From Escherichia phage vB_EcoS-EE09: a stretch of DNA of 44,198 nucleotides. Positions 1 to 44,198 of the stretch are shown here, in pieces; the first letter of the stretch is position 1, and every line of letters starts with the position of its first letter. The notes beneath the pieces were generated by a model that did not search any database, was not told the DNA's origin, and worked only from the letters and a program-made list of their open reading frames with translations. The position numbers were made by a program, and so were the translations under genes. The stretch lies in the sequence record OR756193.1. The stretch is one strand, 5' to 3'.

Positions 1-5
1 ATCTT

Positions 6-34
6 AAGGGTGTCCGGTTGGACGCCCTTTTTTA
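6..34 (+). terminator. rho-independent terminator-like hairpin at left edge of window
   Basis: Inverted repeat AGGGTGTCC-ggtt-GGACGCCCT (one G-U wobble) followed by a T6 run, directly upstream of RBS GGAGA and the ATG at 53. Confidence 0.5.
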
Positions 35-52
35 ATACCTGGAGACAACACG

Positions 53-295
53 ATGAAATCATTATTTTTCGACTACGACGGCGACCTTCGATTTTGGGTG
101 ATCCTCACCCTCATGTTTGCCGTTTGTATTTGCGTTCCTACCGCTGCTATTTACTACACGGAACGCTACGGATGCAAGACCGTATATGCCGAGCAAACGG
201 GACGTAATACCCAATGGCGATACGGAGTCTGCTGGGTGGAGATGGATGGCAAATTTATTCCACGCAAAGAGATTCGCACTACGGAGATTAAATAA
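53..295 (+). CDS. hypothetical small membrane protein (80 aa)
   Basis: ORF track; RBS GGAGA about 8 nt upstream; one hydrophobic segment (WVILTLMFAVCICVPTAAIYY). Confidence 0.5.
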   Translation: MKSLFFDYDGDLRFWVILTLMFAVCICVPTAAIYYTERYGCKTVYAEQTGRNTQWRYGVCWVEMDGKFIPRKEIRTTEIK

Positions 296-760
296 ATGAA
301 AATTTTACAAGAAGAAAAAGCATACTGGGCCGCGCAATGCCTCGAAGCCCGCGAACAGGCCGAACGTGCGAACGCGTTGGCGGACACCAAACAGGCGAGC
401 TATGAAGGCGAGGAGAAGATGCGCAAGGAATTAGAGGAGCGCTTCGAACTGCTATTCGAATTGATGGGGATTATGCAGCGCACCGGATACACCACCAGCG
501 TCGCACTAAACCGCATCACTGCCGACGGGCTGCGTGAGCATTGCAAACGGGCCGAGGAGTACGTGCGTCCGAAGGGTCGCCAGTCTAAGGTTGACCGTAA
601 AGATTTGGTGCTTATGGCGTGGCGCAACCCTACAAATGGCAGCTTCTACCCGGACGCGCGCCCGCTTAGTGTCGAGGAGACAAAGCGCGTGCAACGCATT
701 CTCAAGACCGGCAATAAAATCGCCCTGTATGCGATAGACACCGACCATGCAGAAGAGTGA
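296..760 (+). CDS. hypothetical protein (154 aa)
   Basis: ORF track; ATG immediately after the preceding stop (TAAATG); no motif recognised. Confidence 0.5.
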   Translation: MKILQEEKAYWAAQCLEAREQAERANALADTKQASYEGEEKMRKELEERFELLFELMGIMQRTGYTTSVALNRITADGLREHCKRAEEYVRPKGRQSKVDRKDLVLMAWRNPTNGSFYPDARPLSVEETKRVQRILKTGNKIALYAIDTDHAEE

Positions 761-1232
761 GCAGAAGGATAGCTGGCGCACGCCGCCAGCTTTATTTAAA
801 CCGCTTCGGCGGAAGTACCGATTCCGTTACGATATGGCGGCAAGCGACACCAACCACCTGCTACCGCGTTACTTCACTGCGGAGCACAGCGCGCTCGATG
901 TGGACTGGTCAGAGTTGAAAGGGTGGAAGTGGTGCAACCCACCATATTCCGATCCGCTGCCGTGGGTCGAGTGTGCAGCGCACGGACGCCGTACCGTCAT
1001 GCTACTGAATCAGGACACGTCGACGAAGTGGGCGAAGCTGGCCCGGAAGACTGCAAACCTGATAATTCTTCTGGACTGGCGGATCCGATTCATACATGCT
1101 GTAACCGGTGAAGTCGGGCAGAGCAATAACAAGTGCCAGCAATTGATAATCTTTGACGAAGCGCCGCCCATCGGCAGCGCACAAATTGAAATAATGAGCG
1201 AAGGAGAACTACGTGAATATCTTAATCGTTGA
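747..1232 (+). CDS. dam: DNA N6-adenine methyltransferase, phage Dam type
   Basis: N-terminal W-R-T-P-P motif and catalytic N-P-P-Y tetrapeptide (WCNPPYSD), arrangement typical of the small phage Dam family; no cognate restriction enzyme nearby. Confidence 0.75.
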   Translation: MQKSEQKDSWRTPPALFKPLRRKYRFRYDMAASDTNHLLPRYFTAEHSALDVDWSELKGWKWCNPPYSDPLPWVECAAHGRRTVMLLNQDTSTKWAKLARKTANLIILLDWRIRFIHAVTGEVGQSNNKCQQLIIFDEAPPIGSAQIEIMSEGELREYLNR

Positions 1233-1437
1233 CCGCGACCACGCGGTCGTAGACCGAATGCAAAAAGACTATAACATCGACCCACGCCGCGATCGTGTGG
1301 TGCGCGCGTCTCGCCCCGAATACATCCTGGGCCTTGACCTCACCGGTTGGCTTGTCATGACCCGACGTTGTCATTTCGTGTGCAACTCTTACACCGCGCG
1401 TAGCGCCCGAGCCACCCTTATTGAGAGCCTAAAATGA
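1213..1437 (+). CDS. hypothetical protein (74 aa, GTG start)
   Basis: ORF track; strong RBS AAGGAGA 5 nt upstream of GTG; overlaps the 3' end of dam in another frame. Confidence 0.4.
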   Translation: MNILIVDRDHAVVDRMQKDYNIDPRRDRVVRASRPEYILGLDLTGWLVMTRRCHFVCNSYTARSARATLIESLK

Positions 1438-1904
1438 AATTACTGATTTGCGATTTGGATGGAGTTATTAACGGTTCAAGCGATGCGCGCGCCGACCTGG
1501 TGCCTGGTATAAAAACTAAATCCACCTTTTGGGCGAAGTGGCACAAGGCGCACGTACGCGAAGACCTGAATATGGATATGCTGCCGCTGCTGACCATGTA
1601 CAAAGAGCAAGGCTTCGAGATCGCGTATCTGACCAACCGGCAGCGAGAATGCTGGGACACCACAGCCGAGCAACTGGAAGTATTCCCGAACGGCCGGTTG
1701 TTTATGCGCCACATGCTGGACGACACCCCGCCGCCAGAGTTTAAAGCGTACGCTGTGTTCAAAATGGTCTGCTATGCGGACGTATCGGAACTGGTCATCA
1801 TTGAAGACTGTCCGAAGAACATCGCGGCAATTCGTCGGGCGTGCAGCGATTTAGTCCCTAAAATTTATGCGATAAACGTGGCAAAATTCACTTGCAACCA
1901 ATAG
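1434..1904 (+). CDS. HAD-superfamily phosphatase (nucleotidase or polynucleotide 3'-phosphatase-like)
   Basis: N-terminal HAD motif I LICDLDGV (DxDxV); start overlaps the upstream stop (ATGA). Confidence 0.6.
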   Translation: MKLLICDLDGVINGSSDARADLVPGIKTKSTFWAKWHKAHVREDLNMDMLPLLTMYKEQGFEIAYLTNRQRECWDTTAEQLEVFPNGRLFMRHMLDDTPPPEFKAYAVFKMVCYADVSELVIIEDCPKNIAAIRRACSDLVPKIYAINVAKFTCNQ

Positions 1905-1921
1905 GTTGGTTGCACTATAGT
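1892..1921 (+). promoter_or_regulatory. candidate sigma70-type promoter carrying an inverted pair of the TTGGTTGCA motif
   Basis: -35-like TTGCAA, 18-nt spacer, -10-like TATAGT; the spacer is the inverted repeat TGCAACCAA-tagg-TTGGTTGCA; lies upstream of the CDS at 1966. Confidence 0.4.
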
Positions 1922-1965
1922 AAACGTGTCGGGGCAATACGGCCCCTCACTAAAAGGGTAATACT

Positions 1966-2487
1966 GTGAAAGCATACGAATACTGCAAAAACGCCGCCAC
2001 CACTATGGAACAGCGCGGGAAAGAAAACGGCTATGACAACGCGAAAGAAGAACGCAGCGCTAAACAGATCGCCGCCGTGTTTAACGCGCTTACCGGTCGC
2101 GACCTGACCGAGCAAGAAGCCTGGACTTTCTTGATTTGCCTGAAGCTGGTACGCCAGCACCGCAAGCACCAGGAATATAATATCGTCGACCTGGTAGCGT
2201 ATTCCGCCCTGCTGGGCGAGTCGTACATGACCGTGCATGATGAGATTCAGATCGACACAACGGCAGCACAATTCGACAGCCTAAAAGGTTGGCCCATCGC
2301 CTCCGCCGGGACGTGGCATCCTTCTTCATCTGAGGGCAAGACGGTTAAAGCCGCTAATTTTGGCATCGCAGATCAGGACGTACAGCCTATGGTCGTACTC
2401 ACCGGCGAAGACGGATCTAAAATCCTCATGACGCCGGAAGACTTCCGTAACATGGAAAAAACACTGGTGGCTGGCGCACTTAAATAA
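1966..2487 (+). CDS. hypothetical protein (173 aa, GTG start; alternative ATG near 2005)
   Basis: ORF track; RBS-like AAAAGGG upstream of GTG; no motif recognised. Confidence 0.45.
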   Translation: MKAYEYCKNAATTMEQRGKENGYDNAKEERSAKQIAAVFNALTGRDLTEQEAWTFLICLKLVRQHRKHQEYNIVDLVAYSALLGESYMTVHDEIQIDTTAAQFDSLKGWPIASAGTWHPSSSEGKTVKAANFGIADQDVQPMVVLTGEDGSKILMTPEDFRNMEKTLVAGALK

Positions 2488-2529
2488 TTCTAATCGCGGG
2501 CCGAAGCCCGCATCAATGAGGGCAACACA

Positions 2530-3105
2530 ATGTACGGCGAATACGAAATAACCGGCAAACAATTCCACCTGGCGGCAATGATAGCAAGCATCGAGTTTGA
2601 CCAGTGGCGATACAAGTCTGACGCGTGCAAGCAAAGCCGTCTTGTCGGTGTGCTTGGCGAGATGTTTGCGGGCATGTACCTCGAAGGGCAGGCGGGCGGG
2701 CGTAGCTGTATTCCGCAAGGTTTGTTAATGCGTACCGGCCTGTTTAGCGCTAACACTATCGACCGCGGCGATATTATCATGGTCGGCAAACGCAAGGTAA
2801 AGTCTGGTCCAGACTTCCGCGAACATATGATTGATGCCGTCTGGACCTACGAGGTTAAGGCTACCAGCGGCATCCGTCGCGGACTGGTTGAGGCACGTTG
2901 CGCTCGCGAGTATCTCACTCGTCGAGTTGCCGGTGTTATTCTGGTGGGGGTGTCGTTCGGGCAGCATAGCGCCAGCGGCGTGATTGAGGATATTGCAGAG
3001 CCATACGTGATAGTGAACGACGGGCCTTTAGTGGAAGTGGAAGGAACGGAATACTACGAAAGCCCCCTGGTGCGGCGCAAAATGGACTGGGAAAACTCAA
3101 ACTAA
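2530..3105 (+). CDS. hypothetical protein (191 aa), possible PD-(D/E)xK-like fold
   Basis: ORF track; RBS GAGGG; D...E-V-K arrangement (GDIIMVG ... TYEVKAT) weakly suggestive of a nuclease fold. Confidence 0.5.
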   Translation: MYGEYEITGKQFHLAAMIASIEFDQWRYKSDACKQSRLVGVLGEMFAGMYLEGQAGGRSCIPQGLLMRTGLFSANTIDRGDIIMVGKRKVKSGPDFREHMIDAVWTYEVKATSGIRRGLVEARCAREYLTRRVAGVILVGVSFGQHSASGVIEDIAEPYVIVNDGPLVEVEGTEYYESPLVRRKMDWENSN

Positions 3106-3131
3106 AAAAGGGGCCGCATGGCCCCTTCTAA
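3104..3131. terminator. bidirectional rho-independent terminator between convergent genes
   Basis: Perfect hairpin GGGGCC-gcat-GGCCCC flanked by an A5 run on one side and a T-rich run on the other; sits between the stop at 3105 (+) and the stop at 3132 (-). Confidence 0.75.
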
Positions 3132-4952
3132 TTATTTCTTCAACGCCGCGATCTCGGCTTTCAAATCCTCCACTTCCGCCGACAGGCGTTTACACTCAGC
3201 GATCGCATATTGTGCGCACCCCATCAAGTCCATCACGATAGGGTTAACGTCTACCGACGGACGGTCGCGCGTCTTACCCCCGACGATGGCGTTAGTCTCG
3301 GGGTCCACCTCCACATCGTACGTCTCCTCTCGGTGTTTGATGTATTGAGGCGCAATCTCTTCTGCTTCCTCGGCAATGATGCCGAAGCGGACGCGCTCCT
3401 GCACATCGTCCTTATACACGTAGCGCACCATGCGCATTTGTTCAATGCGTGCAACCGCTTCGGTAACGTCCGCGTCGGTAATATCTTTCTTAAAGTCCCT
3501 TCCTGATGTACCCTGGAGGGCAATAACACCACCAGATGAGGGCCAGTTGACTGTGAAGCCAGTGCCGTCTCCCTTCTCAAAATATTTATAGATCAGGTTA
3601 CTATTGATATTAACCGTATCCCACATCGTGCGGAAGTTACCAGCCGGGACGGTAGCTTTTCCGTTGTTTAGAACGAAAGACAACGCTGAAGCTGTCTCTG
3701 TTGGGCGGACCGTGATATCTCGATGACTCATCATGCCGCTTATCCCCGATCCAGAGATCTCCATAACGGTATCGCGGTACGCGCCCGACGCGTCATATGA
3801 GTGCAACTTAAAATTGCCCGCGGCGTCGTTAATCCCCATGCGCCAGCGTACTTTATCGGCGGAATCAGCCCAACATACGCCACCAAAGCCCGACCCGTTC
3901 TGCTTAAGGATTAATCCATCTTGGGAGTCGCCGTTAGATTTGAATTGGCGGAACTCGGCGACGTTATCGCCGCGCCCCGTACCACCGAATGCAATCGGCA
4001 GCGGCATGGCTTTATTGTTGGCATTATCCCACCCGCCCCAGTCGCCATTTTCCTTAACGAAGATCCATTTATTCTTCGCCGCAGTCCTGATTTGTGTTTC
4101 GCCGCTGGTTATGTTTTGCGTTAGGCGGTCTACACCAATGTTTTCGCGCGCCACAGCCACATCCGCAACATCACTTAAGTTGTTGGCCTTCGCAAGTAGG
4201 TTTTCCGGGTTAACACTATTAGCGAATTGTTCGGCCTCATTGCGAAATCCTTGCGCGGCAGTGCGGGCAGCTTGCGCGTCCTCCTTCGCGGTATTGGCTT
4301 CATCACGAATAACGCCAGTGTCAGTCTTGATCTGATTCGTTTGGTCCTTGATCGCCTGCGTATCTGCCTTAAGTTGAGTGGTCTGGTCCTTGATCGCCTG
4401 CGTATCTGCCTTAAGTTGGCTGGTCTGCGTCTTGATGGTGTTGGCGTCGTTCTTGAAGCCTTCCGCCTCGTTACGGAATCCTTGCGCGGCTGCTTCCGAT
4501 GCGGCGGCTTGTTGTTGCAGGTTGCGCATCTCAACGGGGTCTACTTCCTTCAGCAAAGACGACAGGTAGCCCCACGACATACCCTGCATAACTTGCCCGT
4601 TCGGGAGCGTGACTGTGATTTCTTCAGCATCGCCGAAGATTGCACGCCAGTTGTTTTCATCTGCAATCATCAAGCGCAATGCTTTTTGGGCCTGTACGGT
4701 AACGCCCATCGTTGCCAGCGACATGGTATCGCGCTTAACGCCATCCCACGCAAGGCCGGTTGCCGTCGGGCCGTCGAACGGCAGCACCAGCGTAAGCGCC
4801 GTGTTACTTTCGATTGATGCGATCGCCACGGTGTAAGGCACTTGTCCTACCACCAGCGTTAAGAAGTCGCCAGCTTTAAACGCGGTAAACGTTGTGCCGA
4901 CCCCTACTACCGCCTTGCTGTTGTTCGTTACGGATAGAGTACCCGCTGCCAT
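3132..4952 (-). CDS. tail fibre protein with C-terminal intramolecular chaperone (peptidase S74-like) domain
   Basis: ORF track (track start at 4979 is a TTG inside the ATTGGTTGCA motif; ATG at 4952 with RBS GAGGA preferred); C-terminus has S-G-R-D-F-K-K-D-I followed by VRYVYKDD...RFGIIAEEAEEIAPQYI and a terminal coiled coil, the pattern of auto-cleaving chaperone domains of phage fibres. Confidence 0.75.
   Translation of the reverse strand: MAAGTLSVTNNSKAVVGVGTTFTAFKAGDFLTLVVGQVPYTVAIASIESNTALTLVLPFDGPTATGLAWDGVKRDTMSLATMGVTVQAQKALRLMIADENNWRAIFGDAEEITVTLPNGQVMQGMSWGYLSSLLKEVDPVEMRNLQQQAAASEAAAQGFRNEAEGFKNDANTIKTQTSQLKADTQAIKDQTTQLKADTQAIKDQTNQIKTDTGVIRDEANTAKEDAQAARTAAQGFRNEAEQFANSVNPENLLAKANNLSDVADVAVARENIGVDRLTQNITSGETQIRTAAKNKWIFVKENGDWGGWDNANNKAMPLPIAFGGTGRGDNVAEFRQFKSNGDSQDGLILKQNGSGFGGVCWADSADKVRWRMGINDAAGNFKLHSYDASGAYRDTVMEISGSGISGMMSHRDITVRPTETASALSFVLNNGKATVPAGNFRTMWDTVNINSNLIYKYFEKGDGTGFTVNWPSSGGVIALQGTSGRDFKKDITDADVTEAVARIEQMRMVRYVYKDDVQERVRFGIIAEEAEEIAPQYIKHREETYDVEVDPETNAIVGGKTRDRPSVDVNPIVMDLMGCAQYAIAECKRLSAEVEDLKAEIAALKK
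4341..4424 (-). repeat. two near-identical 42-bp tandem repeats inside the tail fibre gene
   Basis: TGGTCCTTGATCGCCTGCGTATCTGCCTTAAGTTG(A/G)(G/C)TGGTC twice with degenerate flanking copies; encodes 14-aa repeats (TQLKADTQAIKDQT-like). Confidence 0.8.
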
Positions 4953-4968
4953 AGCTAAATCCTCGTAA

Positions 4969-4978
4969 ATTGGTTGCA
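4969..4978. promoter_or_regulatory. ATTGGTTGCA motif in the divergent region between tail fibre and lipoprotein genes
   Basis: Exact 10-mer shared with 20819, 20832, 44170, 44187 and, in reverse, 1893, 31484, 31515, 34812. Confidence 0.5.
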
Positions 4979-5032
4979 ATCCTGGTTGAGCGGTGTAATA
5001 CTAAGACTCAACCAAATATAGGAGATGATAAC

Positions 5033-5251
5033 ATGAAAACTTTAATTATGATTTGTGCGGTTCTTCTGTCTGGTTGTGCCGGTATGCCGTCTAAAATCTG
5101 CGACGCGACGTACCAGAATAGCGGCATGGATTACTCAGTCCCCGTGTTTGGGGTTGCAGACTTCTCCGGGCATAAAATGCTAAGGGCTGGCTATCCGTTT
5201 AGCTTCCAGTACGTGTCGGTCAACCACTTCAAAAGCACCACCTGCAGATAA
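5033..5251 (+). CDS. small secreted lipoprotein (72 aa); candidate Cor/Llp-like superinfection exclusion protein
   Basis: RBS AGGAG 8 nt upstream of ATG; signal peptide with lipobox (MKTLIMICAVLLSGC); opposite orientation to the surrounding tail genes, terminator hairpins on both sides. Confidence 0.65.
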   Translation: MKTLIMICAVLLSGCAGMPSKICDATYQNSGMDYSVPVFGVADFSGHKMLRAGYPFSFQYVSVNHFKSTTCR

Positions 5252-5268
5252 GCCCCTTTCGGGGCTTT
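5251..5268. terminator. terminator hairpin between lipoprotein gene and the convergent minus-strand gene
   Basis: AGCCCC-tttc-GGGGCT hairpin followed by a T-rich run. Confidence 0.6.
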
Positions 5269-5270
5269 CT

Positions 5271-5945
5271 TCAATCATAATTGGCAGTGTTAATCGCCAT
5301 AATCGCGTTGCCGTTGTTAGTATACCCCACCACATCCCCCGTGGCGTTCCCCGACGACGCTGCCGATATACGCGTTCGCGACCCATCAAATCTGGCCCCC
5401 GTGTACGCCGTTACCGATATTACCTGCGGCTGGCCCTGCACAAAAAACCGGATCAGCGTAGACCCCAATATGCCCGGAGCGACGGCGTAGCTGCCGTTTA
5501 GCGTCTGGTCAATGTTAATCCCCCCGTTAGCGCCTGGCGATCCGACGGTAACTAAATCGCTTAGTACCCGGCTCTCGTTCGTCAGCACTAGCCTCCCCGT
5601 CTTATCCCAAATAGCGAAGCCCCACCGCGGAAGGGTCTGTGGGAATATGGCAAAGATGTAAGCCGTCATCGTGAAGCCTTGCCCGAATGGATTGCTGGCG
5701 CTCACCTTCACCACATTACCAACGCGAGAAGACCCTACGACGGTCGGCTGGGCGGTGTGCGTAGTTTTCACAAACGCTATTGCGGGGTAGTCGCCACCCA
5801 AATTAATATCGGCAGCCGCCGACTGCGCAGTGCCGTTAGCCGAAGACCCAACAACCACACGGCGGAATAGACAAAACGGCGTCGATTCTGGCGTGATAAA
5901 CGGGTTGCCGTTTGGTAAGTCAATCAACGCGCCGTAATTAGCCAT
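5271..5945 (-). CDS. hypothetical tail-associated protein (224 aa), possible receptor-binding component
   Basis: ORF track; start overlaps the upstream stop (TAATG); sits directly downstream of the J-like gene. Confidence 0.55.
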   Translation of the reverse strand: MANYGALIDLPNGNPFITPESTPFCLFRRVVVGSSANGTAQSAAADINLGGDYPAIAFVKTTHTAQPTVVGSSRVGNVVKVSASNPFGQGFTMTAYIFAIFPQTLPRWGFAIWDKTGRLVLTNESRVLSDLVTVGSPGANGGINIDQTLNGSYAVAPGILGSTLIRFFVQGQPQVISVTAYTGARFDGSRTRISAASSGNATGDVVGYTNNGNAIMAINTANYD

Positions 5946-6247
5946 TATGCTCGCTCCACAAAAACAATAACGTCACATTCAGATGCGGAGTAAACCCCGC
6001 CACCTACCGCACTTGCCGCGGAAACCGTGATAGTGTTCCCGCTGGCGGTTATTCTGCGGCCTGGCCCGACCGCGCCTTTATCCAGTGCGACCACGTATCC
6101 GACCTTCATCCCCGCCGGTACCGGGAATGACCATGCGCCTGATTTTTGTCCTTCCGCAAGATGAATCCTTCCGACAACCGATACCGGTTTAATCCCGTAG
6201 TTGTTCGGTCGCCCTTGTGCGTCCCATGTTGCTATTCCGAAAGCCAT
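5945..6247 (-). CDS. hypothetical tail-associated protein (100 aa)
   Basis: ORF track; RBS GGAG 8 nt upstream of ATG. Confidence 0.55.
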   Translation of the reverse strand: MAFGIATWDAQGRPNNYGIKPVSVVGRIHLAEGQKSGAWSFPVPAGMKVGYVVALDKGAVGPGRRITASGNTITVSAASAVGGGVYSASECDVIVFVERA

Positions 6248-6264
6248 GCTTTAACTCCAAAAGA

Positions 6265-6280
6265 AGGGGCCGAAGCCCCT
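6265..6280 (-). terminator. terminator/attenuator hairpin after the J-like gene
   Basis: AGGGGC-cgaa-GCCCCT hairpin with a T-rich run downstream on the minus strand. Confidence 0.5.
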
Positions 6281-6283
6281 ATA

Positions 6284-9200
6284 TTACCAACTGCCGGTGA
6301 GTTCTCCAATCTGCACGCGGAGAACGCCGTTTCCGTCCTTAACGCTGATTCGCGTGTTAGTCTGTTTCATCCCGCCGCCACTACCAGTGCCCAGGTTGAT
6401 AAACGTTCCGTCTTTCCCTAAGCGCCAGCCGCGCGTGCTGCCGTCGTAGTTATTCGATTGCAGCGTGTCTGTTATCTGCGCGAAGTTGATGGACGCGTTC
6501 TTGATGCGTGCCGTGTCGATATACACCGCGCCACCGTCCACAATAAACGCAGACGACAGCGTCCCATTGGACGGGTGCATGATGTAGAACTGGTCCGCCT
6601 TGAACGCAATACGTGATTTAACCGCGTTGCCAGACGTCACAACGGAAAGCTGCATACCAGCATCATAGTAAGTCCCGTTATACGTCACGCCCGCCTTAAG
6701 GCTATACGTGGCACTACCACCAGCGTGGTTAAACGAGGACGTCATCTTCTGCTCGATAGCGGCGGACTGCTGGCCGAACTGTGTCGCGACCTGGGTCTTA
6801 TATTCCGCCAGCGCTCCCGCCACGTCTGCGGTTGCCGTTTGTACCTGCTGGATGGCGGCTTCCTGTTCCCCGAACTTAGCGGCAACAGTTTGCTGATACT
6901 GGGCGAACGCTTGTTCCTGTGTGCTCTGCGCGGTCTGCAACGTGTGGATCGCAGCTTCCGCGTCATCAAGTCGCGTGCCGATCAACGTCTCCAGTTGAGC
7001 GACCGCCTTGTGGGCGTCCGCCGCCACGTTATACGCGACCGAGATTTCCGCATAAATACCCTTGTACTCGGCGCGGGCGTTGAACAATTGCTGCGCGTCG
7101 GTGAGCATCGCTTCATATATGCCTTGCGGGATCGTGTTAATAGCTTCCTGGAAGCGTTTACCATCCTCGGAAGTCAAGAACTCGTCATCAAGCCCCTTCA
7201 TGTACTCGTCAACTTTGTCACTCACCTGCCCTTCAAACGGGGCCGACCAGTCCGACCGGTTGCCGATTTTATCCACCACACGGGCGCGCAACTGCTGGTA
7301 AATCCCGAACTCCAGCGACGTTTGCGCATACTCTGCCCCAGGGTATGGGACGTTGGACAGGAATTTCCATTCCGTTTCGCCCGTCTTGCGCACTTCAAGC
7401 TCTGTGTAAGAGATATCCGTCGCGGCGTTGTTGTGGTTCCACTTCCATAGGATCTGGTGCAAACCTGAAATCGCGTTGGTGATGATTGGCGCATTAAGCC
7501 CACCGAGACGACCTTCCACCGGCGTGATCGCGGATGATACCCACGGAGATGAAATCTCGCCCATACCGATCGCACGGACGCGTGCCTGGTAGTTACCGGA
7601 GAACACGTTAGGAATGTGCGCGCCATTCGACGCCGTTCGTGGGATATTCACCCAGTCGTTACCCCACTGGATTTCCATATTCTGTAAGCTGGTGCGCCGC
7701 CACTGTATTTCATACACCACGGCGTCCTTCACCGGCGGGAAAACAATATCCACGTTGGTGATTAGCTGGCCTTGCGATGAAATCTGCGACGGGGTTATGG
7801 TCACGGATTCCGGCCCCTTCATCACACCGTCCGGCACTTGCGTAAAGATGCCTGGGTCAAGGCGCGCGCCATTATCAACGGCATCATATTTGCTATCGTT
7901 GTATTCAATCCCGCGCACCGAAAAAGTGCTGGTAGAGTCGTCATATTCCAGGTCGGTGATGCGGAACTTCTGCAACTGGATATCGTTGCCATCAACGCAA
8001 AACGGCTGGTCGGGAATCGGGTCGGCATCCAGTGCAGTTTTTAGCGTAACCTTGTTGCCGTTGACGCTGGCGATCTCGCGAGTCTCCACATTACCGCTAT
8101 CGGTGCGCACCAGGAACTTATCGCCAGGGCGGAACGTGATTTCGCTGTCCGTGTTCAGCACGGTACGCGTTCCGGGGTCCGACATCAGTCGACCGCCACG
8201 AGTCTCGAATCCGCCAGAAATATTAGTATCTGCGATCGCGACTACGCTACCAGGAATAAAGAATAACCCTTCCATGCCAACTTTAAAGCTAACTTGCTGG
8301 TCAAGCTGGTTGGAGATTAGCGCCCAGTGCCCGCGGCGTTGCGCTTCAGATTCACGCGTACAGCCGATCGCCGTGATATCAAGACGGTTAATCTTATGGC
8401 GGCGTACCAGTTCGACACGTTGCCCCGTTGCGATGGCATCTTCATAGTGGTTCTTCGGGTTGCCGTATGCGACCGCGAAAGTTGAATACCGAGTTTTCTG
8501 GCTGCCCGATGCGTAGTCGAATCGACCATCAATTACCGAGGCGTTGGTGATAGTGTGCGACACTGCTGCGACCGGTTGGTCACTGACGATATTCAACATC
8601 TGGTTGCCCCACCAGGTCATTCCGGCGAAGATGGCAGCCAAATCCTTAAGCACGGTCCAGGCATCCGTCTGTGACTGAATGTACATATCATTCTTAAAGC
8701 GGATTTCTCGACCACCGTTGCCGTCGCTGACCAACTGATCGCAGCGCTGCGCAATCTGGTAGAGCGCGTACCGGTTTAACATTTGCGGTTTGATACGCCG
8801 ACCGAGGCCGAAGCGCTCAGTAATACAAATATCGTACCAGTGCCACGCAGGGTTATCCGTCCATGCGCGTTTAAACGTGCCGTCCCAGTCCCCGGAATAG
8901 GTATGGTTAATCGGGTCGTAGTTGTTCGGTATTAGAACTTTGCGGCCTTTGCACTTGATGGACACGCGCGGGATGTTCTGGAACGCTTTGGCGTCGAACT
9001 CCACAAACAACAGCGCGGTTAGCGGGTAACGCAGACGGGCGTCAATAATCTCAGTGATGGACTGCACCCGGATATCATTAACCACTTTCGCCGATGTGGA
9101 GTCCGCCGTTATGCGGTGCACCTCCACTCGCCAGCCGGTATTCACGTTCGGCGGTAATTCGATGCGGTGGTCGCGCTCATACAGCGACATTGTTTTACCA

Positions 9201-9703
9201 ACGGCGGCGAATCTGAACTCACGCGGGTCGGCGTTATCCGTATACACAACTATCTTATAGTCGATGCGCCCGCCCACCAGGTCGCCATTATCTTCGTTAG
9301 TGTACAGGGCTGGAATGCCGATGCGAATGCGAACAGCGTCCAGACTGGTATCGTTAATCTGGCGCACCCACGGCGTGCCGTTTTCCAGTTTTACGCCGGC
9401 AGATTGCTCACTTTCCACCGCCGAAAATCCGTGGATCACATCCTGGTGCTGTGTGCCGGGGCGGAACTCCACCCGCGCTCCAGGGAAGTTTTCGGACAGG
9501 TCAGCATTCTGGATCGGCGTTCCGTCCAGATATACACGCTGCCGCAATTCGCTGGCGCTGGTAATACTTTCGAATTCCCCTTCGCCCAGTGCGAGCAAGA
9601 TGCGGATTTTAGCCAGCGAATGCAGGCTATCGGGCGTCTCCTGTGGGGTGTGCTGTTTGCCGCCGCCGCCTTTATGCCCAGTGACGTCGTAGATAATCGT
9701 CAT
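6284..9703 (-). CDS. central tail fibre / host specificity protein, lambda J-like (1139 aa)
   Basis: Size and position after I/K/L/M-like genes; start overlaps the I stop (ATGA). Confidence 0.85.
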   Translation of the reverse strand: MTIIYDVTGHKGGGGKQHTPQETPDSLHSLAKIRILLALGEGEFESITSASELRQRVYLDGTPIQNADLSENFPGARVEFRPGTQHQDVIHGFSAVESEQSAGVKLENGTPWVRQINDTSLDAVRIRIGIPALYTNEDNGDLVGGRIDYKIVVYTDNADPREFRFAAVGKTMSLYERDHRIELPPNVNTGWRVEVHRITADSTSAKVVNDIRVQSITEIIDARLRYPLTALLFVEFDAKAFQNIPRVSIKCKGRKVLIPNNYDPINHTYSGDWDGTFKRAWTDNPAWHWYDICITERFGLGRRIKPQMLNRYALYQIAQRCDQLVSDGNGGREIRFKNDMYIQSQTDAWTVLKDLAAIFAGMTWWGNQMLNIVSDQPVAAVSHTITNASVIDGRFDYASGSQKTRYSTFAVAYGNPKNHYEDAIATGQRVELVRRHKINRLDITAIGCTRESEAQRRGHWALISNQLDQQVSFKVGMEGLFFIPGSVVAIADTNISGGFETRGGRLMSDPGTRTVLNTDSEITFRPGDKFLVRTDSGNVETREIASVNGNKVTLKTALDADPIPDQPFCVDGNDIQLQKFRITDLEYDDSTSTFSVRGIEYNDSKYDAVDNGARLDPGIFTQVPDGVMKGPESVTITPSQISSQGQLITNVDIVFPPVKDAVVYEIQWRRTSLQNMEIQWGNDWVNIPRTASNGAHIPNVFSGNYQARVRAIGMGEISSPWVSSAITPVEGRLGGLNAPIITNAISGLHQILWKWNHNNAATDISYTELEVRKTGETEWKFLSNVPYPGAEYAQTSLEFGIYQQLRARVVDKIGNRSDWSAPFEGQVSDKVDEYMKGLDDEFLTSEDGKRFQEAINTIPQGIYEAMLTDAQQLFNARAEYKGIYAEISVAYNVAADAHKAVAQLETLIGTRLDDAEAAIHTLQTAQSTQEQAFAQYQQTVAAKFGEQEAAIQQVQTATADVAGALAEYKTQVATQFGQQSAAIEQKMTSSFNHAGGSATYSLKAGVTYNGTYYDAGMQLSVVTSGNAVKSRIAFKADQFYIMHPSNGTLSSAFIVDGGAVYIDTARIKNASINFAQITDTLQSNNYDGSTRGWRLGKDGTFINLGTGSGGGMKQTNTRISVKDGNGVLRVQIGELTGSW

Positions 9704-10317
9704 TCGTTCAAGTCCTCGGTTACGATTCCGGCTGAAATGATAGCGCCGCCGATCTCACGCTCGCCCCATAATACACCAAGAGCCGTGCCTTGCGCGGTAG
9801 TGTTTACTGGGCCTCCGAACGCATACGACGCCTTGTTATCCACGTCCTGCCTTGTCTGCAATCCTTTCGGTTGCGGCGATAGCAATTGCATAACGCCACC
9901 CAGCGCCATCGACATCCCGAACGAAAACGTCGCCGTCCCGATAGCGGCAGCGGTCGCCGCCGAAGCCCCAAAAGCGGCAGTAGCAAGTCCGCCGGTATAG
10001 AACGACGCCACCACTATTGCCACACCCGCCAGCAATTGGCCCAGACCTCTTTTTGCACCCGTCATAACCGGCGCGATGGTAACTACGCGGTTGCCGTGGA
10101 ACTCGCCCAGCTCATCATAGCCGGTCATCGTGTGGTCGCCTTTGCGCACTTTGAACATTATGTTGTCCAGGTGGGCCGACATTAGAAAGTCTTGTAAGCC
10201 GGGTAACTTCACGCACAGGCCAGTGATACCCTCGCCCGGAGTGAAGCAGTCCAGCTTATGCACTTTACCGAATCGACGCCCTAAGACGCCGTACAATTTA
10301 AACGTTGTCATTGCCAT
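9700..10317 (-). CDS. tail assembly protein, lambda I-like
   Basis: Position between K-like and J-like genes; N-terminal MAMTTFKLYGVLGRRFG and hydrophobic glycine-rich C-terminal half. Confidence 0.75.
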   Translation of the reverse strand: MAMTTFKLYGVLGRRFGKVHKLDCFTPGEGITGLCVKLPGLQDFLMSAHLDNIMFKVRKGDHTMTGYDELGEFHGNRVVTIAPVMTGAKRGLGQLLAGVAIVVASFYTGGLATAAFGASAATAAAIGTATFSFGMSMALGGVMQLLSPQPKGLQTRQDVDNKASYAFGGPVNTTAQGTALGVLWGEREIGGAIISAGIVTEDLNE

Positions 10318-11048
10318 TCTGTTATATTCCCCGGTAGGTCTTTATGACGTACCCATTTAACCACATTGTCCCGGAAAAATCCTGACCGGAAGGGTATCAC
10401 GCTCGACAGGCTGCCGTAGATATGGTGGAGTAGTTGGTTGCCAGGAAGGAATATCCCGGCATGGTTAGGTACTGGCGCGCTGATCTGCATGATAACCATC
10501 GCCCCCGGCGTATTCTCCTCGCATTCCCTGAAGCCAGCACCGTACCAATTATCCATATACAGATTTTCGCCTGTCTCCCACCAGTTATACGGCACGCGGA
10601 AGTCTGGCAAATTTACTCCCTGCTTTTTGTGCCAGTCCATGACGAGGCCGTAACAATCCGTAATTCCGAGAACAAATCGGCGGCCTACCAGCGGCGGGTC
10701 TTCCGGGTCTATCTCGATAAAGTCGCCATATTCGTTAGTGATGGTCCAGACGACGCCGCTGCCGTTGCATCCGTTAACGTCGCCCAGTGAGGGGGTTAAC
10801 TCGCGCTGACCCGGGTGTGAGTGGACTACGCGAACGACGTCGCCCATATCCTCGGCATCCATCCAGGCCATATCACTAATAGTAAATGCGTCTTTACGCG
10901 AACGCGCCCCGGTCGGGTCTTCGAAGACGTTAGGGCACGGGACAAAAACTTGCTTACGACCCACCATGACCACCAGGCCGCAGGCTTCTTCCGGCAGACA
11001 CGCCGCAACGTGCGCGGCGATATCGCTTTTAACCTTTTTCGTTAACAT
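10308..11048 (-). CDS. tail tip assembly protein, lambda K-like (MPN/JAMM plus NlpC/P60-like)
   Basis: JAMM-like H-S-H-P...S-L-G-D motif (VVRVVHSHPGQRELTPSLGD) followed by a Cys/His-containing C-terminal half. Confidence 0.75.
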   Translation of the reverse strand: MLTKKVKSDIAAHVAACLPEEACGLVVMVGRKQVFVPCPNVFEDPTGARSRKDAFTISDMAWMDAEDMGDVVRVVHSHPGQRELTPSLGDVNGCNGSGVVWTITNEYGDFIEIDPEDPPLVGRRFVLGITDCYGLVMDWHKKQGVNLPDFRVPYNWWETGENLYMDNWYGAGFRECEENTPGAMVIMQISAPVPNHAGIFLPGNQLLHHIYGSLSSVIPFRSGFFRDNVVKWVRHKDLPGNITEWQ

Positions 11049-11050
11049 GG

Positions 11051-11839
11051 CTACCCCTTAATTAATCTGGACCCAGGAAAGCCGCCGAAGTCCAGCACCG
11101 CCGCTTTCGGGTCCGCAAGCCCTTGCCCAAATCGAAGATAACAGTCTGACAAACAGCCGCCGCATCGGTCCATGTTCATCGCGATGACTTCATTACCTCG
11201 CTCGTCGTAATACTTGATACCAGGCTTCGCAAGGTTCCAGGTGCACCCGTCCCCGCTGGCGTACTTCCCGTTGAGCGCCCACTCGCACATATTCATGATT
11301 TGGCGACGGGGAACGACCTGCCCTTCCATATCCGCAGGCGAGGATAGCGCGAAAGTGATCTGCTTGCCCGGATTGCGCCCGACCTGTGAGTCGATGTAAT
11401 ACTCCTGGACACGTTTTTGCGTCGGGTCCGGGTCCGACCCGTTATCCAGGAACTTCGCGAACGTGTCGATTATTTCAACCTTCGCTCCCAGTAGCTGGTC
11501 GTGATTCAATGATAGCCGGGTGATTATGCCGCCAATATCGACGATTGTTAGTTGCGGTTCTGCCGCCGTCGATGTGGAGAAGTTAAGGCCGGACAAATCG
11601 AAGGGCCAAAATTCGAACTCCTGCCCGCCGAAGAAGATGGATTTTGGCTTCAGCTTATCCTCGTCACCCCCAGCGGCAGCAATATCCTCCGCAGTGTGCG
11701 GGATAAAGCAGTAATGAAAATAGTGATGGCCCGCGCCGATCGCGCCGTCTCCTGGTTCCACGTCCTGAGCGTCAATGTGAATCAGGCGAACGCGGCCCGA
11801 TGGGTCGAAGCGTGTCGCCTCGCGATATAGTTTATTCAT
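11051..11839 (-). CDS. minor tail protein, lambda L-like
   Basis: Position and size (262 aa) between M-like and K-like genes; several Cys near the C-terminus. Confidence 0.7.
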   Translation of the reverse strand: MNKLYREATRFDPSGRVRLIHIDAQDVEPGDGAIGAGHHYFHYCFIPHTAEDIAAAGGDEDKLKPKSIFFGGQEFEFWPFDLSGLNFSTSTAAEPQLTIVDIGGIITRLSLNHDQLLGAKVEIIDTFAKFLDNGSDPDPTQKRVQEYYIDSQVGRNPGKQITFALSSPADMEGQVVPRRQIMNMCEWALNGKYASGDGCTWNLAKPGIKYYDERGNEVIAMNMDRCGGCLSDCYLRFGQGLADPKAAVLDFGGFPGSRLIKG

Positions 11840-12435
11840 CTTACGAATCCAATAGCAGTCTTAAGGGTGGCGGATACCGTTGCCGTGTAGTGCCCGTTGT
11901 CCGTGTACGACAAGCTCGAACGCTCGACCACGAATAAACCTGTTTCTCCATCCGGCGCGGTGACGACAAACGGCTTGACGAAGTGCCCGCGAAGGAAGTT
12001 ATAAACCAGTTTGGGGTCGCACCACTTATCAGTAGTTAGCCCGACGAATTGCACGGGGAACTGTTTCGTTTCGGCGTTCGGGCCGTCCGCGATGTTCTGT
12101 CCGTAGCCATTACCGAATTGCAATTCCTCGGACCGGAAAGCTAACTGCACGTCGCCACCGCCCTGCAATTGCATGTGCCAGTAATAGGGCCATTCGTTTG
12201 ATCGCGGGTCGTGTGCTTCGATTAGCTCATATGCCGCACCGGATTTCGTTGGACCGGCCCAGTTATCTTTCAGTGTAATGACCGTGTTCGAGTTGAACGA
12301 CGCAATTTTGCCGGTGTAGTCGTTGCCGTCAATGCGGGCAAATACGCGTACCTTCCCGATCTCGCTAAGGAACGCCGTTCCCACGCCCGTAACGGTCTTA
12401 CTCCCCTTAGTTAATGTGATTGTACCTTGTGACAT
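11836..12435 (-). CDS. minor tail protein, lambda M-like
   Basis: Position directly downstream of the tape measure gene; 199 aa. Confidence 0.7.
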   Translation of the reverse strand: MSQGTITLTKGSKTVTGVGTAFLSEIGKVRVFARIDGNDYTGKIASFNSNTVITLKDNWAGPTKSGAAYELIEAHDPRSNEWPYYWHMQLQGGGDVQLAFRSEELQFGNGYGQNIADGPNAETKQFPVQFVGLTTDKWCDPKLVYNFLRGHFVKPFVVTAPDGETGLFVVERSSLSYTDNGHYTATVSATLKTAIGFVR

Positions 12436-12471
12436 AAAAAAGCCCCCACGATGGATGTGAGGGCCATTTTA

Positions 12472-15036
12472 TCATCGTTTGTAAAGTACACCACCTGGTT
12501 TAGTCGCTTTCACGATCTCGGACTTCACCGCCTCGGTGATTTGCTTGCCGAACGCCTGCGCGGTACGGACGCCAGACGCGGCAACGCCCAGTTTTCCGTC
12601 TGGCCCGCGCTTCAGTGGCATGATGGCCTCGGGTCCCGCCTCCCCCATCAACCCCGCGCCCTTAGCGAACGCCTGGACGCCATAACTGAAAAAGGTAGGC
12701 TGGCTTACCACTTTCCCCGAATAGGCCGCGAGATTGCCTCCTGCGTACGCTCCGCCGTCCGCATTCTTGGTGAGGCCCGAGAAGATAGCGCCGAACAATC
12801 CGTTTTTGCCGCCGTCGCCACCAAAAGCGCTAACGATCGACTTGAAAGCCTGCGAGGTAGCCAGCTTGATTAATTCGCTCAGGATGGACTTAACCATATC
12901 CTTTGCGTTCAGCTTGCCCGTCTCGAAAAACTCGTTCATCGTGTCTTGCATAGCGCTGAACGTGAATTTTGTGAGCGTCGTCATCTGCGTATATCCGTTA
13001 CCCATATCATCCACACTATCCTTAAGCCCGCGGCTGAAGCCATCCCATAGCGAGGCGTTAGCTCCGGTCTGTGCTTCCTGCACTTCGCGCAGCTTAGACA
13101 CCGCCTTGTCTATATCGGTATCGTTAGCGCCAACCCGCTTCAGGCGATCAATTAGCTGCAATTCTTCGCGCAGGTTTGCCGCTTCGCGAGTGGAAAGCGC
13201 ATACCCCGCGGCGGTGGCTTTTAGTTCGGCGTTCTGGTTCTTAACGAAGGCATCGATCTGCGCGTGCGCCTTAACCTGCTGCTCTTTCGCATCCAGCAAT
13301 TTGGCTTCTTCGACGATCTGCTCGCGGACTTCCTTCACGCGCCCGAACTCGACTAATTGCTGCTTTTCTGCTGCCGTTAGTGCTCTTTCTTTGCTCGCAG
13401 CGATTAACTGCTCATTGTCGGCGATCAGCTTGTTTAAGGCCGCTTGAGCGCGTTGCGTGCGGGTCTGCGTAGACGCGTTGGCTTCGATCTGCTTGCCGGA
13501 TTCTCGAAGCTGGGCCAGTTCGCTCCGTGCGACTTCCAGCATTTTCATACCGGCATCCACGCGAACAGCCGCGGCCTTTTTCGGGGCTGGGTCTTTGTAC
13601 CGCTCGTTTACCTGCTTCACCGCCTCGGCTAGTTCTTTCTCATCAATAACGCCGCGCTTATTCAGCAAATTGAGGCGGGCGATCTCGTCGGCGCGCTTCT
13701 TAGCGTTGGTGGCGTATTCCTTCTCGAACGCGGCGCGGTCACGGGCAGTGCGGTTGGCCTCCTCGTTCGCCTTTGCGGATTCGTCTGCGGCGCGGGCGTT
13801 GTCTCGCTCAGCACGGTTACGCAGGGTTAGCGACGCCACCACTTTTTCCTGGGCGACCAGTTCGCTGTAAAGCATGTTAATACGTGCTTTCTGCGCTTCA
13901 GTCATTACCCCACCGGCAGCGTTTACCGCTTTCATCTCGGCATAGTAAGCCGTGGTCAGCCGCTGCAGTGATTCGCGCGCTTTCATCTCGGATTCATTGG
14001 AGGACTGCGCGCGACCCACATCCAGGATAGCGTCCCACATCGATTTGGCTGCCGATGTGACGACGTTCATCGACCGCTCAAGCGTACCCATGTTCGCCTT
14101 GATCTCATTGGTCATGCTGGTGAACGACGCAGCGGCTGTTTTGTTAGCCAACGCAACTGCGTCTGTCTCACGACCCGCATCAACGAGCGACTGTACCTGC
14201 TGGATCTGCGCTTCGTTTACGACGTGATACTTATCCGCCAGCGCACGCAGTCCGCCAACGGGGTCGGTTGACAGCTTCGCCACCGCCGCTACCACATCCT
14301 CGATCGGCTGGCTTGATACCTTCGCGAAGTCATTCACTACCTTTGCCAATGCGCCGAAGTCACCACCCGCTTTCACACCCGCCGCCGCCAGTGCCTGGAT
14401 TGTGTCACGCGTCTTGCGGAATGACCCGCCCATGCGCTCGGCGTTCTCGGATAACACCAGGATCTGGTTTGCCGTTAGGCCGGAAATATTACCGGAAAGC
14501 GCCAGCGTCTTGTTAAGCGCGGCGACCTGGTTCTCTGCGCGGGACGTAATTGCCACGCCCACGCCTAACGTTGCCGTTACCGCAGCGAGGCCAACCCCTA
14601 CTGGGCCGAGGAAGCCCGCAACATAACGCAGCGTGTTACCCAATCCACCGAACGCCCCAGTTAGCTGCGGTAACTGCTGAAGCATGACGCGGTGAACAGG
14701 CATCCCCATCTCAAGCGTAACTGCGATATCCTGTAACTGGAATGCGGCGTTACGCGAGGCAAAGCCCAGGTTTTTGGTCGACATGCCTAACCTGTTGGCA
14801 AGTCGCTCCTGTTTCGTCATGCCATCGGCGGCGCGCTGCGATTCAGTCGCCAGCTTCTCCATTCCGCCCGCGGCGTCACTCGTCACCTTTTTGGATTTGC
14901 CGAGTGTGTCGTTTAATTTCTTAACCTTGTTTTCTGTGTTCTCGGATTTCTGTGCGAATGAATCAAGCACAGTATTCGCCGTTCTGATTTGTGCAACATC
15001 CGCCTTTAGCGTGATGCCTGCTGCTTGATCTGCCAT
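12472..15036 (-). CDS. tail tape measure protein (854 aa)
   Basis: Long alpha-helical, Ala/Lys/Glu-rich protein with a glycine-rich C-terminal region, upstream of M/L/K/I/J-like genes. Confidence 0.85.
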   Translation of the reverse strand: MADQAAGITLKADVAQIRTANTVLDSFAQKSENTENKVKKLNDTLGKSKKVTSDAAGGMEKLATESQRAADGMTKQERLANRLGMSTKNLGFASRNAAFQLQDIAVTLEMGMPVHRVMLQQLPQLTGAFGGLGNTLRYVAGFLGPVGVGLAAVTATLGVGVAITSRAENQVAALNKTLALSGNISGLTANQILVLSENAERMGGSFRKTRDTIQALAAAGVKAGGDFGALAKVVNDFAKVSSQPIEDVVAAVAKLSTDPVGGLRALADKYHVVNEAQIQQVQSLVDAGRETDAVALANKTAAASFTSMTNEIKANMGTLERSMNVVTSAAKSMWDAILDVGRAQSSNESEMKARESLQRLTTAYYAEMKAVNAAGGVMTEAQKARINMLYSELVAQEKVVASLTLRNRAERDNARAADESAKANEEANRTARDRAAFEKEYATNAKKRADEIARLNLLNKRGVIDEKELAEAVKQVNERYKDPAPKKAAAVRVDAGMKMLEVARSELAQLRESGKQIEANASTQTRTQRAQAALNKLIADNEQLIAASKERALTAAEKQQLVEFGRVKEVREQIVEEAKLLDAKEQQVKAHAQIDAFVKNQNAELKATAAGYALSTREAANLREELQLIDRLKRVGANDTDIDKAVSKLREVQEAQTGANASLWDGFSRGLKDSVDDMGNGYTQMTTLTKFTFSAMQDTMNEFFETGKLNAKDMVKSILSELIKLATSQAFKSIVSAFGGDGGKNGLFGAIFSGLTKNADGGAYAGGNLAAYSGKVVSQPTFFSYGVQAFAKGAGLMGEAGPEAIMPLKRGPDGKLGVAASGVRTAQAFGKQITEAVKSEIVKATKPGGVLYKR

Positions 15037-15094
15037 TATGCAGTCCCCTTTTTTATGCAGTTGCCGGTTGACATTGTATCAGCGAATTTAAAAC

Positions 15095-15420
15095 AAACCT
15101 TATTCAGTCTCAGACGAGGGGGGCCGTTGACCCCCGTCTAGTCTGAAAGACTGGAGTTTGTCCCGCCTGTCCCGATCGGCTGAAAACCGCGGCAGCACTG
15201 GCGGGGACGGGGTGCTGTCCCGCTTTGTCCCGCCCCTGGTCTGTCCCGCTTTCTGTCCCGTTTGGTTTATGCAGATTTCGTGCATAGGTATGCACACTTA
15301 GAGGGTGGGACAAAGCGGGACGTCCCGCCTGTCCCGCTTTGGGTTTATGCAGTGGGAGTGAGTAGATATGCAGTTTTACAGAGGCGGGACAAAACGGGAC
15401 GTCCCGCCTGTCCCGCTTCA
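15095..15420. repeat. non-coding structured element: hairpin plus arrays of GTCCCGC direct and inverted repeats
   Basis: Hairpin AGACGAGGGGGG-ccgttga-CCCCCGTCT, then at least eight GTCCCGC units (for example GGGACAAAGCGGGACGTCCCGCCTGTCCCGC) and recurring TTTATGCA; a diverged second copy lies at about 31670-31800. Confidence 0.7.
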
Positions 15421-16097
15421 TTATGCGGGGTTCTGCTGCGCCATCTCATCAAGCGCGATTCGCTCCATTAGCTTGATATCTTTAAACGCGCGCTGCTCGT
15501 TTTCGATACCGTGCATCTTAAATAACCACTCCAGCACGCCGTAGTCGATGCCGTATGCGCCACCAAAACCGGTGCGCCATTGCGTGGAACAATCTGTGAA
15601 GACTGCGACTACCTTCGCGTTGTCGGGCCATAGCGCAACAGGCGGACAAACATCTTCGGGGGCCGCACCCCATAAACTTGCGGCTAAATCTTCGGAGGGT
15701 GGCGGCGGGCCATAAAAGCGTCGCGCCGCCTCAATTAGTTTTTTTCACGCAACCCCATCAGTTCGAGATAGTACGACGTGTGGAACACACCGAACGCGCG
15801 TGGATAGTTGACCACCAGGCGGCGGACGTTCTCCGCGTTAAATTCGTCCGGCAGATTCCAGCCTTCTGCGACGTGCATGATGGCCTCGACCATAACGTTA
15901 AAGCCGTCCGGGTCATTGTCGTCATATTCCGACAACTTGCGCTCCGTGTCCTGCATGGTCTGCGAAAATTCGTCGATAGGGCGGTGGCGTACTGTAAACG
16001 TCATTTTGCCCGGTTCGTTTTCGCCTGGGCGCGGGATCTCAATCGGCAGCTTAAAGGTAGGCTTAGGGTCAAGTGTGAAAAGTGGTGCTTTAGCCAT
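15421..16097 (-). CDS. tail assembly chaperone GT fusion, made by programmed -1 ribosomal frameshift
   Basis: G frame ends ...CGT GAA AAA AAC TAA; the slippery heptamer A-AAA-AAC (plus-strand T7 run at 15739-15745) opens a -1 frame that stays open for about 105 codons to TAA at 15421-15423 and has no start codon of its own near its 5' end. Confidence 0.7.
15735..16097 (-). CDS. tail assembly chaperone, lambda G-like (120 aa)
   Basis: ORF track trimmed to the ATG with RBS GGAGA 8 nt upstream; sits between major tail and tape measure genes. Confidence 0.75.
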   Translation of the reverse strand: MAKAPLFTLDPKPTFKLPIEIPRPGENEPGKMTFTVRHRPIDEFSQTMQDTERKLSEYDDNDPDGFNVMVEAIMHVAEGWNLPDEFNAENVRRLVVNYPRAFGVFHTSYYLELMGLREKN

Positions 16098-16109
16098 TGT
16101 AGTATTCTC

Positions 16110-16137
16110 CAATAAAAAAAGGGGCCGTGCAGGCCCC
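16110..16137 (-). terminator. rho-independent terminator after the major tail protein gene
   Basis: GGGGCC-tgcac-GGCCCC hairpin followed by a T7 run on the minus strand. Confidence 0.75.
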
Positions 16138-16167
16138 ATATTATCACTCGCTATTTAAGCGACCAAA

Positions 16168-16893
16168 TCAAGACAATGCCTCGACCAGATCCTTACGGTA
16201 GATAACCATATCAGACTGCATGGTCAGAGTGGACTCCACCGTCTCCACGTTGTTTACTTCAGCCGATGGAATCTTCTGGAAAGACACCTTAGCCGGGTAA
16301 ATGCGGATCTCACCTTTGCCGCTTGCCGCTGCCGGGTTAGTGAACTTAATCACAGTGGTTTTCTGTGTGTCGTCCAGGTCTTCCAGAATCGGGCGGATCG
16401 GGTCTTCTTCGTCATGGGTGAAGGTGTAAGTCTGGACCAACGGGTTTTTCGTGGTATTCAGACTAATCGCGGTATTCACCTGCAACGGCTGGAAGGTAGT
16501 AGTCTGCTGGTCGCCACCAGACACGGCGACGTTAGTGATAAACGGGAAGTCGATAAAGCTCGACACCTTCACCACTTCGCCTGGTGTGCCTACGCCGAAA
16601 GCACCGGTCGGGTATTTGGTGACGTCCGAGGTGTCGAAGCGCGCCAGTGTAACAGCGTTCTCGGCTACTTTACCCACGATGAACGCGCGGTTCAGCGCAC
16701 GTACCCACGGGGTTTTAGTGAACATAACAACGTCGCCTACAACCAGGCCATGCGAAGCCGCGCAGGTAATTACGCAACCTTGCGTAAGGTCAGAGATCGA
16801 CGCGGCAGCGTTGGTAGCTGCCGTAACAGCGATGCCGCTGCCAAGTACGGACCCAATCTGGACGCTAGACCCGTTAGGAAGTTGATAACCCAT
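16168..16893 (-). CDS. major tail protein (241 aa)
   Basis: ORF track trimmed from a GTG to the ATG with RBS AGGAG 8 nt upstream; followed by a strong terminator then G/GT, the usual major-tail arrangement. Confidence 0.7.
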   Translation of the reverse strand: MGYQLPNGSSVQIGSVLGSGIAVTAATNAAASISDLTQGCVITCAASHGLVVGDVVMFTKTPWVRALNRAFIVGKVAENAVTLARFDTSDVTKYPTGAFGVGTPGEVVKVSSFIDFPFITNVAVSGGDQQTTTFQPLQVNTAISLNTTKNPLVQTYTFTHDEEDPIRPILEDLDDTQKTTVIKFTNPAAASGKGEIRIYPAKVSFQKIPSAEVNNVETVESTLTMQSDMVIYRKDLVEALS

Positions 16894-16954
16894 AATGAAC
16901 ACTCCTGTTTAGATATACGGTTCAATGATACAGCACGCGCAGAATAGCGCCAAA

Positions 16955-17377
16955 TCAGGCGCAACAGGTGTAGGGGACTGTAACCACAATGCGGGCACGA
17001 TCAACATCCTCAACCACTGAACTGGTATAGGGCGCATCCTGAAGCTGGAATGCCGCGCCGGAAATCTTTACCGCCAGCCACTTATCCGACGTAGCGATGG
17101 CGTCAGCCAGTTCGCTCGCGTACTGTGTGCCAGTGCCCGCCGGGAACACCACGGCAACCTGATATACGCCAGCATAGATCCGGCCCTTCTGCTGGAAGCC
17201 CACAAACTGGGTCGGGGCCGGTAGCAGGTACGGCTCCAGGTAGACACCGCTGCCGTTTGCGTGGTCGCCGCCCACGTTCTCCCAGTTAACCTTTATCGGG
17301 CGCGCGCTAGTGTTCAGGCTAACCGATAGCTCTTCGACAACGCTGTTAAGCGCCTTGCGGATTAGAGTATTGCTCAT
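16955..17377 (-). CDS. putative tail completion / tail terminator protein
   Basis: Position immediately upstream of the major tail gene; 140 aa. Confidence 0.45.
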   Translation of the reverse strand: MSNTLIRKALNSVVEELSVSLNTSARPIKVNWENVGGDHANGSGVYLEPYLLPAPTQFVGFQQKGRIYAGVYQVAVVFPAGTGTQYASELADAIATSDKWLAVKISGAAFQLQDAPYTSSVVEDVDRARIVVTVPYTCCA

Positions 17378-17970
17378 TATTTCACCTTCGAATTGATTTC
17401 TGCCGCTACGACGCGAACAATCCCCGCGGGCGCTTGTTTACTCCAGCCATATTCCAGTCGCTGGGCATACGGCACATTGTTAGTAAACCAGATCGACACG
17501 TATTCACCAGAATCGTAATGCGCCAGCACTTCACGCCCTGCGGCTAATGTTGCCGTTCCGGCCTTGTCCACGCGGTCAATAGCGCCGACAGCCGGGCGGT
17601 CGAACGTAACCTGCCAGTTTCCCCGGAAGCGTCCGCCGGTGTAATTCTTCGCGGCCCAGCCACGCTGGCGGAACGTGACGTTGCCGTTTTTAGTTTTAAA
17701 TGAGATGAGCACACTGGCGTGCTTCTTCTGCCCGCGCTTCAGTTTGCCGCCATTCTTGCGGCGCTGTGCGGCGTTCACCTTGTTCGCGTGCTGGCGGGCC
17801 ATCGCATAAGCCTTGTTAATCTTCCACCGGCGAGGATCGCCCACCGGGGAGATCTCAATAAGGCGTCCGAGTATTTGCATCCCGTACGCCCGCACCGCCT
17901 TATCGTTGTTCTCCTTCGTCTTATCCACCCACGTAGCAATAGTGGCGGCGAATGAGTAGACTTCAGCCAC
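17377..17970 (-). CDS. putative head-tail joining protein (HK97 gp10-like)
   Basis: Position; basic central region and C-terminal FTNNVPYAQRLEYGWS-type sequence. Confidence 0.45.
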   Translation of the reverse strand: MAEVYSFAATIATWVDKTKENNDKAVRAYGMQILGRLIEISPVGDPRRWKINKAYAMARQHANKVNAAQRRKNGGKLKRGQKKHASVLISFKTKNGNVTFRQRGWAAKNYTGGRFRGNWQVTFDRPAVGAIDRVDKAGTATLAAGREVLAHYDSGEYVSIWFTNNVPYAQRLEYGWSKQAPAGIVRVVAAEINSKVK

Positions 17971-17971
17971 G

Positions 17972-18325
17972 TTAGCCCCTTAGCTGTAGTTGAAACAGCA
18001 TGGTAGTGCCCGCCGGTTGCAGTGGGTTGGGGTTGACGACCCGGTAGTCAGTGCCGTTCAGGTTAACCAGGTCGCCCACCCGCAATTGCTCAACCGCCCG
18101 ACATAAAAACTTCACATCACCGGCAACGATACGCGTTCCGTCGATCTCGCTAGGCTTGTACTCCTCGCGAAGACCGATGACGTCAAACGACGTTGGCGGT
18201 CTTACCACTTCTTCGCCGTCTACGCGGTCAACCGATCCCGGACGCGTAACCGTAACGGTCATGCCGAATTTTTTAATCAGCGGATTCACTTTCCGCTTTA
18301 ATCCTGCGTAATTAAAGCCCGCCAT
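17972..18325 (-). CDS. putative head-tail connector / head closure protein
   Basis: Position in connector cluster; 117 aa. Confidence 0.45.
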   Translation of the reverse strand: MAGFNYAGLKRKVNPLIKKFGMTVTVTRPGSVDRVDGEEVVRPPTSFDVIGLREEYKPSEIDGTRIVAGDVKFLCRAVEQLRVGDLVNLNGTDYRVVNPNPLQPAGTTMLFQLQLRG

Positions 18326-18420
18326 CTTCTTCGCTCTCCTGTACCGGTGGTTCCGGTTCCGGTTCCGGTCGGCGTTTAGTATTTGCGGCGATAATAGCCG
18401 CGAGTAATGCAGGATTCATA
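18313..18420 (-). CDS. possible small protein (35 aa) with a PEPEPEP segment
   Basis: RBS AGGGGG 5 nt upstream of ATG; stop overlaps the start of the next gene; too short for the ORF track. Confidence 0.3.
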
Positions 18421-18921
18421 TTACCCCCTGAATACGTCGAAATTGCCTGCGGCGTTGCCGCCTGAATCAACCCAGTGGCCTAACAAGCCATCCCACCACG
18501 GGAACGACACCCCGCTACCAATCGTCGCGGGGTCATACTCCATCGTGATCGGGCCTACAGTTTCGCGGATAGTCTCCTTACCGTCCCCGATCGGAGAAAT
18601 ATCAACATCGTCCGCCACCAGCATAGCCAGCCGGTAAACGGCTTGCTCAACGGCAACAGGGATTGACGCGAAGTCTACAATCTGCCCAGCGGGAACTACT
18701 GCCAAATCTTCAGTAAGCGTGTTTTGCACCGGCTTACCGTCTGACGGGTAGTTGACGCGGGGCCATGCGTCAATTCCGGTCGGGTCCGCTTGTTCGCCGA
18801 TCCAGTCGATGCCGTTAAGGAAGTCATTAACAATGGTAAGGTGTCGCGTTGCGTCGCTCTGCGTAATTTCAACGCCTCGCGCAGCGGCATAAACAACAAA
18901 GGTTTGCGGGTCGCCATACAT
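18421..18921 (-). CDS. putative head-tail adaptor / head completion protein (166 aa)
   Basis: ORF track trimmed: the track start at 18951 lies inside the capsid terminator hairpin; ATG at 18921 has RBS AGGAG 8 nt upstream. Confidence 0.5.
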   Translation of the reverse strand: MYGDPQTFVVYAAARGVEITQSDATRHLTIVNDFLNGIDWIGEQADPTGIDAWPRVNYPSDGKPVQNTLTEDLAVVPAGQIVDFASIPVAVEQAVYRLAMLVADDVDISPIGDGKETIRETVGPITMEYDPATIGSGVSFPWWDGLLGHWVDSGGNAAGNFDVFRG

Positions 18922-18936
18922 CTTATTTGCTCCTAT

Positions 18937-18962
18937 AAAAAAGGCGGGCATAAGCCCGCCCC
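18937..18962 (-). terminator. rho-independent terminator after the major capsid gene
   Basis: GGCGGGC-ttat-GCCCGCC hairpin followed by a T6 run on the minus strand. Confidence 0.8.
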
Positions 18963-18979
18963 TTTGGGATTTGCGCCCG

Positions 18980-20080
18980 TTAAGACGCGGTAGTCGCAGT
19001 CAGCGTAACCAGTACGCCAGCCGTTTCCTTGATGTGACGGGTAGGCACTTCCTGTGCGGCCTGGGTCTTACGACGGCCTTTAGTATCGCCGTCGCCAACA
19101 GCGCCAACATCCTGAACGGTTGCCGGTGCGTTGTCTACTTGGCCCTGATCCAGTTCCCAGTTAGCGGAAGTGGTGATGTCGGACAGTTTGAACGAGCGAA
19201 CACCTTCGACCGGAGTACGTGCGGACGCCTTCAGACGATAGCCTTTAACCGCCACGTTGAAGTCGAACTCGCCCTGCCACCAACGTTCGATGTTCTCGTT
19301 ACCGCCTTTCTCCTGCGCCAGCATATCAAGACCGTTGGTGGTAACTGCAACCGCGCCAGGGACCAGACCCAGCATGTTACCCGTGCCCATAGCATCGGCA
19401 GCGGCATCGGAGATAATGAAGCGACGGCCCAGGCCATCACCCATTACCTGGAGATCGCCAATTGCGAATACCTGTTCAGCGGAAGGGAGTGCCTGGTACG
19501 CAATGAAGTTTGCCCAGGTAACGCCGTCCATAAACCAGGACTTAATCAAAGACGCCTGATCGCCGAACTTAGAAGCCGCCAGCGGGAAGTCTGCCAGGGT
19601 CGGGAAGGTACGACCGCCAACGCCGTCAACGCGCGCCGGTTGGGTGTATTTTGCCGCTGCGTTGCTCTCGATCGCCGCTTTACTTGCGCCGATGCCAGCC
19701 TTCAGGTAATGCAGCATAATCGCTTGAGTAGCCTGTGCCGCAATCTCAGCCGCAACGCTGTTAACGTTGGTTTCGATTTTAGCCATCATAGCCTTAGTGA
19801 TTGCTACCGGACCCACTTTCGCGGACAGGTTGACGGAGTTGGTCAGCATACGCGCCAGCACTTTTGCGGTCGCCGGAGTACCGACAGGGGCATAGGCGTT
19901 ACGGTCGGTAACGAGGTTGGCGATCAAGCCTACGGACATTTTTTCTACAACATCCTTCAGCACTTCACCCGTGCCGAGAACAACAGCACCGTTAGCGGCA
20001 GCGTTGAACACGTTCAGGTTATCGGGGATCATTTGCGTAACCGCGGTGACGAGTTTACGCTGGAACACTGTTAAAGACAT
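18980..20080 (-). CDS. major capsid protein (366 aa)
   Basis: RBS AAGGA 7 nt upstream of ATG; Ala/Gly-rich protein flanked by terminators, downstream of portal and scaffold-like genes. Confidence 0.8.
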   Translation of the reverse strand: MSLTVFQRKLVTAVTQMIPDNLNVFNAAANGAVVLGTGEVLKDVVEKMSVGLIANLVTDRNAYAPVGTPATAKVLARMLTNSVNLSAKVGPVAITKAMMAKIETNVNSVAAEIAAQATQAIMLHYLKAGIGASKAAIESNAAAKYTQPARVDGVGGRTFPTLADFPLAASKFGDQASLIKSWFMDGVTWANFIAYQALPSAEQVFAIGDLQVMGDGLGRRFIISDAAADAMGTGNMLGLVPGAVAVTTNGLDMLAQEKGGNENIERWWQGEFDFNVAVKGYRLKASARTPVEGVRSFKLSDITTSANWELDQGQVDNAPATVQDVGAVGDGDTKGRRKTQAAQEVPTRHIKETAGVLVTLTATTAS

Positions 20081-20149
20081 ATCGAAATCCTTTGAGTTGT
20101 GAGCATTCGCCCAGTACCGTTAATGTTACCTTAGATTTACGCGCTCGCA

Positions 20150-20175
20150 AAATTGCCCGCGAAAGCGGGCAATCT
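20150..20175 (-). terminator. terminator-like hairpin between scaffold-like gene and major capsid gene
   Basis: ATTGCCCGC-tttc-GCGGGCAAT hairpin followed by TTTTG on the minus strand. Confidence 0.5.
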
Positions 20176-20177
20176 GC

Positions 20178-20716
20178 TTACTCGTCGCCCATCTTAGCGA
20201 TGATTTCACCGGCCTGTTTCGTTAAGTCAGTGATACCGAAGCTGTGGCCCATAGTGATTTTAGACTTCACATCCTCGACAACCTGCGTCGGTTTGCTCGG
20301 TGCACCACCGGCTGGCGTGCCTGCCAGGACGGATGCAAAATCGGCGTTATTACGGAACTCTTTTTCAAGCTCTTCCATAGTCAGCGCGGACGGTTTGCCA
20401 TCCTGCAGGACACGCACCTTCAAGCTGCCGTCTTCGCCGTCTTCCAGCGTCAGGCGGTCCATAACGTGGCGTTGCATGATCCCGGCATTCTTACCGAATA
20501 GCTTCGACGCCAGGTCTTTGGCAGCGCTTCGGCGCGGCGTTCTGCTTCTGCTTTCTTCTCGCTCACCAGCTTCGCGTTGTTGTCTTTCAGACCCTTGATC
20601 TCCGCCTGTACTTCTTCGGCGGTCATGAACGTTGATTTATACCCGTCACCATCGGCAACAAAAAGCGCCTTCATACCTTCCGGCAACGCGTCATATTCTG
20701 CTTTAGTAAGTTTCAT
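20178..20716 (-). CDS. putative scaffolding protein, split into two overlapping frames
   Basis: Strong RBS AGGGGGA before ATG at 20716 (MKLTKAEYD...); frame A reads through a coiled-coil-like stretch then degenerates and stops at 20450; the -1 frame is open from about 20540 and continues as ...AAKDLASKLFGKNAGIMQRH... to 20178; no slippery site seen. Confidence 0.45.
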
Positions 20717-20805
20717 GCTATCCCCCTGGGATTGTGGCAAAGCGGGCCACCCGCTTGACTTCACGCCTTAATATTATCAGCGATAAAAATAATCGCAAAA
20801 TTCGC

Positions 20806-20841
20806 TTGCAATCCGCGTATTGGTTGCATATATTGGTTGCA
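20806..20841 (+). promoter_or_regulatory. candidate sigma70-type promoter with tandem ATTGGTTGCA motifs
   Basis: -35-like TTGCAA, 17-nt spacer containing ATTGGTTGCA, -10-like TATATT, then a second ATTGGTTGCA; 17-nt identity ATTGGTTGCACACCAAC with the reverse-strand motif upstream of the gene starting at 31460. Confidence 0.45.
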
Positions 20842-21628
20842 CACCAACAACGAGGACACAAAAAAGAGACTGACTAAAGACATTAAAAATCAGATTCTGG
20901 CTAACATCCTGCGCGACCACGAAATAGCGACAGAAGCAAAATCAATAATGATGGACTCGCGCGACCTGGCGTACGCCATTACGCTGGACTGTATGCCAGA
21001 AGGCATTCGCACGTTCGCCGAGCTACTCGCGCGCATTGAAGCAATCGGCGATGACCCGTCGCAGATGTACGGCGTCTGTGTATACACCAACAAGGCGACG
21101 TATAGTTATAACACCGACCGCCCGAAAGGCATCGGCAGCGTTTACGACGCCACTTTCGAAATCAACGCAGGCGGAAACGTCCGTACCGTGTCATTGAGCG
21201 GAGACGGATACCGATTCCGAGTACATCGCGGATACTGGGAGTATAAATACATGAATAAACTGTCTCCCGATCTCGGCGATATTGTGCCAGGGTATGAGGA
21301 AATTTTGTTAGCGTCAGTGTGCGAAGTCGACGACGACGGGAAAGCACTGCCGATATATCTCCCACGCGGCCGTGTAGACTACCCGGCGGATCATGATTTC
21401 TGTAAGCGCCTTGACCGTAACGATAAGGCCCGCCGCGATTTGCGAGCTAAGTATGACGCGTTCAAACTAACTGTTACCGGTGTGCTGGATATGCACAATA
21501 CCGATAAGAAGCTGATCAAGGAGTGGCCTGAAGTGGAACAGTTCATTCCTTACCCGGACAAGCCGAAGTCCACGGCGGTGGCGCTGGACGTTAAGACGTT
21601 AAACGAGATTTGCGGTATTCCGCGCTAA
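20837..21628 (+). CDS. hypothetical protein (up to 263 aa) on the opposite strand inside the head module
   Basis: ORF track; start uncertain (track start is a TTG inside the promoter motif; first in-frame ATG near 20947); own promoter-like region upstream and terminator downstream; no motif recognised. Confidence 0.55.
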   Translation: MHTNNEDTKKRLTKDIKNQILANILRDHEIATEAKSIMMDSRDLAYAITLDCMPEGIRTFAELLARIEAIGDDPSQMYGVCVYTNKATYSYNTDRPKGIGSVYDATFEINAGGNVRTVSLSGDGYRFRVHRGYWEYKYMNKLSPDLGDIVPGYEEILLASVCEVDDDGKALPIYLPRGRVDYPADHDFCKRLDRNDKARRDLRAKYDAFKLTVTGVLDMHNTDKKLIKEWPEVEQFIPYPDKPKSTAVALDVKTLNEICGIPR

Positions 21629-21630
21629 CG

Positions 21631-21655
21631 AAAAGGGGGCCATCACGGCCCCCGA
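21631..21655. terminator. bidirectional terminator
   Basis: GGGGGCC-atcac-GGCCCCC hairpin with an A-run upstream and T-runs on both strands; overlaps the last codons of the o-spanin gene. Confidence 0.7.
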
Positions 21656-21873
21656 ATTATTTTCTGCAACTCCAGCACTTGCGCCCTTAGCTTAGCCCCG
21701 CATTCCATATTTTTAACATCAACCAGCAAATCTTCGTCTGGATCTGCCGAGGCATTCTCAAAGGTGCAAGGAGGTCTATAGACCGACTCGGTTAGCGGCG
21801 TCGATGGCACGTTGCTTGATCCGCACGCGCTCATCATCAAAACTGCAATCAGGACGGTTAGGACGCGTAACAT
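21643..21873 (-). CDS. o-spanin (Rz1-like outer membrane lipoprotein)
   Basis: RBS AAGAGG; signal peptide with lipobox-like MMSAC, Pro-rich mature part; overlaps the i-spanin gene in another frame. Confidence 0.65.
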   Translation of the reverse strand: MLRVLTVLIAVLMMSACGSSNVPSTPLTESVYRPPCTFENASADPDEDLLVDVKNMECGAKLRAQVLELQKIIRGP

Positions 21874-22084
21874 ATTTTACAACCTCTTTCGTGATGGTCC
21901 TGTATTCCACGTCGCGGGCCTGTTCTGCCTGCACGACCCCCTCGACAACCTTAGTTTGCTGCCGTTGGGCTTTCGCTTGCGCTTCTTGCGCCGCTCTCGC
22001 CTCAACGCCAGTGCGGTAGGAATCACCCTGCCAGAATCCAACCGCCAGACCTATTACCAACCCAATCGCTGCATACTTAATCAC
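21776..22084 (-). CDS. i-spanin (Rz-like inner membrane protein)
   Basis: N-terminal transmembrane segment (IKYAAIGLVIGLAVGFW) followed by a charged, Gln/Ala-rich periplasmic part; track start is TTG, GTG at 22084 with RBS AGGGGG preferred. Confidence 0.6.
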   Translation of the reverse strand: MIKYAAIGLVIGLAVGFWQGDSYRTGVEARAAQEAQAKAQRQQTKVVEGVVQAEQARDVEYRTITKEVVKYVTRPNRPDCSFDDERVRIKQRAIDAANRVGL

Positions 22085-23180
22085 GCCATAGCCCCCTGTT
22101 TTTAAGCTGCGCAATAGTCATTAGTTCGCCCGTATCGGTGAACATCTTCGGCACTTTCACGCCTCGCATAATCTGGTCTGCGCGCTGCACTCCATATAAT
22201 TCCTCCAGAATATGGCGCGGCTGGCGCTGCACCCAGGAGAAGAAATCAGTCTGCGCGTCGACCTGCTCACTCAGCAATCTGCCCGCTTCAGCCTTCAGGG
22301 CCGGACGCTTACCACTGGGCCAATCTTCCATGCCCTTAACTTTCCACGTCTCCGTAGAACGGCAGCAATAATGCAGCTTGCCCGGACCAGCGCCATATTG
22401 TGATCCCGCCACCACTTTCCCGCCGCGTTTTCCTTTGGTGTCGGGAGTGACGTCAACAGGATAAAACAAGCGATCGCGTAGCTGGCACATAGGGGAGGTA
22501 TGAGTGTCCAATGTAGCCAACCATTGGCGACCTTCGAGAATATCGTCATTAGCTTTTACCATTAATTCGCGGGCGGTCGCCGCATAGTGGTTGACCGCGG
22601 ACTTAACAACGCTTGAGATTGCCTGCGCACTACGACCGCCAAGCGCGCGCCTCACGTCCGCGATAATTTCCATCGTTGGCTTGCCCTGGATGAATCCGGC
22701 GCGCACCTGATTGCCGATCTGCGTCCTGGTCCACTCGGAAAGTGAATCCGGCCATTGCATCATCGTATTACCCTGGAACGGGTTTTTCATAGCCGTCGCT
22801 GCAATCTGCGCGCCGGTAACAACGCCAACTACTTCAACAGCGGGTACGGCGACCGCGGGCTGGATCGCTGCCGTTAGTGTGTCGGCGAGATAATCAGCCT
22901 CGGTGTCGGCGAACTCCTGAAGGCTCTCCGCCAGCACTTTAAACTCGGCGCGCAGTTCCGTTTTGACGGTCTTGTCGAGTTGCGTTAATAGTGTGGTAAG
23001 TGCCTTGTTGCTCATGGACTTTTTGCCATCAAGTAACTCGGTCAACTTACCCAGTAAAGCGGGCCGGAACTTCTCCCACATAGTCAGCACCCTTCGCGCC
23101 TGGTCATTGCTCAGGCGCTGGGTGAAGATGTGACGGCGAATCATTCGATCCGCCATATATTGATTAATTGTCTTCGCCAT
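22077..23180 (-). CDS. putative head morphogenesis protein (367 aa)
   Basis: Position immediately downstream of portal with overlapping start and stop; size. Confidence 0.55.
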   Translation of the reverse strand: MAKTINQYMADRMIRRHIFTQRLSNDQARRVLTMWEKFRPALLGKLTELLDGKKSMSNKALTTLLTQLDKTVKTELRAEFKVLAESLQEFADTEADYLADTLTAAIQPAVAVPAVEVVGVVTGAQIAATAMKNPFQGNTMMQWPDSLSEWTRTQIGNQVRAGFIQGKPTMEIIADVRRALGGRSAQAISSVVKSAVNHYAATARELMVKANDDILEGRQWLATLDTHTSPMCQLRDRLFYPVDVTPDTKGKRGGKVVAGSQYGAGPGKLHYCCRSTETWKVKGMEDWPSGKRPALKAEAGRLLSEQVDAQTDFFSWVQRQPRHILEELYGVQRADQIMRGVKVPKMFTDTGELMTIAQLKNRGLWRD

Positions 23181-24684
23181 TGTCCGCTACCTTGTCCGGG
23201 TCTTCTTCGGTAGATTCTACCGCATCAGGGGACATTTGAGGCAATGGATTCTGATTTCGCAATTCGTCTTCCACCTGCTCGACGGTTTGCGAGTCGTCGA
23301 TAACGCCCTGCGCCATCATCCACTTGATGAAGTCAGCCAGTCGGACCGTACCAGTCTGCACACCAGACATCATTGCGGTCATAAGCTGCGCATCAACCGT
23401 GATTTCGGTGTAGAACTTGTTCAGCGTTACGCGCTGGTCGGCGGTGTCGCCCGTGAATAGCTGCACGATTTGCAGCGCACGGTTGAAAGCCTTTTCAACG
23501 TTACCGGCGATAAGCGACAGGATACTGTTATCAGTCTGCGCATCGTAGGCCGCCTCGGTTGCCGTCTTAGGTGCGGTCCCCTTCTCAACCAGGGCCGCGC
23601 CCAGTTTAGCCATTTGCAATTCGCGTCGCTCACACAGTGCAACAGACAAGTTGCGCTCCTCGGCCTGGATCAGTTTAGCATCCATGTTCTGGCCCAGGAT
23701 AACGCCCTTAGTCGCACCGAGGGCAATGCCGCCCTTCAGGTTCTTGTCAGCCCATGTTTGAGTCAAGCCCGTCGCAACAAGGGTAGGCTGGCCCACGATG
23801 TGCGCAATCTCGGCGACGTCCGCTTCGGCGTTGTAGTGCTTAATGTTGATGGATGCGATATCTGCCAGCGGAGCGGCGTCTGGCGTCGCGTTGTTGTCCA
23901 CCGCACCACACCAGCAAAACGGAAGTTGTGTCAGCGCATTACCGGCGGCATCCACCAGCGGCACAAGATCGGTGCGGGTGAATCCACGCGGCAAGTCCAT
24001 TTGCACCTCGGACGTGTCCGCGTTATAAAACCAGCGGCGGGCGTGTGCCGCACCGTTAATCATGCGAAGCTCGGTCCATATTGTTACTTCGTGGTTTGCG
24101 AAGTCGTCCGGGTCTTCGGTGCTGATTTCGTCCGTCTCCTTCAGCACGATTAGCGTGTCGACCCCGTGGGTCTGCCGCCAGTTAATGATCTGCTCTGCCG
24201 TATACAGGCGGATAAGCGGGCGGTGTGACGCCATCTCAGCGGCTGTCTGCGGCACTACGTTACCCAGTTCATCAAAGTTAGCCTGGCGGTCGTAGTCCAC
24301 CATAAAGCCTGCGCGGCCCGATTGCAGCACTTCCGACATAGCACCGCGCAGGAGTTGCGGCAGCGGCATACCACTGCCGTCTACGTCGTCAATCAGGTCC
24401 GCCATCGCCCCGGAAAGGTCCAGACTTACCGGTTTAGCAAAGGCAACGCCTAACAGCGCGTTAAGTGTGCGGGCGGTGGCGTTCAGGAATACAGCGCGTT
24501 GCTTGTACGCCTTATACCGCGCCCGTGCTTTCGGGTCAGTATTGTCGCCACTGGCGGGGTGAGGCAGGTACAAGGGGCCGCACGCCTTCACGGCGCGCTC
24601 CCCTGCGACACAATCACGGATCATTTTCCACTCTGGCGCGATGCGCGCATAAAGTGGGTGCTGGTTGTCAACGTTAACGGTCAT
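23164..24684 (-). CDS. portal protein (506 aa)
   Basis: Position immediately downstream of terminase large subunit; size; acidic C-terminus. Confidence 0.8.
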   Translation of the reverse strand: MTVNVDNQHPLYARIAPEWKMIRDCVAGERAVKACGPLYLPHPASGDNTDPKARARYKAYKQRAVFLNATARTLNALLGVAFAKPVSLDLSGAMADLIDDVDGSGMPLPQLLRGAMSEVLQSGRAGFMVDYDRQANFDELGNVVPQTAAEMASHRPLIRLYTAEQIINWRQTHGVDTLIVLKETDEISTEDPDDFANHEVTIWTELRMINGAAHARRWFYNADTSEVQMDLPRGFTRTDLVPLVDAAGNALTQLPFCWCGAVDNNATPDAAPLADIASINIKHYNAEADVAEIAHIVGQPTLVATGLTQTWADKNLKGGIALGATKGVILGQNMDAKLIQAEERNLSVALCERRELQMAKLGAALVEKGTAPKTATEAAYDAQTDNSILSLIAGNVEKAFNRALQIVQLFTGDTADQRVTLNKFYTEITVDAQLMTAMMSGVQTGTVRLADFIKWMMAQGVIDDSQTVEQVEDELRNQNPLPQMSPDAVESTEEDPDKVADNGEDN

Positions 24685-24695
24685 GGTCGTTTTCC

Positions 24696-26081
24696 TTAGT
24701 AGAAGTCTACAGTTGGAACAACGGCGATCGGACGAATCACTGGGAACAGGTGCGCAATTGGATAGCCCGCGGCATCGTTCATGTGGTCCACCCCAGCGGT
24801 TTTATCCGGCTCGCCTTTCTTCAGGTCGTAAACCTGCTGTTCCAGACATTTCGCTAGTGTAGGGCATTTATCCAGGTTGACAAAATACTGGCGCACGCCC
24901 TTCGAGTTGCACATCATCGTATTCATCGCGATCAATCGGTCTTTCACAGGCGGGTTAACGCTGTCGTACTCCACCTCGAAGCCTGCGTCTTCCAGTTGCG
25001 CGATATCTGACGACGATGCGTTGACAGTCTTGCGGGACTTGCCGCTGCTATCCGGGTAAACGACGACCCGACCGGCAGCACAATGATCGGGGTAGCGCTC
25101 CTCGATCGCCTCAATCATAGCCGGGGTGTCAAACAGATCCACAAATTCATCCACTGCGTGTATCTCGTCGCGGAACTCCTTGTTTTCGGTGGTACGCTGC
25201 CGTCTGACGTACACGACCGCCGCCATTTTCGTGACGTTAAAGTCCATACCGATAATCAGCGTGTCTTCCGGTTGTACTTCTTCGGTGCTGGCGTTCTCCT
25301 CGCGATTAAACATCTTGTACACCGCGCCCGACGTAAGGTTAACAAATAGGCCGTTCAGGTACGCGTCGATCAGGTTAGCCGGGTACTGACTGCGCAGCGT
25401 GTCGATAAAGTCTGCCGGTAAATGGTGGTTGTCGGTGGTCTTCGCCCGGATCAAACGTTTCTGGCTATCCTTCTCCACCTCGAAAATTTGATACATTGCC
25501 CGGAAGCCTTCCGGCGTGGATACGATGACAAACTGACGGACCACGCCCGCACGCAGACGACCTAGCAATTTGTGGTATGCCGCCATTGCGACGTCTTGCT
25601 TCGTGGTGTCGAACTCATCGGCAACAATCCACGCGGCGTTAACCCCGATCAGGCGGGTATAGTTCTCCATCGACTCACAGATAACGCGAGTCCATTTGCC
25701 TTTCACCAGAACGCTATAGATCTTGTCCTGCTTGTTGAACTTCCACCGGAAGCCAGCCTCGTCGAAAGCCTTTTCCAATTCCGGGTACATGATCTTAACC
25801 AGGAGTGGAATAGTCGGCTCTGTAACGATGCCATCATGACCAGGGTTCAGGGTTAAAAGCTGGATTACCTTACGGGCTGCGACCCATGACTTGCCGCCGC
25901 CGAAGCCAGAGCACAGGCCGAGGATTTTAGTCTTCGTGTCCCGCAGTAGTTCAACCTGGTGCGGTAGGCAATCAGGCTGGTAAAGACGCACCGCCTGCGC
26001 AACGCGTGTCGGGCGTGGTGGTCTGTTGCGCTTTGCGATCGCGCGTTCCAGTGCGCGGTGTTCTGCCGCATAGTTACGCAT
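24696..26081 (-). CDS. terminase large subunit (461 aa)
   Basis: Walker A-like GFGGGKSW near the N-terminus with acidic motifs downstream; start overlaps the small subunit stop (TAATG). Confidence 0.85.
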   Translation of the reverse strand: MRNYAAEHRALERAIAKRNRPPRPTRVAQAVRLYQPDCLPHQVELLRDTKTKILGLCSGFGGGKSWVAARKVIQLLTLNPGHDGIVTEPTIPLLVKIMYPELEKAFDEAGFRWKFNKQDKIYSVLVKGKWTRVICESMENYTRLIGVNAAWIVADEFDTTKQDVAMAAYHKLLGRLRAGVVRQFVIVSTPEGFRAMYQIFEVEKDSQKRLIRAKTTDNHHLPADFIDTLRSQYPANLIDAYLNGLFVNLTSGAVYKMFNREENASTEEVQPEDTLIIGMDFNVTKMAAVVYVRRQRTTENKEFRDEIHAVDEFVDLFDTPAMIEAIEERYPDHCAAGRVVVYPDSSGKSRKTVNASSSDIAQLEDAGFEVEYDSVNPPVKDRLIAMNTMMCNSKGVRQYFVNLDKCPTLAKCLEQQVYDLKKGEPDKTAGVDHMNDAAGYPIAHLFPVIRPIAVVPTVDFY

Positions 26082-26632
26082 TATTCGCCCTGGCCTTTGC
26101 CGGTAGGTTCCACAACGACGTCGCCGTTATCATCTTCGTCGTCATCCAGCGGAGCATCGTCGCGGACGCCGTGGTTGGCTTTAAGCAGGAACGTAGCGAA
26201 GCCCGCCGCGATGGTAACGCCGCCCGCTTCCATCAGGAAAGTTTTCTGCAACTCCATAGCGTCCGCCATCGCCTCGGCGAACTCCTCATGCGCACGCGCC
26301 CATCGATACAGGCAAGCTACGCCCACGCCGATTTCCGCGGCAAATCGACCGAAGGTTGGCATTTTGTTGCGAGGGATTACCTGCGCAGCGCCCTTGTCGG
26401 AGTAGTTGACCTGCCAGGCGTCGGCGTCGGCAAAATAGCGACGAAGCTGGTCGCAGTAAACAGATCGGTAGTCGGTAGGGCGTCCGCATTTGCCGCCTTT
26501 ACGGCGCTTGCCGTATTCGATCTCGGGTCCGAGATTGGTATGTTCGGTTTGCTCGCCTGGTTTACGGCGCGGGGTTACTGCTACTCGTCCGTCCAGTTTG
26601 GCGCGTCGGCCCTTAACTTTGATTTCTGCCAT
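26081..26632 (-). CDS. putative terminase small subunit (183 aa)
   Basis: ORF track trimmed to the internal ATG (MAEIKVKGRR...); translationally coupled to the large subunit; basic N-terminus. Confidence 0.55.
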   Translation of the reverse strand: MAEIKVKGRRAKLDGRVAVTPRRKPGEQTEHTNLGPEIEYGKRRKGGKCGRPTDYRSVYCDQLRRYFADADAWQVNYSDKGAAQVIPRNKMPTFGRFAAEIGVGVACLYRWARAHEEFAEAMADAMELQKTFLMEAGGVTIAAGFATFLLKANHGVRDDAPLDDDEDDNGDVVVEPTGKGQGE

Positions 26633-26762
26633 GATATAAGCCCTTTTGTGCATATGCGCCGACCATCGGCAACATAGGAGACAGCCCTGCCATCTAAGGG
26701 GGATTATAACAGGCACAAAAAAGCCCACCAAATCGGCAGGCTGGGAGGCTTACGGGTTGCCG

Positions 26763-27905
26763 TTACTTCAACATTTCCGGGCTAATGGTTAAGCGTGCAA
26801 CTTCGCCGTAGTTGGCGCTGTAGGTAATGACGTTGGCACTACGACCTGACATCCATCCGCCACGGCTGGCGTAGGCGTCTTTCGCTGCGAGCGTCCGGTG
26901 CTGTTCAACAATCATGTTGCGGGATTCTACAATCTTCTGGTGGTGCAAGTGGCCTACGTGCGCGTAGCTGTACTCACTGGATCCGAAAGCCTGTCTGAAT
27001 TTAGAAATCATAACCTGCTCGATAGCATCGAATCGCGCTTTGTGCCCGTGGTGGAAGAATAGCGTGGTCTTGCCGTGCTGCACCATTTTGTAGACGTCCG
27101 GGGACGTATCCACATCGACGCGCGGCTCGTTCTCGTACAGAGTATTGAACATCTCAGCCAGCCAAATCATACCCGACTCGTCATGATTTCCCTGGACGAT
27201 TAGCAGTTTTACTTTGTGGTGTTTTTGCAGCGCCAGTTCGACGACGTTGCGCACCATGCGAATCATGTATCGGACCAGTTTCTGGTAGCGGGTGTCGGCG
27301 TCCAGTACGTGACCACTTGCCGGAGTGACAGCGTCGAGGCTATCAAAGTGCGCCATATCACCGAGAATATTAATTACGGCAGTGCCCGCGTCCGGTGCGC
27401 GTGCGAAGGCTTCGACAAACCAGCGGTAAAACAGATCTTCGGCGATTGCCATATCCCAGTCCTCGCCAGTCTCCTCACCCCAGGCCAACATGCCCAGGTG
27501 GAAGTCTGACACGGTGTACAGGTTAAGCAAGTCGAGCGCCTGGATCGGGACTGGCGGGGCTTTCACTGGCGCTGCCGGTGTGATTTCGCTGTTCATACCC
27601 TCGACAACAGCGCGCATGGCTTCAAGCTGGCGCTCCTTGTCCTGCTCAGTGATAACCCACGACATGACCTCTTCGCCATTGCCGCGCACCAGGGCGGATA
27701 CGCGCTTAACGCCAAAGCCATCGGCAACGCGCTTACGGATTACGGCATCGTTACCGTGACCAATCCCTTTCTTCGACAGGCGGGCTTTTCGCATGTAGAC
27801 ATTTCGGAGGGAAAGACCGTATTTCTTCGCAATCTCTTTCGCGGTAGTGCCGGATTGTAATTCAGCAATCAATTGCTCGTCGGTGATTTTAGTTTGCGGG
27901 TGCAT
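26763..27905 (-). CDS. HTH domain fused to a calcineurin-like metallophosphoesterase (380 aa)
   Basis: ORF track trimmed to the ATG with RBS AGGAAGTGG; N-terminal helix-turn-helix-like TAKEIAKKYGLSLRNVYMRKARL; phosphoesterase motifs ILGDMAHF, VQGNHDE, GHLHH. Confidence 0.7.
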   Translation of the reverse strand: MHPQTKITDEQLIAELQSGTTAKEIAKKYGLSLRNVYMRKARLSKKGIGHGNDAVIRKRVADGFGVKRVSALVRGNGEEVMSWVITEQDKERQLEAMRAVVEGMNSEITPAAPVKAPPVPIQALDLLNLYTVSDFHLGMLAWGEETGEDWDMAIAEDLFYRWFVEAFARAPDAGTAVINILGDMAHFDSLDAVTPASGHVLDADTRYQKLVRYMIRMVRNVVELALQKHHKVKLLIVQGNHDESGMIWLAEMFNTLYENEPRVDVDTSPDVYKMVQHGKTTLFFHHGHKARFDAIEQVMISKFRQAFGSSEYSYAHVGHLHHQKIVESRNMIVEQHRTLAAKDAYASRGGWMSGRSANVITYSANYGEVARLTISPEMLK

Positions 27906-27967
27906 ATTAATCCACTTCCTGATTATGGGTCCGAGGACAATATACCACGGTCCCGAGTCAAGCAATA

Positions 27968-27992
27968 AAAAGCCCGGAATTAACCGGGCTTG
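27968..27992 (-). terminator. rho-independent terminator after the Ig-like protein gene
   Basis: AGCCCGG-ttaatt-CCGGGCT hairpin followed by TTTTTATT on the minus strand. Confidence 0.7.
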
Positions 27993-27997
27993 TGGTT

Positions 27998-28411
27998 TTA
28001 TTCTCCTGCTTCCGTTACGGTGAAGATGGCGGACGCCATTGCCCCGCTACCATCGGAGGCCACCCAAAAGATGTGGGCGCTACCTGCCGTTTGGGCTGTG
28101 ATTTCTCCGGTAGTCTGATCGATCGCCGCGCAGGCAGGATTAGACGACACCCACTTCCCTGCCTTGTTAGTCGCGTCTGGTGGCTGGACCGCAACCGAAG
28201 CGGTGGCATTCGCACCAACTGCGGCGGATTCCGGTGTGACAGTTACGGTTGCACTAGTCACCAGCTTACTTTCCGGCGGGCTGGGCAACTTCGCATCGAA
28301 GACCCCCGCATGGCTGATAGTGTCCGCGATGATAGCGCGTGCGCCAGGGTCTTCGGTTTTAGCCAGCGCGGCGAGCGCGTCGGCGTTATGATCAAGAATA
28401 CTTTTTAACAT
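27998..28411 (-). CDS. bacterial Ig-like (Big_2-type) domain protein (137 aa)
   Basis: Beta-rich, Thr/Ala/Val-rich sequence with a W-V-S-S-N-P...A-x-I-D pattern typical of Big_2 folds. Confidence 0.5.
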   Translation of the reverse strand: MLKSILDHNADALAALAKTEDPGARAIIADTISHAGVFDAKLPSPPESKLVTSATVTVTPESAAVGANATASVAVQPPDATNKAGKWVSSNPACAAIDQTTGEITAQTAGSAHIFWVASDGSGAMASAIFTVTEAGE

Positions 28412-28427
28412 ACTGTGTTACCCCGTA

Positions 28428-28919
28428 TTATGCTGCGTTACGTCCGATCTTCTCGGCAACGTCCCACTGCTTACCATCGAATAGCGCCTGCCTGCCGATT
28501 GCTCGACGGACCAGACCCTTAAGCACTTCCCCGCCTTGCTTGCGGAACTGCGGCAGAATAGCACGGACCTTCGCCCAGTCGCCCAGTCGCACCGCATCAT
28601 CGAAATCATTCGCTACGTCATCCGGTACGATCGGACCCGGACCGGCATTGATTACCAGGTCAACCAGCGCGTCGAATTGCGCTTGATTAATGCTCGGATG
28701 TGCGTATTTGTTCACCCAGTCCTCGGCATACGCCACATCGCGCTTGAGTAGCTCCAGCGCTTCCGCACGGGTAATGCTTCGAGGCGGGTTAGTGCCGGTA
28801 TGACCATAACCCCAGGTGTACAGGCCGCGGGCCTGCTCTTTCTTAGTCGCGAAATACGGCACTGGGCTGAAAGTCTCCCATGCTGCCGTAAATCGTAGAC
28901 CGTTGTCACTGAATCGCAT
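28428..28919 (-). CDS. endolysin, phage lysozyme (GH24, P22 gp19-like)
   Basis: Catalytic-region pattern E...Y...T-W-G-Y-G-H-T-G ... N-Q-A-Q-F-D-A-L-V-D-L-V-I-N-A-G; adjacent to holin genes. Confidence 0.8.
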   Translation of the reverse strand: MRFSDNGLRFTAAWETFSPVPYFATKKEQARGLYTWGYGHTGTNPPRSITRAEALELLKRDVAYAEDWVNKYAHPSINQAQFDALVDLVINAGPGPIVPDDVANDFDDAVRLGDWAKVRAILPQFRKQGGEVLKGLVRRAIGRQALFDGKQWDVAEKIGRNAA

Positions 28920-29151
28920 GTTTTACCCCATTCAAAACAGCATTACGCAGCGTGCGCAATGCAAACAGCCAGATTAACGCGGTCCAGGTGGTGTCAGATA
29001 CGTCTCCTGTCTGCAACAATCCGATAACGCAGATCATCGCCGTTAGCAGATATAACACCCGGCCTAAAATGCCATCCTGGACGGACGGCGCATACACGTT
29101 AAACAGGGACGAAGCCCCTATGATAACAAACAACAGGACGGAGATAATCAT
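28906..29151 (-). CDS. holin/antiholin-like small membrane protein (81 aa)
   Basis: Two to three predicted transmembrane segments; start overlaps the upstream stop; directly upstream of the endolysin. Confidence 0.6.
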   Translation of the reverse strand: MIISVLLFVIIGASSLFNVYAPSVQDGILGRVLYLLTAMICVIGLLQTGDVSDTTWTALIWLFALRTLRNAVLNGVKHAIQ

Positions 29152-29438
29152 TTTGCGCCCCCCGGAAGTCGGAACGACTCAATAGTCTCCCTGATCCGGG
29201 CGGCTATTGGCATCCAGAAGATTGCGGTTACGAAGCCCAAACCGGCGACAGTGCGCTCGCCAGATAATCCCGCCCACTCGGCGATAGCTGGCGCACCAAA
29301 TATGGCACACAGGAAGCCAACTACGACATATAAAACGAAGTTCAACGGCCCTTTCGTTGCCTCGCCATGAATGCGTGCGCCTACGAAGCCACCAGCAAGA
29401 CACGCAAGGGCGAATAACCACTCGTTTAGCTTATCCAT
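29148..29438 (-). CDS. holin-like membrane protein (96 aa)
   Basis: Three hydrophobic segments with a charged C-terminus. Confidence 0.6.
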   Translation of the reverse strand: MDKLNEWLFALACLAGGFVGARIHGEATKGPLNFVLYVVVGFLCAIFGAPAIAEWAGLSGERTVAGLGFVTAIFWMPIAARIRETIESFRLPGGAK

Positions 29439-29444
29439 AAAAAA

Positions 29445-29472
29445 GTCCCAGTAAGTTTTAGCTCACTGGGAC
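29445..29472 (-). promoter_or_regulatory. intercistronic stem-loop with T-run abutting the holin-like start codon
   Basis: Perfect 8-bp stem GTCCCAGT/ACTGGGAC with a 12-nt loop; on the minus strand it is followed by T6 and then ATG, with no Shine-Dalgarno sequence. Confidence 0.55.
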
Positions 29473-29476
29473 TATA

Positions 29477-29776
29477 TCACGCTTGCATAATTAATCGAAA
29501 ATGGACCACTTGCCGACGCCTTTCCACTCCCACCCTTCCGATCGGACGGCCTCGAACATCCGGCCCCCAATCATATCCCGATACCACAGACCGGGTCGGG
29601 TGCTCCGTGATTCCACGGCGCTTGTATACCTCGAACGTCATGCGGGTAATACTGGCGGCTTCCACGGCAGGCCATACCAGGAATACCCATATTGCTCCCA
29701 GCACTCCCGTAACCAGGCATAACATGCTGGCCATACCAAACCAATAAATCACATCATGAATCATAATCTGCTCCAT
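29477..29776 (-). CDS. small membrane protein (95-99 aa; alternative start at 29764)
   Basis: ORF track; long hydrophobic segment (YWFGMASMLCLVTGVLGAIWVFLVWPAV). Confidence 0.45.
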   Translation of the reverse strand: MEQIMIHDVIYWFGMASMLCLVTGVLGAIWVFLVWPAVEAASITRMTFEVYKRRGITEHPTRSVVSGYDWGPDVRGRPIGRVGVERRRQVVHFRLIMQA

Positions 29777-29874
29777 AGGTATTTAACCAGACTAATAACC
29801 GACGCCAACAGCACCAGGGCCGCCAGACTACCGCCACATACTACCGCGAAGACGTATAGCATCGAATTGCCCAT
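29761..29874 (-). CDS. possible 37-aa single-pass membrane peptide
   Basis: ATG...TGA ORF MGNSMLYVFAVVCGGSLAALVLLASVISLVKYLWSRL whose stop overlaps a downstream ATG (ATGA); weak RBS; too short for the ORF track. Confidence 0.3.
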   Translation of the reverse strand: MGNSMLYVFAVVCGGSLAALVLLASVISLVKYLWSRL

Positions 29875-29983
29875 TCCGGTTTGCCAATATGGCGCGCCCA
29901 TGCACGCGCCACGAAGTAATTGCGAAATACCCTACCGCCTATCTCGAAGCGGTTATGCTGAAGCATATCACGGATCGTCGCAC

Positions 29984-30556
29984 TCATTTCAGAATCACCG
30001 AGCGCGGGTCAATGGCTTTCATGCTGCCGTCTTGTTCCACCCGGATGAATCCAACGCCATATTCCTGCGCATGGCGCTGTGCATTCGTGACGGCATCAAA
30101 GCGATTGACGATTTCGTGTACGGCACGGCCCATCTTCGCTTGCACCTGGTGGGCGTCGTAGGTTGCGTAGGCGGGCTGCGACTTGCGGAACTCAACGCGC
30201 TCATGCGGCTGGCGGTTGCGCAGGCAGTATTTGCGCCCCACTCGTTCAAAGTGGATTAGCCCAAAGTACGTCATCCCCCTAATCATGTTGCCCGATACGC
30301 CATCCTTGCGGGATTGCATACGCAGGCCATGACGACCGACATACTCGACGACCCACAATTGCCCGTCGCGAATATCACGCAACACATCGCCGCGCTCAAT
30401 ATCGTGTGTGAGGACTTCGAAGAACTGCGGCAATGTGCCCTTCGATGCGCGGAATACCCGATCGCTTGCCGCGTGGTGCAAGCGGACGTAGGAATCCAGG
30501 GTCTGGATCGGCTTCAGTATGCGACCGTCTGATTTGCGGCGGAATAGTAATCTCAT
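29984..30556 (-). CDS. hypothetical protein (190 aa)
   Basis: ORF track; start overlaps the stop of a 50-aa upstream ORF (ATGA); no motif recognised. Confidence 0.55.
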   Translation of the reverse strand: MRLLFRRKSDGRILKPIQTLDSYVRLHHAASDRVFRASKGTLPQFFEVLTHDIERGDVLRDIRDGQLWVVEYVGRHGLRMQSRKDGVSGNMIRGMTYFGLIHFERVGRKYCLRNRQPHERVEFRKSQPAYATYDAHQVQAKMGRAVHEIVNRFDAVTNAQRHAQEYGVGFIRVEQDGSMKAIDPRSVILK

Positions 30557-30705
30557 TGCTCAGTCTCCTCAATCTCGTCAACAGTCTTATAGTCGCCATC
30601 GCATACCGTAGCGATGCCGTCCATCTCATAATCAGCTATGCAGGCGTCTACTGAAATAAACTTCTGCGAGAATCCCGTCATTAGTGCTCTTTGCATTGGT
30701 GTCAT
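30553..30705 (-). CDS. possible small acidic protein (50 aa)
   Basis: ORF MTPMQRALMTGFSQKFISVDACIADYEMDGIATVCDGDYKTVDEIEETEQ bridging two overlapping-stop/start junctions; too short for the ORF track. Confidence 0.35.
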   Translation of the reverse strand: MTPMQRALMTGFSQKFISVDACIADYEMDGIATVCDGDYKTVDEIEETEQ

Positions 30706-30971
30706 TTGCTCAGTCTCCAGTGTTTTCCTACCCGCTCAACGGCGGGCTTCCGGCGTAATGTAATACGAATCCCCATTGGTTGCAAGGAAGTCCGCACCCT
30801 GAAATCGTGTTGTGCTGCGAACTGGTGTAAGTAGCGAGTCTGCGTCAACGGCTTTACGTCGTCGCGATAGCACCAGAATACCGATTCGCCCTCAACTGCA
30901 TTCTCAGCCCATATTCGTATGCAATGCAGGGGAATATGCCACGAAAGCTGTTTTGCTCGTCTACGTCCCAT
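30702..30971 (-). CDS. hypothetical protein (89 aa)
   Basis: ORF track; RBS AAGGGG upstream of ATG. Confidence 0.5.
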   Translation of the reverse strand: MGRRRAKQLSWHIPLHCIRIWAENAVEGESVFWCYRDDVKPLTQTRYLHQFAAQHDFRVRTSLQPMGIRITLRRKPAVERVGKHWRLSK

Positions 30972-30980
30972 TTTGGCCCC

Positions 30981-31460
30981 TTATTTCGCAAGCTGGGCGA
31001 ATAACTCACGCTGGGCTTTAATCCTGGCGACGTTTGTCACTGCCTTCTCGCCAATACCGAAGCGATAAGCCAGGCGCTCACGGGAGAATGCCAGCGCGTA
31101 TTCATGGATTGCCTTACGCAGCGGACCCAGGTCATCCATGCTGGCGTCCATATCGTCTAGCGCACACATGATTGACTGGTGTGCCAGTGTCGCAAACTGG
31201 CGCGCACGGTCTACGTTGCCGTTCAGCGCCTTCGCTTCGTTCAGCTTTGCCAGGGCCAGTGAGTAATTCCAGATTAGTGCTCTCATTGTTCGGTCCTTCT
31301 TAGTGTTGTCGTCAACAATCGAGGCTTTTCCGGAATTAACACGAATCATCACATCGTCCAGGGTAGACATGCAAGTCGCCCCGCTTTCATAGGTGCCCTG
31401 GTCGTTGCTGGTGAAGGTGATAGTTGATTTACCGTCTTTGATGGTTACTGGAAATTTCAT
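30981..31460 (-). CDS. hypothetical protein (159 aa)
   Basis: ORF track; RBS GAGAGGA upstream of ATG; preceded on its strand by two ATTGGTTGCA motifs. Confidence 0.55.
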   Translation of the reverse strand: MKFPVTIKDGKSTITFTSNDQGTYESGATCMSTLDDVMIRVNSGKASIVDDNTKKDRTMRALIWNYSLALAKLNEAKALNGNVDRARQFATLAHQSIMCALDDMDASMDDLGPLRKAIHEYALAFSRERLAYRFGIGEKAVTNVARIKAQRELFAQLAK

Positions 31461-31479
31461 TTTGTTTGGTCCTCTCGTT

Positions 31480-31530
31480 GGTGTGCAACCAATCTAGCAG
31501 GGTGCCAGGCTGAATGCAACCAATATTAAT
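31480..31530 (-). promoter_or_regulatory. promoter-like region with two ATTGGTTGCA motifs (reverse strand)
   Basis: Two exact copies about 31 bp apart, 25-55 bp upstream of the start at 31460; the proximal copy extends to ATTGGTTGCACACCAAC, identical to the motif at 20832. Confidence 0.45.
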
Positions 31531-31669
31531 CATGCGTATGAAAAAGTTGATCGCTATCTGCTGTGGCTGCAAACTGCATTTTTCACTCAGCATAATACAA
31601 CCCGCATTGGTTGCCTAGTTCATCCGCGACCGCACTTCGCATCATGCTGCCGTGTATTTTGCAATCCCC

Positions 31670-31800
31670 GGATTTTATTCAGTCTCAGACGAGGGGGGCC
31701 GTTGACCCCCGTCTAGTCTGAAAGACTGGGGTGCTGTCCCGCTTTGTCCCGCCTAGTGTTTGTCCCGCTTTTTGTCCCGTTTGGTTTATGCAATAAAACT
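31670..31800. repeat. second copy of the hairpin plus GTCCCGC-array element
   Basis: TTATTCAGTCTCAGACGAGGGGGGCCGTTGACCCCCGTCTAGTCTGAAAGACTGG...GTCCCGCTTTGTCCCGCC...GTTTGGTTTATGCA matches the copy at about 15095-15285 apart from a roughly 50-bp internal deletion and a few substitutions. Confidence 0.7.
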
Positions 31801-31829
31801 GCATAACTATTCATCTCATCTACACTACA

Positions 31830-31930
31830 CGGCAACCAATACGACCAGATAAAAACACGCAAAATGGCAACCAATACGCGCACAAATTAATCGTCTAGCG
31901 ATATGGGAATTCCCATATCGGCAACCAATG
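31830..31930. repeat. three iteron-like GGCAACCAAT(A/G)CG repeats plus a 22-bp perfect palindrome
   Basis: Direct repeats cGGCAACCAATACGa, tGGCAACCAATACGc, cGGCAACCAATGCGc; palindrome CGATATGGGAATTCCCATATCG at about 31899-31920; AT-rich flank; directly 3' of the primase-helicase gene. Confidence 0.6.
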
Positions 31931-31940
31931 CGCGCAAAAT

Positions 31941-34282
31941 TTAATCTTTCAGGTCATCATCGGTCGCCGAAAGCGTGATGGGTATATTTGTTTTGATGAC
32001 GATATTCGACGACCCATAGATGGCCCCGGTGTGCGGATCTGTATAAAAACCTAGCACGCCGCGATCCACCATATCGTCTATTGCCTTCGTCGATGTGCCA
32101 CCTTTTGCCAATCCCGCCTGGCGGACGATTGCCGATTTACTGAATCCGGTATGGTCCGGGTTATCTTCCATCAGTTTTTCCAGTGCCGCATAAAGCACTT
32201 TCTCTTTTTCGTTGCGCGGCCCCGCGGCATTTTCTTCCTTAACTGCGGCTTTGCCAGCGGCCTTTGCCTGCTCAATAGCGAACGGTGCCAGGGCGACCGG
32301 TACGAGATACAGAGTCTCGTCGCGTGGCGTGGACGCGATCGGCTTGACGTCCCAACCGGCAACCACATCGCCGAAGTCAGGCCCGGTGCTGGTGGACTGG
32401 TGCGATTCGAACGCCTCGGACTTGCGGAGATCCACCTTAACCTTGCACTTGAGCAGGACGAATCCGCGCGGCGCTTGCTTGATGCCGTTACGTGCCTTTT
32501 CGTGATACAGGTTCAATTGGCCTGGTTGATTGTCGTCCGGTTGCTCCAGGAAGAACGCAGAATCAACAGCACCATGCAGCGCGCCGGACCCGCGTGGGGA
32601 TCTGCTGCCGTTTGCACCCTTCGCCGGGTGGTGGATGACGCCCGCACTGCCGCCTGTATTTTCCGCGATGGCCTTCAGCGCCTTGACCACTTCGCCCATA
32701 TCGCTGGCGTTGTTCTCGTCGAACGGTTTAGCATCGGCGGACCGCAGCGCAACAGTCTGGTTGAGTGAGTCGAACGCCACCAGGCCAACCGGTTCGCCGT
32801 TAGCGGTGCGGTTGATAAAGCTGATAACTTCACGCAAGCCGGATTTGCTGGTGATATCCCAGCCGCGAGATTGCAGGTCGATAATGTGCAGCTTGTCCAG
32901 GTCGTGCTCATATTTGATCTGCAATGCTTCCTTACGCTGGTTGGAGGCTTCGCCACCTTCCGCGTCGAAATAGAAGCAATGAGACTGGACGACCTTCGCA
33001 CCACCGAACGGGATCCCCGCGGCAACCGCACCCATTTGGCCCAGCACGTAGAACGATTTACCGATGTTCGATTCGCCAGCCATATACCAGGTCGATTTGA
33101 AGTTGACCAGGCCTTCTATGATCGGGTCGTGCTTACTGAACAGTGCGACCGGTTCGTTATCCAGGTCAGCGTCGGTACATACGCCGTACTCGTCGCCGTC
33201 TCCGACCGCATCAACGATATGCGCATAGCACGATTCCACTTCCTCGTCGTCCAGTCCTGGGAGGATGGCGGCGATTTGCTTACGTGACATGTTGTGCGGT
33301 TCGACGTTCAGGTGGTCCGGGATCCCGATAAGACGTAGCGCCAGGTGCTGGTGTCTGTTCAGTTCCGAGCAACACTCGTTGCCGGTGTGCATACACTTGA
33401 AACGGATCTCGCCATCCTTAACCATGATAGCGGTGGACCCTTCGCCGCTGTGCAGGTGTTCGTTCGGGCATGGCACTTCATAACCACGACCGGACGACAG
33501 CGGTTCGAATCCTGCCTGGAAGCACCAGTCCAGAATTCCGTCCGTTACGCCAGCGTCGCCCTGGGTCAGTTCGCGGCGCACTTCCTCTTTTTCCACTCCC
33601 CGCTTATCAGCCAGGCGGAGCAGACGACGGACGCGGGCGCGCTTGCCATAGTGGCACTTAATAACAGACTGCTGGTGTGGCAGGTACATCAGGCGGTTTG
33701 TGTCTTTCGTGCAGTCGTCGAAGTCCACATCGGACAAACCAAGTTGGTGTAATAGCGCATACTGGACGCGGCCCAGGTCTTCCGCCGGTACAGGCTTGTC
33801 GGTCAACACCAGGAAACGGGCGCAACGCGTGGCGCATACTGGACGCGGCCCAGGTCTTCCGCCGGTACAGGCTTGTCGGTCAACACCAGGAAACGGGCGC
33901 AACGCGTGCCGCCTTTCAGCGGGTGGCGGTCGCCGGTTGTGGTGTGAAATACGTGTTCCAGCCCCGCGTCAATGAACGCCTTACGGCAGCGGCGTAGGGT
34001 GCGGGTGTCGGTACGGTCGATATCAAAGAACAGGATCGAGCGGTCCACCGCACTGGTCTTACGACGCAATCCGTCACTGGTATACGCCACGATGCCATCG
34101 GCCTTACGCTTGCGGCGCGCATACTCGGCTTTATCTTCCGTCTTATTGATATGCACCGAGGAGATTTCTTTCGCATCATTGATAAATTCGAAAAATTCAT
34201 CGGTGGTCATCTGGAAGTTTTCCGCCCTGGCTTTTTCGCCTTTTTTAGCGGGTCTTGTTACAGCGAATTTAATTAAGCTCAT
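31941..34282 (-). pseudogene. DNA primase-helicase (AEP/PrimPol-like N-domain plus P-loop NTPase), frame broken by a 77-bp tandem duplication
   Basis: N-terminal ORF (33803-34282) has the AEP motif LFFDIDR and a conserved His; the C-terminal ORF (31941-33902) has a Cys/His cluster and Walker A GESNIGKS; both contain TRCARFLVLTDKPVPAEDLGRVQYA; removing one 77-bp copy gives a single 2265-nt (754-codon) frame. Confidence 0.7.
33755..33908. repeat. perfect 77-bp tandem direct duplication (two copies)
   Basis: 33755-33831 is identical to 33832-33908 (GCGCATACTGGACGCGGCCCAGGTCTTCCGCCGGTACAGGCTTGTCGGTCAACACCAGGAAACGGGCGCAACGCGTG). Confidence 0.9.
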
Positions 34283-34292
34283 TGCCGTGGCC

Positions 34293-34622
34293 TTACTTAG
34301 AAGTTTTATTATTGCGTACCCAGGAGCGCACTGTGCTCTGATTAATTCCGGTCAACTCGGCAATCATCGCCCAGGATTTGCCCTCGGCGCGCAAACGGAT
34401 AACCTGTTTTTTGTATTCTTCCATTTCTTCATTGTGCTTTTGCAGCTTGCTTGCTGCAGTACCGTTGAGTAATTCCAGCTTCGCGCGCAATTCTTTTTCG
34501 GTAAGTCGCAGACGTTCGATTTCAAATAGCACCGCACCCACGGCATCGGTATACGCCCATGACCGGCTTGTTTCACTGCTAACAGTCTTCGTTAACATTT
34601 CGATTGCGTCGTTTACATTCAT
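34293..34622 (-). CDS. small HTH DNA-binding protein (109 aa), putative regulator
   Basis: Coiled-coil-like N-terminus and C-terminal helix-turn-helix-like KSWAMIAELTGINQSTVRSWV; first gene of the leftward unit. Confidence 0.55.
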   Translation of the reverse strand: MNVNDAIEMLTKTVSSETSRSWAYTDAVGAVLFEIERLRLTEKELRAKLELLNGTAASKLQKHNEEMEEYKKQVIRLRAEGKSWAMIAELTGINQSTVRSWVRNNKTSK

Positions 34623-34653
34623 TGTTCTGTCCCCAGTTGGTTAATGACCAATG

Positions 34654-34682
34654 AAACTACACCTAAAACCGCAAGGTGTCAA
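34654..34682 (-). promoter_or_regulatory. candidate leftward sigma70 promoter with overlapping palindromic operator
   Basis: On the minus strand: TTGACA, 17-nt spacer, TAGTTT; near-palindrome TTGGTTAATGACCAA (about 34637-34651) lies between the predicted start site and the RBS of the HTH gene. Confidence 0.4.
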
Positions 34683-34753
34683 ATCCTTTGGATATTGAAA
34701 CGGGCGCGCACGCGTGTAATAATAATTCCCGTCTCATTGTCTCTTATTGGTTA

Positions 34754-34787
34754 GCGCCGTCGCATTTTGCCTCGGCGCTTTTTTTTT
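34754..34787 (+). terminator. plus-strand rho-independent terminator inside the divergent control region
   Basis: GCGCCG-13 nt loop-CGGCGC hairpin followed by a T9 run; no annotated plus-strand gene upstream. Confidence 0.6.
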
Positions 34788-34798
34788 GAAATTAGTTG

Positions 34799-34828
34799 TT
34801 GACACCCATCCTGCAACCAATCTATTAT
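34799..34828 (+). promoter_or_regulatory. candidate strong rightward sigma70 early promoter
   Basis: Consensus -35 TTGACA, 18-nt spacer containing TGCAACCAAT, -10 TATTAT; about 200 bp upstream of the first rightward gene. Confidence 0.5.
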
Positions 34829-35024
34829 TCACTCCGTCGACAGGATGCAGGACGCAAACTGGAGAGGGGCAACGCAGGGGCCGGATCGAAGTGTCAGGAT
34901 TCCCAACCGTGATTATATAACCTGGTCCACTACCCGAACGGGAGAACGCGCAACCGGGCAATATGTTAAGGCCACCGACGAAGTTAACTGCCGACATCTA
35001 AACTTAACCAATCGGAGATATACC

Positions 35025-35543
35025 ATGTTTGAGCAAATCGTAAACCTGATCACTCGCGGCGTAGTAGCACTGGAAACCATCGCTAAACATTATGAAACCG
35101 TTGGCGCTGCCGTTGGTAAGCAGGAAGACAAGAAGCCGTCTAAGGCCAAAAAAGAAGTTGTCGAAGATGACGACGATGAAGTCGAAGACGAAAAACCGGC
35201 TAAATCTAAAAAAGCCCCGGCGAAAGGTAAATCCAAAAAAGAAGTCGTAGAAGATGACGACGACGAGGATGCCGAAGATGAAAAACCGGCTAAGTCTAAA
35301 AAAGCACCGGCGAAAGGCAAAGGTAAGAAAGATGCCGATCCGCTGGCGGAGATGCGCGACGAAATCAAACAGTATGCCGCGATTATCGCCGGTGGCGATG
35401 ACGACGATGCGAACGACGAATTCGACGACCTGCTGGAATCGTTCGAGATCAAATCAATCGCCAAGCTGGAAGATGACGACGTCGAAGACTTCCACAAAGA
35501 GCTAAAAGAAATCGTCGAAACCTATTTCGAACTGGAAGATTAA
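35025..35543 (+). CDS. highly charged repeat protein (172 aa), first gene of the rightward early operon
   Basis: ORF track trimmed to the ATG with RBS GGAGA 6 nt upstream; two tandem ~29-aa repeats KKEVVEDDDDE..EDEKPAKSKKAPAKGK; strongly acidic C-terminal half. Confidence 0.65.
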   Translation: MFEQIVNLITRGVVALETIAKHYETVGAAVGKQEDKKPSKAKKEVVEDDDDEVEDEKPAKSKKAPAKGKSKKEVVEDDDDEDAEDEKPAKSKKAPAKGKGKKDADPLAEMRDEIKQYAAIIAGGDDDDANDEFDDLLESFEIKSIAKLEDDDVEDFHKELKEIVETYFELED

Positions 35544-35591
35544 TATATTCCGGCCCGCTAATCTGCGGGCCTATTTTTAGAGGACGAGACA

Positions 35592-35843
35592 ATGGCACGC
35601 TTCACGCTAATCGAGGCGGTGGACTCCCGCGACCAGCGCCCGTACTATTGGCTATTCGAACGCATCGGCAGCTTTCAGTCACGCGTTGCCGTAATAGATA
35701 AACGCCGTAACACCCCCGCGCAAATTAAGCGCACCACCTTTACTAACCCCGACTTTTATATTTGGGCGGATTCCAATCTGGAATATGTTCGCTTCGCAGT
35801 TGCATCCGAAGCAAAAACAATTGACCGCTGGGAGACAAAATAA
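35592..35843 (+). CDS. hypothetical protein (83 aa)
   Basis: ORF track; RBS GAGGA upstream of ATG. Confidence 0.55.
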   Translation: MARFTLIEAVDSRDQRPYYWLFERIGSFQSRVAVIDKRRNTPAQIKRTTFTNPDFYIWADSNLEYVRFAVASEAKTIDRWETK

Positions 35844-36032
35844 ATGGCTATATTCTTTGTTTTATTTCGTTGCCGTATTACCGGCGACGAGCAACCGGAA
35901 ATTGTTATGAATCAAAACTGGAATTGCTGCTGGATGCAAGCCCGAGGACTGGCGGCTACCATGAACAATGCCGCTAAGCGGGCCAATGTTGAACATGACT
36001 ATTACATTGCTCAATTTACACGGGTGGAATGA
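35844..36032 (+). CDS. hypothetical protein (62 aa)
   Basis: ORF track; start and stop coupled to neighbours (TAAATG, ATGA). Confidence 0.4.
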   Translation: MAIFFVLFRCRITGDEQPEIVMNQNWNCCWMQARGLAATMNNAAKRANVEHDYYIAQFTRVE

Positions 36033-37462
36033 TGGCGATTAAACCAAAACGTAAAACGCAATCCGGTAGCAATACGGAGCACTCATTACTCGGGCCATCC
36101 GGTGCTAAAAAATGGATGGGTTGCCCTGCCGCCCTGGTGGTGGAAAAAGATATCCCGAACGAATCCGGGCAAGCCGCGATTAACGGTACGAGTATGCACA
36201 CCGTATCGGAGGTGGTGCTAAACCGCATTATCGCCGGTGAGAAGCTGATAACCGCGAAGACGTATAAAGGGTGCTACGTCGAGAACGAAGGCAAGGGGCC
36301 GGTAAAGGCGCACCCGAAAGCACCGAAAGGCGGCGTACTGGTCACCGACGATATGGTGAAACAGTGCGACGCGTACATCGACCACTGGCGACCGCTCCTC
36401 GAAGTGGCGGAGTTTGTTCGGCTTGAGATGCGCGCCGATCTGACCCGCGTCCTACACTCTGGCTTCGAGATCGACGGCAACCGGGTTAAGACGTTCGGTA
36501 CTGCCGATATGGTCATGGTCATGAAGAAGACCGACGGCACGTACATGCTGATTGTTGGCGACCTGAAGACGGGGCGGCATAAGGTCGAGGCGAAAGAAAA
36601 CAAACAGCTTATGTTGTATGCGCTGGGCCTGCTGCGCAAGCTGAAAACCATGTACGACATTACGACCGTGCGCCTGGCTATCTTCCAGCCGTATTGCGGC
36701 GGGGCGTCGGAGTGGGATATTTCGGTAGAAGCCCTGGAGATATTCGCGAAGTTTGCGGCCAAGCGTGCGATCGCCGCCCTGGAAGCGTACGCCCGCGGTA
36801 AGAAAGGACTCACCCGTGCCGACTTCCGACCGAGCGTTGATGCGTGCCAGTGGTGCAGATTTGCGGATCAGTGTAGTGCCCGCGCTAAGGCCGCAATCGA
36901 CACGATGACACCTCCAACGGCAACCGACGAAGACCTGGGCGACGACGTGAGTATCGCTACAGAGGAGGAATGCGCCAACCACGATCGCAATATGGCCCGC
37001 GAAGCCCGGAAGGCGGCACGACGTGCGAAGCGTGGCAAGAAAGAAGCGGCCCCCGGCGCTATGACCGCCGCAGAACTGCGCAAGGCATATGAAGGTCTAG
37101 ACGCAATGCGCCAGCACATCAAGGCTATCGAGTACGCAGTATTCAAGGCTGTGATGGCGGGCAATGGTGAATCGCTGGGCCTCAAGATGGTTGCCGGTAA
37201 GGAAGGGATCCGCAAATGGGCGGACGAGAGCGAGGTGATTGAAATCTTCACGAAGGCCCGGATCAAGCGCGACGTGATGTACAAAGAAACATTGCTCAGT
37301 CCTACCGACGCCGAGAAGGTATTGAAGGACGAGAAACCGAAAGTGTGGGCGAAATTGTGTGATAAAATCACGCGCGCACCGGCTAAACCTGTATTAGCAC
37401 CAATTGACGACCCGCGCCCCGCGTGGTCTGAAGCTACCGACGAGGACTTAAGTAATGAATAA
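36029..37462 (+). CDS. PD-(D/E)xK nuclease, Cas4-like / DUF2800-type (477 aa)
   Basis: Nuclease core D...IVGDLKTG and a C-terminal Cys cluster C-x2-W-C-x5-C consistent with an Fe-S Cas4/RecB-like exonuclease. Confidence 0.65.
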   Translation: MMAIKPKRKTQSGSNTEHSLLGPSGAKKWMGCPAALVVEKDIPNESGQAAINGTSMHTVSEVVLNRIIAGEKLITAKTYKGCYVENEGKGPVKAHPKAPKGGVLVTDDMVKQCDAYIDHWRPLLEVAEFVRLEMRADLTRVLHSGFEIDGNRVKTFGTADMVMVMKKTDGTYMLIVGDLKTGRHKVEAKENKQLMLYALGLLRKLKTMYDITTVRLAIFQPYCGGASEWDISVEALEIFAKFAAKRAIAALEAYARGKKGLTRADFRPSVDACQWCRFADQCSARAKAAIDTMTPPTATDEDLGDDVSIATEEECANHDRNMAREARKAARRAKRGKKEAAPGAMTAAELRKAYEGLDAMRQHIKAIEYAVFKAVMAGNGESLGLKMVAGKEGIRKWADESEVIEIFTKARIKRDVMYKETLLSPTDAEKVLKDEKPKVWAKLCDKITRAPAKPVLAPIDDPRPAWSEATDEDLSNE

Positions 37463-37697
37463 AGTATTCGCAGTCTTATTGATGTTTTTTCTCGGCGCGC
37501 TGGGCTTTATCCTGCATTGCGTGCAAGGCGTGTTAATGGTGGCGTGGATGATTCGCCATCCGACCCGCTGGCTGGATGACGGCTATAGCGAAGTTGCCGT
37601 CGATTGGGTGGAAAAGAACATCGACCGACCGCCGCTAAGCTGGATCGAGAACGCCACCAACTACGTTACCCGAAATCTTTTTAATGAAAATGCTTGA
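37455..37697 (+). CDS. small membrane protein (80 aa)
   Basis: ORF track; N-terminal hydrophobic segments (VFAVLLMFFLGALGFILHCVQGVLMVAWMI). Confidence 0.45.
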   Translation: MNKVFAVLLMFFLGALGFILHCVQGVLMVAWMIRHPTRWLDDGYSEVAVDWVEKNIDRPPLSWIENATNYVTRNLFNENA

Positions 37698-37787
37698 CCG
37701 CTTAGGCGCAACCAAGTAGATTAGCAACCAAGCCGAACGGGGTGGCTTCCAATAACCCCGATACATGTGAAAATGAGGAATTGGAAA

Positions 37788-38573
37788 ATGGCTAAAGTCA
37801 ACCTGAAAAATGTGCGTGTATGTTTCCTGAAAATTTGGGAACGTGATACCCCTAAACAGGATGGACAAAAACCGGCATACCGTGCCGTGATTCTTCTTGA
37901 TAAAGAAGATCCGCAGGTGGACAAAGTGGAAGCGGCAGCGCGCGCAGTGCTCACCGACAAGCTGAAATCTGAGAAGAATGCCGATAAGTGGATGGACCGC
38001 CACTACGCCCAGGATTCTAAGGAATGCGCAGTTCGTGACGGTGACGAGCGCGACGAAGTAACCGAAGAATTCGAAGGCATGTTGTACATCAACGCTAAAT
38101 CGTTCAAACAGCCAAACATTCAAACGTCACTCGGCGAGAAGCAGACCGAACAGGGTCTGACCGTAGAAGGCGACGAGATCGAAGGCCAGGAGATCTACTC
38201 CGGTTGTTATTGCAACGTGTCCCTTGATATCTGGGCGTGGAACAATACCAACGGCAAGGGACTCGGTGCTGGCTTGCTGGGTTTACGCTTCCGTGATGAC
38301 GGTGAAGCCTTCGGGGGTGGCGGGTCTTCTTGCTCCGATGAAGACCTGGACAACGACGACGAAGACGAAGCACCGCGCAAGTCCAAAAAGTCAAAACGTC
38401 GTGATGACGATGATGAAGATGACAAGCCGCGCAAGTCCAAGAAATCCAAGCGCCGCGATGACGACGACGATGAGGAAGATGAAAAACCTCGCAAACGTCG
38501 TAAGCCACGCGATGACGAAGATGAGGACGACGACGACGAAGACGAAGCGCCACGTAAACGTCGCCGCCGTTAA
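37788..38573 (+). CDS. DUF2815-like putative ssDNA-binding protein with charged repeat tail
   Basis: ORF track trimmed to the ATG with RBS GAGGA 7 nt upstream; MAKVNLKNVRV... N-terminus; C-terminal ~85 aa of tandem PRKSKKSKRRDDDDED-type repeats. Confidence 0.55.
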   Translation: MAKVNLKNVRVCFLKIWERDTPKQDGQKPAYRAVILLDKEDPQVDKVEAAARAVLTDKLKSEKNADKWMDRHYAQDSKECAVRDGDERDEVTEEFEGMLYINAKSFKQPNIQTSLGEKQTEQGLTVEGDEIEGQEIYSGCYCNVSLDIWAWNNTNGKGLGAGLLGLRFRDDGEAFGGGGSSCSDEDLDNDDEDEAPRKSKKSKRRDDDDEDDKPRKSKKSKRRDDDDDEEDEKPRKRRKPRDDEDEDDDDEDEAPRKRRRR

Positions 38574-38592
38574 GGGCAAAGCCCACTATTCA

Positions 38593-38616
38593 AGCCCGCT
38601 TAATGCGGGCTTTTTA
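38593..38616 (+). terminator. rho-independent terminator after the DUF2815-like gene
   Basis: AGCCCGC-ttaat-GCGGGCT hairpin followed by T5. Confidence 0.7.
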
Positions 38617-38631
38617 ATAGGACAATGAAAA

Positions 38632-38802
38632 ATGCGTATTAAAGCCAGCGAAGTAAAAGTCGGAATGCAAGTATGGTCCAAGCTACTGGGGGAATATTTC
38701 ACAGTTGCCGAGATTCGCAACAACGGCGAAGAGATCGCCCTGTCAGACGGCATCTTCTCCACGATCGGCAGCGCTGACGCCGTAGTGAGGATAAAGCAAT
38801 GA
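38632..38802 (+). CDS. small hypothetical protein (56 aa) coupled to the DNA polymerase gene
   Basis: RBS AGGA; stop overlaps the polymerase ATG (ATGA); too short for the ORF track. Confidence 0.45.
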   Translation: MRIKASEVKVGMQVWSKLLGEYFTVAEIRNNGEEIALSDGIFSTIGSADAVVRIKQ

Positions 38803-40958
38803 AAGACTTCGAACGTCTGTTTCTCGACACCGAGACATTTAGCGGGGTGGACCTGAAGAAAGTAGGGGCGTACGCCTACGCAGAGCACCCAACCACCGAG
38901 ATTATGATTTGCACCTACGCCATCGACGAAGGCCGCGTGCAGACATGGGATGCCACTGAATCCCCAACAATGCCGCGTGAACTGCGCAAGGCGCTCCGTC
39001 AGGTATCCCGCAAGAAAGCAAAAATCGTGATGGCTAACGGCCTCCTGTTTGACCGCCTGGTTATCCGTGAGAAGTGGGGAATCGACCTGCCGGTAAGCCA
39101 GATCGAAGATACCATGATTATGGCCTTTCGCCACGCGCTGCCGGGTAGTCTCGATATGCAGTGTCAGGTGCTGGGCGTTGACGCAGAGCACGCGAAGGAT
39201 AAGGCCGGCAAGGCGCTGATCAAACGATTCTGTAAGCCTACCCCTAAGACCTACAAAATACGCCGCTACACGCGCGAGACTCACCCTGAAGAATGGGCCA
39301 AATTTCTGCGATATGCCGCTCTTGATATTATCGCGATGCGTGAGGTCTACTGGCGCATACCGGACTGGGGTAATACTCCGAAGGAAGACGAGATACTGCT
39401 TATTGACCAGTTGATCAACGACCGCGGCTTCTATGTGGACGTTGACCTGGCGAACGCCGCGATCAAAGCGGTGCAGGCGCATAAGGAAGAATTGAAGGAG
39501 GAAGCCTGGGAGCGATTTGGCGGTAAGCTGACCGGCAATGACTTCCTGCCAATCCTGCGTGATATCGCCCCAGCGTTCACAATCCACAACGCGCAGAAAT
39601 CCACACTTAACGACCTGCTTGAAGACCCGGACTTCCCCGACGAAGGCAAAGCGCTTATCGAAATGCGCCTCGGTGCGTCATCAACGGCATCGACTAAGTA
39701 CAATCCGCTAGTTAACGGCTTATCCGCAGACGGTCGCCGCCGTGGGTGTCTTCAGTATGGTGGTGCAAAGCGCACGCTGCGCTGGGCCGGTAAAGGCTTC
39801 CAGCCGCAAAACCTGGCACGCGGCGAGTATAGCGACGATCACGAAGGGAAGATTAAGCGCCGCGAAGGCGAGAGCGACGTTGCTTTTTGGGTCCGGTCGC
39901 ACATGCTCACCAACGGCATCAATTCCCTGTTACGCGGGACCGCGCACTGGGCGTATGACATATCTAAGCTAACAGCCTCGACCGTTCGCGGGTGCATTAT
40001 CCCGGCTAAGGGCAAGAAGTTTGTCGTAGCGGACTACTCCAACGTGGAAGGGCGTGGACTTGCCTGGATCGCGGGCGAGAAAACAGCGCTCATGGTGTTT
40101 AAGGCCGGTCGCGATATCTATTGTGAGACTGCCGGTAAGATGTTCGGCCTGGACCCGGACTACATTAAAGCCAACCGCAAGGACTTGCGCCAGATCGGTA
40201 AGGCGTGCGAATTGGGGCTGGGCTATGGTGGCGGCGTCGCGGCGTTCTTGCAGTTCGCTAAAAACCTGGGACTCGACCTTTACACTATGGCGGACGTGAT
40301 GAAAGGCACGTTCCCGGATCACATTTGGGCGGCGGCGAAGCGCGGTTATGAGTACGCCCGCATTAACGAAGCGAAACGCCCACCGAAGCCGGGTAAGAAG
40401 GACGAGCGCCCGACTTACATACTGCCGAAAAACGTATGGCTTACTTGTGACGCGATCAAACGTATGTGGCGTGAGGCTCACCCGAAGACGGTAGCCTTTT
40501 GGGCCGAGCTTGAGGACGCGGTGTTGTGTGCAATCCGCAATCCGGGCAAAGCATACTGGGCTGGTGCGAACGTTCACCCGGACGGTGGCATCGCGCTGTC
40601 TGTCACTACCGAGATCGACGAAGACACCGGCAAGAAGCGCACCAGCACACGCATTAAATATCAGGGCGAGAATCAGACGACGCGCCAGTGGGGCTTCCAG
40701 TATACCTACGGCGGCAAACTGACGGAGAACATCGTACAGGCGTTATGCCGTGATATTCTCGCCTGGTCAATGCCTGGCGTTGAAGCTGCGGGCTATGAAA
40801 TCGTTCTATCGGTGCATGATGAATTGATCACAGAAGTGCCGGACACCGACGACTACACGACCGAGGAGCTTTGCGCGCTGATGTGCGACCTGCCTATTTG
40901 GGCAAAAGGCTTCCCACTTGCCGCGGAAGGCGACATCATGTACAGGTACAGGAAATAA
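38799..40958 (+). CDS. family A DNA polymerase with 3'-5' exonuclease domain (719 aa)
   Basis: Exo I motif LDTETFS near the N-terminus; polymerase motifs R-Q-I-G-K-A-C-E-L-G-L-G-Y-G-G-G (motif B-like) and V-H-D-E-L (motif C). Confidence 0.85.
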   Translation: MKDFERLFLDTETFSGVDLKKVGAYAYAEHPTTEIMICTYAIDEGRVQTWDATESPTMPRELRKALRQVSRKKAKIVMANGLLFDRLVIREKWGIDLPVSQIEDTMIMAFRHALPGSLDMQCQVLGVDAEHAKDKAGKALIKRFCKPTPKTYKIRRYTRETHPEEWAKFLRYAALDIIAMREVYWRIPDWGNTPKEDEILLIDQLINDRGFYVDVDLANAAIKAVQAHKEELKEEAWERFGGKLTGNDFLPILRDIAPAFTIHNAQKSTLNDLLEDPDFPDEGKALIEMRLGASSTASTKYNPLVNGLSADGRRRGCLQYGGAKRTLRWAGKGFQPQNLARGEYSDDHEGKIKRREGESDVAFWVRSHMLTNGINSLLRGTAHWAYDISKLTASTVRGCIIPAKGKKFVVADYSNVEGRGLAWIAGEKTALMVFKAGRDIYCETAGKMFGLDPDYIKANRKDLRQIGKACELGLGYGGGVAAFLQFAKNLGLDLYTMADVMKGTFPDHIWAAAKRGYEYARINEAKRPPKPGKKDERPTYILPKNVWLTCDAIKRMWREAHPKTVAFWAELEDAVLCAIRNPGKAYWAGANVHPDGGIALSVTTEIDEDTGKKRTSTRIKYQGENQTTRQWGFQYTYGGKLTENIVQALCRDILAWSMPGVEAAGYEIVLSVHDELITEVPDTDDYTTEELCALMCDLPIWAKGFPLAAEGDIMYRYRK

Positions 40959-41236
40959 TGACACCAGAAGGCAAGATTCAAAGTCACCTGATGAGACGGG
41001 TGAAAGATGTTGGCGGATTCTGCCGAAAACTGGCATGGGAGGGGCGCGCAGGTGCGCCCGACCTGATTATTATCATCAACGGCAAAATAGTGTTCGTCGA
41101 AGTGAAGCGCCCCGGAGGAAAACCGAAGCCGCACCAGGTACGTGAACATGAGCGAATGGCCCGCCGCGGTGCGGACGTTCGTGTTATCGACAACATAGCC
41201 GACTGCGATTTATTGGTTGCTGAATTGGTCGCGTAG
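40958..41236 (+). CDS. VRR-NUC domain nuclease (92 aa)
   Basis: ORF track trimmed to the ATG overlapping the polymerase stop (TAATG); PD-(D/E)xK core DLIIIINGKIVFVEVK. Confidence 0.6.
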   Translation: MTPEGKIQSHLMRRVKDVGGFCRKLAWEGRAGAPDLIIIINGKIVFVEVKRPGGKPKPHQVREHERMARRGADVRVIDNIADCDLLVAELVA

Positions 41237-41276
41237 CGGTATAGTGTGCAGGTTGGCACTATCGAGGATTTTAGAA

Positions 41277-41450
41277 ATGATTGAAGAAAAACGTTGTAGT
41301 AATTGCGGATGCATCAAGCCGCTATCCCAGTTCCACAAGTACACCGGCAAGACTGCGCGAAGTCCAGACGGTCATCGGGCCGAGTGCAAGTCGTGCCGCA
41401 ATAAGAAAGAGCGCGAACGGCAGCGCCGCTATCGCGCAGAACAAGAATAA
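41277..41450 (+). CDS. small zinc-ribbon protein (57 aa)
   Basis: RBS GAGGA 8 nt upstream of ATG; C-x2-C...C-x2-C pattern (CSNCGC ... ECKSC) with a basic C-terminus. Confidence 0.45.
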   Translation: MIEEKRCSNCGCIKPLSQFHKYTGKTARSPDGHRAECKSCRNKKERERQRRYRAEQE

Positions 41451-41457
41451 TCAATAC

Positions 41458-41480
41458 GGCGGGCTTGTCCCGCCATTTTT
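41458..41480 (+). terminator. rho-independent terminator
   Basis: GGCGGG-cttgt-CCCGCC hairpin followed by ATTTTT. Confidence 0.6.
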
Positions 41481-41494
41481 AGAGAGACATGACG

Positions 41495-41713
41495 ATGAAA
41501 GAACACTACCGACTCACCAAGCTGGGCGAATGTAAGCCGGGCGATCGCGTATGGTTTATTGCGGGCATGAATGACCCGCTGCCGTTGACGGTATGCTGGC
41601 AAAAATTTAAGAGCTTCCGGGCTACCGGTGTCCACGTCGGACACGCCACCAACTACGACGCCACAAAGAGGAACTGGGATAGTGAAACTGAAGTCTGGAA
41701 AAAGGCGGAATAA
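41495..41713 (+). CDS. hypothetical protein (72 aa)
   Basis: RBS AGAGAG 8 nt upstream of the second ATG of the track ORF. Confidence 0.45.
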   Translation: MKEHYRLTKLGECKPGDRVWFIAGMNDPLPLTVCWQKFKSFRATGVHVGHATNYDATKRNWDSETEVWKKAE

Positions 41714-41717
41714 AGAG

Positions 41718-43142
41718 ATGGCACGATTCCGACGCCGCGAATATCAGAAGTTGATAACCGCGTTCATCCTCAAGCATAAGCGATGCAATATATGGGCGAC
41801 AATGGGGTCGGGTAAAACCGGCGCGACTATGTGGGCGCTGAACAAAATGTTCCAGACTGGCGTCCTGTCCCATCATGAGGACCGCGTACTGGTGCTGGCC
41901 CCGCTGCGTGTTGCGTCCGGTACGTGGCCCCCGGAGCAAGAAAAATGGCGATTCCCCGCCTTGCTGGTCGTAGACGGCACCGGACCGGAGAAGGACCGGA
42001 TTGCAGCGCTTGAGAGCGACGCTAACGTGGTTTGTGTTAACTACGATGTGGTTGAGTGGCTGGTTGACTATTACGGCGATGCGTGGCCCTTTACGGTCGT
42101 TGTTGCCGATGAATCCACTAAGCTGAAAGGCTACCGCAGTAAGCAGGGTAGTAAGCGCGCACGCGCACTGGCGGCGATCGCACATAAGCACGTCAAGCGC
42201 TGGATTAATCTGACCGGCACACCAGCGCCAAACGGGCTGAAAGACTTATGGGGTCAGACGTGGTTTGTCGACGGTGGCGAACGACTCGGCAGTAGTTATA
42301 AGGCATTTACCGATCGCTGGTTCATTAGCAAGCCGGTTAAGCCTGGCAGCTTCACTATGCAGCACGCCCCGCTAAAGAACTCCGAGAAAGAAATACAACA
42401 ACGCCTGTCTGACGTATCCCTCACCGTTGACGCGGCTGAATACTTCGGATGTGACAAGCCAATATATACGCCGGTTGTTGTGGATCTGCCGAAGAAAGCC
42501 CGCAAGATTTACGACCAGTTTGAAAGCGAGCTATTTGCCGAACTGGAAAGCGGAACAGTGGAAGCGGCGAACGCGGCATCGAAGACTATTAAGTGCCTTC
42601 AGCTTGCTTCGGGGGCCGTGTATAAAGTCGACGAAGACGGCGAGCGCACCGACGAATGGGTGAAGATTCACGACGCCAAACTGGACGCGCTGGAAAGTAT
42701 CGTGGAGGAGTTGAACGGCGCGCCGTTGCTCGTTGCGTATCAGTATAAGCATGACCTGGCACGTCTTAAGAAGAAATTTCCGTACGGCGTCGCGTTGGGT
42801 AAGGGTAAGCAGGGCAATAAGGATATGGAAGCGTGGAACAGAGGCGAGATCCCCATCATGTTTGCACACCCGGCATCGGCGGGCCACGGCCTTAACTTGC
42901 AGGACGGCGGTCATCACCTGGCAATCTTCTCCGATACCTGGAACTTTGAGCACTTTTCGCAGATCGTTGAACGTATCGGGCCGGTTCGCCAGATGCAGGC
43001 CGGACACCCTCGACCGGTATTCGTCTACATTATCCAGGCGCGCGGAACACTGGACGAACTGGTCGCCGAGCGTCGCGACAGTAAGCGAGATATACAGGAC
43101 GACTTGATGGAATACATGAAAGCTAAAAAGGCGCGCAAATGA
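41718..43142 (+). CDS. SNF2/DEAD-like superfamily 2 helicase (474 aa)
   Basis: ORF track trimmed to the ATG after the upstream stop; Walker A-like ATMGSGKTGA and DExx box VVADEST. Confidence 0.75.
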   Translation: MARFRRREYQKLITAFILKHKRCNIWATMGSGKTGATMWALNKMFQTGVLSHHEDRVLVLAPLRVASGTWPPEQEKWRFPALLVVDGTGPEKDRIAALESDANVVCVNYDVVEWLVDYYGDAWPFTVVVADESTKLKGYRSKQGSKRARALAAIAHKHVKRWINLTGTPAPNGLKDLWGQTWFVDGGERLGSSYKAFTDRWFISKPVKPGSFTMQHAPLKNSEKEIQQRLSDVSLTVDAAEYFGCDKPIYTPVVVDLPKKARKIYDQFESELFAELESGTVEAANAASKTIKCLQLASGAVYKVDEDGERTDEWVKIHDAKLDALESIVEELNGAPLLVAYQYKHDLARLKKKFPYGVALGKGKQGNKDMEAWNRGEIPIMFAHPASAGHGLNLQDGGHHLAIFSDTWNFEHFSQIVERIGPVRQMQAGHPRPVFVYIIQARGTLDELVAERRDSKRDIQDDLMEYMKAKKARK

Positions 43143-43849
43143 CTATTGCTAAAATGACAATTTGGTCATTGTTTGACGGCAGCGGCTTGATGATTGAGCG
43201 TGCTGCCGAGATGGGGCATAAGTGTTATTGCTTCAACTACTCCGAAGCCGACCACGGGTCTTACCTTGACTACCGGATTTATGGTCGCGGAATCCGGTAT
43301 CGCAATGAGTTTATCGATCTGGACTTTGTAGACCGTGCGATGAATGGCGATTTCGGTACGCCAGATATCATCTACGCATTCCCGCCGTGTACTGATCTGG
43401 CGGTGAGCGGTGCGCCAGCTTTCCCGCGCAAACGCGCCCGCGACCCGGCCTTCCAGCTTAAGGCGGTGCGCACCGCGAAGATCGCAGCTTACCTGGGTGA
43501 CTTCTTCGAAGTGCCATATATGATTGAGAATCCGCGCAGTGTGCTTTCCACCCAGTGGCGCAAGCCGGATCACTCATTCGACCCGTGGGAGTATGGGGGA
43601 TATCTGCCGGAGGATGACGTACACCCGCTCTTCCCGGAATACATCAACGCCCGCGATTCATATCCGAAGCTGACCTGCTTATGGACCGGCAACGGCTTCC
43701 GTATGCCAGAGAAGAAACCTGTTTTCGTTGAAAAAGGGTACTCGAAGCAGTATAGTCGCCTCGGAGGCAAATCAGCCCGCACAAAATTAATCCGGTCGCT
43801 CACCCCGCGCGGCTTCGCGATAGCGGTCAATGAGGAAAATTTAAAATGA
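43139..43849 (+). CDS. putative DNA (cytosine-5) methyltransferase-like protein (236 aa)
   Basis: Motif I-like LFDGSG, P-C dipeptide in AFPPCTD (motif IV-like), E-N-P in MIENPRSV (motif VI-like); short for a complete C5 methyltransferase. Confidence 0.4.
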   Translation: MTIAKMTIWSLFDGSGLMIERAAEMGHKCYCFNYSEADHGSYLDYRIYGRGIRYRNEFIDLDFVDRAMNGDFGTPDIIYAFPPCTDLAVSGAPAFPRKRARDPAFQLKAVRTAKIAAYLGDFFEVPYMIENPRSVLSTQWRKPDHSFDPWEYGGYLPEDDVHPLFPEYINARDSYPKLTCLWTGNGFRMPEKKPVFVEKGYSKQYSRLGGKSARTKLIRSLTPRGFAIAVNEENLK

Positions 43850-44169
43850 ATACTACATTCGAAGCCATTGATTTTTCGGTTGCAATGACTAACCAGTTAT
43901 TCTCCTACGACAGCAAAACCGGCGTCATTCGTCTGAAGTCCACCGGCTGCAAAATTGGCAACCTCAACACTGCCGATGGCGGCACGCGCATCGAATGCAA
44001 CGGCAAAACTCTATCGGGCGCACGCGTGGCGTGGATTATCGCGACCGGCAATACAATTCCTCCAGGCTACGCCGTTGTGTGCCGCCAGCGAACACCAGGC
44101 CACTACGGCAACCGAATCAGCAATCTGTATCTGGTAGACGTTGCACGCGACCCAAATTTTTATTCGTAA
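43846..44169 (+). CDS. HNH-endonuclease-like protein, possibly degenerate (107 aa)
   Basis: N-terminal F-S-Y-D-x-x-T-G and C-terminal G-N-R-I-S-N-L resemble phage HNH proteins, but the expected metal-binding His positions are not evident. Confidence 0.4.
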   Translation: MNTTFEAIDFSVAMTNQLFSYDSKTGVIRLKSTGCKIGNLNTADGGTRIECNGKTLSGARVAWIIATGNTIPPGYAVVCRQRTPGHYGNRISNLYLVDVARDPNFYS

Positions 44170-44196
44170 ATTGGTTGCATAATTAGATTGGTTGCA
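44170..44196 (+). promoter_or_regulatory. tandem ATTGGTTGCA motifs at the right edge of the window
   Basis: Two exact copies 17 bp apart immediately after the stop of the last gene, same tandem arrangement as at 20819-20841. Confidence 0.5.
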
Positions 44197-44198
44197 TT

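Follow-up and report, generated by a model that had tools for sequence, protein, structure and literature searches.

Scaffolding proteins are essential in the phages that have a separate one. N-terminally truncated fragments of the P22 scaffolding protein gp8 still drive procapsid assembly, and its C-terminal fragments are a precedent for a coat-binding C-terminal scaffold part that suffices for procapsid assembly. For the HK578-like coliphages (Dhillonvirus), the head scaffolding protein belongs to phrog_206 and is represented by HK578 gp7 (YP_007112614.1) and by the NHEP3 protein XUK81966.1. The gene under study lies in a window of 44,198 nucleotides, which is the whole stretch of DNA that was analysed, and has the same locus, ribosome-binding site (RBS) and stop codon as these two genes, but where they encode one product of 233-234 aa it displays two overlapping open reading frames (ORFs), 88 and 99 aa long. 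Both parts that remain agree with the NHEP3 protein at every residue (100% identity). Two overlapping ORFs in the 0 and -1 frames inside a structural cluster are also a feature of the lambda G/GT-type tail assembly chaperones, which depend on a programmed -1 frameshift; the window differs from that type in having no slippery heptamer, in a layout that occurs in no relative and in an overlap made by a deletion unique to this sequence. Very probably, the lesion is an ordinary gene-breaking deletion of 163 nt in a single head-scaffolding gene, and not a one-base slip, a recoding site or two genes. With the same high confidence we regard it as a defect of one particular sequence, not as an evolved gene arrangement. 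The scaffold gene itself is already known and a disruptive lesion of this kind is ordinary.

The window is a Dhillonvirus genome whose closest overall relative is SM_W22 (92.7% identity over 22 kb). Compared with SM_W22, its two ends (44198/1) follow directly on each other, and they carry no terminal direct repeat; the window is therefore a complete genome in an arbitrary circular permutation. The gene order is the usual one, i.e. portal, head-morphogenesis, Nmad5-like, scaffold and major-capsid genes. The major capsid gene (20080..18980) is found on the same strand directly downstream of the scaffold gene, with the portal and head-morphogenesis genes upstream, and one gene of this series has the opposite orientation:

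20837-21628, plus strand: Nmad5-like gene (PF18757 in homologous contigs), located between the head-morphogenesis and scaffold genes and opposite to them in orientation

Phages can escape from the Tmn defence system through missense mutations in the Dhillonvirus nmad5 gene, and a Lys126Thr change in the head scaffolding protein was also present in one Tmn escape mutant (PMC11846954).

At the scaffold locus, a preliminary description of this DNA had reported two overlapping minus-strand ORFs, the first one behind a strong RBS at ATG 20716, and had taken them for one scaffold-like gene between the portal and capsid genes. Each of these observations was recovered in our analysis, as listed here.

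20721..20727, minus strand: Shine-Dalgarno (SD) sequence of the scaffolding gene, AGGGGGA, which pairs with the 3' end of the 16S rRNA at -9.4 kcal/mol
20450..20716, minus strand: ORF A, the N-terminal scaffold remnant, 88 aa, with ATG at 20716 and TGA at 20452-20450
20178..20528, minus strand: C-terminal scaffold remnant, native codons 118-233 and the stop, in the -1 frame relative to ORF A
20178..20477, minus strand: ORF B, 99 aa, whose start is the internal Met135 codon of the ancestral gene

Of the 47 gene starts compared in the window (median -5.9 kcal/mol), none has a stronger duplex than AGGGGGA, which ties for first place. ORF A is composed of 64 native codons (20716-20525) followed by 24 out-of-frame codons and TGA. 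Its translation starts with MKLTKAEYDALPEG and runs to ...AERRAEA, the native part ending ...AKLVSEKKAEAERRAEA before the out-of-frame tail LPKTWRRSYSVRMPGSCNATLWTA. Residues 1-64 are 100% identical to residues 1-64 of the SM_W22 protein, and the tail is an out-of-frame reading of conserved codons. When the SM_W22 protein was used in tblastn, its residues 118-233 were found at 98.3% identity, in another frame than residues 1-64. This second frame, previously described as open from about 20540, is in fact open from 20636 and makes sense from 20528 only, where it reads SAAKDLASKLFGKNAGIMQRHVMDRL...AKMGDE up to the TAA at 20180-20178. The first ATG, GTG or TTG start that it offers is ATG 20477, so that ORFs A and B, which lie between the head-morphogenesis and major-capsid genes, overlap in two different frames. 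Upstream of ATG 20477 there is only GGGA, 2 nt from the ATG, with an SD duplex of -4.1 kcal/mol; this places it among the weakest quarter of real starts, and out of all plus-strand ATGs in the window 23% do equally well. The SD context of ATG 20462 is poorer still.

Alignment of positions 20100-20800 with NHEP3 and HK578 exhibits one clean gap of 163 nt, the sequences being otherwise 95-97% identical.

20525..20529, minus strand: deletion junction, 163 nt missing between A20529 and G20525

The trinucleotide AGC at 20528-20526 is a microhomology of 3 nt common to both breakpoints, which in NHEP3 read ...GCCGA-AGC-CGAGCG on the left and ...ATCGGC-AGC-GCTGCC on the right. The frame break, which had been placed inside 20521-20545, is thus located at 20529|20525. 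The gap of 163 nt equals 54 codons and one extra base; it therefore takes away residues 65-118 and puts what follows of the scaffold gene in the -1 frame. No N-run and no homopolymer is present at the junction, and the 163-nt segment is absent from the remainder of the window, where a relocation was looked for. A chimeric join of two phages was also considered and rejected, there being no clear change of nearest relative across 20529|20525.

The preliminary description had instead attributed the split to a single-base indel or homopolymer miscall near 20521-20545, in a gene for a protein of about 180 aa. One added base near the junction would indeed formally fuse the two frames, but the resulting product of 179 aa would be devoid of the most conserved central motif. 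Moreover, the 163 nt that are missing here are present in every relative, the intact protein has 233-234 aa and the junction contains no homopolymer, and we consider this explanation to be almost certainly wrong. A lesion of the kind imagined does exist, in the scaffold gene of JBDIZM010000028.1, a 43.9-kb Dhillonvirus-like contig in assembly GCA_039748995.1 (L070; loci 2598-3300 and 4557-5058), but it is different from that of the window. Indeed, this contig keeps the 163 nt and its scaffold gene is split by one extra A in a homopolymer (GAGGAAGCC -> GAGGAAAGCC). It is also the only record of the exact 99-aa product of ORF B. In the same contig the adjoining head-tail adaptor gene is split into ORFs of 91 and 67 aa and the Nmad5 gene is shortened. 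These lesions are typical of homopolymer errors and the frameshift is unrelated to the window deletion.

In the Dhillonvirus relatives, every scaffold gene inspected is one ORF of 233-234 aa. A 101-nt query centred on the junction matched 158 phage records, and in each of the 60 rows taken at even intervals from this ranking the query aligns in two pieces that together span 260-264 nt and so exceed its own length by 163 nt; the 163-nt segment of NHEP3 is likewise present in 158 records (at least 80% coverage). Wherever contigs with an identical capsid protein contain the complete upstream region (L071, L072), the scaffold gene there is intact and encodes 233 aa. The annotation 'hypothetical protein (x2)' found under some matches is not a split scaffold and corresponds to one intact scaffold CDS together with an ORF call on the opposite strand. 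In a search of 5.8 billion proteins, the listed 120 homologues, whose identity goes down to 29%, have lengths of 218-269 aa, with the exception of one 172-aa entry labelled partial by NCBI, and none of these 120 has about 88, 99 or 180 aa. No match to the junction was obtained in IMG/VR, with either a 33-mer or a 20-mer, or in E. coli genomes and prophages; the 44 metagenome and 19 genome matches of the 20-mer are contigs of unrelated soil bacteria or Verrucomicrobia that do not contain the longer junction. By exact protein look-up, ORF A (in its 88-aa and 104-aa versions) and the Nmad5-like protein are not on record. The preliminary description had proposed to align both ORFs with the scaffold proteins of related phages, and in this alignment the homologues are one continuous protein; relatives encoding two proteins with the same overlap, which by that description would speak against one split gene, were looked for and none was found. 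It had also kept two genuinely separate small genes as an option. This option was rejected, since the SD of ORF B is weak and too close to its ATG, the tail of ORF A is out of frame and the relatives have no split counterpart with the same overlap.

Both ORFs match the profile of phrog_206 (head scaffolding protein), ORF A at positions 4-68 (E=1.8e-12) and ORF B at positions 163-253 (E=9.8e-17), while the intact NHEP3 protein covers positions 4-253 of 263 (E=5.7e-51). Since the two products match the same scaffolding family, the split is not due to chance. Positions from about 69 to 162 are covered by no called product of the window, and no single ORF of ~220-270 aa is found. The intact relative has a weak match to Pfam PF06810 (Phage_scaffold, formerly GP20) over residues 33-153 (15.5 bits, E=0.018), which is below the gathering cut-off of 35 bits required for membership in Pfam; the domain is present in one distant homologue (P0118) and matched by neither window ORF. 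With NCBIfam only a coiled-coil-type TolA match was observed, below the cut-off.

In an alignment of 45 sequences, the best-conserved central motif of the family, ARKNGDxEAxxKSW, lies inside the deleted 163 nt, and the deleted residues include the nearly invariant G80, A84, S88, K92 and V116. Other conserved columns belong to the retained C-terminal part, namely R142, G161-A165 (GKPSA), L171, E174 and G192. An AlphaFold model of the intact relative (pLDDT 80) displays the following predicted elements.

Residues 1-28: small N-terminal beta-hairpin domain
Residues 33-79 and 82-140: two long helices
Residues 143-164: small beta domain
Residues 168-177: helix
Residues 182-216: disordered linker
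Residues 217-229: C-terminal helix

According to this model, the deleted stretch would extend from the end of helix 1 through the turn to two thirds of the way along helix 2. The missing piece thus holds the central motif together with most of the turn that connects these two long predicted helices; hence neither ORF A, ORF B nor a frame-restored fusion would be a normal scaffold. Searches for a PDB match to the model, by fold or by sequence profile, gave nothing significant, and BFVD returned only uncharacterised family members.

As suggested by the sequence, translation would start from the strong RBS with 64 native residues, continue past 20529|20525 with 24 wrong ones and end at 20450. This would leave the other 115 native codons in the -1 frame, without a convincing ribosome-binding site of their own.

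Programmed -1 ribosomal frameshifting could in principle join ORF A to ORF B, which is in the -1 frame. The preliminary description had seen no obvious slippery site and had judged recoding unlikely. The first statement is true of heptamers, no X_XXY_YYZ sequence being present anywhere in ORF A, but it overlooks one tetranucleotide in frame (the slippery tetranucleotides of ORF A are only G_GGU, A_AAG and G_GGA).

20516..20519, minus strand: A_AAG tetranucleotide (CCA AAG) in the frame of ORF A, the only place where a -1 slip rejoins the native C-terminal frame

This A_AAG is followed after 3 nt by a hairpin (20512-20466, -15.5 kcal/mol, z=-2.1, a modest significance), and A_AAG reportedly supports low-level -1 slippage in E. 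coli. However, the spacer of 3 nt is shorter than usual, tetranucleotide slippage is inefficient and its low yield would not suit a scaffold that is needed in high copy, and the fused product would be without the conserved central motif. Furthermore, the two-frame layout occurs in no relative, so there is nothing that selection could have maintained, and the relatives read the same bases in their normal frame as the ordinary codons GCC AAA GAC; nothing has therefore been selected for slippage. The A_AAG is an accidental by-product of the deletion and not a conserved recoding site. The second statement hence stands, and we regard programmed frameshifting as extremely unlikely.

A further alternative is that the split is functional, i.e. 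that the phage is viable with a minimal scaffold obtained through reinitiation after ORF A, in the form of ORF B or of a somewhat longer C-terminal piece. ATG 20477 precedes the stop of ORF A by 25 nt and ATG 20462 by 10 nt, and both would be reachable by termination-reinitiation. In addition, R142, which is invariant, the GKPSA motif and the C-terminal helix are all still present in ORF B, and the truncated fragments of P22 gp8 offer a precedent. As for P22 gp8, the model of the intact relative ends in a predicted isolated C-terminal helix after a disordered linker; the likeness stops there, since the protein has no sequence or fold similarity to any solved structure and ORF B is here predicted from sequence. 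On the other hand, the SD context of ORF B is weak, the conserved central motif is lost, the layout is seen in no relative, no natural homologue among the 120 listed is so short and the record is demonstrably uncurated. Altogether we hold a functional split to be very unlikely. It is with the same strong doubt that we consider a real deletion in a viable phage whose heads would be built with a C-terminal scaffold fragment of ~100-115 aa, obtained either through reinitiation at ATG 20477 or 20462 or through slippage at CCA_AAG. If this were true, the N-terminal domain, the long helical region and the ARKNGD...KSW motif would be dispensable for procapsid assembly in the phrog_206 family. A real deletion in a plaque-forming phage would, moreover, define a minimal scaffold for a large coliphage family used in phage therapy and in studies of defence systems. 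Nothing supports the minimal-scaffold reading over the ordinary ones.

In order to place the ordinary gene-breaking deletion in time, the retained 539 nt were compared with NHEP3 and found to differ at 13 nt without any amino-acid change. In addition, the three substitutions that are private to the window by comparison with six relatives are all synonymous in the ancestral frame. These 13 silent differences and 3 synonymous private changes indicate purifying selection until essentially the present. The deletion is then younger than any amino-acid change in the gene, that is to say very recent, or not biological at all.

The quality of the record bears on this last point. Among the 57 SM_W22 proteins that were mapped, the replicative primase-helicase (754 aa in SM_W22) is the only other one whose gene has its halves in different frames in the window.

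33755-33831 and 33832-33908, in a minus-strand gene: exact 77-nt tandem duplication, two identical copies with no flanking homology
34282..33803 and 33902..31941, minus strand: split primase-helicase ORFs of 159 aa and 653 aa

The duplication was absent from all 25 evenly sampled relatives (25/25). The largest default SPAdes k for 150-nt reads is 77, and the duplication reads as a SPAdes k=77 overlap left untrimmed at the ends of a circular contig and made internal by rotation; it is almost certainly an artefact. It resembles such an overlap in being an exact two-copy repeat of 77 nt, with no flanking homology and absent from relatives, but differs from it in its internal position, which requires a rotation after assembly. 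The window ends do join seamlessly against SM_W22. The presence of this artefact in the record implies that the sequence was not checked for gene integrity. With two essential genes broken, and at least one of the lesions almost certainly artefactual, the deletion deserves less trust as biology.

Two origins of the deletion were weighed. According to the first, it is a real and recent deletion allele in the sequenced DNA, produced by illegitimate recombination or replication slippage at the AGC microhomology, in a scaffold-defective genome that would persist only with intact co-infecting siblings or closely related Dhillonviruses or would have arisen during stock amplification; we place this at an even balance between probable and improbable. 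The 3-nt microhomology at the junction is consistent with it; a rough calculation gives this much homology for ~5% of random joins. If the assembly was of the de Bruijn type with k=77, as the exact 77-nt duplication suggests, the k-mers across the junction would have to come from reads. There is no sign of relaxed selection, as would be expected after a very recent event, and co-circulating Dhillonvirus scaffolds are 98-100% identical, so that complementation in trans is plausible. Conversely, a genome that is 0.4% shorter has no obvious advantage by which a defective allele would become the majority assembly path, and the junction is common to no other contig or record. The essential role of the scaffold also argues against a real allele, and a genome that has its primase-helicase broken as well cannot be taken at face value.

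According to the second, the deletion exists in the record only and is a fault of assembly, contig scaffolding or consensus, for instance an uncovered stretch dropped from the consensus or two contig ends joined without Ns. This is a serious possibility, to which we lean slightly less than halfway. In its favour, the same window holds an evident assembly artefact, the 77-nt duplication, that breaks another essential gene, and the scaffold gene is essential in comparable phages. However, de Bruijn assemblers do not normally create joins across 3 nt of homology, and neither an N-run nor a change of nearest relative marks the junction. Furthermore, the assembly is otherwise clean, ~53 of SM_W22's 57 proteins mapping without a frame change (two are without counterpart). 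Whichever the origin, the two ORFs are to be annotated as one disrupted scaffolding gene, and not as two hypothetical proteins or a recoding site, and the sequence as written, with its scaffold and primase-helicase genes broken, should be flagged for comparative or engineering use.

Other differences between the window and its relatives were observed. Two SM_W22 genes have no counterpart in the window, namely a 172-aa ORF (PP920555.1, 5855-6373) and a 63-aa ORF (30137-30328).

20717-20880, and the gap between 40955 and 40958: sites in the window of the two absent SM_W22 genes

Their absence is ordinary accessory-gene mosaicism between Dhillonviruses. Two tandem repeats are in-frame length variants. 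The one at 4342-4436 (period 42, 2.3 copies, 92% matches) is inside the homologue of a 529-aa protein of SM_W22, and the one at 35146-35321 (period 90, 2.0 copies, 87% matches) is in a small gene and accompanies a difference of 30 residues in length from SM_W22.

A scan of the scaffold region for promoters and terminators was uninformative, with one hairpin that fell short of the T-run criterion of the terminator scan.

20148..20170, minus strand: GC-rich hairpin GCCCGC-TTTC-GCGGGC followed by AATTTTG, directly after the scaffold stop and before the capsid gene

The loop of this hairpin (20155-20170, minus strand) is inverted by comparison with the relatives, the window reading GCCCGC-TTTC-GCGGGC where NHEP3 and HK578 read GCCCGC-GAAA-GCGGGC, which is a flip of the kind made by template switching within a quasi-palindrome.

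Follow-up and report, generated by a model that had tools for sequence, protein, structure and literature searches.

The stretch of DNA analysed here, hereafter the window, comprises 44,198 nucleotides of Escherichia phage vB_EcoS-EE09 (OR756193.1), and its head module contains a gene oriented against its neighbours. As the earlier note had described, a plus-strand open reading frame at 20837-21628, 263 aa long when counted from its TTG, lies between the scaffold gene, present as minus-strand fragments at 20178-20717, and the minus-strand genes for the o- and i-spanins at 21643-22114. The description of the enclosing minus-strand structural block as otherwise uninterrupted holds for the head module but not for the tail module, which contains a second plus-strand gene at 5033-5251. 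According to the definition used in related phages, the coding sequence occupies 20864-21628 on the plus strand and consists of 254 codons plus stop, 254 aa being the length of nearly all homologues; its first codon in EE09 is AAG, not ATG. In the published annotation (PMC10673088, Table S4), it appears as CDS32, a hypothetical protein of 226 aa at 20948-21628 that begins at the first in-frame ATG. A 40-aa minus-strand reading frame at 20761-20883, annotated as CDS31, was considered as a further gene and rejected, as it overlaps the promoter and lacks any support.

The product had been said to carry no recognisable motif, which is wrong. Membership in the Nmad5 family (Pfam PF18757) was decided by a score above the curated gathering threshold across the full profile length, and the protein scores 184.3 bits (cut-off 27; E 3.7e-54), covering profile positions 2-206 of 206; it also matches PHROG 1965 (E 1e-60). 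The gene is nmad5, which encodes a single-domain Nmad5-family protein common to almost all Dhillonviruses, with 94% nucleotide identity to Dhillonvirus GeorgBuechner. It is an already described gene, belonging to a named Pfam family and having an orthologue that has been studied genetically in the same phage genus. A sequence-profile search of the PDB with the protein gave no significant match, PADLOC and NCBIfam gave zero matches for the product, and an Rfam scan of 20400-22000 found no RNA families.

The transcription signals flanking nmad5 were called by consensus and energy predictions. A sigma-70-like promoter on the plus strand at 20806-20834, with a -35 hexamer TTGCAA (20806-20811), a 17-nt spacer and a -10 hexamer TATATT (20829-20834), is the sole promoter-like site found by scanning 20400-22200 and is kept in GeorgBuechner, BF9, UDS3lw, TheodorHerzl and WF5505; the transcription start is predicted at about 20840-20842, the normal distance downstream of the -10 hexamer. 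The tandem motifs reported here earlier were confirmed as two exact copies of ATTGGTTGCA on the plus strand, one in the spacer (20819-20828) and the other across the -10 hexamer and start site (20832-20841). Allowing at most one mismatch, 16 copies of ATTGGTTGCA occur in the window against 3.0 +/- 1.8 expected, a number reached in none of 100 shuffles. The other copies lie before non-structural operons (CDS1, CDS6, CDS9, CDS49, CDS54 and CDS65), and a comparison of motif positions with annotated genes over the whole window placed none in front of the terminase-to-tail block; ATTGGTTGCA is a genome-wide motif that likely serves as an operator or as a mark of a promoter class. The second plus-strand gene, at 5033-5251, also stands behind a ATTGGTTGCA-bearing promoter and is annotated as a superinfection-exclusion protein.

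Downstream, the bidirectional terminator that had been proposed was found as a G+C-rich intrinsic hairpin at 21635-21653 (GGGGGCC-loop-GGCCCCC), which scores on both strands, with energies of -17.3 and -17.1 kcal/mol, and is kept in 11 relatives. On the plus strand it is predicted to terminate nmad5 transcription, and on the minus strand it lies behind the o-spanin gene. A Shine-Dalgarno sequence, GAGGA at 20852-20856, serves the ancestral start at 20864 and is kept in all relatives, even where another gene sits upstream of nmad5. With a promoter and a terminator of its own, as predicted from these signals, nmad5 sits in an operon under different regulation, as expected of a moron, and forms a self-contained transcription unit within the head module. 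For the scaffold gene, no minus-strand sigma-70 promoter above the scan threshold was found in the intergenic region; by eye, a weak minus-strand candidate below that threshold can be seen, TTGCGA-16-TAATAT, with 8/12 matches.

The ambiguity of the start codon pointed out in the earlier note is real. The TTG with which the mechanically called 263-aa frame begins (20837-20839, plus strand) does lie inside the second ATTGGTTGCA copy, and an in-frame ATG first occurs at 20948, close to the 20947 given before; the ambiguity arises because the ancestral ATG at 20864 reads AAG in EE09. ATG is present at this position in 11/11 relatives checked, from which EE09 differs by a T to A change at 20865, and an exact-pattern scan of IMG/VR returned six matches for the ATG version of a 23-mer and none for the AAG version. 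Within the family N-terminus, M-(x)-R-L-T, only the initiating codon is affected, the RLT codons being intact. The TTG at 20837 was evaluated as a start and is probably no real one: it lies 3 nt past the -10 hexamer, upstream of the predicted transcription start, has no Shine-Dalgarno sequence, and the Pfam and family alignments begin only at the next-but-nine residue. The ATG at 20948 lacks a good Shine-Dalgarno sequence, and a product initiated there would miss family residues 1-28, which hold the conserved N-terminal RLT helix.

Because ATG has become AAG, full-length Nmad5 in EE09 is probably made in very small amounts, if any, and the loss looks recent, since the 28 upstream codons are still intact. 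The chance that nmad5 in EE09 is effectively dead, a natural knock-down, is put a little short of even; this reading complements the main explanation developed below and does not compete with it. Apart from the altered start and the poor substitutes for it, it is favoured by the dispensability of the gene, by its disruption elsewhere (a poly-A frameshift in L009, a deletion in Teewinot and a replacement in TheodorHerzl), and by the failure of mass spectrometry to detect the protein. However, the remaining reading frame is intact, with dN = 0 over the first 28 codons; some protein may arise by low-level initiation at AAG or at a nearby CTG (20870); a single-base sequencing or consensus error in this one genome may account for the AAG; and the mass spectrometry was of low sensitivity for non-structural proteins.

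Of 154 related genomes, about 145 carry the gene at this same place. A tblastn search at no less than 80% coverage retrieved 145 phage records, approximately 143 of them Dhillonvirus-like at 80% identity or more, and a lineage only 63% identical carries nmad5 in the same layout. The median dN/dS is 0.13 over 66 pairs, and codons 2-29 show dN = 0 against dS = 0.42, substitution patterns which indicate that nmad5 is under purifying selection. Nmad5 itself is not a sporadic insertion of the kind that had been suggested. A gene that some close relatives have and others lack would fit the definition of a moron, but absence or replacement of nmad5 is rare, being seen as natural loss in Teewinot and as replacement by a clamp-like gene in TheodorHerzl.

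Presence and absence of that kind are instead found among the upstream additions, which are of types A, B and clamp-like. In 7 of 11 relatives, an extra gene lies between the promoter and nmad5, so that the promoter-to-terminator cassette is a variable slot, a hot spot for accessory genes; the additions are small genes or a gene resembling the beta sliding clamp, the latter of which may replace nmad5. The clamp homologue is found before, after or instead of nmad5 in the Dhillonvirus slot. It encodes a protein of 172 aa, occupies the same promoter-to-terminator slot in EP23, WF5505, TheodorHerzl and the Kagunavirus fFiEco02, and in TheodorHerzl has a promoter and 5' UTR identical to those of the nmad5 slot. 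The clamp-like protein is homologous to DnaN domain II plus the C-terminus and is not homologous to Nmad5; its gene is absent from the window. In L018 and L021, a clamp-like gene directly adjoins Nmad5, and the Dhillonvirus protein is homologous to this neighbour in L018 (BLASTP E 7.6e-9). On the other hand, many phages have the clamp-like gene without a detectable Nmad5, slot types A and B show no link to replication, and recombination at a hot spot, not a common function, could be why the slot is shared.

These features bear on the proposal that nmad5 is a classical moron, a horizontally inserted cassette for superinfection exclusion, anti-defence or host takeover that is unrelated to replication. 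Part of the proposed moron arrangement stands, namely the gene's own promoter and terminator within a late operon, its non-structural and dispensable nature, and a cassette that takes in other small genes; the sporadic insertion does not. The lambdoid morons resemble nmad5 in their autonomous signals within a structural operon, their dispensability and a neighbouring variable slot, but nmad5 differs in being conserved throughout the genus, in evolving under purifying selection and in coming from a family whose usual place is in replication and early modules. Further points in favour are the accessory region, flanked by N and cIII, that holds the lambdoid homologue; the second plus-strand gene within the structural block, which is annotated as a superinfection-exclusion protein and uses the same ATTGGTTGCA motif; and the genetics of the orthologues, where the gene proved dispensable and toxic and the Tmn defence was escaped by a point mutant (PMC11846954). 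Against it stand the constant position in nearly all Dhillonviruses and in the 63%-identical lineage at a dN/dS of 0.13, the several lineages that embed Nmad5 in replication modules, where it can overlap the start of PolA, the lack of a PADLOC match, and a wild-type protein that gives no protection from Tmn and is not required to trigger it (PMC11846954). The classical moron is regarded as unlikely.

The orthologues were studied by Yamashita et al. (2025, Commun Biol; PMC11846954), who examined nmad5 of SMS22 (CDS6) and SMA8 (CDS7). The SM_S22 orthologue shares 93% amino-acid identity with the window protein and the same position, strand, promoter and terminator; the window's copy has AAG in the place of the ATG start. 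In its published annotation, the SM_S22 gene is 80 codons too long, reaching into the scaffold gene, and its K296 accordingly corresponds to K216 here. Deletion mutants of SMS22 nmad5 were viable, and the cloned gene was toxic to the host (PMC11846954). A K216E substitution in the Dhillonvirus gene escaped Tmn, whereas deletion of nmad5 left Tmn sensitivity unchanged (PMC11846954); because the deletion had no effect, wild-type Nmad5 does not act simply as an anti-defence factor, nor simply as a trigger. EE09 retains the motif and the wild-type lysine, encoded by AAG at 21509-21511 on the plus strand, within the most conserved motif of the family. The suggestion that such an insert serves exclusion, anti-defence or takeover is thus borne out only in part: toxicity and the Tmn outcome agree with it, but the unchanged sensitivity of the deletion mutants does not, and no known defence or anti-defence system is recognised in the product by PADLOC or NCBIfam, nor does the wild type counter Tmn (PMC11846954).

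A role in head assembly or in the virion would accord with the location between scaffold and head-morphogenesis genes, and one Tmn-escape mutant also had a change in the scaffold protein (PMC11846954). However, nmad5 lies on the opposite strand behind a promoter of the non-structural class, so that it is neither co-stranded nor, by these signals, co-regulated with the late genes; its deletion mutants are viable; in the SMS22 escape mutant, reverting the remaining mutations changed nothing (PMC11846954); and its homologues elsewhere are never in structural modules. Mass spectrometry of EE09 lysates identified 24 phage proteins, including 16 of the 17 annotated structural proteins, and Nmad5 was not among them (PMC10673088). 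In EE09-infected cells only four phage proteins were seen (PMC10673088), and the non-detection of Nmad5 there says little for that reason. The gene is non-structural and, judging by the viable SMS22 deletion mutant and by the natural losses, dispensable, and the structural reading, now very improbable indeed, is largely refuted.

Yamashita et al. called Nmad5 a DNA-modification enzyme (PMC11846954). The window protein contains both C-terminal motifs of the family, T-x-K-K-L-x-x-x-W-P-E and L-N-x-x-x-G-[LI]-P. The first, T213-x-K-K-L217-x-x-x-W221-P222-E, is the most conserved, and in family alignments only L217, W221 and N247 are invariant, while T213, P222, E223 and L246 are conserved in at least 90% of sequences. 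For the structure model, sequence diversity was gathered by an exhaustive search of representative sequences, a word-index protein search having added few distant homologues. Nmad5 shows neither an enzyme-like fold nor a conserved group of catalytic-type residues, and the enzyme label is not supported, which affects how the Tmn escape data are read.

That Nmad5 is nevertheless a base-modification enzyme or an obligatory cofactor, with Tmn sensing the modification, is implied by the Pfam name and assumed in the Tmn paper (PMC11846954). The family name originates from a modification-gene neighbourhood, a contextual feature outside the Pfam model that is seen only in the Yuavirus/Vojvodinavirus group: in Yuavirus SN1 and M6 and in Bordetella phage CN2, aGPT-Pplase1 flanks the gene on one side and the thymidylate synthase/hydroxymethylase of a thymidine-hypermodification cluster on the other. 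The Nmad5 proteins of M6, SN1 and CN2 have the same domain (SN1_019, E 3.4e-33) and share TxKKLxxxWPE ... LNxxxG[LI]P with that of the window, but they are about 186 aa long, lack an insertion of about 50 residues found in the Dhillonvirus proteins, and are encoded co-directionally with and near a family-A DNA polymerase. Dhillonviruses do methylate their DNA, with Dam-like and Dcm-like methyltransferases, but the window has no such cluster, with no genes for a hydroxymethylase, 5-hmdU kinase or aGPT-Pplase, and most Nmad5 contexts (lambdoid phages, Athena1, C130_2 and PolA phages) are free of modification genes. Moreover, gp51-gp55 alone sufficed to reconstitute the M6 pathway to 5-NedU in vitro (PMC8989533), a set excluding the Nmad5 gene, which is placed as the next gene along by synteny with SN1. 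Together with the missing catalytic residues and fold and the unaltered Tmn sensitivity after nmad5 deletion (PMC11846954), these observations make a modification function quite improbable.

The Nmad5 family is widespread in phages and elsewhere lies in early or replication modules, often by a family-A polymerase. In three uncultured lineages, the order is DUF2800 nuclease, Enc34 SSB, Nmad5, in some cases the clamp-like gene, and PolA; in one uncultured lineage, the Nmad5 stop overlaps the PolA start. A PolA-x-Nmad5-AAA ATPase-primase arrangement also occurs, Yuavirus and Vojvodinavirus have Nmad5 within the PolA module, and in Vibrio phage Athena1 it adjoins replication protein O. The DUF2800, Enc34 SSB and PolA module of these PolA phages is shared by the window, whose module lacks Nmad5. 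Elsewhere the surroundings vary: lambdoid phages have the gene after N, in the N-cIII accessory region; C130_2 and Smarc2 have it upstream of the lysis genes; and Vibrio phage D456 has it among small unknown genes. A locus search with a narrower alignment gave 80 near-identical lambdoid loci, a sign of their abundance, and no new contexts. The Nmad5 proteins of L018, L021 and L112 and the lambdoid gp33 (HK542, Stx phages) are likewise single-domain, of about 205-218 aa; the former are encoded inside a replication operon and gp33 in the PL operon, whereas the window's gene forms an isolated opposite-strand cassette in the head module. From the gene neighbourhood, then, with its mixed contexts, we infer a link to replication.

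The explanation preferred, at somewhat better than an even chance, is that nmad5 encodes a non-enzymatic, replication-linked accessory protein in its own early or middle cassette, of which the EE09 copy has lost its start. The gene would be expressed with the early or middle genes of the replication type, converging on late transcription, and its product would not be part of the virion. Anatomy and context suggest that the protein works at or near the phage replication machinery, comprising the family-A polymerase, the Enc34-type SSB and beta-clamp-like factors, and it probably acts by protein-protein contacts through the invariant C-terminal motifs. Such a mode of action would explain both the toxicity to the host and a Tmn response that is altered by K216E, a substitution in one of these motifs, and unaltered by deletion.

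A broader form of this accessory-protein explanation is tentative and, taken as a whole, rather doubtful. It holds that Nmad5 is misnamed, being a non-enzymatic replisome accessory of family-A-polymerase phages that is functionally coupled to, or partly interchangeable with, a truncated beta-clamp homologue. Tmn, a membrane KAP NTPase, would then read a replisome-linked state that is altered by K216E, a change in the invariant C-terminal motif, and the Dhillonviruses and Kagunaviruses would have moved a replication accessory into a self-contained, opposite-strand cassette of the head module. The slot shared with a beta-clamp homologue and the repeated adjacency to PolA and SSB provide a concrete, testable hypothesis for a widespread family. 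EE09, as a candidate natural low-expression or null allele, would be a useful comparison for Tmn and fitness experiments, and two annotations, the 226-aa CDS32 of EE09 and the over-long gene of SM_S22, can both be corrected to the 254-codon nmad5.

The plus-strand ORF at 20837-21628, which comprises 263 aa when counted from its TTG, is flanked by two minus-strand regions, the scaffold gene region ending at 20717 and the o- and i-spanin genes starting from 21643. The promoter scan returned a single sigma-70-like site in 20400-22200, the plus-strand TTGCAA-17-TATATT at 20806-20834, which is accompanied by two exact copies of ATTGGTTGCA (20819-20828 and 20832-20841). Downstream, at 21635-21653, lies a G+C-rich hairpin that is predicted to terminate transcription in either direction, with folding energies of -17.3 and -17.1 kcal/mol on the two strands; promoter-like and terminator-like signals alike are predictions from consensus scanning and folding, and no Rfam family matched in this region. 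Since all of these elements are present, the physical description in the earlier note, an ORF with its own promoter, tandem motif and bidirectional terminator, was correct. Its statement that the product has no recognisable motif was refuted: the product is a full-length Nmad5 domain (Pfam PF18757, E 3.7e-54, profile 2-206 of 206 on ORF residues 11-262) and also matches PHROG 1965. The region is 94% identical to that of Dhillonvirus GeorgBuechner and matches 154 phage records, and the orthologue is already labelled Nmad5 in several GenBank records, while Table S4 of the EE09 study, whose coordinates agree exactly with the ORFs of the window, lists CDS32 as a "hypothetical protein" at 20,948-21,628 (PMC10673088). 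The gene is almost certainly nmad5; its identity is already known, and at that level the finding is real but explained.

The moron arrangement proposed in the earlier note, understood as a sporadic insertion, is not borne out. A tblastn search at 80% coverage or more finds nmad5 in 145 phage records, of which about 143 are Dhillonvirus-like, and the same opposite-strand layout recurs in a lineage only 63% identical. With a median pairwise dN/dS of 0.13, these comparisons indicate a conserved gene under selection.

Despite this conservation, the content of the cassette from promoter to terminator differs markedly among phages. An extra gene separates the promoter from nmad5 in seven of 11 relatives, and is either type A (135-172 aa), type B (109 aa, PHROG 24635) or beta-clamp-like (172 aa). 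The clamp-like gene lies downstream of nmad5 in WF5505, replaces it in TheodorHerzl behind an identical promoter and 5' UTR, and stands alone, likewise on the opposite strand, in the head module of a Kagunavirus; Teewinot retains only a remnant of about 190 nt. The type A gene, which has no Pfam or PHROG match, differs in length because in SM_W22 (2030-2255) a stretch of 37 codons (111 bp) is duplicated in tandem and in frame, giving 172 aa versus 135 aa in the relative L014. In Shigella phage EP23 (3719-3800), a type B 3' end (...GGIKFN*) persists 3' of the clamp-like gene, before the conserved GGGGCGAAAGCCCC hairpin, and marks the repeated replacement of genes at this site.

Outside the Dhillonviruses, Nmad5 genes lie in early or replication regions. 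Three uncultured lineages (L018, L021 and L112) share the order DUF2800 nuclease, Enc34 SSB, x, Nmad5, (clamp-like), PolA, and one has a Nmad5 stop codon that overlaps the start of PolA. Another context reads PolA, x, Nmad5, AAA ATPase, ..., primase. In Vibrio phage Athena1, Nmad5 is directly 5' of replication protein O. The HK542 copy comes immediately 3' of N in the PL operon, and IMG/VR contains at least 80 lambdoid loci nearly identical to it; in C130_2 and Smarc2 the gene closes an early operon, with the holin gene next. The replication module of the window (DUF2800, x, Enc34 SSB, 56 aa, PolA) is that of the three uncultured lineages, but without Nmad5. Additionally, the Dhillonvirus slot gene and the gene beside Nmad5 in L018 and L021 encode members of one clamp-like family (PHROG 3007 and 947; BLASTP E 7.6e-9), which is related by homology to domain II plus the C-terminus of DnaN (PDB beta clamps, E 4.6e-8). 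PHROG 3007, whose members include the EP23, L018 and L021 proteins, is labelled 'RusA-like Holliday junction resolvase', and the label is copied in many GenBank records; it looks wrong, because the members align to the beta sliding clamp.

A link between Nmad5 and the replisome is the reading we tentatively prefer, at slightly less than an even chance. Nmad5 would be a non-enzymatic, replisome-associated accessory making protein contacts through its C-terminal motifs. That Nmad5 is instead a DNA modification enzyme is less well supported and quite improbable: in SN1/M6 and CN2 it does fall within a thymidine-hypermodification and PolA module, with the M6 assignment resting on SN1 synteny, and the M6 5-NedU pathway has been reconstituted in vitro from gp51-gp55 (PMC8989533), a set from which the adjacent Nmad5 gene is missing. 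The argument against calling Nmad5 a "DNA modification enzyme" is worthwhile in itself, as is the testable association of Nmad5 with the clamp-like protein and PolA.

Yamashita et al. (2025) studied Dhillonvirus nmad5 in relation to Tmn, a membrane KAP NTPase defence, and found that escape mutants bear nmad5 K216E, that its reversion brings back Tmn sensitivity, that deletion of nmad5 is tolerated without conferring escape, and that cloning failed, apparently from toxicity (PMC11846954). The role of a pure anti-defence moron, to which the tie to Tmn and the tolerated deletion might point, is less well supported and unlikely, given a deletion that yields no escape and the breadth of conservation; a replisome-accessory role would explain both the toxicity and why K216E behaves as a gain of function. 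This change corresponds to K296E in the public SM_S22 annotation (1258-2262), which is over-extended to 334 aa, antisense into the scaffold gene, hence the numbering discrepancy in the Tmn paper; the public annotation of Teewinot gp7 (1145-2191) is likewise over-extended. The window retains K216 (codon 21509-21511), within the most conserved family motif, T213-x-K-K-L217-x-x-x-W221-P222-E. A structural protein, as the head-module position might imply, deserves almost no weight: CDS32 is not among the 24 phage proteins in EE09 lysates, where 16 of 17 annotated structural proteins were recovered, and is absent too from the phage proteins seen in infected cells, which number only four (PMC10673088). 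In the literature, nmad5 is reported to be dispensable, and its product undetected in EE09 lysates.

At no more than one mismatch, ATTGGTTGCA occurs 16 times in the whole window (3.0 +/- 1.8 expected; 0 of 100 shuffles reach 16). Its intergenic copies provide a -35-like TTGCAx or overlap the -10 hexamer and start site (TAnATTGGTTGCA), and stand 5' of CDS1, CDS6, CDS9, CDS49, CDS54 and CDS65, which head methylase, replication, small-gene and lysis operons. Across the window, no copy lies 5' of the terminase-to-tail block apart from those of CDS9 and nmad5, its two plus-strand inserts. Such a distribution suggests shared control of nmad5 and the non-structural genes, perhaps by a putative operator-binding protein, and nmad5 would be expressed early or midway through infection. 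A perfect palindrome made up of two copies (TGCAACCAAT-AGG-TTGGTTGCA), of the kind usual for dimeric operators, lies at 1893-1914. A ATTGGTTGCA/ATTGGTTGCC cluster (31484, 31515, 31606, 31831, 31866 and 31920; 31484-31929) occupies largely non-coding sequence 3' of the helicase-primase gene; its appearance is that of iterons, particularly at 31606-31929, or of a regulatory hub, and it might serve as a replication origin. CDS9 (5033-5251, plus strand, 72 aa; region 4969-5251), the second opposite-strand gene in the structural block, follows or precedes only tail genes, with the tail-fibre gene on one side and the next tail genes on the other; its product, which has no Pfam match, carries the annotation superinfection-exclusion protein; its promoter carries the nmad5-promoter motif (TTGCAA 4974-4979, 16-nt spacer, TAATAC 4996-5001).

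A further useful outcome is a corrected nmad5 gene model, with a start-loss allele in EE09. All 11 relatives examined (GeorgBuechner, BF9, UDS3lw, SM_W22, SM_A2, SM_S22 and five IMG/VR genomes) encode a 254-aa protein from an ATG placed 7 nt after a conserved GAGGA; close homologues are nearly all 254 aa, and Nmad5 members of unrelated phages likewise start M-(x)-R-L-T. At the equivalent position, 20864-20866, the window has AAG (T to A at 20865), and the exact 23-mer occurs in IMG/VR six times with ATG and never with AAG. The TTG at 20837 has no Shine-Dalgarno sequence and lies 3 nt past the -10 hexamer, hence upstream of the expected transcription start; initiation at ATG 20948 would drop 28 residues, the conserved first helix among them. 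The AAG could conceivably be a consensus error; if real, it is recent, because codons 2-29 remain identical in protein to most relatives (dN = 0, dS = 0.42). A CTG lies near the lost start codon, at 20870. In E. coli, initiation at AAG and CTG is far less frequent than at ATG, so full-length Nmad5 is probably scarce or absent in EE09. We infer a weakly expressed or silent gene, outright functional silence being nearly an even bet. In a metagenomic Dhillonvirus (L009, ENA contig k141_254959, 1490-1500), a poly-A run of 8 rather than 7 A shifts the reading frame by +1 in the N-terminal region of nmad5, and gene callers therefore give a 225-aa product; this may be a real slippage allele, as the same protein is recorded on six contigs.

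The neighbouring head scaffold gene (20178-20717, minus strand) has a 163-bp out-of-frame deletion and a 3-bp deletion relative to GeorgBuechner, so that it is split into an ORF of 88 aa (20450-20716) and another of 99 aa (20178-20477), which overlap. In all 25 matches listed, of 154 phage records, the junction is matched in two pieces that together span 444 nt rather than 281 nt. Both fragments were detected by mass spectrometry in EE09, at 44% and 80% coverage (PMC10673088); a split scaffold protein is unusual in a viable phage. On the minus strand, the terminator at 21635-21653 comes after the spanin genes and before those for scaffold, capsid and tail, and the intergenic region between scaffold and nmad5 (20718-20805) yielded no strong sigma-70 promoter. 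Late transcription might reach the capsid and tail genes by read-through antisense to nmad5 or from an activator-dependent promoter. The scaffold 5' leader contains a conserved hairpin, AAGCGGGTGGCCCGCTT, at 20741-20757.

Follow-up and report, generated by a model that had tools for sequence, protein, structure and literature searches.

Why the genes predicted to complete host lysis should lie among those for head assembly, at a distance from the holin and endolysin genes, is the question raised by the late region of Escherichia phage vB_EcoS-EE09 (sequence record OR756193.1; the window, i.e. the whole stretch analysed, comprises 44,198 nucleotides, and all positions refer to it). A preliminary description of this DNA had reported an Rz-like i-spanin gene overlapped by an Rz1-like lipoprotein o-spanin gene in the head module, and had taken the separation to imply either a different transcriptional timing or a module rearrangement. 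The window belongs to a Dhillonvirus (HK578-like) E. coli siphophage, sharing 90-94% identity with about 150 GenBank records. The overlapping pair is a genuine two-component spanin at the coordinates first reported, as shown directly by the identity of the genes, their membrane signals, their homologues, synteny and the junction sequences, and the split lysis layout, which is annotated in GenBank, is the normal, previously published and already known order for a large phage group infecting E. coli and Salmonella. Very probably, therefore, the two open reading frames encode the Dhillonvirus two-component spanin of the Jersey overlapped family, are the last cistrons of a unit running from terS to the head morphogenesis gene, and owe their position to an ancestral split.

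The i-spanin gene (21776..22084, minus strand, as are all the genes discussed below with one exception) encodes 102 amino acids from a GTG at 22084. Ahead of it, with a 7-nt spacer, stands a GGGGG Shine-Dalgarno sequence (22096-22092), which is part of the 3'-terminal stretch of the head morphogenesis gene and is kept in four relatives; the i-spanins of HK578, EP23 and JL1 have been curated with the identical start and ribosome-binding site (Kongari et al. 2018, PMC6139136), and the TTG at 22114, where the mechanical reading frame begins, has no such site. By hydropathy, this small protein has just one transmembrane segment, at its N-terminus (residues ~1-18; Kyte-Doolittle values of 1.64-1.8 in 19-residue windows over residues 1-19), no hydrophobic segment beyond it, and a predicted periplasmic C-terminal domain, which contains one cysteine, Cys80. 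A single-sequence AF2 model of low confidence (mean pLDDT 62) places helices at residues 5-72 and 82-99, in agreement with the helix predicted in print for the HK578 i-spanin (about 51% helix, 15% strand; PMC6139136). The protein is 89% identical to that i-spanin, matches PHROG 2536 ('Rz-like spanin') at 3.1e-35 and has homologues in 676 phage records.

The o-spanin gene (21643..21873; ATG at 21873, stop at 21643, AAAGAGG upstream) encodes 76 amino acids. Given the offset of 211 nt between the two starts (22084-21873), it is read in the +1 frame; it shares 98 nt with the i-spanin gene (21776..21873), where two frames encode, respectively, the C-terminal part of the i-spanin and the signal peptide and linker of the o-spanin, and runs 133 nt past the i-spanin end, an arrangement that falls in the 'overlapped' architecture class (Kongari 2018, PMC6139136). 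The signal peptide ends in a lipobox, VLIAVLMMSA/CGSS, that satisfies a rule of the PROSITE PS51257 type, with Cys17 as the putative lipidated residue and Gly at +2, i.e. not the Asp that would argue against outer-membrane sorting, and the lipobox cysteine is kept in the o-spanins of K1ind2 (LLTLSAC) and Ent2 (FLLSGC). Thus, the transmembrane segment and the lipobox, called by hydropathy and by regular expression, respectively, are both present, in keeping with the criteria for two-component spanins (Summer 2007, Kongari 2018). The mature protein would have 60 residues, among them six prolines (10%) and two cysteines, Cys36 and Cys58, reported as invariant across the Jersey family; together with Cys80 of the i-spanin, these two would provide periplasmic cysteines for intermolecular disulfides. 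It matches PHROG 5672 (1.2e-25) and PHROG 1267 (1.4e-11), both 'Rz-like spanin', and is 100% identical to a SECphi18 product annotated 'o-spanin'. Homologues of this frame are found at the protein level in 641 phage records, with identity down to 35-45% (in 579 of the 641 the match takes in 80% or more of the query), so that an overlapping lipoprotein frame arising by chance is not an explanation.

Both proteins resemble members of the Jersey family of overlapped spanins, which comprises those of Jersey, SETP3, K1ind1-3, vB_SenS-Ent1-3, HK578, EP23, JL1, SSL-2009a, SO-1 and EK99P-1 (Kongari et al. 2018, PMC6139136). Besides the HK578 and PHROG matches, the i- and o-spanins match their counterparts in K1ind2 (2e-11 and 1e-16, respectively) and in Ent2 (6e-11 and 6e-13), and they share with the family the overlapped architecture, the two conserved periplasmic cysteines of the o-spanin and, by low-confidence prediction, a two-helix periplasmic domain of the i-spanin. 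The o-spanin has the length of the Dhillonvirus members listed in the family; the i-spanin is as long as that of SO-1 but shorter than that of HK578 (109 amino acids), a difference at the extreme C-terminus, described as variable in the family (PMC6139136), and otherwise nothing of substance sets them apart.

The relation to phage lambda calls for a distinction. The pair is of the same functional class as lambda Rz/Rz1 and has the same parts: an inner-membrane protein of type II topology whose periplasmic domain is helical (in EE09, by prediction), and a lipoprotein of the outer membrane, for which the same DNA is read in the +1 frame. However, lambda Rz1 is wholly embedded in Rz, whereas the EE09 o-spanin gene reaches beyond that of the i-spanin; lambda mature Rz1 is a proline-rich peptide of 40 amino acids, shorter than the mature EE09 o-spanin; and Rz/Rz1 close the SRRzRz1 cassette, whereas the EE09 pair sits 6.3 kb away from the other lysis genes. 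In Pfam (E <= 0.01) and NCBIfam scans no family was matched by either spanin or either holin, all of which are recognized by PHROGs alone. The Pfam families of the lambda proteins are Phage_lysis and Rz1, and since neither EE09 protein matches Pfam or NCBIfam, homology to Rz/Rz1 is not demonstrated; the label 'Rz/Rz1-like' is apt for function and architecture and does not extend to membership of any Pfam family at that threshold.

The other lysis genes lie upstream on the same strand. Holin-like gene A (29148..29438; 96 amino acids, three hydrophobic segments; PHROG 2359, holin, 6.2e-32) is followed by holin-like gene B (28906..29151; 81 amino acids, multiple transmembrane segments by hydropathy; PHROG 2508, holin, 1.1e-26) and by an endolysin gene of the phage lysozyme family (28428..28919; PF00959, Phage_lysozyme, 2.7e-20; PHROG 7), whose product is not a SAR endolysin, as hydropathy reveals no N-terminal hydrophobic segment. 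The endolysin stop is 6.3 kb away from the start of the i-spanin gene, so that the spanins do not adjoin the endolysin as in a canonical contiguous holin-endolysin-spanin cassette. This gap is filled by six genes. The lysis unit ends in a gene for a protein with a Big_2 Ig-like domain (27998..28411; PF02368, 2.7e-10; PHROG 215). It is followed by a calcineurin-like phosphoesterase or DNA repair exonuclease-like gene (26763..27965; PHROG 704, 8e-162; Pfam Metallophos matches under the curated cut-off), which in relatives begins at the ATG equivalent to 27905; by the terminase small subunit gene, terS (26081..26632), with a likely start at ATG 26632; by the terminase large subunit gene, terL (24696..26081; from the annotation of relatives and homology); by the portal gene (23164..24684; annotated as portal in TheodorHerzl and homologous to the Ent2 portal); and by an SPP1 gp7-like head morphogenesis gene (22077..23180; PHROG 241, 2.5e-116). 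Neither reading frames nor hydropathy disclosed a second spanin or a u-spanin beside the endolysin, and the Ig-like protein has no transmembrane segment or lipobox. All the coordinates and gene calls of the preliminary description hold against open reading frames and PHROG/Pfam matches, and the layout is as it had been drawn, with the pair closing the packaging and head morphogenesis genes.

At their junction, the stop of the head morphogenesis gene overlaps the GTG start region of the i-spanin gene by 8 nt (GTGATTAA), which suggests translational coupling between the two. On the other side of the pair lies the one gene of opposite orientation, the convergent nmad5 (20837..21628, plus strand; PF18757, 3.7e-54), previously described as an inserted plus-strand gene. 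It occupies a variable cargo slot, the contents of which vary among relatives, and nmad5 has a role in Tmn escape (PMC11846954). Elsewhere in the genome, the SECphi18 annotation points to a small lipoprotein-type exclusion gene, Cor.

Synteny bears out both the identity of the pair and the age of its position, since the same genes are found at the same place in relatives. Among Dhillonvirus records, the genes at this position bear the label i-/o-spanin or spanin in TheodorHerzl, JLBYU37 and SECphi18, and in those that are annotated the i-spanin match always overlaps at least one other gene, mostly named head morphogenesis or capsid. In Guernseyvirinae (Jerseyvirus, Kagunavirus and Serratia Tsm2) the homologous genes are collinear in the order holin, holin, endolysin, terS, terL, portal, head morphogenesis, i-/o-spanin, scaffold and capsid. 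Jerseyvirus Ent2 has collinear homologues of all 10 genes from holin A through scaffold; in Kagunavirus K1ind2 the spanins come after the head morphogenesis gene; and in Serratia Tsm2 homologues of holin B, endolysin, terS, terL, portal, head morphogenesis, both spanins and the major capsid protein stand in the same order. Protein identities between these phages and EE09 are only 25-55%, and there are local differences: in Guernseyvirinae a Hoc-like gene separates the head morphogenesis gene from the spanins, whereas the EE09 i-spanin gene directly overlaps the head morphogenesis stop, and, unlike in EE09, neither a convergent cargo gene nor a terminator follows the spanins. From the collinear homologous order in both groups it follows that the split is ancestral to Dhillonvirus and Guernseyvirinae. 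For phage Schulenberg, also of Guernseyvirinae, the splitting of the lysis genes has been stated explicitly in print (PMC6763661). It was also considered whether a whole lysis cassette had its ancestral site just behind the head morphogenesis gene, where Vibrio phage pYD38-A carries endolysin, holin and spanin; the idea was rejected, because only its endolysin and i-spanin are homologous to the window and no structural gene is detectably so.

Two other explanations of the locus lose most of their ground. That a recent rearrangement or insertion in EE09 moved the spanins out of a contiguous lysis cassette might be argued from the contiguous cassettes in which the same spanin family occurs, those of a lambdoid Klebsiella phage and of Vibrio phage pYD38-A, and from the variable cargo site adjoining the pair; but all the Dhillonvirus records inspected have the spanins in the identical place, as do Jerseyvirus, Kagunavirus and Serratia Tsm2 (25-50% protein identity), and the Dhillonvirus i-spanin matches overlap neighbouring genes as described, so that a recent event is contradicted by the relatives and has next to no probability. 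What survives of the module rearrangement first invoked is an ancient one, possible but not specific to vB_EcoS-EE09, being common to Dhillonvirus and Guernseyvirinae. It is also very improbable that the pair has no part in lysis, the lipoprotein acting, e.g. in superinfection exclusion or receptor blocking and the transmembrane protein as a membrane-associated assembly factor. Such roles would fit its place inside the head module, the presence of another lipoprotein-type exclusion gene (Cor), the lack of a Pfam or NCBIfam match and the fact that no experimental report on any Jersey-family spanin was found in the literature. Nevertheless, a transmembrane protein with an overlapping outer-membrane lipoprotein, conserved periplasmic cysteines and a helical periplasmic domain is the defining signature of spanins, no other candidate stands beside the endolysin, and in the lambdoid Klebsiella phage the homologues of both proteins directly follow the lysozyme in a canonical Q-lysozyme-spanin cassette, which ties the Jersey-type family to lysis.

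How the spanin pair and the holin-endolysin genes may be transcribed can be judged from signals in the DNA, the promoter and terminator calls being consensus matches, with conservation assessed in relatives only 6-10% diverged. A hairpin resembling a bidirectional intrinsic terminator (21635..21653; MFE -17.1 kcal/mol, z -3.1), with the final codons of the o-spanin in its 5' arm, is kept in relatives, among them one that carries another cargo gene, and would end both the spanin transcript and that of the convergent nmad5. A second terminator-like hairpin (27970..27991; MFE -15, z -3.5) closes the holin-endolysin-Ig unit and is followed by an extended -10 motif, TGGTATATT (27947-27939). A third, stable hairpin (29473-29444, minus strand; MFE -24.1 kcal/mol, z -5.9), has a T-tract that runs into the holin A ATG, and another extended -10 motif, TGATATAGT (29479-29471), overlaps its 5' side. 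ARNOLD terminators are annotated in PTXU06 at the equivalents of these three hairpins. In the spacer between the phosphoesterase gene and terS, the fold of a terminator-like hairpin (26722..26742) is weakly supported (z -1.45); just past it lies the promoter-like extended -10 TGTTATAAT (26703..26711), kept in four relatives, which is a candidate promoter of the terS-to-o-spanin unit and would be engulfed by the mechanical terS reading frame from TTG 26731. Of the nine TGnTAnAnT matches on the minus strand, three occupy the three short spacers at 29.5, 27.9 and 26.7 kb, a pattern noticed post hoc, and between 26.7 kb and the spanins there is only one, which is weak and lies within the portal gene; a two-hexamer sigma-70 scan gave no excess of promoters (8 vs 9.8 expected), the search for extended -10 motifs alone yielding a pattern. 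Taken together, the conserved hairpins and extended -10 motifs suggest that the spanins ride on the terS-to-head-morphogenesis transcript, and that the holin-endolysin and spanin genes belong to separate transcription units. No Dhillonvirus transcriptome or timed expression data were found in the literature, and the EE09 proteomics paper does not mention the spanins.

Whether this separation is itself regulatory, with the schedule or dose of the spanins set apart from that of holin and endolysin by a unit bounded by its own terminator and promoter and by coupling to the head gene, is a further question. The hairpins on both sides of the holin-endolysin-Ig unit, each with an extended -10 motif after it, the 8-nt stop/start overlap and the preservation of the layout across two phage groups speak for such a role, but the units are adjacent and co-directional, so that read-through could yield a single late transcript, and in Jerseyvirus Ent2 no terminator lies between the spanins and the scaffold/capsid genes. 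Other phages, too, have spanins unlinked to the endolysin. In T7, genes 18.5/18.7 are flanked by the two terminase genes, a long way from lysozyme 3.5. The T4 genes pseT.3/pseT.2 are not near t or e, and no timing role has been proposed for them (PMC6139136). These embedded (T7) and separated (T4) spanins are precedents for the arrangement, belonging to spanin families and phage types other than those of EE09. On balance, a regulatory purpose is unlikely. A more elaborate form of it, in which the Dhillonvirus late region would consist of successive units of hairpin plus extended -10, the start and ribosome-binding site of holin A would be sequestered in the -24 kcal/mol hairpin, transcripts from TGATATAGT would begin inside the 5' arm of this hairpin, the output of the lysis genes would be set by promoter choice or read-through, and spanin dose would be coupled to the head morphogenesis gene, appears more doubtful still; were it true, the split would not be a neutral relic but a design that uncouples the supply of spanins from the control of holin and endolysin.

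The favoured account follows the established two-component spanin model, from which, and from the DNA itself, we infer for EE09 the topology and the fusion mechanism, as well as the transcription units and the translational coupling. The spanins, the two final cistrons of the terS-terL-portal-head morphogenesis unit ended by the bidirectional terminator, would only have to be synthesized at some point in the late period. The i-spanin would insert its N-terminal helix in the inner membrane and extend its helical domain out into the periplasm; the o-spanin would be secreted, lipidated at Cys17 and, having Gly and not Asp at +2, sorted to the outer membrane; and the C-terminal parts of the two would bind, giving a complex that crosses the periplasm, threaded through the peptidoglycan. 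Triggering of the holins (29438-28906) would let out the soluble lysozyme (28919-28428), and, once the wall is degraded, the freed complexes would fuse the inner and outer membranes, the final step of lysis. As the holin would set the timing, the spanins need only be in place before it triggers; thus, the split does not imply the different timing first proposed, and it is probably tolerated, since spanins stay inert for as long as the wall is in place.

Beyond correct annotation, the importance of the layout is little. In many GenBank records of this phage group (e.g. SECphi18, PTXU06 and Ent2) one or both of the spanin reading frames are still called 'hypothetical protein', or the i-spanin is missed entirely, and papers on therapeutic Dhillonvirus phages often give the lysis genes as holins and lysozyme only. 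The position of the spanins is useful to those who engineer these phages: since the pair overlaps the head gene and shares a terminator with the cargo slot, changes made to the nmad5 slot or to the last part (3' end) of the head gene can harm lysis.

The i-spanin gene (22084-21776, minus strand) begins at a GTG that a 7-nt spacer separates from an upstream GGGGG; no ribosome-binding site precedes TTG 22114, the start of the longer ORF called mechanically. The o-spanin gene (21873-21643, minus strand), preceded by AAAGAGG, is shifted to the +1 frame and overlaps the i-spanin gene by 98 nt. The overlapped pair of the preliminary description, with the o-spanin gene extending over the i-spanin 3' end in another frame, and the coordinates of every gene named there are borne out by the ORF table and by direct reading of the junctions. 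Simple rules, rather than dedicated predictors, find the features expected of such a pair: a single hydrophobic segment in the i-spanin (residues 1-18), and, in the o-spanin, a signal peptide and lipobox (MLRVLTVLIAVLMMSA/CGSS) that satisfy a PROSITE-style rule, the +2 residue being Gly. The i-spanin contains one cysteine, Cys80, and the mature o-spanin (60 aa) two further Cys and 6 Pro. Both proteins match 'Rz-like spanin' families in PHROGs (i-spanin, 3.1e-35; o-spanin, 1.2e-25), but neither is matched in Pfam or NCBIfam scans, and 'Rz/Rz1-like' is, therefore, a functional and architectural label only.

The pair belongs to a described group of overlapped two-component spanins, the 'Jersey' family, which has 27 members, among them those of HK578, EP23, JL1, SSL-2009a, SO-1 and EK99P-1, and is characterized by a two-helix periplasmic domain and two invariant o-spanin cysteines (PMC6139136). 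The ribosome-binding site and start listed in the supplementary table of Kongari et al. are identical to those read here (PMC6139136), and the i-spanin shares 89% identity with the HK578 protein given there. A single-sequence AF2 model (pLDDT 62), weak when taken alone, places helices at residues 5-72 and 82-99, consistent with the published prediction. The i-spanin is found in 676 phage records; tblastn recovers the o-spanin in 641, 579 of which cover at least 80% of the query, with identity down to 35-45%, and the overlapping frame is, on this evidence, no chance ORF. Within Dhillonvirus, o-spanin identity falls to 67% (e.g. phage Ioannina), that of the i-spanin being at least 85% in the sampled rows, so that the o-spanin diverges much more despite the gene overlap; likewise, faster o-spanin divergence was noted by Kongari et al. 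for the lambda Rz family, in which the o-spanin gene lies wholly inside that of the i-spanin (PMC6139136). Experimental work on the Jersey-type family was not found in the literature.

The remaining lysis genes, all on the minus strand, are holin A (29438-29148) and holin B (29151-28906), both in PHROGs holin families, and the endolysin (28919-28428; PHROGs endolysin, Pfam Phage_lysozyme), whose N-terminus is not hydrophobic and which, therefore, should need a canonical holin. The proposed separation of the spanins from these genes by the terminase and portal genes is confirmed: from the endolysin stop to the i-spanin start there are 6.3 kb, occupied by the genes for an Ig-like protein and a phosphoesterase, followed by terS, terL and the portal and head morphogenesis genes. 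The Ig-like product, a Big_2 domain protein of 137 aa (27998-28411, minus strand), is encoded by the final gene of the holin-endolysin unit and could decorate the virion or have another role; its gene is intact here and in PTXU06, is represented by two ORFs in the SECphi18 record and retains only 168 nt in JLBYU37.

Whether the split reflects a module rearrangement, as had been suggested, can be judged from relatives. A 10-kb query around the split cassette matched 158 phage records. Identity is 90-95% in 153, and nearly all the records come from Escherichia phages belonging to Dhillonvirus, a genus of HK578-like siphophages, such as BEK2-2, SECphi18, JLBYU37 and the BASEL phages; the window, at 44.2 kb, is as long as a complete genome in this genus. 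In GenBank, the two genes that immediately follow the minor capsid/head morphogenesis gene of TheodorHerzl are annotated 'i-spanin' and 'o-spanin', and the corresponding ORFs are labelled 'putative spanin' in JLBYU37 and 'o-spanin' in SECphi18. Among the Guernseyvirinae, the Jerseyvirus vB_SenS-Ent2 (Ent2) carries, in order, two holin genes, the endolysin gene, a few small ones, terS, terL, the portal, head morphogenesis and Hoc-like genes, the i-/o-spanin pair, and the scaffold and capsid genes, and BLASTP detects 10 homologous products (both holins, endolysin, terS, terL, portal, head morphogenesis, both spanins and scaffold; 23-57% identity). The spanins likewise follow the head morphogenesis gene in the Kagunavirus K1ind2, whose record, dating from 2010, is already annotated 'putative spanin; overlapping gene', and Serratia phage Tsm2 has homologs of nine window proteins in conserved order. 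Since the spanins occupy the equivalent position in TheodorHerzl, and the gene orders of Ent2, K1ind2 and Tsm2 agree, the comparison identifies the split as the ancestral order of Dhillonvirus and Guernseyvirinae, and a rearrangement in this genome is rejected. Outside this lineage, homologs of both spanins do lie elsewhere: Klebsiella phage 2 LV-2017 has them immediately behind the lysozyme gene of a lambdoid Q-lysozyme-spanin cassette, and in Vibrio phage pYD38-A the endolysin and holin genes are followed by one for a related i-spanin; these positions tie the family to lysis and show that the pair moves as a self-contained module. The pYD38-A location was rejected as a shared ancestral position, its structural genes not being detectably related to those of the window.

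The pair and its split position are, then, confirmed as already described and ordinary for this lineage. The separation was stated in print for phage Schulenberg (PMC6763661), which is among the records matched by the i-spanin, and in the gene numbering of a Dhillonvirus paper from 2025 the holins are 31 and 32, the endolysin is 33 and the spanin is 40. Annotation errors persist in relatives (NC_023608.1, 6200-6478; NC_073071.1, 3441-3749): the Ent2 o-spanin is annotated as 48 aa, the true ORF, with its lipobox, beginning upstream at MKSSNMLSVLAVLSASFLLSGC, and SECphi18 and PTXU06 lack an i-spanin CDS.

Different transcriptional timing had also been proposed. Four hairpins, all kept in four relatives and three of them annotated independently in PTXU06 as ARNOLD terminators, lie at 29473-29444, 27991-27970, 26742-26722 and, with a T-tract, at 21653-21635 (MFE -17.1, z -3.1). 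The last, at the o-spanin stop, also terminates the convergent Nmad5 gene. TGnTAnAnT has nine minus-strand matches in 44 kb, three of which (29479-29471, 27947-27939 and 26711-26703) fall in three short spacers adjoining hairpins; between 26703 and the spanins the sole match is a weak one within the portal gene. An 8-nt overlap joins the i-spanin GTG to the head morphogenesis stop codon (GTGATTAA, from junction reading). Most likely, the genes form three co-directional units, holins-endolysin-Ig-like, phosphoesterase, and terS-terL-portal-head morphogenesis-spanins, the spanins being the putative translationally coupled tail of the third. These signals lend some sequence-level support to separate transcription of the spanins, for which different timing would be a further step; no transcriptome for the genus was found in the literature, and in Jerseyvirus no terminator follows the spanins.

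Two extended -10-like motifs, TGTTATAAT (26711-26703) and TGGTATATT (27947-27939), both on the minus strand, lie just downstream of terminator-like hairpins and precede terS and the phosphoesterase gene, respectively; TGTTATAAT is kept in all four relatives checked, the alignments ending short of TGGTATATT. As TGTTATAAT falls within the mechanical 216-aa TTG ORF, ATG 26632 (183 aa) is argued to be the terS start, and relatives annotate the equivalent one. Immediately 3' of the T-tract of the very stable holin A hairpin (29473-29444; -24.1 kcal/mol, z -5.9) stands the holin A ATG (29438); the 3' arm contains a GGGA Shine-Dalgarno-like element, and the AUG is base-paired in the fold of minimum free energy. 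Because the extended -10-like motif TGATATAGT overlaps the 5' arm, transcripts initiated there would be without the hairpin, and expression of the lysis genes could be controlled in this region (29479-29436, minus strand), whose sequence is unchanged in TheodorHerzl and has 1-2 base differences, one of them in the hairpin loop, in the other three relatives. Directly upstream of the hairpin and holin A, the 99-aa product of 29477-29776 (minus strand; PHROG 2531, a family of unknown function) is predicted to be a membrane protein, perhaps another regulator of lysis, perhaps one with no link to lysis.

On their other side, the spanins adjoin the inserted plus-strand gene, so that their placement between it and the head morphogenesis gene holds; Pfam identifies it as Nmad5 (20837-21628; PF18757, 3.7e-54). 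In Dhillonvirus nmad5, which is toxic to clone, a single Lys-to-Glu change allows escape from the Tmn defence system (PMC11846954). The slot is variable among relatives, holding Nmad5 by itself or accompanied by another gene, or else a 'pol III beta-like' gene of 519 nt, its bidirectional terminator being retained regardless of cargo; Guernseyvirinae have no cargo gene beside the spanins.

The interpretation as a split lysis cassette is, thus, essentially right. By analogy with the established model, the spanins would be kept inactive by the peptidoglycan until lysozyme, released by the holin, removes the wall, whereupon they would fuse both membranes. Unlinked spanins have a textbook precedent in T4 (PMC6139136) and, because they would be inert until the wall is gone, their synthesis would be needed only in the late period, linkage to the holins being unnecessary.

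Follow-up and report, generated by a model that had tools for sequence, protein, structure and literature searches.

Three genes of phage T4, e (lysozyme), soc and I-TevI, have a hairpin that blocks ribosome access on early read-through RNA (PMC3014915), and a late promoter starts transcription inside the hairpin (PMC3014915; McPheeters et al. 1986). For gene e this logic has been shown experimentally (PMC3014915). We identified a comparable arrangement at a holin gene in the window analysed here, 44,198 nucleotides of Escherichia phage vB_EcoS-EE09, a Dhillonvirus (OR756193.1). As at gene e, a lysis gene lies behind a stable stem that contains Shine-Dalgarno (SD) bases, and a promoter-like element covers the DNA of the 5' strand, which promoter-proximal RNA would lack. 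The purpose predicted computationally for EE09 is also the same, blocking of premature lysis gene expression from upstream transcription. Unlike gene e, the EE09 gene encodes a holin rather than an endolysin, the candidate promoter is of the host sigma-70 extended -10 type (T4 uses a gp55 late promoter, TATAAATA), the stem has a U-tract and should terminate as well as occlude, and the AUG is outside the stem.

The locus also resembles lambda pR'-tR'-S, where the lysis and late genes begin with an intrinsic terminator placed just before the holin gene. However, the lambda terminator lies ~190 nt past its promoter and is overcome by Q, whereas that of EE09 lies directly against the start codon, its stem shares bases with the candidate promoter, and no Q-like protein was detected. 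As with sdi of lambda S, an RNA structure at the holin initiation region is predicted to tune synthesis. Here, in contrast, the holin has a single start, the structure is upstream of the start codon instead of spanning two starts, and it has a terminator U-tract. Ordinary Rho-independent terminators, such as those of phages CS16 and Scapp, share the GC-rich stem, short loop, U-tract, intergenic position on the coding strand and placement at the flank of a lysis cassette. Unlike them, the EE09 element leaves no spacer for a separate ribosome binding site (RBS), as its U-tract runs into the ATG and its 3' arm appears to be a residual SD.

Organization of the lysis cassette

The cassette has the order hairpin, holin, holin, endolysin, Ig-ORF, terminator. 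Beyond the hairpin, its components are:

29148-29438, minus strand: 96-aa holin-family protein with three hydrophobic stretches (phrog_2359, E = 6e-32)
28906-29151, minus strand: 81-aa second holin-family protein (phrog_2508, E = 1e-26)
28428-28919, minus strand: endolysin, a phage lysozyme (PF00959, E = 3e-20; phrog_7)
27998-28411, minus strand: 137-aa ORF, last gene of the cassette ('lysozyme downstream ORF' family plus Big_2)
27970-27991, both strands: bidirectional terminator-like hairpin closing the cassette (scan; CS16 terminator annotation)

Based on profile matches, hydrophobic stretches and position adjoining the PF00959 endolysin, the 96-aa and 81-aa proteins are assigned as phage holins, with predicted hole formation. 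The phrog_2359, phrog_2508 and PF00959 matches confirm all three genes as they had been proposed from the sequence alone (hereafter the sequence-only reading). The 81-aa holin gene has a strong SD (GGGGGG). The first 47 aa of the 137-aa ORF give a match to the 'lysozyme downstream ORF' family, and a Big_2 Ig-like domain is fused to them. The closing terminator (27991-27970) is conserved in relatives.

The sequence-only reading had placed four small membrane ORFs upstream of the endolysin in one translationally coupled cluster. All four are hydrophobic by hydropathy. As a single unit, however, the cluster does not hold: the genes kept together across genera are those of the two holins and the endolysin alone. 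Coupling is supported for the 33-aa and 95-aa ORFs (ATGA overlap), the 96-aa and 81-aa genes (ATGA overlap) and the 81-aa gene and endolysin (14-nt overlap), but not across the hairpin. Genes for a 190-aa and a 48-aa protein are also coupled (ATGA).

Genes upstream of the cassette

Two of these hydrophobic ORFs precede the hairpin:

29761-29862, minus strand: 33-aa single-TM accessory ORF on a 98-nt insertion
29477-29764, minus strand: 95-aa protein with an N-terminal TM (phrog_2531, a family of unknown function), its frame shifted by a 14-nt deletion

The accessory ORF is indeed small and hydrophobic, but the 37 aa given to it earlier is not its length. The start used for that reading, ATG 29874, is not conserved (AGG in GeorgBuechner, Bas16 of the BASEL collection and a Dhillonvirus), and the annotated, conserved start is ATG 29862, giving 33 aa. 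Among the genomes aligned, the 98-nt insertion carrying this ORF occurs only in the EE09 window and GeorgBuechner. The ORF of about 95 aa is present and hydrophobic as described; its last ~37 residues are frameshifted by a 14-nt deletion in the EE09 95/99-aa ORF. This deletion, found in no other genome examined, moves the stop from a TAA 52 nt before the holin ATG to a TGA at 29479-29477, 3 nt before the stem. The 95-aa membrane protein was considered as an i-spanin and rejected, as the Kongari et al. spanin pair lies elsewhere, at 22084-21761, and no homologue was found next to the Kagunavirus holin.

The hairpin at the holin start

Directly before the first holin gene we identified:

29444-29473, minus strand: inverted-repeat RNA hairpin AGTCCCAGTGAG-CTAAAA-CTTACTGGGACT, of intrinsic-terminator form
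29439-29444, minus strand: T6 run, forming the terminator U-tract and the spacer from the SD-like arm to the ATG

The arms AGTCCCAGTGAG and CTTACTGGGACT (minus strand 29473-29444) form a 12-bp stem that includes one G-U pair and closes on the 6-nt loop CTAAAA; half of the pairs (6/12) are G-C. The sequence-only reading had described a perfect 8-bp stem-loop, and the structure proves stronger than stated, though longer and not perfect. Its folding energy is -19.3 kcal/mol (z = -5.2 against 200 dinucleotide shuffles, 0/200 of which fold as well), and within a 196-nt context the stem pair probabilities are 0.94-1.0. A scan of 27500-32500 places it at rank 1 with the longest stem (12 pairs), and it has the longest stem among the strong, high-GC entries of three scans that together cover 1-40000. 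As noted earlier, the T6 run (29444-29439) lies directly 3' of the stem and is followed without a gap by the holin ATG at 29438. The first T of the run is able to pair with A29473.

By sequence, the stem, loop and U-tract of an intrinsic terminator are all present, and from these features we infer that termination occurs here. The same hairpin carries a 'terminator' annotation in phage CS16 (LR999870.1), made independently of this analysis. Of the earlier proposal of a terminator or attenuator, the first part is supported by the sequence criteria, purifying selection (see below), the CS16 annotation and the position at the cassette edge. A classical attenuator with alternative folds was rejected, as folding of the 196-nt context revealed no pairing that competes with the hairpin. 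Forcing the 3' arm to be unpaired shifts the minimum free energy from -73.6 to -56.4 kcal/mol, a cost of ~17 kcal/mol. An Rfam scan of 29000-30100 returned NsiR1 (RF02399) at 29.3 bits, below the gathering score of 39; membership in that family was rejected, the resemblance being generic among terminator hairpins.

Translation start of the holin gene

Upstream of the holin ATG, the most stable pairing with the anti-SD is that of GGGA (-3.9 kcal/mol); the duplexes of uncoupled neighbouring genes have values of -5.6 to -9.4 kcal/mol. These are the only SD-like bases of the gene, and they are inside the 3' arm of the hairpin, with the AUG 6 nt outside the stem. The absence of an SD in the sequence-only reading is thus roughly right in terms of strength, but overlooks this weak SD in the 3' arm. 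The position of the holin start codon is common to Dhillonvirus and Kagunavirus, the latter using TTG. In Kagunavirus the 3' arm is a perfect SD (CTGGAGGAT), wholly within the stem and 6 nt from the TTG. Because this homologue holds a perfect SD, we interpret the Dhillonvirus 3' arm CTGGGAC as a degenerate SD occluded by the stem, and its GGGAC looks like a decayed SD. In Scapp, the annotated RBS (GGGG) is the 3' arm of a predicted stem that is not beyond chance. For an RNA starting at G29464, folding predicts an open, unstructured initiation region. As a counterpoint on occlusion, the AUG itself lies beyond the stem.

The holin N-terminus, MDKLNEW, contains a single Met codon, with no second Met or alternative start nearby. 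A dual-start holin/antiholin of the lambda S type was rejected, as there is no second in-frame start near the N-terminus.

We identified a second instance of this layout (G-rich 3' arm, T-run as spacer, ATG):

12433-12465, minus strand: hairpin GGCCCTCAC...GTGGGGGCT, T5, then ATG 12435, at a minor-tail gene just after the tape-measure gene

This hairpin is conserved in CS16 with a different loop. The unusual translation initiation proposed earlier can thus be restated as a weak or degenerate SD that is probably buried in a stem, as judged by the Kagunavirus comparison, in a layout not confined to the holin (12465-12433). A genome search with 14-mers from the holin element, allowing <=2 mismatches, returned only the GGG(A/G)CTTTTTTATG junction at 12446, and on this basis a recurring phage-specific promoter word was rejected. 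A CGTGnTATA site at 27949 did not come from the 14-mer search; it surfaced on aligning relatives.

Conservation in related phages

Across 44 Dhillonvirus loci both stem arms are invariant, and variation is limited to the loop, the length of the T-run and the AT stretch after the stop codon. The T-run is T6-T7, or A+T6, in all of them. Invariant columns make up 49/52 of the intergenic alignment, and the mean pairwise difference of the 52-nt spacer is 0.017, versus 0.16-0.19 at the third positions of codons in the genes on either side. Constraint on the spacer is ~10x that of flanking synonymous sites and, on these sequence comparisons, the hairpin is under strong purifying selection. The ~25 nt upstream of the stem (GCAAGCGTGATAT) are also invariant. 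A lineage at 71% identity has the compensatory arm variant GTCCCC/GGGGC.

In Kagunavirus, where the holin is 46% identical, arms ATCCTCCAG/CTGGAGGAT occupy the homologous place. Both arms differ from those of Dhillonvirus at four stacked positions, with the pairing compensated, and the arms are spaced by 14-22 nt versus 6 nt in Dhillonvirus. One Kagunavirus variant has a stem lengthened to 13+ bp. The G-U pairs of the hairpin work on the sense strand only. In its distribution the element follows the lysis cassette rather than the gene upstream of it. The Kagunavirus U-tract is poor (UUCAUCUU only), and termination may for this reason not be the conserved function.

Scans of metagenomes and IMG/VR with the holin profile recovered the same genera only, and independent lineages are few: Dhillonvirus (two sub-lineages), Kagunavirus, the MED16 type and Scapp. 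Serratia phage Scapp (MH553517.1) has the same terminator-bounded layout of the lysis cassette, as annotated by its depositors. In Scapp and MED16 the leader stems are weak and within chance (z = -0.5 and -1.3, respectively), and both instead have a strong terminator apart from that stem, 50-60 nt before the holin gene. At the locus of the Pectobacterium Wc4-1 homologue no comparable element was seen.

An extended -10-like motif over the 5' arm

Two copies of a promoter-like motif are found at the borders of the cassette:

29471-29481, minus strand: CGTGATATAGT, resembling an extended -10 element (TGnTATAGT) and running 3 nt into the 5' arm
27939-27949, minus strand: CGTGGTATATT, second CGTGnTATA extended -10-like copy, after the cassette-closing terminator

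RNA from CGTGATATAGT is predicted to start within the stem, near G29464/A29463. In 117 loci from two genera (Dhillonvirus and Kagunavirus), TG.TAT..T shows no variation, the 'n' being A, G or C, and the spacing motif-N13-15-ACTTA is kept in four lineages. The 44 kb contain just two exact copies of CGTGNTATA, both intergenic and on the minus strand, and these adjoin the two terminators that flank the lysis cassette. The second copy, CGTGGTATATT, is ~34 nt upstream of the start of a phosphoesterase-family gene, and CCTGTTATAAT follows the next terminator. Conservation and recurrence of CGTGATATAGT suggest, by analogy, a logic of the T4 gene e type, and we infer its promoter nature and start site from them. 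The sequence-only reading had stated that a lack of transcript ends at the hairpin, together with a separate promoter or start site for the holin-like gene, would speak against its proposal, and the conserved motif over the 5' arm possibly does so in part.

No -35 element accompanies CGTGATATAGT, and a generic promoter scan did not report the motif. The looser TGnTAnnnT occurs 25 times on the minus strand, and before three other terminator hairpins it is accounted for by stop codons (TGATAA or GTAATA). With 1 mismatch allowed, neither TGNTATAGT nor CGTGNTATA is significantly enriched across the genome. In the literature we found no transcript mapping (RNA 3'/5' ends, expression) for Dhillonvirus or Kagunavirus; KBNP1315 proved to be an unrelated podophage. 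A further counterpoint is that an unregulated sigma-70 promoter before a holin gene would need another source of timing.

Proposed control of holin expression and alternatives

The hairpin is most likely a compact gate that protects the lysis genes against transcription and translation arriving from upstream, and would act as a conserved cis-regulatory element on the 5' border of a lysis cassette insulated from its neighbours. On RNA from the upstream replication-side genes, the 12-bp stem and U6 would halt most RNA polymerases before the holin gene. In any read-through RNA, the stable stem would bury most of the region where ribosomes land, the weak SD included, resulting in poor holin translation. 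Productive holin mRNA probably arises from a host sigma-70 extended -10 promoter, CGTGATATAGT, over the 5' arm. RNA begun ~7 nt downstream of the motif, near G29464, would be without 9-10 of the 12 nt of the 5' arm and, having started inside the stem, would neither terminate nor occlude the ribosome site. This combination of a terminator, an occluding stem and an extended -10 promoter in the 5' arm is the best explanation overall, and we consider it mildly probable.

More tentatively, and at less than even confidence, a single 30-nt hairpin could be a three-way switch that terminates, hides the ribosome site and is bypassed from an embedded promoter, using host RNA polymerase alone and with an added stop-codon coupling in EE09. 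Such a module would occur in Dhillonvirus and Kagunavirus with compensated arms and, in looser form, in Scapp and MED16 phages, and it would set the timing and amount of holin. In EE09 only, ribosomes that finish the upstream ORF 3 nt before the stem would melt the hairpin and couple the holin to that ORF.

A plain intrinsic terminator, which we regard as rather unlikely, would end the unit of small replication-side genes and leave the lysis genes to read-through polymerases, with TGATATAGT not a promoter and the holin translated from its weak SD with a U-rich, S1-friendly spacer. All sequence features of a terminator and the CS16 annotation fit this explanation, as do the many intergenic terminators along the late strand of the genome, the minor-tail gene, where the same arrangement of arm, T-run and ATG needs no promoter, and the occurrences of TGnTA before other terminators as stop-codon by-products. 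However, it does not account for the invariant ~25 nt upstream of the stem, the retention of TG.TAT..T in Kagunavirus with the 'n' free, the movement of the element with the lysis cassette, or a Kagunavirus stem without a good U-tract, and in any read-through RNA the ribosome landing site lies under a stem of -19 kcal/mol. The feature common to Dhillonvirus and Kagunavirus is in fact an SD-containing 3' arm 6-7 nt from the start, not a U-tract, as would be expected of a purely translational operator in which the hairpin occludes the holin RBS, termination has no use and the T-run is only a spacer. Holin synthesis would then be held low or delayed (compare lambda S (sdi) and T4 gene 25). The stability of the stem agrees with this, and a comparable stem is found in Scapp, though without statistical support. 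Yet Dhillonvirus has an SD reduced to GGGA, a stem lengthened to 12 bp and a strictly kept T6-T7 run, a combination that points to selection for termination, and the lineages with weak stems carry a separate terminator. We thus judge an operator of this kind improbable.

Control as in lambda, where a phage antiterminator lets RNA polymerase read through terminators, would need a candidate such as the 190-aa protein, encoded two to three genes upstream in a position that resembles that of Q upstream of pR'-tR'-S. Besides this position, the many late-strand terminators and a weak fold resemblance of the 190-aa model to the KOW/SH3-like barrels of Spt5 and RapA are consistent with the idea. However, the protein has no Pfam, NCBIfam or PDB sequence match, and its Foldseek matches all have E >= 0.02 and a generic fold. 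Solved Q proteins are mainly helical, whereas the confident part of the model is beta-rich. Judged by length and synteny, CS16 has no ~190-aa gene annotated between helicase and holin, and the upstream genes of Kagunavirus differ. The 190-aa protein was rejected as a Q-like antiterminator based on the lack of a sequence match and a beta-rich model with only weak, generic SH3/KOW-like matches, and lambda-like control is very improbable. Least credible is a palindromic operator at the DNA level, a site for a dimeric repressor over the holin promoter rather than an RNA structure. The inverted repeat does adjoin a promoter-like motif, and palindromic half-sites co-vary too. Against this, arm spacing changes from 6 nt in Dhillonvirus to 14-22 nt in Kagunavirus, the G-T wobble positions pair on the sense strand only, the T-run is conserved, and the half-site recurs nowhere else in the genome.

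Implications

The element belongs to an ordinary class and to a familiar form of phage control, in an unusually compact arrangement, and all of the evidence is computational. The hairpin is already on record as a terminator, in one public entry (CS16). If it is a terminator only, the finding is an ordinary one, yet the upstream gene models of EE09 are corrected. Should the overlapping promoter prove real, the hairpin would combine terminator, promoter and RBS gate in a single natural part of very compact form.

For phages, the time of lysis is of key importance to fitness, and it is set by the timing and amount of holin. Published latent periods of EE09 are 20 min (MOI 0.001) and 25 min (MOI 5) (PMC10673088). 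Dhillonvirus and Kagunavirus are large groups of common coliphages, represented in the BASEL collection and in therapeutic cocktails. For these phages, the lysis cassette has in the hairpin a candidate control point that is small, sharply delimited and highly conserved.

Gene order around the holin gene

The window is approximately the whole genome of vB_EcoS-EE09, a Dhillonvirus (HK578-like siphophage), and the region described here is 88-91% identical to many Dhillonvirus genomes. Every gene of the hairpin region is carried on the minus strand.

Features of the lysis region, in gene order
30556-29984 (-), 190-aa ORF, exact match to EE09_46
29987-29841 (-), 48-aa ORF
29862-29761 (-), small TM ORF of 33 aa, start at 29862
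29764/29776-29477 (-), 95/99-aa TM ORF, phrog_2531
29473-29444 (-), hairpin, then T-run
29438-29148 (-), 96-aa holin (holin-family, E = 6e-32)
29151-28906 (-), 81-aa holin (holin-family, E = 1e-26)
28919-28428 (-), endolysin (PF00959 lysozyme)
28411-27998 (-), 137-aa Ig-domain ORF
27991-27970, bidirectional terminator
beyond this terminator (-), phosphoesterase-family gene, terminase and structural genes

The sequence-only reading described four small hydrophobic ORFs, translationally coupled, before the endolysin. All four are hydrophobic, the two downstream proteins belong to holin families and the endolysin carries PF00959, but the 37-aa and 95-aa ORFs need correction. Overlapping stop and start codons link most neighbours, although not the pair that flanks the hairpin. 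The 137-aa ORF (27998-28411 (-)), inside the lysis cassette, is a "lysozyme downstream ORF" fused to a Big_2 Ig-like domain; in relatives this ORF is short (~55 aa, phrog_11068).

The hairpin at the holin start codon

The stem has 12 pairs, including one G-U, rather than the 8 bp originally proposed, and a loop of 6 nt. As had been noted, T6 follows and the ATG comes directly after. The predicted free energy is -19.3 kcal/mol, and each stem pair has a probability of 0.94-1.0 in a 196-nt context. The leader (the RNA before the holin start) folds with z = -5.2 relative to shuffled sequences, and none of 200 shuffles folded equally well. Comparison with Rfam identified no known family for the hairpin. 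The depositors of phage CS16 annotated exactly this hairpin as a terminator, one of 18 in the CS16 genome.

The holin was said to have no Shine-Dalgarno (SD) sequence. A weak one exists: the best pairing upstream of the ATG is GGGA (-3.9 kcal/mol), within the 3' arm of the hairpin. SD pairing at uncoupled neighbouring genes is stronger in every case (-5.6 to -9.4). A lambda S-type dual start was rejected because the N-terminus of the 96-aa protein is MDKLNEW.

Conservation within Dhillonvirus and beyond

Conservation of the hairpin exceeds chance. An alignment of 17 distinct Dhillonvirus sequences shows no variation in 49 of the 52 intergenic columns, and the mean pairwise difference in this spacer is 0.017; third codon positions in the flanking genes give 0.16-0.19. 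Variation among 44 Dhillonvirus loci is confined to two loop positions, the length of the T-run (T6, T7 or A+T6) and the AT stretch right behind the stop codon, and neither the arms nor the ~25 nt preceding the stem show any change. A divergent lineage, with a holin 71% identical, has GTCCCC/GGGGC, a compensated substitution that keeps the stem.

The holin of Kagunavirus (K1G, RP180 and ~70 contigs) is 46% identical, and its gene is preceded at the homologous site by the hairpin ATCCTCCAG...CTGGAGGAT. After this hairpin come TTCATC and a TTG start codon, which lines up with the Dhillonvirus holin ATG. When the two genera are anchored on CCAG/CTGG, the next four pairs differ on both strands with pairing intact, and natural Kagunavirus variants have a G-U pair or a 13-bp stem. 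The z-scores for Kagunavirus are -3.0 and -4.2. Because the Kagunavirus 3' arm is a perfect SD, the CTGGGAC arm of Dhillonvirus is best read as a decayed one. The Kagunavirus element (~65 nt) is wholly intergenic and nearly invariant, the sequence just upstream splits into unrelated variants, and the upstream gene of K1G is unrelated to the Dhillonvirus 95-aa protein. Thus, the element belongs to the lysis cassette and not to the preceding gene.

The more distant holin relatives Pantoea phage MED16 and Serratia phage Scapp share the leader geometry, but their stems are weak and do not exceed chance (z = -1.3 and -0.5). In both, a strong terminator lies separately, 50-60 nt ahead of the holin; the depositors of Scapp annotated the order terminator, holin, holin, endolysin, terminator, TerS. 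A strong leader hairpin is found only where a separate terminator is absent, and the reverse, which argues that the hairpin provides a terminator or insulator function. The U-tract of the Dhillonvirus hairpin is strictly conserved.

Upstream ORFs in EE09

The true start of the supposed 37-aa ORF is ATG 29862, giving 33 aa; ATG 29874 is AGG in the relative GeorgBuechner, where the 33-aa version is annotated. This single-TM ORF (MLYVFAVVCGG...) sits on a 98-nt insertion that, among the aligned genomes, occurs only in the window and GeorgBuechner and is missing from five others. The insertion has taken over the start codon from which the 95-aa gene begins in insertion-free genomes.

The 95-aa ORF (a conserved membrane protein) has lost 14 nt at ~29590 (TGCGCATGTGGTGG in relatives), which frameshifts the final ~37 residues. 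In the family the ORF stops at a TAA located 52 nt ahead of the holin ATG; in EE09 it stops at TGA 29479-29477, leaving 3 nt to the stem. The deletion was found in none of 132 fetched loci and in none of the best database matches. It could couple translation of the upstream ORF to unfolding of the hairpin in the EE09 isolate.

The 95-aa protein was rejected as a spanin: Kongari et al. list an overlapped spanin pair for HK578 and JL1, and this pair maps to 22084-21761, 7 kb downstream. The i-spanin/o-spanin pair ("Jersey" family; minus strand) lies after the head genes and just before a terminator (21653-21635). A tblastn alignment with the HK578 i-spanin contains a stop codon near the C-terminus.

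The 190-aa protein (phrog_10243) has 446 close homologues, with identity of at least 72% among the matches listed, and no family or PDB sequence match. In its AlphaFold model the N-terminal half is beta-rich and confident (pLDDT 80-88) and the C-terminal half is unmodelled. The modelled half weakly resembles tandem SH3/KOW-like barrels (Spt5, kin17, the RapA N-terminus). These generic fold matches (E >= 0.02) give no support to a Q-like antiterminator.

A candidate promoter overlapping the stem

CGTGATATAGT lies directly 5' of the stem and includes the stem's first three bases; it matches the extended -10 motif as TG-n-TATAGT. The homologous site is CGTG(G/C)TATCCT in Kagunavirus and TGCTATCGT in MED16. 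Over 117 loci TG and TAT never vary, whereas n can be A, G or C; in four lineages 13-15 nt separate the hexamer from a common ACTTA. Exact CGTGNTATA occurs twice in the 44-kb window, at 29481 and 27949, both on the minus strand and in intergenic gaps adjoining the terminators on either side of the lysis cassette. The 27949 site is CCCGTGATATATTGTCC in relatives, closely similar to GCGTGATATAGTCCC, and CCTGTTATAAT is found at 26713 after the next terminator. That junction comprises a terminator-like hairpin (26742-26722 (-)) after the phosphoesterase-family gene and, directly after the hairpin, a perfect extended -10, TGTTATAAT (26711-26703), preceding the small terminase gene: another terminator-then-promoter arrangement.

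The motif by the holin has no -35 element and was not among the hits of a generic promoter scan. The minus strand holds 25 instances of TGnTAnnnT, those before three other terminators are merely TGATAA or GTAATA stop codons, and one-mismatch counts show no enrichment. We found no transcript mapping for these phages in the literature. The motif is likely a promoter. A sigma-70 start ~7 nt past the hexamer would map to G29464/A29463, within the 5' arm; RNA begun there would be unable to fold into the stem and is predicted to have an open initiation region. An arrangement of this kind is established for T4 gene e, soc and I-TevI, where a helix in early read-through RNA hides the ribosome site and late promoters initiate inside that helix (PMC3014915).

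Other junctions and repeats

After the tape-measure gene, GTGGGGGCT is followed by TTTTT and ATG 12435 of a minor-tail gene. This terminator-like hairpin (junction at 12433-12471 (-)) directly follows the stop codons TGATAA; its G-rich 3' arm (GGGGG) serves as SD, and the T-run is the spacer between that arm and the ATG. CS16 retains the junction with a different loop; the CS16 depositors place the gene start upstream of the hairpin. The holin is therefore not the only gene whose start codon abuts a T-run. Here, the junction probably just reduces expression of the minor-tail gene.

The 8-mer TTGGTTGC has 19 copies on both strands of the window (1.7 expected; 0 of 100 shuffles reach 19), at 1894-1913, 4970, 10434, 20820-20840, 30776, 31485-31928 (six copies), 34813, 37708-37731, 41213 and 44171-44195. 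Many are in or near gene gaps, often paired 12-16 nt apart or palindromic (TGCAACCAA..TTGGTTGCA); relatives have it on the flanks of a canonical TTGACT/-10 promoter that follows the terminator of the lysis cassette. It looks like an origin element, or else the operator or iteron of a regulator encoded by the phage. Adjoining the cluster, four tandem-like copies of (GC)GGGACA(A) (31733-31779 (-)) lie in a 480-nt non-coding gap after the helicase gene and may be an origin or regulatory array. The 19-mer CTCGTCTGAGACTGAATAA occurs at two distant places (~31693-31673 and ~15118-15098 (-)), the 31.7-kb copy after a G/C-rich inverted repeat, and may represent a structured element that recurs and lacks a T-run.

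Inferred function of the hairpin

The element is real and strongly selected, and the proposal of an intrinsic terminator is reasonable. A classical attenuator does not fit, as there is no competing fold and opening the 3' arm costs ~17 kcal/mol. On the best-supported reading, the hairpin, of terminator type, would insulate the lysis cassette and also bury the weak ribosome-binding site of the holin. It is probably paired with the overlapping extended -10 promoter, which would yield a stem-less, translatable mRNA. Alternatively, the holin would be produced from read-through RNA only. Each of these proposed elements has a precedent, in lambda (a terminator before S) or in T4 (gene e). What is modestly new is that they would be packed into a single hairpin next to the ATG, and that this hairpin is conserved in two phage genera.

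Follow-up and report, generated by a model that had tools for sequence, protein, structure and literature searches.

Paired repeat and hairpin modules in Dhillonvirus genomes: candidate iterons of a putative self-loading helicase-primase

The alpha protein of satellite phage P4 unites primase and helicase functions and binds its origin through a C-terminal winged helix. Its sites, ori and crr, consist of octamer repeats in direct and inverted orientation and form two separate regions 4.5 kb apart, one of them beside the alpha gene; both are cis-acting, and neither is known to carry a conserved hairpin of the kind described below. In Bacillus phage SPP1, oriL and oriR are related repeat regions located far apart, in the replication and the late region, and both are bound by G38P, an initiator separate from the helicase-primase. 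The oriV of RSF1010 is served by the helicase RepA and the primase RepB' and contains iterons followed by GC-rich and AT-rich segments as well as the ssiA/ssiB hairpins for single-strand initiation, which form an inverted pair. Here, the iterons are read by a separate protein, RepC.

By analogy, the closest documented system to the locus described here is Rep/Pri-Rep of the SaPIs. The C-terminal winged helix of these proteins reads 6–12 penta- or hexanucleotide iterons immediately downstream of the rep ORF, which occur in both orientations around an AT-rich stretch and whose specificity varies between lineages (PMC9371898).

Here, a pair of repeat modules is described in Escherichia phage vB_EcoS-EE09 (OR756193.1); the whole stretch analysed, 44,198 nucleotides, is called the window and represents a near-complete Dhillonvirus (HK578/SO-1-like) coliphage genome. 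Similar to SaPI Rep/ori, a primase-helicase with a predicted C-terminal winged helix is followed just past its own ORF by short repeats with an AT-rich neighbour. In contrast to SaPI, the helicase is of the RepA/AAA_25 (RecA-like) type and not SF3/MCM-like, the host element is a lytic siphophage, the module contains a long GC-rich hairpin, a second cluster is present 16.5 kb away in the tail gene block, and the binding is a candidate one. Since the helicase families differ, the likeness to SaPI and P4 is a working resemblance and not homology; no sequence relationship of the helicase-primase to SF3/MCM-like Rep or P4 alpha was detected, and the protein is an analogue of these rather than a homologue. 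For two separated clusters, P4 ori and crr provide a precedent, although the Dhillonvirus clusters are much further apart and carry a hairpin. SPP1 likewise has two distant, related repeat regions in a siphophage genome, one in the replication and one in the late region, but differs in the type of repeat and in its separate initiator. RSF1010 shares the RepA-type helicase, iterons, GC-rich and AT-rich segments and conserved hairpins, whereas the iteron reader proposed for the phage is the helicase-primase itself and its hairpins are not an inverted pair.

The 2-kb stretch around copy B is 91–96% identical to many Escherichia phages, with JohannBuxtorf_Bas84 as the best match. Both Bas84 and JL1 are colinear with the window. 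The genes flanking both copies are located on the minus strand. Copy B directly follows the helicase-primase gene, within region B (31461–31940), a 480-bp gap that begins 1 bp past the helicase-primase stop (31941) and reaches the next ORF (start 31460). The gap that contains copy A, region A (15037–15421), separates the tail chaperone from the tape-measure gene and measures roughly 385 bp. Non-coding DNA before the tape-measure gene is an unusual location in a siphophage. The features are listed in Table 1.

Table 1. Coordinates of the module copies and neighbouring features in the window.
Feature	Position	Strand	Evidence or remark
Copy B of the shared module	31675–31815	- (surrounding genes on -)	Alignment, repeat finder; conserved in relatives
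Hairpin B: long imperfect three-helix inverted repeat, variable loop (CCGTTGA here)	31678–31730		Folding, loop variants among relatives
Deletion junction: one remaining 16-nt direct repeat GGGGTGCTGTCCCGCT	31728–31743		Present twice in relatives, at a distance of 56 nt
Four direct GTCCCG(C) motifs, 10–16 bp start to start	31736–31779		Relatives: 7, one inverted
AT-rich dyad TTATGCA-N7-TGCATAA	31786–31806		Within block TGAATAGTTATGCAG, kept even in distant relatives
Three TTGGTTGCC boxes (earlier taken as iterons) and palindrome GATATGGGAATTCCCATATC (31900–31919)	31832–31928		Between helicase-primase stop and copy B
Three more TTGGTTGC boxes, opposite side of copy B	31485–31614
Candidate sigma-70 promoter TTGCAT-N17-TAGATT	31491–31519	-	Downstream end of region B; below scan threshold
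Helicase-primase gene, appears as two ORFs	31941–34282	-	77-bp tandem duplication at 33755–33908
Coding region of predicted winged-helix core of helicase-primase C-terminus; candidate GTCCCGC reader	32004–32213	-
Copy A of the shared module	15100–15297	-	Between tail chaperone GT stop (~15422) and tape-measure start (15036)
Hairpin A, identical to hairpin B	15103–15155
GTCCCG array A: 2 direct, 1 inverted variant (GGGGAC, 15203–15208), then 4 direct	15160–15260
Dyad A TTATGCA-N7-TGCATAg	15267–15287
Two additional palindromic motif quartets GGGACAAAGCGGGAC/GTCCCGCCTGTCCCGC (15304–15339, 15383–15418)	15304–15418		Region A only; repeat finder
Candidate extended -10 element TGATACAAT	15073–15081	-	Between hairpin A and tape-measure gene; read by eye, uncalled by consensus scan

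Pairwise alignment and a repeat finder revealed that 31675–31815 repeats 15100–15297 in direct orientation. The sequence-only reading had placed a direct second copy of a hairpin plus GTCCCGC element at 31670–31800, and its coordinates and orientation are correct. The similarity extends well beyond the short hairpin: within the hairpin half (31675–31732 versus 15100–15157) 57 of 58 positions match, the half carrying four GTCCCG motifs aligns as well (31728–31792 versus 15209–15273, 91% identity), and a weaker similarity runs on to about 15297/31815, including the common dyad TTATGCA-N7-TGCATA. In the 44-kb window, the repeat finder detected no further dispersed repeat of comparable length and identity. 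GTCCCGC is present 19 times in the window in comparison to 9.0 expected occurrences, a number reached in none of 100 shuffles, and 13 of the 19 fall within regions A and B; TTATGCA is present 12 times (4.7 expected), half of these within the two regions. Counted by region, A contains 13 motifs and B four, with a spacing of about 9–16 bp inside the runs. In the direction of transcription, each copy displays the AT-rich dyad, four direct GGGAC motifs, in full-length copies one inverted and two further direct motifs, and the three-helix hairpin; the palindromic quartets of region A lie upstream of this common module.

Within region A, the direct and inverted GTCCCG runs between 15216 and 15416 form long imperfect palindromes and give sub-threshold Rfam matches to miRNA precursors (E = 0.014–0.44). 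These are chance hairpin matches, yet they indicate a strong dyad symmetry there. Further upstream on the minus strand, at about 15735–15750, an A run GTGAAAAAAACTAA ends the tail chaperone ORF and is followed by an overlapping ORF to about 15422, which is the usual layout of a G/GT programmed frameshift.

In the window, copy A comprises 169 nt and copy B only 113 nt, because B has lost the 56-nt segment flanked by the 16-nt direct repeats GGGGTGCTGTCCCGCT. The earlier description as a diverged copy with an internal deletion of roughly 50 bp thus fits this sequence, but the deletion is specific to the strain and no general trait. Both copies are 169–170 nt long in 14 other Dhillonvirus genomes, and B is not a decayed copy of A. 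The long form of B is also kept in the best 12 matching public records listed, and the 56-nt loss is peculiar to this window among the genomes examined. In the record of phage CS16, a terminator is annotated in the middle segment of region B, where it covers the inverted motifs GCGGGAC..GTCCCGC (L089 737–764; LR999870 32186–32213); this segment is exactly the part deleted in the window.

The module is present in all 158 Dhillonvirus records of the phage collection, in nearly all of them in two places. Furthermore, the record of Sodalis phage SO-1 (NC_013600) already contains two repeat_region entries, region A (11214–11597) and region B (40178–40657), annotated as mutually similar. These entries correspond in identity and position to the two elements of the window, and direct, inverted and palindromic repeats are listed for them; the record words their function as a possible one and names no binding protein, motif turnover or hairpin co-variation. 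Therefore, the repeat pair itself is not new. What is added here is the turnover of the motif, its co-variation with the winged helix predicted for the helicase-primase, and the conservation of the hairpin.

Between genomes, A copies are 92.7% and B copies 93.2% identical, whereas A and B share 87.7% within a genome and 86.7% between genomes (permutation p = 0.004). An A copy is thus closer to the A copies of other phages than to its own B copy, which implies that the duplication is old and that both copies have been maintained separately. The small excess within genomes would suggest a faint signal of gene conversion, that is, a slight homogenisation of A and B; the rare loop variant common to both copies of JL1 is a visible case of it. 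Direct repeats of 113–169 nt, this significant excess and the JL1 loop variants are what could be expected if the pair were a substrate for deletion or rearrangement of the 16.5 kb in between, or a neutral leftover of a duplication. Such an explanation appears very unlikely. The interval carries the lysis, terminase, portal, capsid and tail genes, so that its loss would be lethal, and the deletion proposed by the sequence-only reading is unsupported as a function. Moreover, the length is fixed at 169–170 nt in 14 genomes, identity among A copies and among B copies (about 93%) exceeds that between A and B, and the arrangement with two sites persists in Eiauvirus with another motif.

For Edwardsiella phage eiAU (Eiauvirus), non-coding regions are present at both equivalent positions and share a 52-nt block at 88% identity, and the region before the tape-measure gene finishes in a related hairpin. 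Here (L043 42365–42718), about 1.1 kb separate the chaperone and tape-measure genes; an ORF of 117 aa lies on the reverse strand within the first ~780 nt of this gap, and the repeat module is limited to the last ~330 nt. For phiEap-2 and SE1, with helicase-primases about 43% identical to the Dhillonvirus protein, one such region each is present, always directly after the helicase-primase gene. The same applies to many IMG/VR contigs, for which the C-terminal half of the helicase-primase served as anchor. For the homologue search, a query with the 199-aa C-terminal fragment found nothing, and the 653-aa ORF was used successfully. In Kagunavirus and Jerseyvirus (Bas71, K1ind2, SETP13), no module follows the helicase-primase gene, and an ordinary terminator and a reverse-strand Cro-like gene are found instead. 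Because of this, the module is confined to Dhillon, Eiau and phiEap-2/SE1-like lineages.

In relatives with helicase-primases of about 45–55% identity, the layout after the gene is the same: the block TGAATAGTTATGCAG is followed by motif arrays, first direct and then inverted, and by the long hairpin, and another conserved block and a sigma-70 promoter complete the order. The short motif itself changes from lineage to lineage. It is GCGGGACA in Dhillonvirus and L060, CGGACAA in the phiEap-2 group, TCCGACA in L076/L081/L086, GGGGAGA in the SE1 group, AGGGATA in L084, GGGGATRA in L088, TTGCGAGT in L061–L067 and CGCCCCG in eiAU. A second cluster was also sought for the TTGCGAGT lineage: a scan anchored on the chaperone returned only Dhillon and eiAU contigs, and a pattern scan was too unspecific.

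Across these eight motif classes, the array motif changes together with the last ~115 residues of the helicase-primase. Pairs with different motifs are 96–99% identical over the first ~670 residues and only 38–49% in the C-terminal domain, whereas pairs with the same motif are 78–82% identical over the first ~670 residues and 65–83% in the C-terminal domain. Three independent domain swaps break at the domain boundary. For this C-terminal part, a winged helix is predicted with moderate confidence (mean pLDDT 72). Since the coding segment of the domain and the arrays are physically adjacent, linkage could mimic a functional co-variation. In the whole protein, AAA_25 is the only domain found, with a weak PDB match to RSF1010 RepA; neither its N-terminal nor its C-terminal part matched a Pfam family.

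Just upstream of the helicase-primase, a small HTH protein is encoded in each group, a Cro-like protein of 69–73 aa in the relatives and a protein of 109 aa in the window (34293–34622, minus strand). As a binder of the motif it was rejected: one identical 73-aa protein accompanies CGGACAA, TCCGACA and GGGGAGA, and a protein occurring with three motifs cannot be their reader. Going by these sequence comparisons and the structural model, the motif is tracked by the predicted C-terminal winged helix of the helicase-primase and not by the small HTH protein, and the former is the candidate reader. The 109-aa protein occupies the slot of the Cro-like proteins and therefore is a non-orthologous replacement. 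Annotated as transposase in relatives, it contains a C-terminal HTH (HTH_23/HTH_28) as its sole domain, which also resembles region 4 of sigma-70 (sub-threshold hits to ECF sigma factors). It could read the TTGGTTGC boxes.

In all lineages, the module contains a single long hairpin of two or three helices with roughly 20 or more base pairs and internal loops. Its sequence diverges widely between lineages; within Dhillonvirus the stems are nearly invariant and the loop is variable. Compared to shuffles, the window hairpin scores z = -2.5 (plus strand) and -3.95 (minus strand) when folded as RNA and z = -3.8 as DNA, and for nine tested hairpins z ranges from -2.1 to -5.6. Within the TTGCGAGT lineage, two hairpin variants are distinguished by four compensatory double changes, and all 28 pairs remain intact. 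Judged from these sequences, the pairing of the hairpin is under selection. This is based on folds for each lineage and the one alignment within a lineage; MAFFT and RNAalifold over all lineages missed the hairpin, because the alignment is not structure-aware.

Selected pairing, a long hairpin in every lineage and the orientation of both copies along the genes would also fit an RNA function in the long leftward transcript, as RNase III site, stabiliser of mRNA ends or put-like anti-termination element, with the arrays as a separate feature. By its shape, the hairpin would fit an RNase III site, for which an imperfect duplex of about 20 bp in a transcribed intergenic region is expected. Nevertheless, an RNA role seems improbable. 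G-U pairs are equally rare on both strands (5.8% versus 5.1%) and the strands fold about equally well, so that nothing singles out the transcript strand, and Rfam 15 gave no match at the gathering score, the only hits being the chance-level miRNA-like hairpins in region A. In addition, the hairpin accompanies the DNA arrays throughout. For the CGGACAA and TCCGACA lineages (L040, L074, L076, L080–L083, L086), the loop TCTGTCCGA/TCTGTCGGA holds an inverted copy of the lineage's own array motif. This loop copy and the constant tie to the arrays suggest a role at the DNA level. In L088, the side of the loop contains ATCCCC, the complement of GGGGAT; the Dhillonvirus loops are without such a motif. 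A DNA-level palindrome fits the hairpin at least as well as an RNA structure.

The hairpin may also be regarded as part of a transcription boundary. Here, it would stop or attenuate the upstream transcript, that of the helicase-primase for B and of the major tail and chaperone genes for A, and a protein bound to the arrays would govern the promoter just downstream, thereby setting when or how strongly the lysis and head genes (B) and the tape-measure and distal tail genes (A) are expressed. Both copies are located at borders of gene blocks in the transcribed orientation, and the CS16 annotators placed their terminator inside region B. After hairpin A, TGATACAAT is present in every A copy examined with at most one base different (TGATACAAA in L035). 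The -35 hexamer of the candidate promoter in region B overlaps a TTGGTTGC box, and at the equivalent spot in relatives, stronger sigma-70 promoters (TTGCAA-N17-TAATAT) close the module. However, the T-run that an intrinsic terminator requires after its hairpin is absent on either strand, and terminator scans call nothing at either hairpin. The arrays are located roughly 60–350 bp upstream of the promoters and not over them, the motif co-varies with the C-terminus of the helicase-primase and with neither type of small HTH regulator, and it would be unusual for a replication protein to serve as transcription factor. A boundary function is therefore possible, but rather unlikely.

The neighbouring TTGGTTGC boxes lie genome-wide at promoter-like sites. 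Often paired, they are found at 1901–1913, 4970, 20820–20840, 34813–34820, 37708–37731, 41213 and 44171–44195, in addition to the six in 31485–31928. They provide a TTGCA(a/t) hexamer resembling a -35 element, as in TTGCAA-N16-TAATAC at 4970 and TTGCTG-N17-TATAGT at 41213. The boxes look promoter-associated rather than origin-specific by their sequence context. Thus, the boxes and palindrome that the sequence-only reading described as an iteron and palindrome cluster downstream of the primase gene do adjoin copy B, but the boxes are no local peculiarity. In several relatives (L060, L061, L081, L088, L070, L086, L085), the first TTGGTTGC or ATGTTGGCTG box lies within the last helicase-primase codons in either orientation, encoding ..LVA../..MLA.. 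or ..QPT../..ATN.., just ahead of a conserved acidic tail (DDDLxD). T7 gp4 and gp2.5 have polymerase-binding tails, which this acidic tail recalls.

Paired regulatory or origin sites had been one suggestion for the two copies, and this is the option favoured here, as both copies are conserved in the genus and in a second genus and the motif co-varies with the helicase-primase domain. More precisely, the GTCCCGC arrays would be iterons of a self-loading helicase-primase, a proposal for which we regard the chances as about even. Its predicted C-terminal winged helix would dock on the iterons. Region B, directly downstream of the helicase-primase gene, would be the site of loading at the minimum, and otherwise the ancestral origin of replication. 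It unites direct and inverted arrays of a short motif with an AT-rich dyad and a GC-rich palindrome that is conserved. Region A, which both Dhillonvirus and Eiauvirus have kept, could then be a second origin or a cis-acting partner site. The hairpin may serve, extruded or single-stranded, as a site of entry or priming; a priming role similar to that of RSF1010 ssi is conjecture by analogy. We infer the binding of domain to motif, the start of replication and the roles of hairpin and region A from sequence, structural model and known systems.

Several features are those of an iteron origin: a clustered repeat within the expected size range of 5–8 bp, in direct and inverted orientation, lies in non-coding DNA adjoining a helicase gene, this helicase has a predicted C-terminal winged-helix domain, and repeat and domain change jointly between lineages, a change that linkage confounds. 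Cumulative GC skew has no inflection at region A or B, but it tracks the direction of transcription and is therefore uninformative as origin marker. DnaA boxes TTATNCACA are not enriched in the window (29 with one mismatch allowed versus 25.9 expected), with two in region A and none in region B. Against an origin stands that relatives manage with a single cluster, which leaves the need for region A unexplained. Furthermore, promoter-like sequences closely follow both modules, a position equally suited to a role in transcription, and the conserved hairpin is without counterpart in the SaPI or P4 models. Literature searches covering the repeats, promoters, origins and transcriptomes of Dhillonvirus found no functional data.

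Short phased repeat arrays also resemble recognition sites of terminases, and the copies could be seen as pac-like packaging signals for the small terminase. This is very unlikely, since headful packaging and a circular assembly of the genome are reported for Dhillonviruses (PMC9022532), neither copy lies near the terminase genes (24696–26731) as a cos or pac site should, and the motif follows the helicase-primase and not the terminase.

If the helicase-primase does load at the arrays, a concrete origin and a second site would be at hand for the whole phage group, with the C-terminal winged helix as specificity reader. The at least eight natural pairs of domain and motif would then represent a panel for DNA recognition by self-loading helicases. 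Both Dhillonviruses and the Guernseyvirinae-like phages related to them are frequent among coliphages and Salmonella phages and are used in collections and in therapy work.

A wider and improbable extension is that the helicase-primase at the arrays also switches on or boosts late transcription, and that winged helix and iterons form a cassette determining replicon identity. Each array sits just upstream of a candidate promoter of a late block, so that assembly of the replisome could boost late transcription; the blocks past the candidate promoters comprise lysis, head and terminase genes (B) and tape-measure and distal tail genes (A). T4 couples late gene expression to DNA replication through its sliding clamp, and the proposed coupling would resemble this. 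A cassette with at least eight specificities would mark replicon identity among co-infecting relatives.

Besides the shortened copy B, the window contains a perfect 77-bp tandem duplication inside the helicase-primase gene (33755–33831 = 33832–33908). Neither Bas84 nor JL1 has this duplication, by which the 754-aa gene is broken up into two ORFs (653 and 159 aa). Since 77 is a common k-mer size of assemblers, this duplication is likely a circularisation artefact that survived re-orientation of the contig. Two probable sequence errors or strain-specific lesions are thus flagged, the 56-nt loss in an origin-like region and the duplication breaking the helicase-primase gene. Scans for tRNA and tmRNA found nothing in the window. 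Finally, tandem coding repeats of 90 nt and 54 nt, rich in Asp, Glu and Lys codons, are present at 35148–35327 and 38337–38557; they lie in two plus-strand ORFs (34845–35543 and 37767–38573) encoding acidic/basic low-complexity proteins.

What the first reader, a model, noticed from the sequence alone, without database searches (positions are those of the whole stretch)
31830..31930. Iteron-like direct repeats and a 22-bp perfect palindrome downstream of the primase-helicase gene
Three direct repeats GGCAACCAAT(A/G)CG(A/C) spaced roughly 35 and 54 bp apart are followed by the perfect palindrome CGATATGGGAATTCCCATATCG (contains GAATTC), with AT-rich sequence on the flank. Iterons plus a dyad plus AT-rich DNA next to the initiator or primase gene is the classic layout of a replication origin. 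Alternatively it is an operator cluster for a dimeric regulator.
Basis: partly seen in the sequence, partly recalled or inferred. Interest (0 to 1): 0.55.

Follow-up and report, generated by a model that had tools for sequence, protein, structure and literature searches.

The report
Regulator sites beside a candidate phage origin
The three repeats are real, but they are copies of an exact 9-base word found 15 times across this E. coli phage genome, mostly inside promoters, so they look like sites for a phage gene regulator rather than origin-specific iterons. The palindrome is an optional 54-base insertion.

Summary
The window is a complete Dhillonvirus-type E. coli siphophage genome.

- The core (ATTGGTTGC on the transcribed strand) occurs 15 times (0.41 expected), six of them in this 480-bp gap. 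The rest lie in other intergenic regions, mostly pointing with the downstream gene and overlapping sigma-70-like promoters.
- All relatives share the word at homologous places.
- The palindrome plus the third repeat form a 54-bp duplication-insertion. It is present in about half of Dhillonviruses and is therefore dispensable.

This module is duplicated at 15.1-15.4 kb in every Dhillonvirus. One-locus versions with lineage-specific repeats occur in two distant metagenomic relatives.

Best reading: the repeats are auxiliary sites of a promoter-associated regulator. The candidate regulator is the 109-aa HTH protein encoded at the head of the helicase-primase operon. They sit next to a possible origin. 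The origin reading is not excluded. I found no description of any of these elements in the literature searched.

The parts
31831..31843 (-). Class B repeat copy 1 (reads CGTATTGGTTGCC on the minus, transcribed strand). No promoter context.
   Evidence: Invariant in 15 genomes.
31866..31878 (-). Class B repeat copy 2 (CGTATTGGTTGCC). No promoter context.
31920..31932 (-). Class B repeat copy 3 (CGCATTGGTTGCC), 8 bp after the helicase-primase stop codon. Because the unit is a tandem duplication, either this 33-bp copy or its twin at 31866-31898 can be counted as the extra one.
31603..31615 (+).
31899..31920 (.). Perfect 22-bp palindrome CGATATGGGAATTCCCATATCG.
   Evidence: Unique in the window. 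Variants in relatives break the symmetry on one side only. The same 22-mer occurs in more than 120 other viral contigs.
31866..31952 (.). Duplication structure: 33-bp copy (31920-31952, includes the stop codon), 21-bp palindrome core (31899-31919), second 33-bp copy (31866-31898). The 54-bp extra unit is present or absent among relatives.
   Evidence: present in 6 of 15 aligned genomes; 84 records cover at least 80% of a 58-bp probe, against 158 records that match the gap.
31786..31812 (.). AT-rich dyad TTATGCA-N7-TGCATAA inside GAATAGTTATGCA. The 7-nt loop is inverted between genomes. The 13-mer is conserved in relatives with only 41-55% identical helicase-primase.
31735..31779 (-). Array of four (G)CGGGACA repeats, spaced 12, 16 and 10 bp on the minus strand. 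The window lacks 56 bp and 2-3 further copies that every relative has.
31680..31728 (-). Long GC-rich hairpin. The stem is invariant and the loop is free to vary. No U-tract follows.
   Evidence: -27 kcal/mol, z -3.8; 18 pairs, none covarying; no terminator called.
31644..31655 (-). Conserved box ACACGGCAGCAT, also present in distant relatives.
31491..31550 (-). Two tandem sigma-70-like promoters for the downstream unit: TCAACT-16-TAATAT and TTGCAT-17-TAGATT. They overlap class A motif copies at 31516-31524 and 31485-31493. The start codon is at 31460.
   Evidence: Homologous TTGACT/TTGACA-17-TATTAT/TATTGT promoters in L028 and L025. Below the threshold of the scan.
15104..15420 (-). Second copy of the module: nine CGGGACA copies (direct and inverted), CTGCATA pairs 21 bp apart and the identical hairpin. 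It lies between the tail-chaperone ORF and the tape-measure gene and is followed by an extended -10 (TGATACAAT).
1894..1913 (.). Dispersed copy in a palindromic arrangement GCAACCAAT-AGG-TTGGTTGC, inside TTGCAA-18-TATAGT.
4969..4977 (+). Dispersed copy (TAAATTGGTTGCA), 55 nt upstream of an opposite-strand lipoprotein (Cor-like) gene.
20819..20840 (+). Two copies 13 bp apart inside TTGCAA-17-TATATT, upstream of the opposite-strand Nmad5 gene.
34813..34821 (.). Copy in the spacer of the strongest promoter in the genome (TTGACA-18-TATTAT, rightward). On the other strand it reads TAGATTGGTTGCAG-16-TAATTT.
37708..37732 (+). Two GCAACCAAG variants flanking the -10 of TTGACC-17-TAGATT, upstream of the SSB-like gene.
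41212..41232 (+). Copy that supplies the -35 of TTGCTG-17-TATAGT, upstream of the Lar-like gene. A 1-mismatch copy lies 12 bp downstream.
44170..44195 (+). Two copies 17 bp apart (TTGCAT-17-TATCTT), upstream of the ligase-like gene that begins across the window junction.
30775..30783 (+). Copy inside a coding region, pointing against transcription.
   Evidence: Homologous site Bas84 40127 lies in gp57.
34293..34622 (-). 109-aa protein with a C-terminal HTH (HTH_23, HTH_28, Sigma70_r4_2). First gene of the helicase-primase operon. Candidate binder of ATTGGTTGC.
31941..34282 (-). Replicative helicase-primase (AAA_25 / RepA-like helicase core and a C-terminal winged helix). It is split in this window by a 77-bp tandem duplication.

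Best explanation
The three repeats are copies of one exact 9-bp word, ATTGGTTGC on the transcribed strand. I read this word as the recognition site of a sequence-specific DNA-binding protein made by the phage.

Most copies in the genome lie inside or against sigma-70-type promoter cores: at the -35, in the spacer, or at -10/+1. Those promoters precede early or accessory genes. A protein bound there would control RNA polymerase access. Repression is the most likely mode, because the register varies from promoter to promoter.

The 480-bp non-coding gap after the helicase-primase gene holds the densest cluster, with six copies. Two of them overlap the tandem promoters of the next transcription unit. 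The three flagged copies and one inverted copy form a separate subclass, CGYATTGGTTGCC, with no promoter around them. I infer that these are auxiliary sites. They could act by cooperative binding or looping onto the promoter copies, or as a roadblock at the end of the replication operon.

The candidate protein is the 109-aa HTH protein encoded at the head of the same operon.

The palindrome and the third copy arose by a 54-bp duplication-insertion. About half of the relatives lack it, so it is not a core part.

Shown: the sites, their dispersion, their promoter association, their conservation and the insertion polymorphism. Inferred: protein binding, the identity of the protein, and repression.
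For: Dispersion and placement:
- 15 exact copies against 0.41 expected, and 16 against 0.45 in phage Bas84.
- One-mismatch copies are at background: 24 hits in total against 11.8 expected, 15 of them the exact ones.
- In Bas84, 13 of 16 copies lie outside credible coding sequence (binomial p = 7e-15). Outside the gap, 8 of 11 do (p = 6e-9).
- SSL-2009a and EP23 carry 14 and 12 copies at homologous places.
- 12 of 15 copies point with the downstream gene. Copies sit in front of the two opposite-strand genes.

Promoter association:
- TAnATT is formed at 6 of 15 copies, against 3.8% of control ATT sites (p = 1e-5).
- TAnnnT lies 16-18 nt after the TTGCnn of the word at 4 of 15 copies, against 3.9% (p = 0.002).
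- The word lies inside the promoter-like hits at 34799 (11 of 12 matches), 20806 and 1892. Its GCAACCAAG variant flanks the -10 at 37694.
- None of the four class B copies has either promoter feature.

Conservation:
- In 15 aligned genomes the copies are invariant while the spacers vary.
- The gap carries indels of 1, 16, 54 and 56 nt and non-conserved start codons, so it is non-coding.
- The 54-bp unit is present in 6 of 15 aligned genomes. In GenBank 84 records carry it, against 158 records that match the gap.

Candidate binder:
- The HTH protein is encoded at the head of the operon.
- Its HTH is conserved in every lineage that has the word, including L018. It was not detected within the 6-kb loci of nine relatives that lack the word, nor in L029, which carries the related word GCAACCAAC.
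Against: - No binding data exist, and the assignment of the HTH protein rests only on position and co-occurrence.
- L029 has seven copies of the near-identical word GCAACCAAC in its gap. It encodes an XRE-type HTH upstream of the helicase-primase instead. This points to a conserved protein such as the helicase-primase as the binder.
- Fifteen exact copies with no degenerate ones is unusual for a transcription-factor site.
- The flagged copies are exactly the ones without promoter context, so their role is the least supported part.
- The word itself contains -35-like (TTGCA) and -10-like (nnnATT) pieces. It could therefore be a promoter element rather than an operator.
- The total count of promoter-like hits in the genome is no higher than chance.
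Confidence: 0.55

Rival explanations
1. Replication origin. The gap is the phage origin (or one of two). The ATTGGTTGCC repeats are iterons for an initiator, which would be the winged-helix end of the helicase-primase or the HTH protein. The AT-rich TTATGCA region is where the DNA opens. The copies at promoters would then be autoregulatory or coupling sites, as in iteron plasmids.
For: - The gap lies immediately downstream of the helicase-primase gene, is non-coding and is conserved.
- L029 has seven GCAACCAAC copies in an AT-rich 900-bp gap.
- The adjacent module of dyad, array and hairpin is conserved in layout, with lineage-specific repeats, in relatives at 41-55% protein identity.
- The module occurs at two loci per Dhillonvirus genome.
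- The loop of the small dyad is inverted between genomes, as expected if the hairpin forms during replication.
Against: - 9 of 15 copies of the word lie outside the gap, at promoters.
- The third repeat and the palindrome are dispensable, and L010 has lost a further copy.
- The AT-rich stretch ranks only about 8th to 12th in the genome, and there are no consensus DnaA boxes in either locus.
- Helix 3 of the winged helix is acidic in Dhillonviruses (GTSTKAIDDMVDR). It is almost the same in L025 and L028, although their arrays differ.
- GC skew turns at the divergent promoters near 34-35 kb and is confounded with gene direction.
Confidence: 0.25
2. Promoter element. ATTGGTTGC(A) is part of a family of promoter cassettes (TTGCAn-N17-TAnATTGGTTGCA) that spread by duplication. 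The word would be recognised by RNA polymerase itself, or by polymerase modified by a phage factor. The copies in the finding are decayed, non-functional cassettes.
For: - There is significant excess of TAn before the word and of TAnnnT 16-18 nt after its TTGC.
- The tandem copy pair at 31516 and 31485 makes a complete promoter out of two copies.
- Exact identity of all copies fits spread by duplication.
- The HTH protein resembles sigma-70 region 4.
Against: - There is no fixed register. The word is found at the -35, in the spacer in both orientations, and at -10/+1.
- Four copies have no promoter features, yet they are invariant across the genus, which decay would not predict.
- One pair is followed directly by a terminator-like hairpin.
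Confidence: 0.12
3. The palindrome is itself a functional operator for a dimeric protein, or a mobile or recombination footprint. In either case it acts independently of the direct repeats.
For: - It is a perfect 22-bp dyad.
- The same 22-mer, with its CG ends, recurs in more than 120 other viral contigs with unrelated flanks. Of 111 occurrences, 74 are not inside a long ORF, for example upstream of hokD in lambdoid prophages.
- In Dhillonviruses it is flanked by a 33-bp direct duplication.
Against: - It is absent from about half of the Dhillonviruses.
- Where present, substitutions are one-sided and break the symmetry.
- 37 of the 111 outside occurrences lie inside long ORFs. Of these, 24 are KilA-N-like genes, where the sequence encodes DMGIPIS. 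Searching for one exact pattern selects such codon choices.
- No paper in the library mentions it.
Confidence: 0.1

Closest known systems
Promoter-associated phage regulator sites: T4 MotA boxes at middle promoters, and lambda CI/Cro operators (from general knowledge, not tested here)
   Same: A short phage-specific word is repeated at many promoters around the genome and overlaps the core promoter. A small phage DNA-binding protein is encoded early.
   Different: MotA boxes sit at a fixed position near -30 and are degenerate. Lambda operators are 17-bp dyads at two loci. Here the word is an exact asymmetric 9-mer in variable register and orientation. There is also a promoter-less cluster of four copies. 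No binding has been shown.
Iteron plasmids such as pSC101 and P1, where the initiator binds direct repeats at the origin and related inverted repeats at its own promoter (from general knowledge)
   Same: The same word appears as direct repeats next to the replication gene and AT-rich DNA. It also appears in partly palindromic form over promoters: ATTGGT-N5-ACCAAC at 31485, at 20832 and, degenerate, at the leftward early promoter.
   Different: Plasmid iterons are 17-22 bp and confined to the origin and control loci. Here the word is 9 bp and sits at about ten loci, including structural-gene regions. No Rep-family initiator is encoded.
Satellite phage P4: ori and crr, with the gp-alpha primase-helicase (from general knowledge)
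   Same: One polypeptide carries a primase, a helicase and a C-terminal winged helix. Two separate clusters of short repeats occur per genome (the CGGGACA arrays at 31.7 and 15.3 kb).
   Different: P4 alpha has a superfamily-3 helicase, whereas this protein has an AAA_25 (RepA/RecA-like) core. P4 alpha was not among the top 60 fold matches. Binding of the arrays by this protein is untested. Its helix 3 is acidic.
IncQ plasmid RSF1010 oriV: iterons, GC-rich and AT-rich segments, and ssiA/ssiB hairpins used by RepB' primase with RepA helicase (from general knowledge)
   Same: The helicase belongs to the same Pfam family (AAA_25). The layout is a short-repeat array, an AT-rich segment and a stable conserved hairpin whose stem is fixed and whose loop is free.
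   Different: The RSF1010 ssi hairpins lie on opposite strands within one origin. Here there is one hairpin per locus, and both lie on the same strand 16.5 kb apart. No RepC-like protein was identified.
Bacillus phage SPP1 oriL and oriR (from general knowledge)
   Same: There are two distant loci with the same repeated boxes. One is next to the replication genes and one is in the late region.
   Different: SPP1 uses a dedicated origin-binding protein (G38P) and a DnaB-type helicase with a loader. No sequence relationship was tested.

Membership tests
Iteron-type replication origin | Several direct repeats of one binding site clustered at the locus | tested here: met
   Three direct 13-mers, plus two further core copies and one inverted copy, within 450 bp.
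Iteron-type replication origin | The repeats are confined to the origin and control loci | tested here: not met
   9 of 15 exact copies lie at eight other places in the genome (seven of them intergenic), mostly at promoters. The neighbouring CGGGACA repeats do meet this feature: two clusters hold 13 of 17 copies.
Iteron-type replication origin | An adjacent AT-rich unwinding element | tested here: inconclusive
   31768-31830 is 30-38% GC and falls in the least stable 0.2% of windows, but it is only about the 8th to 12th distinct region.
Iteron-type replication origin | An initiator with a DNA-binding domain encoded nearby | tested here: inconclusive
   A winged helix lies at the C-terminus of the helicase-primase, and a 109-aa HTH protein is encoded upstream. 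Specificity is unknown, and helix 3 is acidic.
Iteron-type replication origin | Conservation of all parts in relatives | tested here: not met
   The palindrome and one repeat are absent from 9 of 15 aligned genomes, and only 84 GenBank records carry them against 158 that match the gap. A second copy is deleted in L010.
Iteron-type replication origin | Origin activity (initiation mapped here, or autonomous replication) | not testable with these tools
   No replication data are available, and GC skew is confounded with transcription direction.
Operator set of a phage transcription regulator | The word is over-represented and restricted to non-coding DNA | tested here: met
   15 copies against 0.41 expected. 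13 of 16 Bas84 copies are non-coding, p = 7e-15.
Operator set of a phage transcription regulator | Overlap with core promoter elements | tested here: met
   (p = 1e-5 and p = 0.002). Not met for the four class B copies, which include the three in the finding.
Operator set of a phage transcription regulator | Sites conserved while flanks diverge | tested here: met
Operator set of a phage transcription regulator | A cognate regulator binds the sites | not testable with these tools
   There is only a candidate, the HTH protein. L029 argues against it.
Intrinsic (Rho-independent) terminator, for the long hairpin | A GC-rich stem-loop followed by a U-tract | tested here: not met
   The stem is stable (-27 kcal/mol), but GAGACUGAAUAA follows it. 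No terminator was called in 30900-32100.
Any Rfam RNA family | A score at or above the family gathering threshold | tested here: not met
   0 matches in the whole window.
P4 ori/crr with alpha-type primase-helicase | Two iteron clusters, and a primase-helicase with a C-terminal origin-binding winged helix | tested here: inconclusive
   Two CGGGACA clusters and a winged-helix fold are present. The helicase family differs (AAA_25), and binding is untested.
DnaA-dependent origin | Consensus DnaA boxes TTATNCACA | tested here: not met
   No exact box in the window. Only two 1-mismatch boxes were found, both at the second locus, and none in the gap.

The most novel reading that the evidence does not exclude
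The gap and its paralogue at 15.1-15.4 kb together form a two-locus replicator, like P4 ori/crr or SPP1 oriL/oriR. It would serve a primase-helicase with a winged-helix end. Its parts would be a conserved TTATGCA loading dyad, lineage-specific short-repeat arrays and an ssi-type hairpin of the kind used in IncQ plasmids. The one-locus form of this design is seen in two distant metagenomic relatives. The ATTGGTTGC word would be bound by a replication-linked protein that also gates a set of early promoters, so that replication and transcription are coupled through one 9-bp word.
Probability: 0.2. Interest if true: 0.65.

Novelty: new member of a known kind. Interest (0 to 1): 0.42.

Why it matters
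Dhillonviruses are common, easily isolated E. coli phages. They are used in the BASEL collection and in phage-therapy and defence-system work. Despite this, I found no description of their promoters, regulators or origin in the literature I could search.

This analysis gives concrete handles that can be tested directly:
- one exact 9-bp word marking about ten control regions;
- a candidate regulator;
- a two-copy module of repeat array plus hairpin that is the best origin candidate.

These also tell phage engineers which non-coding DNA must not be disturbed. They show that the 54-bp palindrome unit can be removed, since natural variants lack it.

If the origin reading were confirmed, it would define the replicator for a family of helicase-primases that is also present in Salmonella phages annotated in GenBank.

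Tried and rejected
- Rfam on the whole window: no family.
- Promoter and terminator consensus scan of the gap: nothing at the tool's threshold. Genome-wide promoter-like counts equal chance, so only individual strong hits were used.
- DnaA boxes and the stability profile: no consensus boxes, and only a moderately unstable AT stretch.
- GC skew: the minimum lies at the divergent promoters and is confounded with gene direction.
- Literature: nothing on Dhillonvirus promoters, repeats or origin, nor on the 9-mer or the palindrome.
- Reading the small ORFs that others annotate in the gap as genes: rejected. Start codons are not conserved and there are indels of 1, 16 and 56 nt.
- Covariation in the long hairpin: the stems are invariant, so the test says nothing.
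- Sequence search of the helicase-primase against solved structures: no hits.
- Profile of its C-terminus against solved structures: hit BurrH at E = 4e-23. This is the sum of 18 weak matches of one 20-residue motif (GFSxSxIVKxAGxGG). I treat it as a helix-loop-helix resemblance, not as homology.
- Single-sequence AlphaFold model: unusable, pLDDT 38. A homologue search with the 150-aa fragment found one protein only. The full-length search and a 43-row alignment were needed.
- Sigma-54 promoter reading (TGGCA-N-GC): fits one copy only, so rejected by eye.
- Host GntR-type box (TTGGT-N3-ACCAA, recalled from memory): the spacing is different and most sites are single half-sites. Not pursued.
- Search for a second AGGGATA locus in the contig of L028: only the gap matched the 15-mer used, so this is inconclusive.
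- Loci fetched by accession (L002-L004) were not available to scripts, so genome-wide work on relatives relied on tool counts and on the Bas84 annotation table.

Full report
WHAT THE WINDOW IS. The 600 bp around the finding match 158 GenBank phage records. Almost all are E. coli or Shigella phages of the genus Dhillonvirus (HK578 / SSL-2009a / EP23 group), and the best match is Bas84 at 87%. The window is about one genome long, and its end joins its start. The motif pair at 44170 and 44187 is followed across the junction by the hairpin and gene that follow it in Bas84. Relative to the deposited genomes the window is reverse-complemented. Around the finding, genes run on the minus strand. The order is the HTH gene (34293-34622), the helicase-primase (31941-34282), a 480-bp gap, and then small genes, lysis genes, terminase and structural genes.

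THE OBSERVATION. It is correct to the base. GGCAACCAATRCG lies at 31831, 31866 and 31920, with spacing 35 and 54 bp. The perfect palindrome CGATATGGGAATTCCCATATCG lies at 31899-31920. Both are directly after the helicase-primase stop codon. The palindrome is unique even with three mismatches allowed.

- an exact inverted 13-mer at 31603-31615;
- two more copies of the core at 31485 and 31516;
- the rest of the genome.

THE CORE WORD IS DISPERSED. GCAACCAAT occurs 15 times against 0.41 expected, and no shuffle gave more than 2. Nine copies are outside the gap: 1894, 4969, 20819, 20832, 30775, 34813, 41212, 44170 and 44187. Bas84 has 16 copies (0.45 expected). SSL-2009a has 14 and EP23 has 12, at homologous places.

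Copies with one mismatch are at the chance level, so the word is unusually exact.

Using the Bas84 annotation, 13 of 16 copies lie outside credible coding sequence (p = 7e-15). This holds when the gap is left out: 8 of 11 (p = 6e-9).

Read as ATTGGTTGC, 12 of the 15 window copies point the same way as the gene downstream. Copies sit directly in front of the two genes that lie on the opposite strand from their neighbours. These are the Nmad5 gene at 20837 and a lipoprotein gene starting near 5033.

PROMOTER ASSOCIATION. The word lies within sigma-70-like promoter cores at several places:
- In the spacer of the best promoter in the genome, TTGACA-18-TATTAT at 34799, which matches 11 of 12 positions.
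- In the spacer and at -10/+1 of TTGCAA-17-TATATT at 20806.
- Inside TTGCAA-18-TATAGT at 1892.
- Supplying the -35 of TTGCAT-17-TAGATT (31516 to 31485), TTGCTG-17-TATAGT (41212), TTGCAT-17-TATCTT (44170) and TTGCAG-16-TAATTT (34813).
- Two GCAACCAAG variants bracket the -10 of TTGACC-17-TAGATT at 37694, before the SSB-like gene.

Against genome-wide controls, TAn precedes the word at 6 of 15 copies (3.8% expected, p = 1e-5). TAnnnT follows its TTGCnn at 16-18 nt in 4 of 15 copies (3.9% expected, p = 0.002).

The register is not constant. That fits an operator better than a fixed promoter element.

The four copies of the subclass CGYATTGGTTGCC, which are the three in the finding plus the inverted one, have neither promoter feature. 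They are nevertheless invariant across the genus.

THE GAP IN RELATIVES. I aligned the window with 14 IMG/VR Dhillonvirus loci. Read in the direction of transcription, the gap contains these elements in order:
1. The stop codon, followed by ATTGGTTGCC copies.
2. An AT-rich stretch containing GAATAGTTATGCA-N7-TGCATAA.
3. CGGGACA repeats.
4. A long GC hairpin.
5. The box ACACGGCAGCAT.
6. An inverted copy of the word.
7. Two tandem promoters overlapped by two copies.
8. The ribosome-binding site and ATG.

The gap is non-coding. It carries indels of 1, 16, 54 and 56 nt, and the start codons of the small ORFs that some records annotate are not conserved.

THE 54-BP UNIT. It consists of one 33-bp copy of CTnAAAGATTAAATTTTGCGCGCATTGGTTGCC plus the 21-bp palindrome core. 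It is a tandem duplication-insertion, present in 6 of the 15 aligned genomes. In GenBank, 84 records cover at least 80% of a 58-bp probe, against 158 records that match the gap. Where the palindrome is present, its variants (GGGGATTCCC, GGGAATCCCC, CAATATGG, CGGTATGG) break the symmetry on one side only. The palindrome and the third repeat are therefore not core parts.

THE PALINDROME ELSEWHERE. Of 111 occurrences, 37 lie in long ORFs. Of these, 24 are KilA-N-like genes, where the sequence encodes DMGIPIS. The other 74 are not in long ORFs. They include a conserved site about 200 bp upstream of hokD in lambdoid prophages, whose surrounding 221-bp segment matches 2,460 of 5,426 complete E. coli genomes.

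Searching for one exact pattern selects codon choices, so the coding hits may be chance. The non-coding ones fall into a few flank families and remain unexplained. No paper in the library mentions the sequence.

GCGGGACA is over-represented, with 12 hits against 2.1 expected. Ten of those 12 hits lie in two clusters: 31735-31768 and 15159-15416. The second cluster lies in the 384-bp gap between the tail-chaperone ORF and the tape-measure gene. It carries the same hairpin, base for base, and the same TGCATAA elements. The hairpin sequence occurs twice in nearly every Dhillonvirus contig in IMG/VR.

The hairpin is stable (-27 kcal/mol, z -3.8). Its stem is invariant, its loop is free to vary, and it shows no covariation. 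No U-tract follows it, so it is not a standard terminator.

In relatives whose helicase-primase is only 41-55% identical, the layout persists with different repeats. In each case the array is followed by a GC hairpin, an ACACGGCA box and a strong sigma-70 promoter:
- L025: GAATAGTTA(T/G)GCA twice, 21 bp apart, then CCGACA repeats.
- L028: the same dyad pair, then AGGGATA repeats.
- L029: seven copies of GCAACCAAC.

Within the 6-kb loci these arrays are confined to the gap. This is the pattern expected of a specialised cis-acting site, such as an origin. It makes the CGGGACA array a better iteron candidate than the repeats in the finding.

CANDIDATE PROTEINS. The 109-aa product of 34293-34622 has a C-terminal HTH, with hits to HTH_23, HTH_28 and Sigma70_r4_2 and weak sigma-70/ECF hits. 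Its HTH is conserved in all lineages that have the word, including L018 and the divergent allele in L011. It was not detected within the 6-kb loci of the relatives that lack the word. L029, however, has a near-identical word and an XRE-type HTH instead.

VERDICT. The three repeats are best explained as auxiliary sites of a promoter-associated, genome-wide set of binding sites for a phage protein (confidence about 0.55). They lie in a composite control region that may also contain the replication origin. The origin reading for these repeats stands at about 0.25. A pure promoter-element reading stands at about 0.12.

The palindrome is a dispensable insertion of unknown meaning. I found no published description of any of these elements. 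The kinds of element involved (operators, iterons, hairpins) are all known kinds.

Noticed in passing
window 15104-15420 (minus strand): A second copy of the CGGGACA array plus the identical long hairpin, with CTGCATA pairs 21 bp apart. It lies between the tail-chaperone ORF and the tape-measure gene and is followed by an extended -10 (TGATACAAT). Nearly every Dhillonvirus contig in IMG/VR has both loci.
   Followed up: yes
window 33755-33908: A perfect 77-bp tandem duplication inside the helicase-primase gene. It shifts the frame and splits the gene into ORFs of 159 and 653 aa that overlap by about 25 residues. None of the listed GenBank records has it (each spans only 127-129 nt for the duplicated query). 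It is either an assembly artefact or a recent mutation.
   Followed up: partly
window about 31735 (between CGGGACAGCACCCC repeats): The window alone lacks 56 bp of the array, including 2-3 CGGGACA copies and one inverted copy. All 14 aligned relatives have this segment. The deletion lies between two 14-bp direct repeats.
   Followed up: partly
window 31786-31806: The element TTATGCA-[ATAAAAC or GTTTTAT]-TGCATAA is exactly inverted between genomes (a loop flip). This is the kind of change produced by hairpin-mediated template switching.
   Followed up: partly
window 31899-31920; loci L168-L285; L286 2592-2613: The 22-bp palindrome recurs in more than 120 unrelated viral contigs. Some occurrences are inside KilA-N-like genes, where it encodes DMGIPIS. 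Many are non-coding, for example about 200 bp upstream of hokD in lambdoid prophages of E. coli.
   Followed up: partly
window 34695-34790 (plus strand): A candidate small RNA of about 60 nt between the divergent early promoters. The promoter is TTGAAA-17-AATAAT with an upstream TG. A hairpin GCGCCG...CGGCGC followed by T9 comes next. The stem shows changes on both sides that keep pairing in L017 (TCCCCG/CGGGGA) and L018. There is no Rfam match.
   Followed up: partly
window 34625-34681 (minus strand): The leftward early promoter TTGACA-17-TAGTTT is followed by ATTGGTCATTAACCAAC. This is a degenerate, partly palindromic relative of the ATTGGTTGCACACCAAC found at 31485 and 20832.
   Followed up: partly
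window 37694-37732: A promoter-like site TTGACC-17-TAGATT whose -10 is bracketed by two GCAACCAAG copies 16 bp apart, upstream of the SSB-like gene.
   Followed up: partly
locus L029 3740-4670: A relative with a 55% identical helicase-primase has a 900-bp gap holding seven GCAACCAAC copies and three TTATGC(A) elements, but no CGGGACA-type array. It encodes an XRE-type HTH upstream of the helicase-primase instead of the HTH_23-type protein.
   Followed up: partly
window 31944-32150 (protein C-terminus): The winged helix of the helicase-primase contains a 20-residue stretch (GFSKSAIVRQAGLAKGG) that resembles one repeat of the TALE-like protein BurrH. The low E-value comes from summing 18 weak repeat matches.
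   Followed up: partly
window 20837-21628 (plus strand): A gene with a nucleotide-modification-associated domain (Nmad5, PF18757, E = 4e-54) sits on the opposite strand among head genes, behind a promoter that carries the motif.
   Followed up: no
window 27970-27991, 21635-21653, 3106-3129: Hairpins that score as terminators on both strands at boundaries between gene blocks.
   Followed up: no
window 44170-44198 joined to 1-35: The window end joins its start, so this is a complete circularly permuted genome. The motif pair is followed at once by a strong terminator-like hairpin, AAGGGTGTCCGGTTGGACGCCCTT plus a T run, before the ligase-like gene. This is an odd order if the pair is a promoter.
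   Followed up: partly
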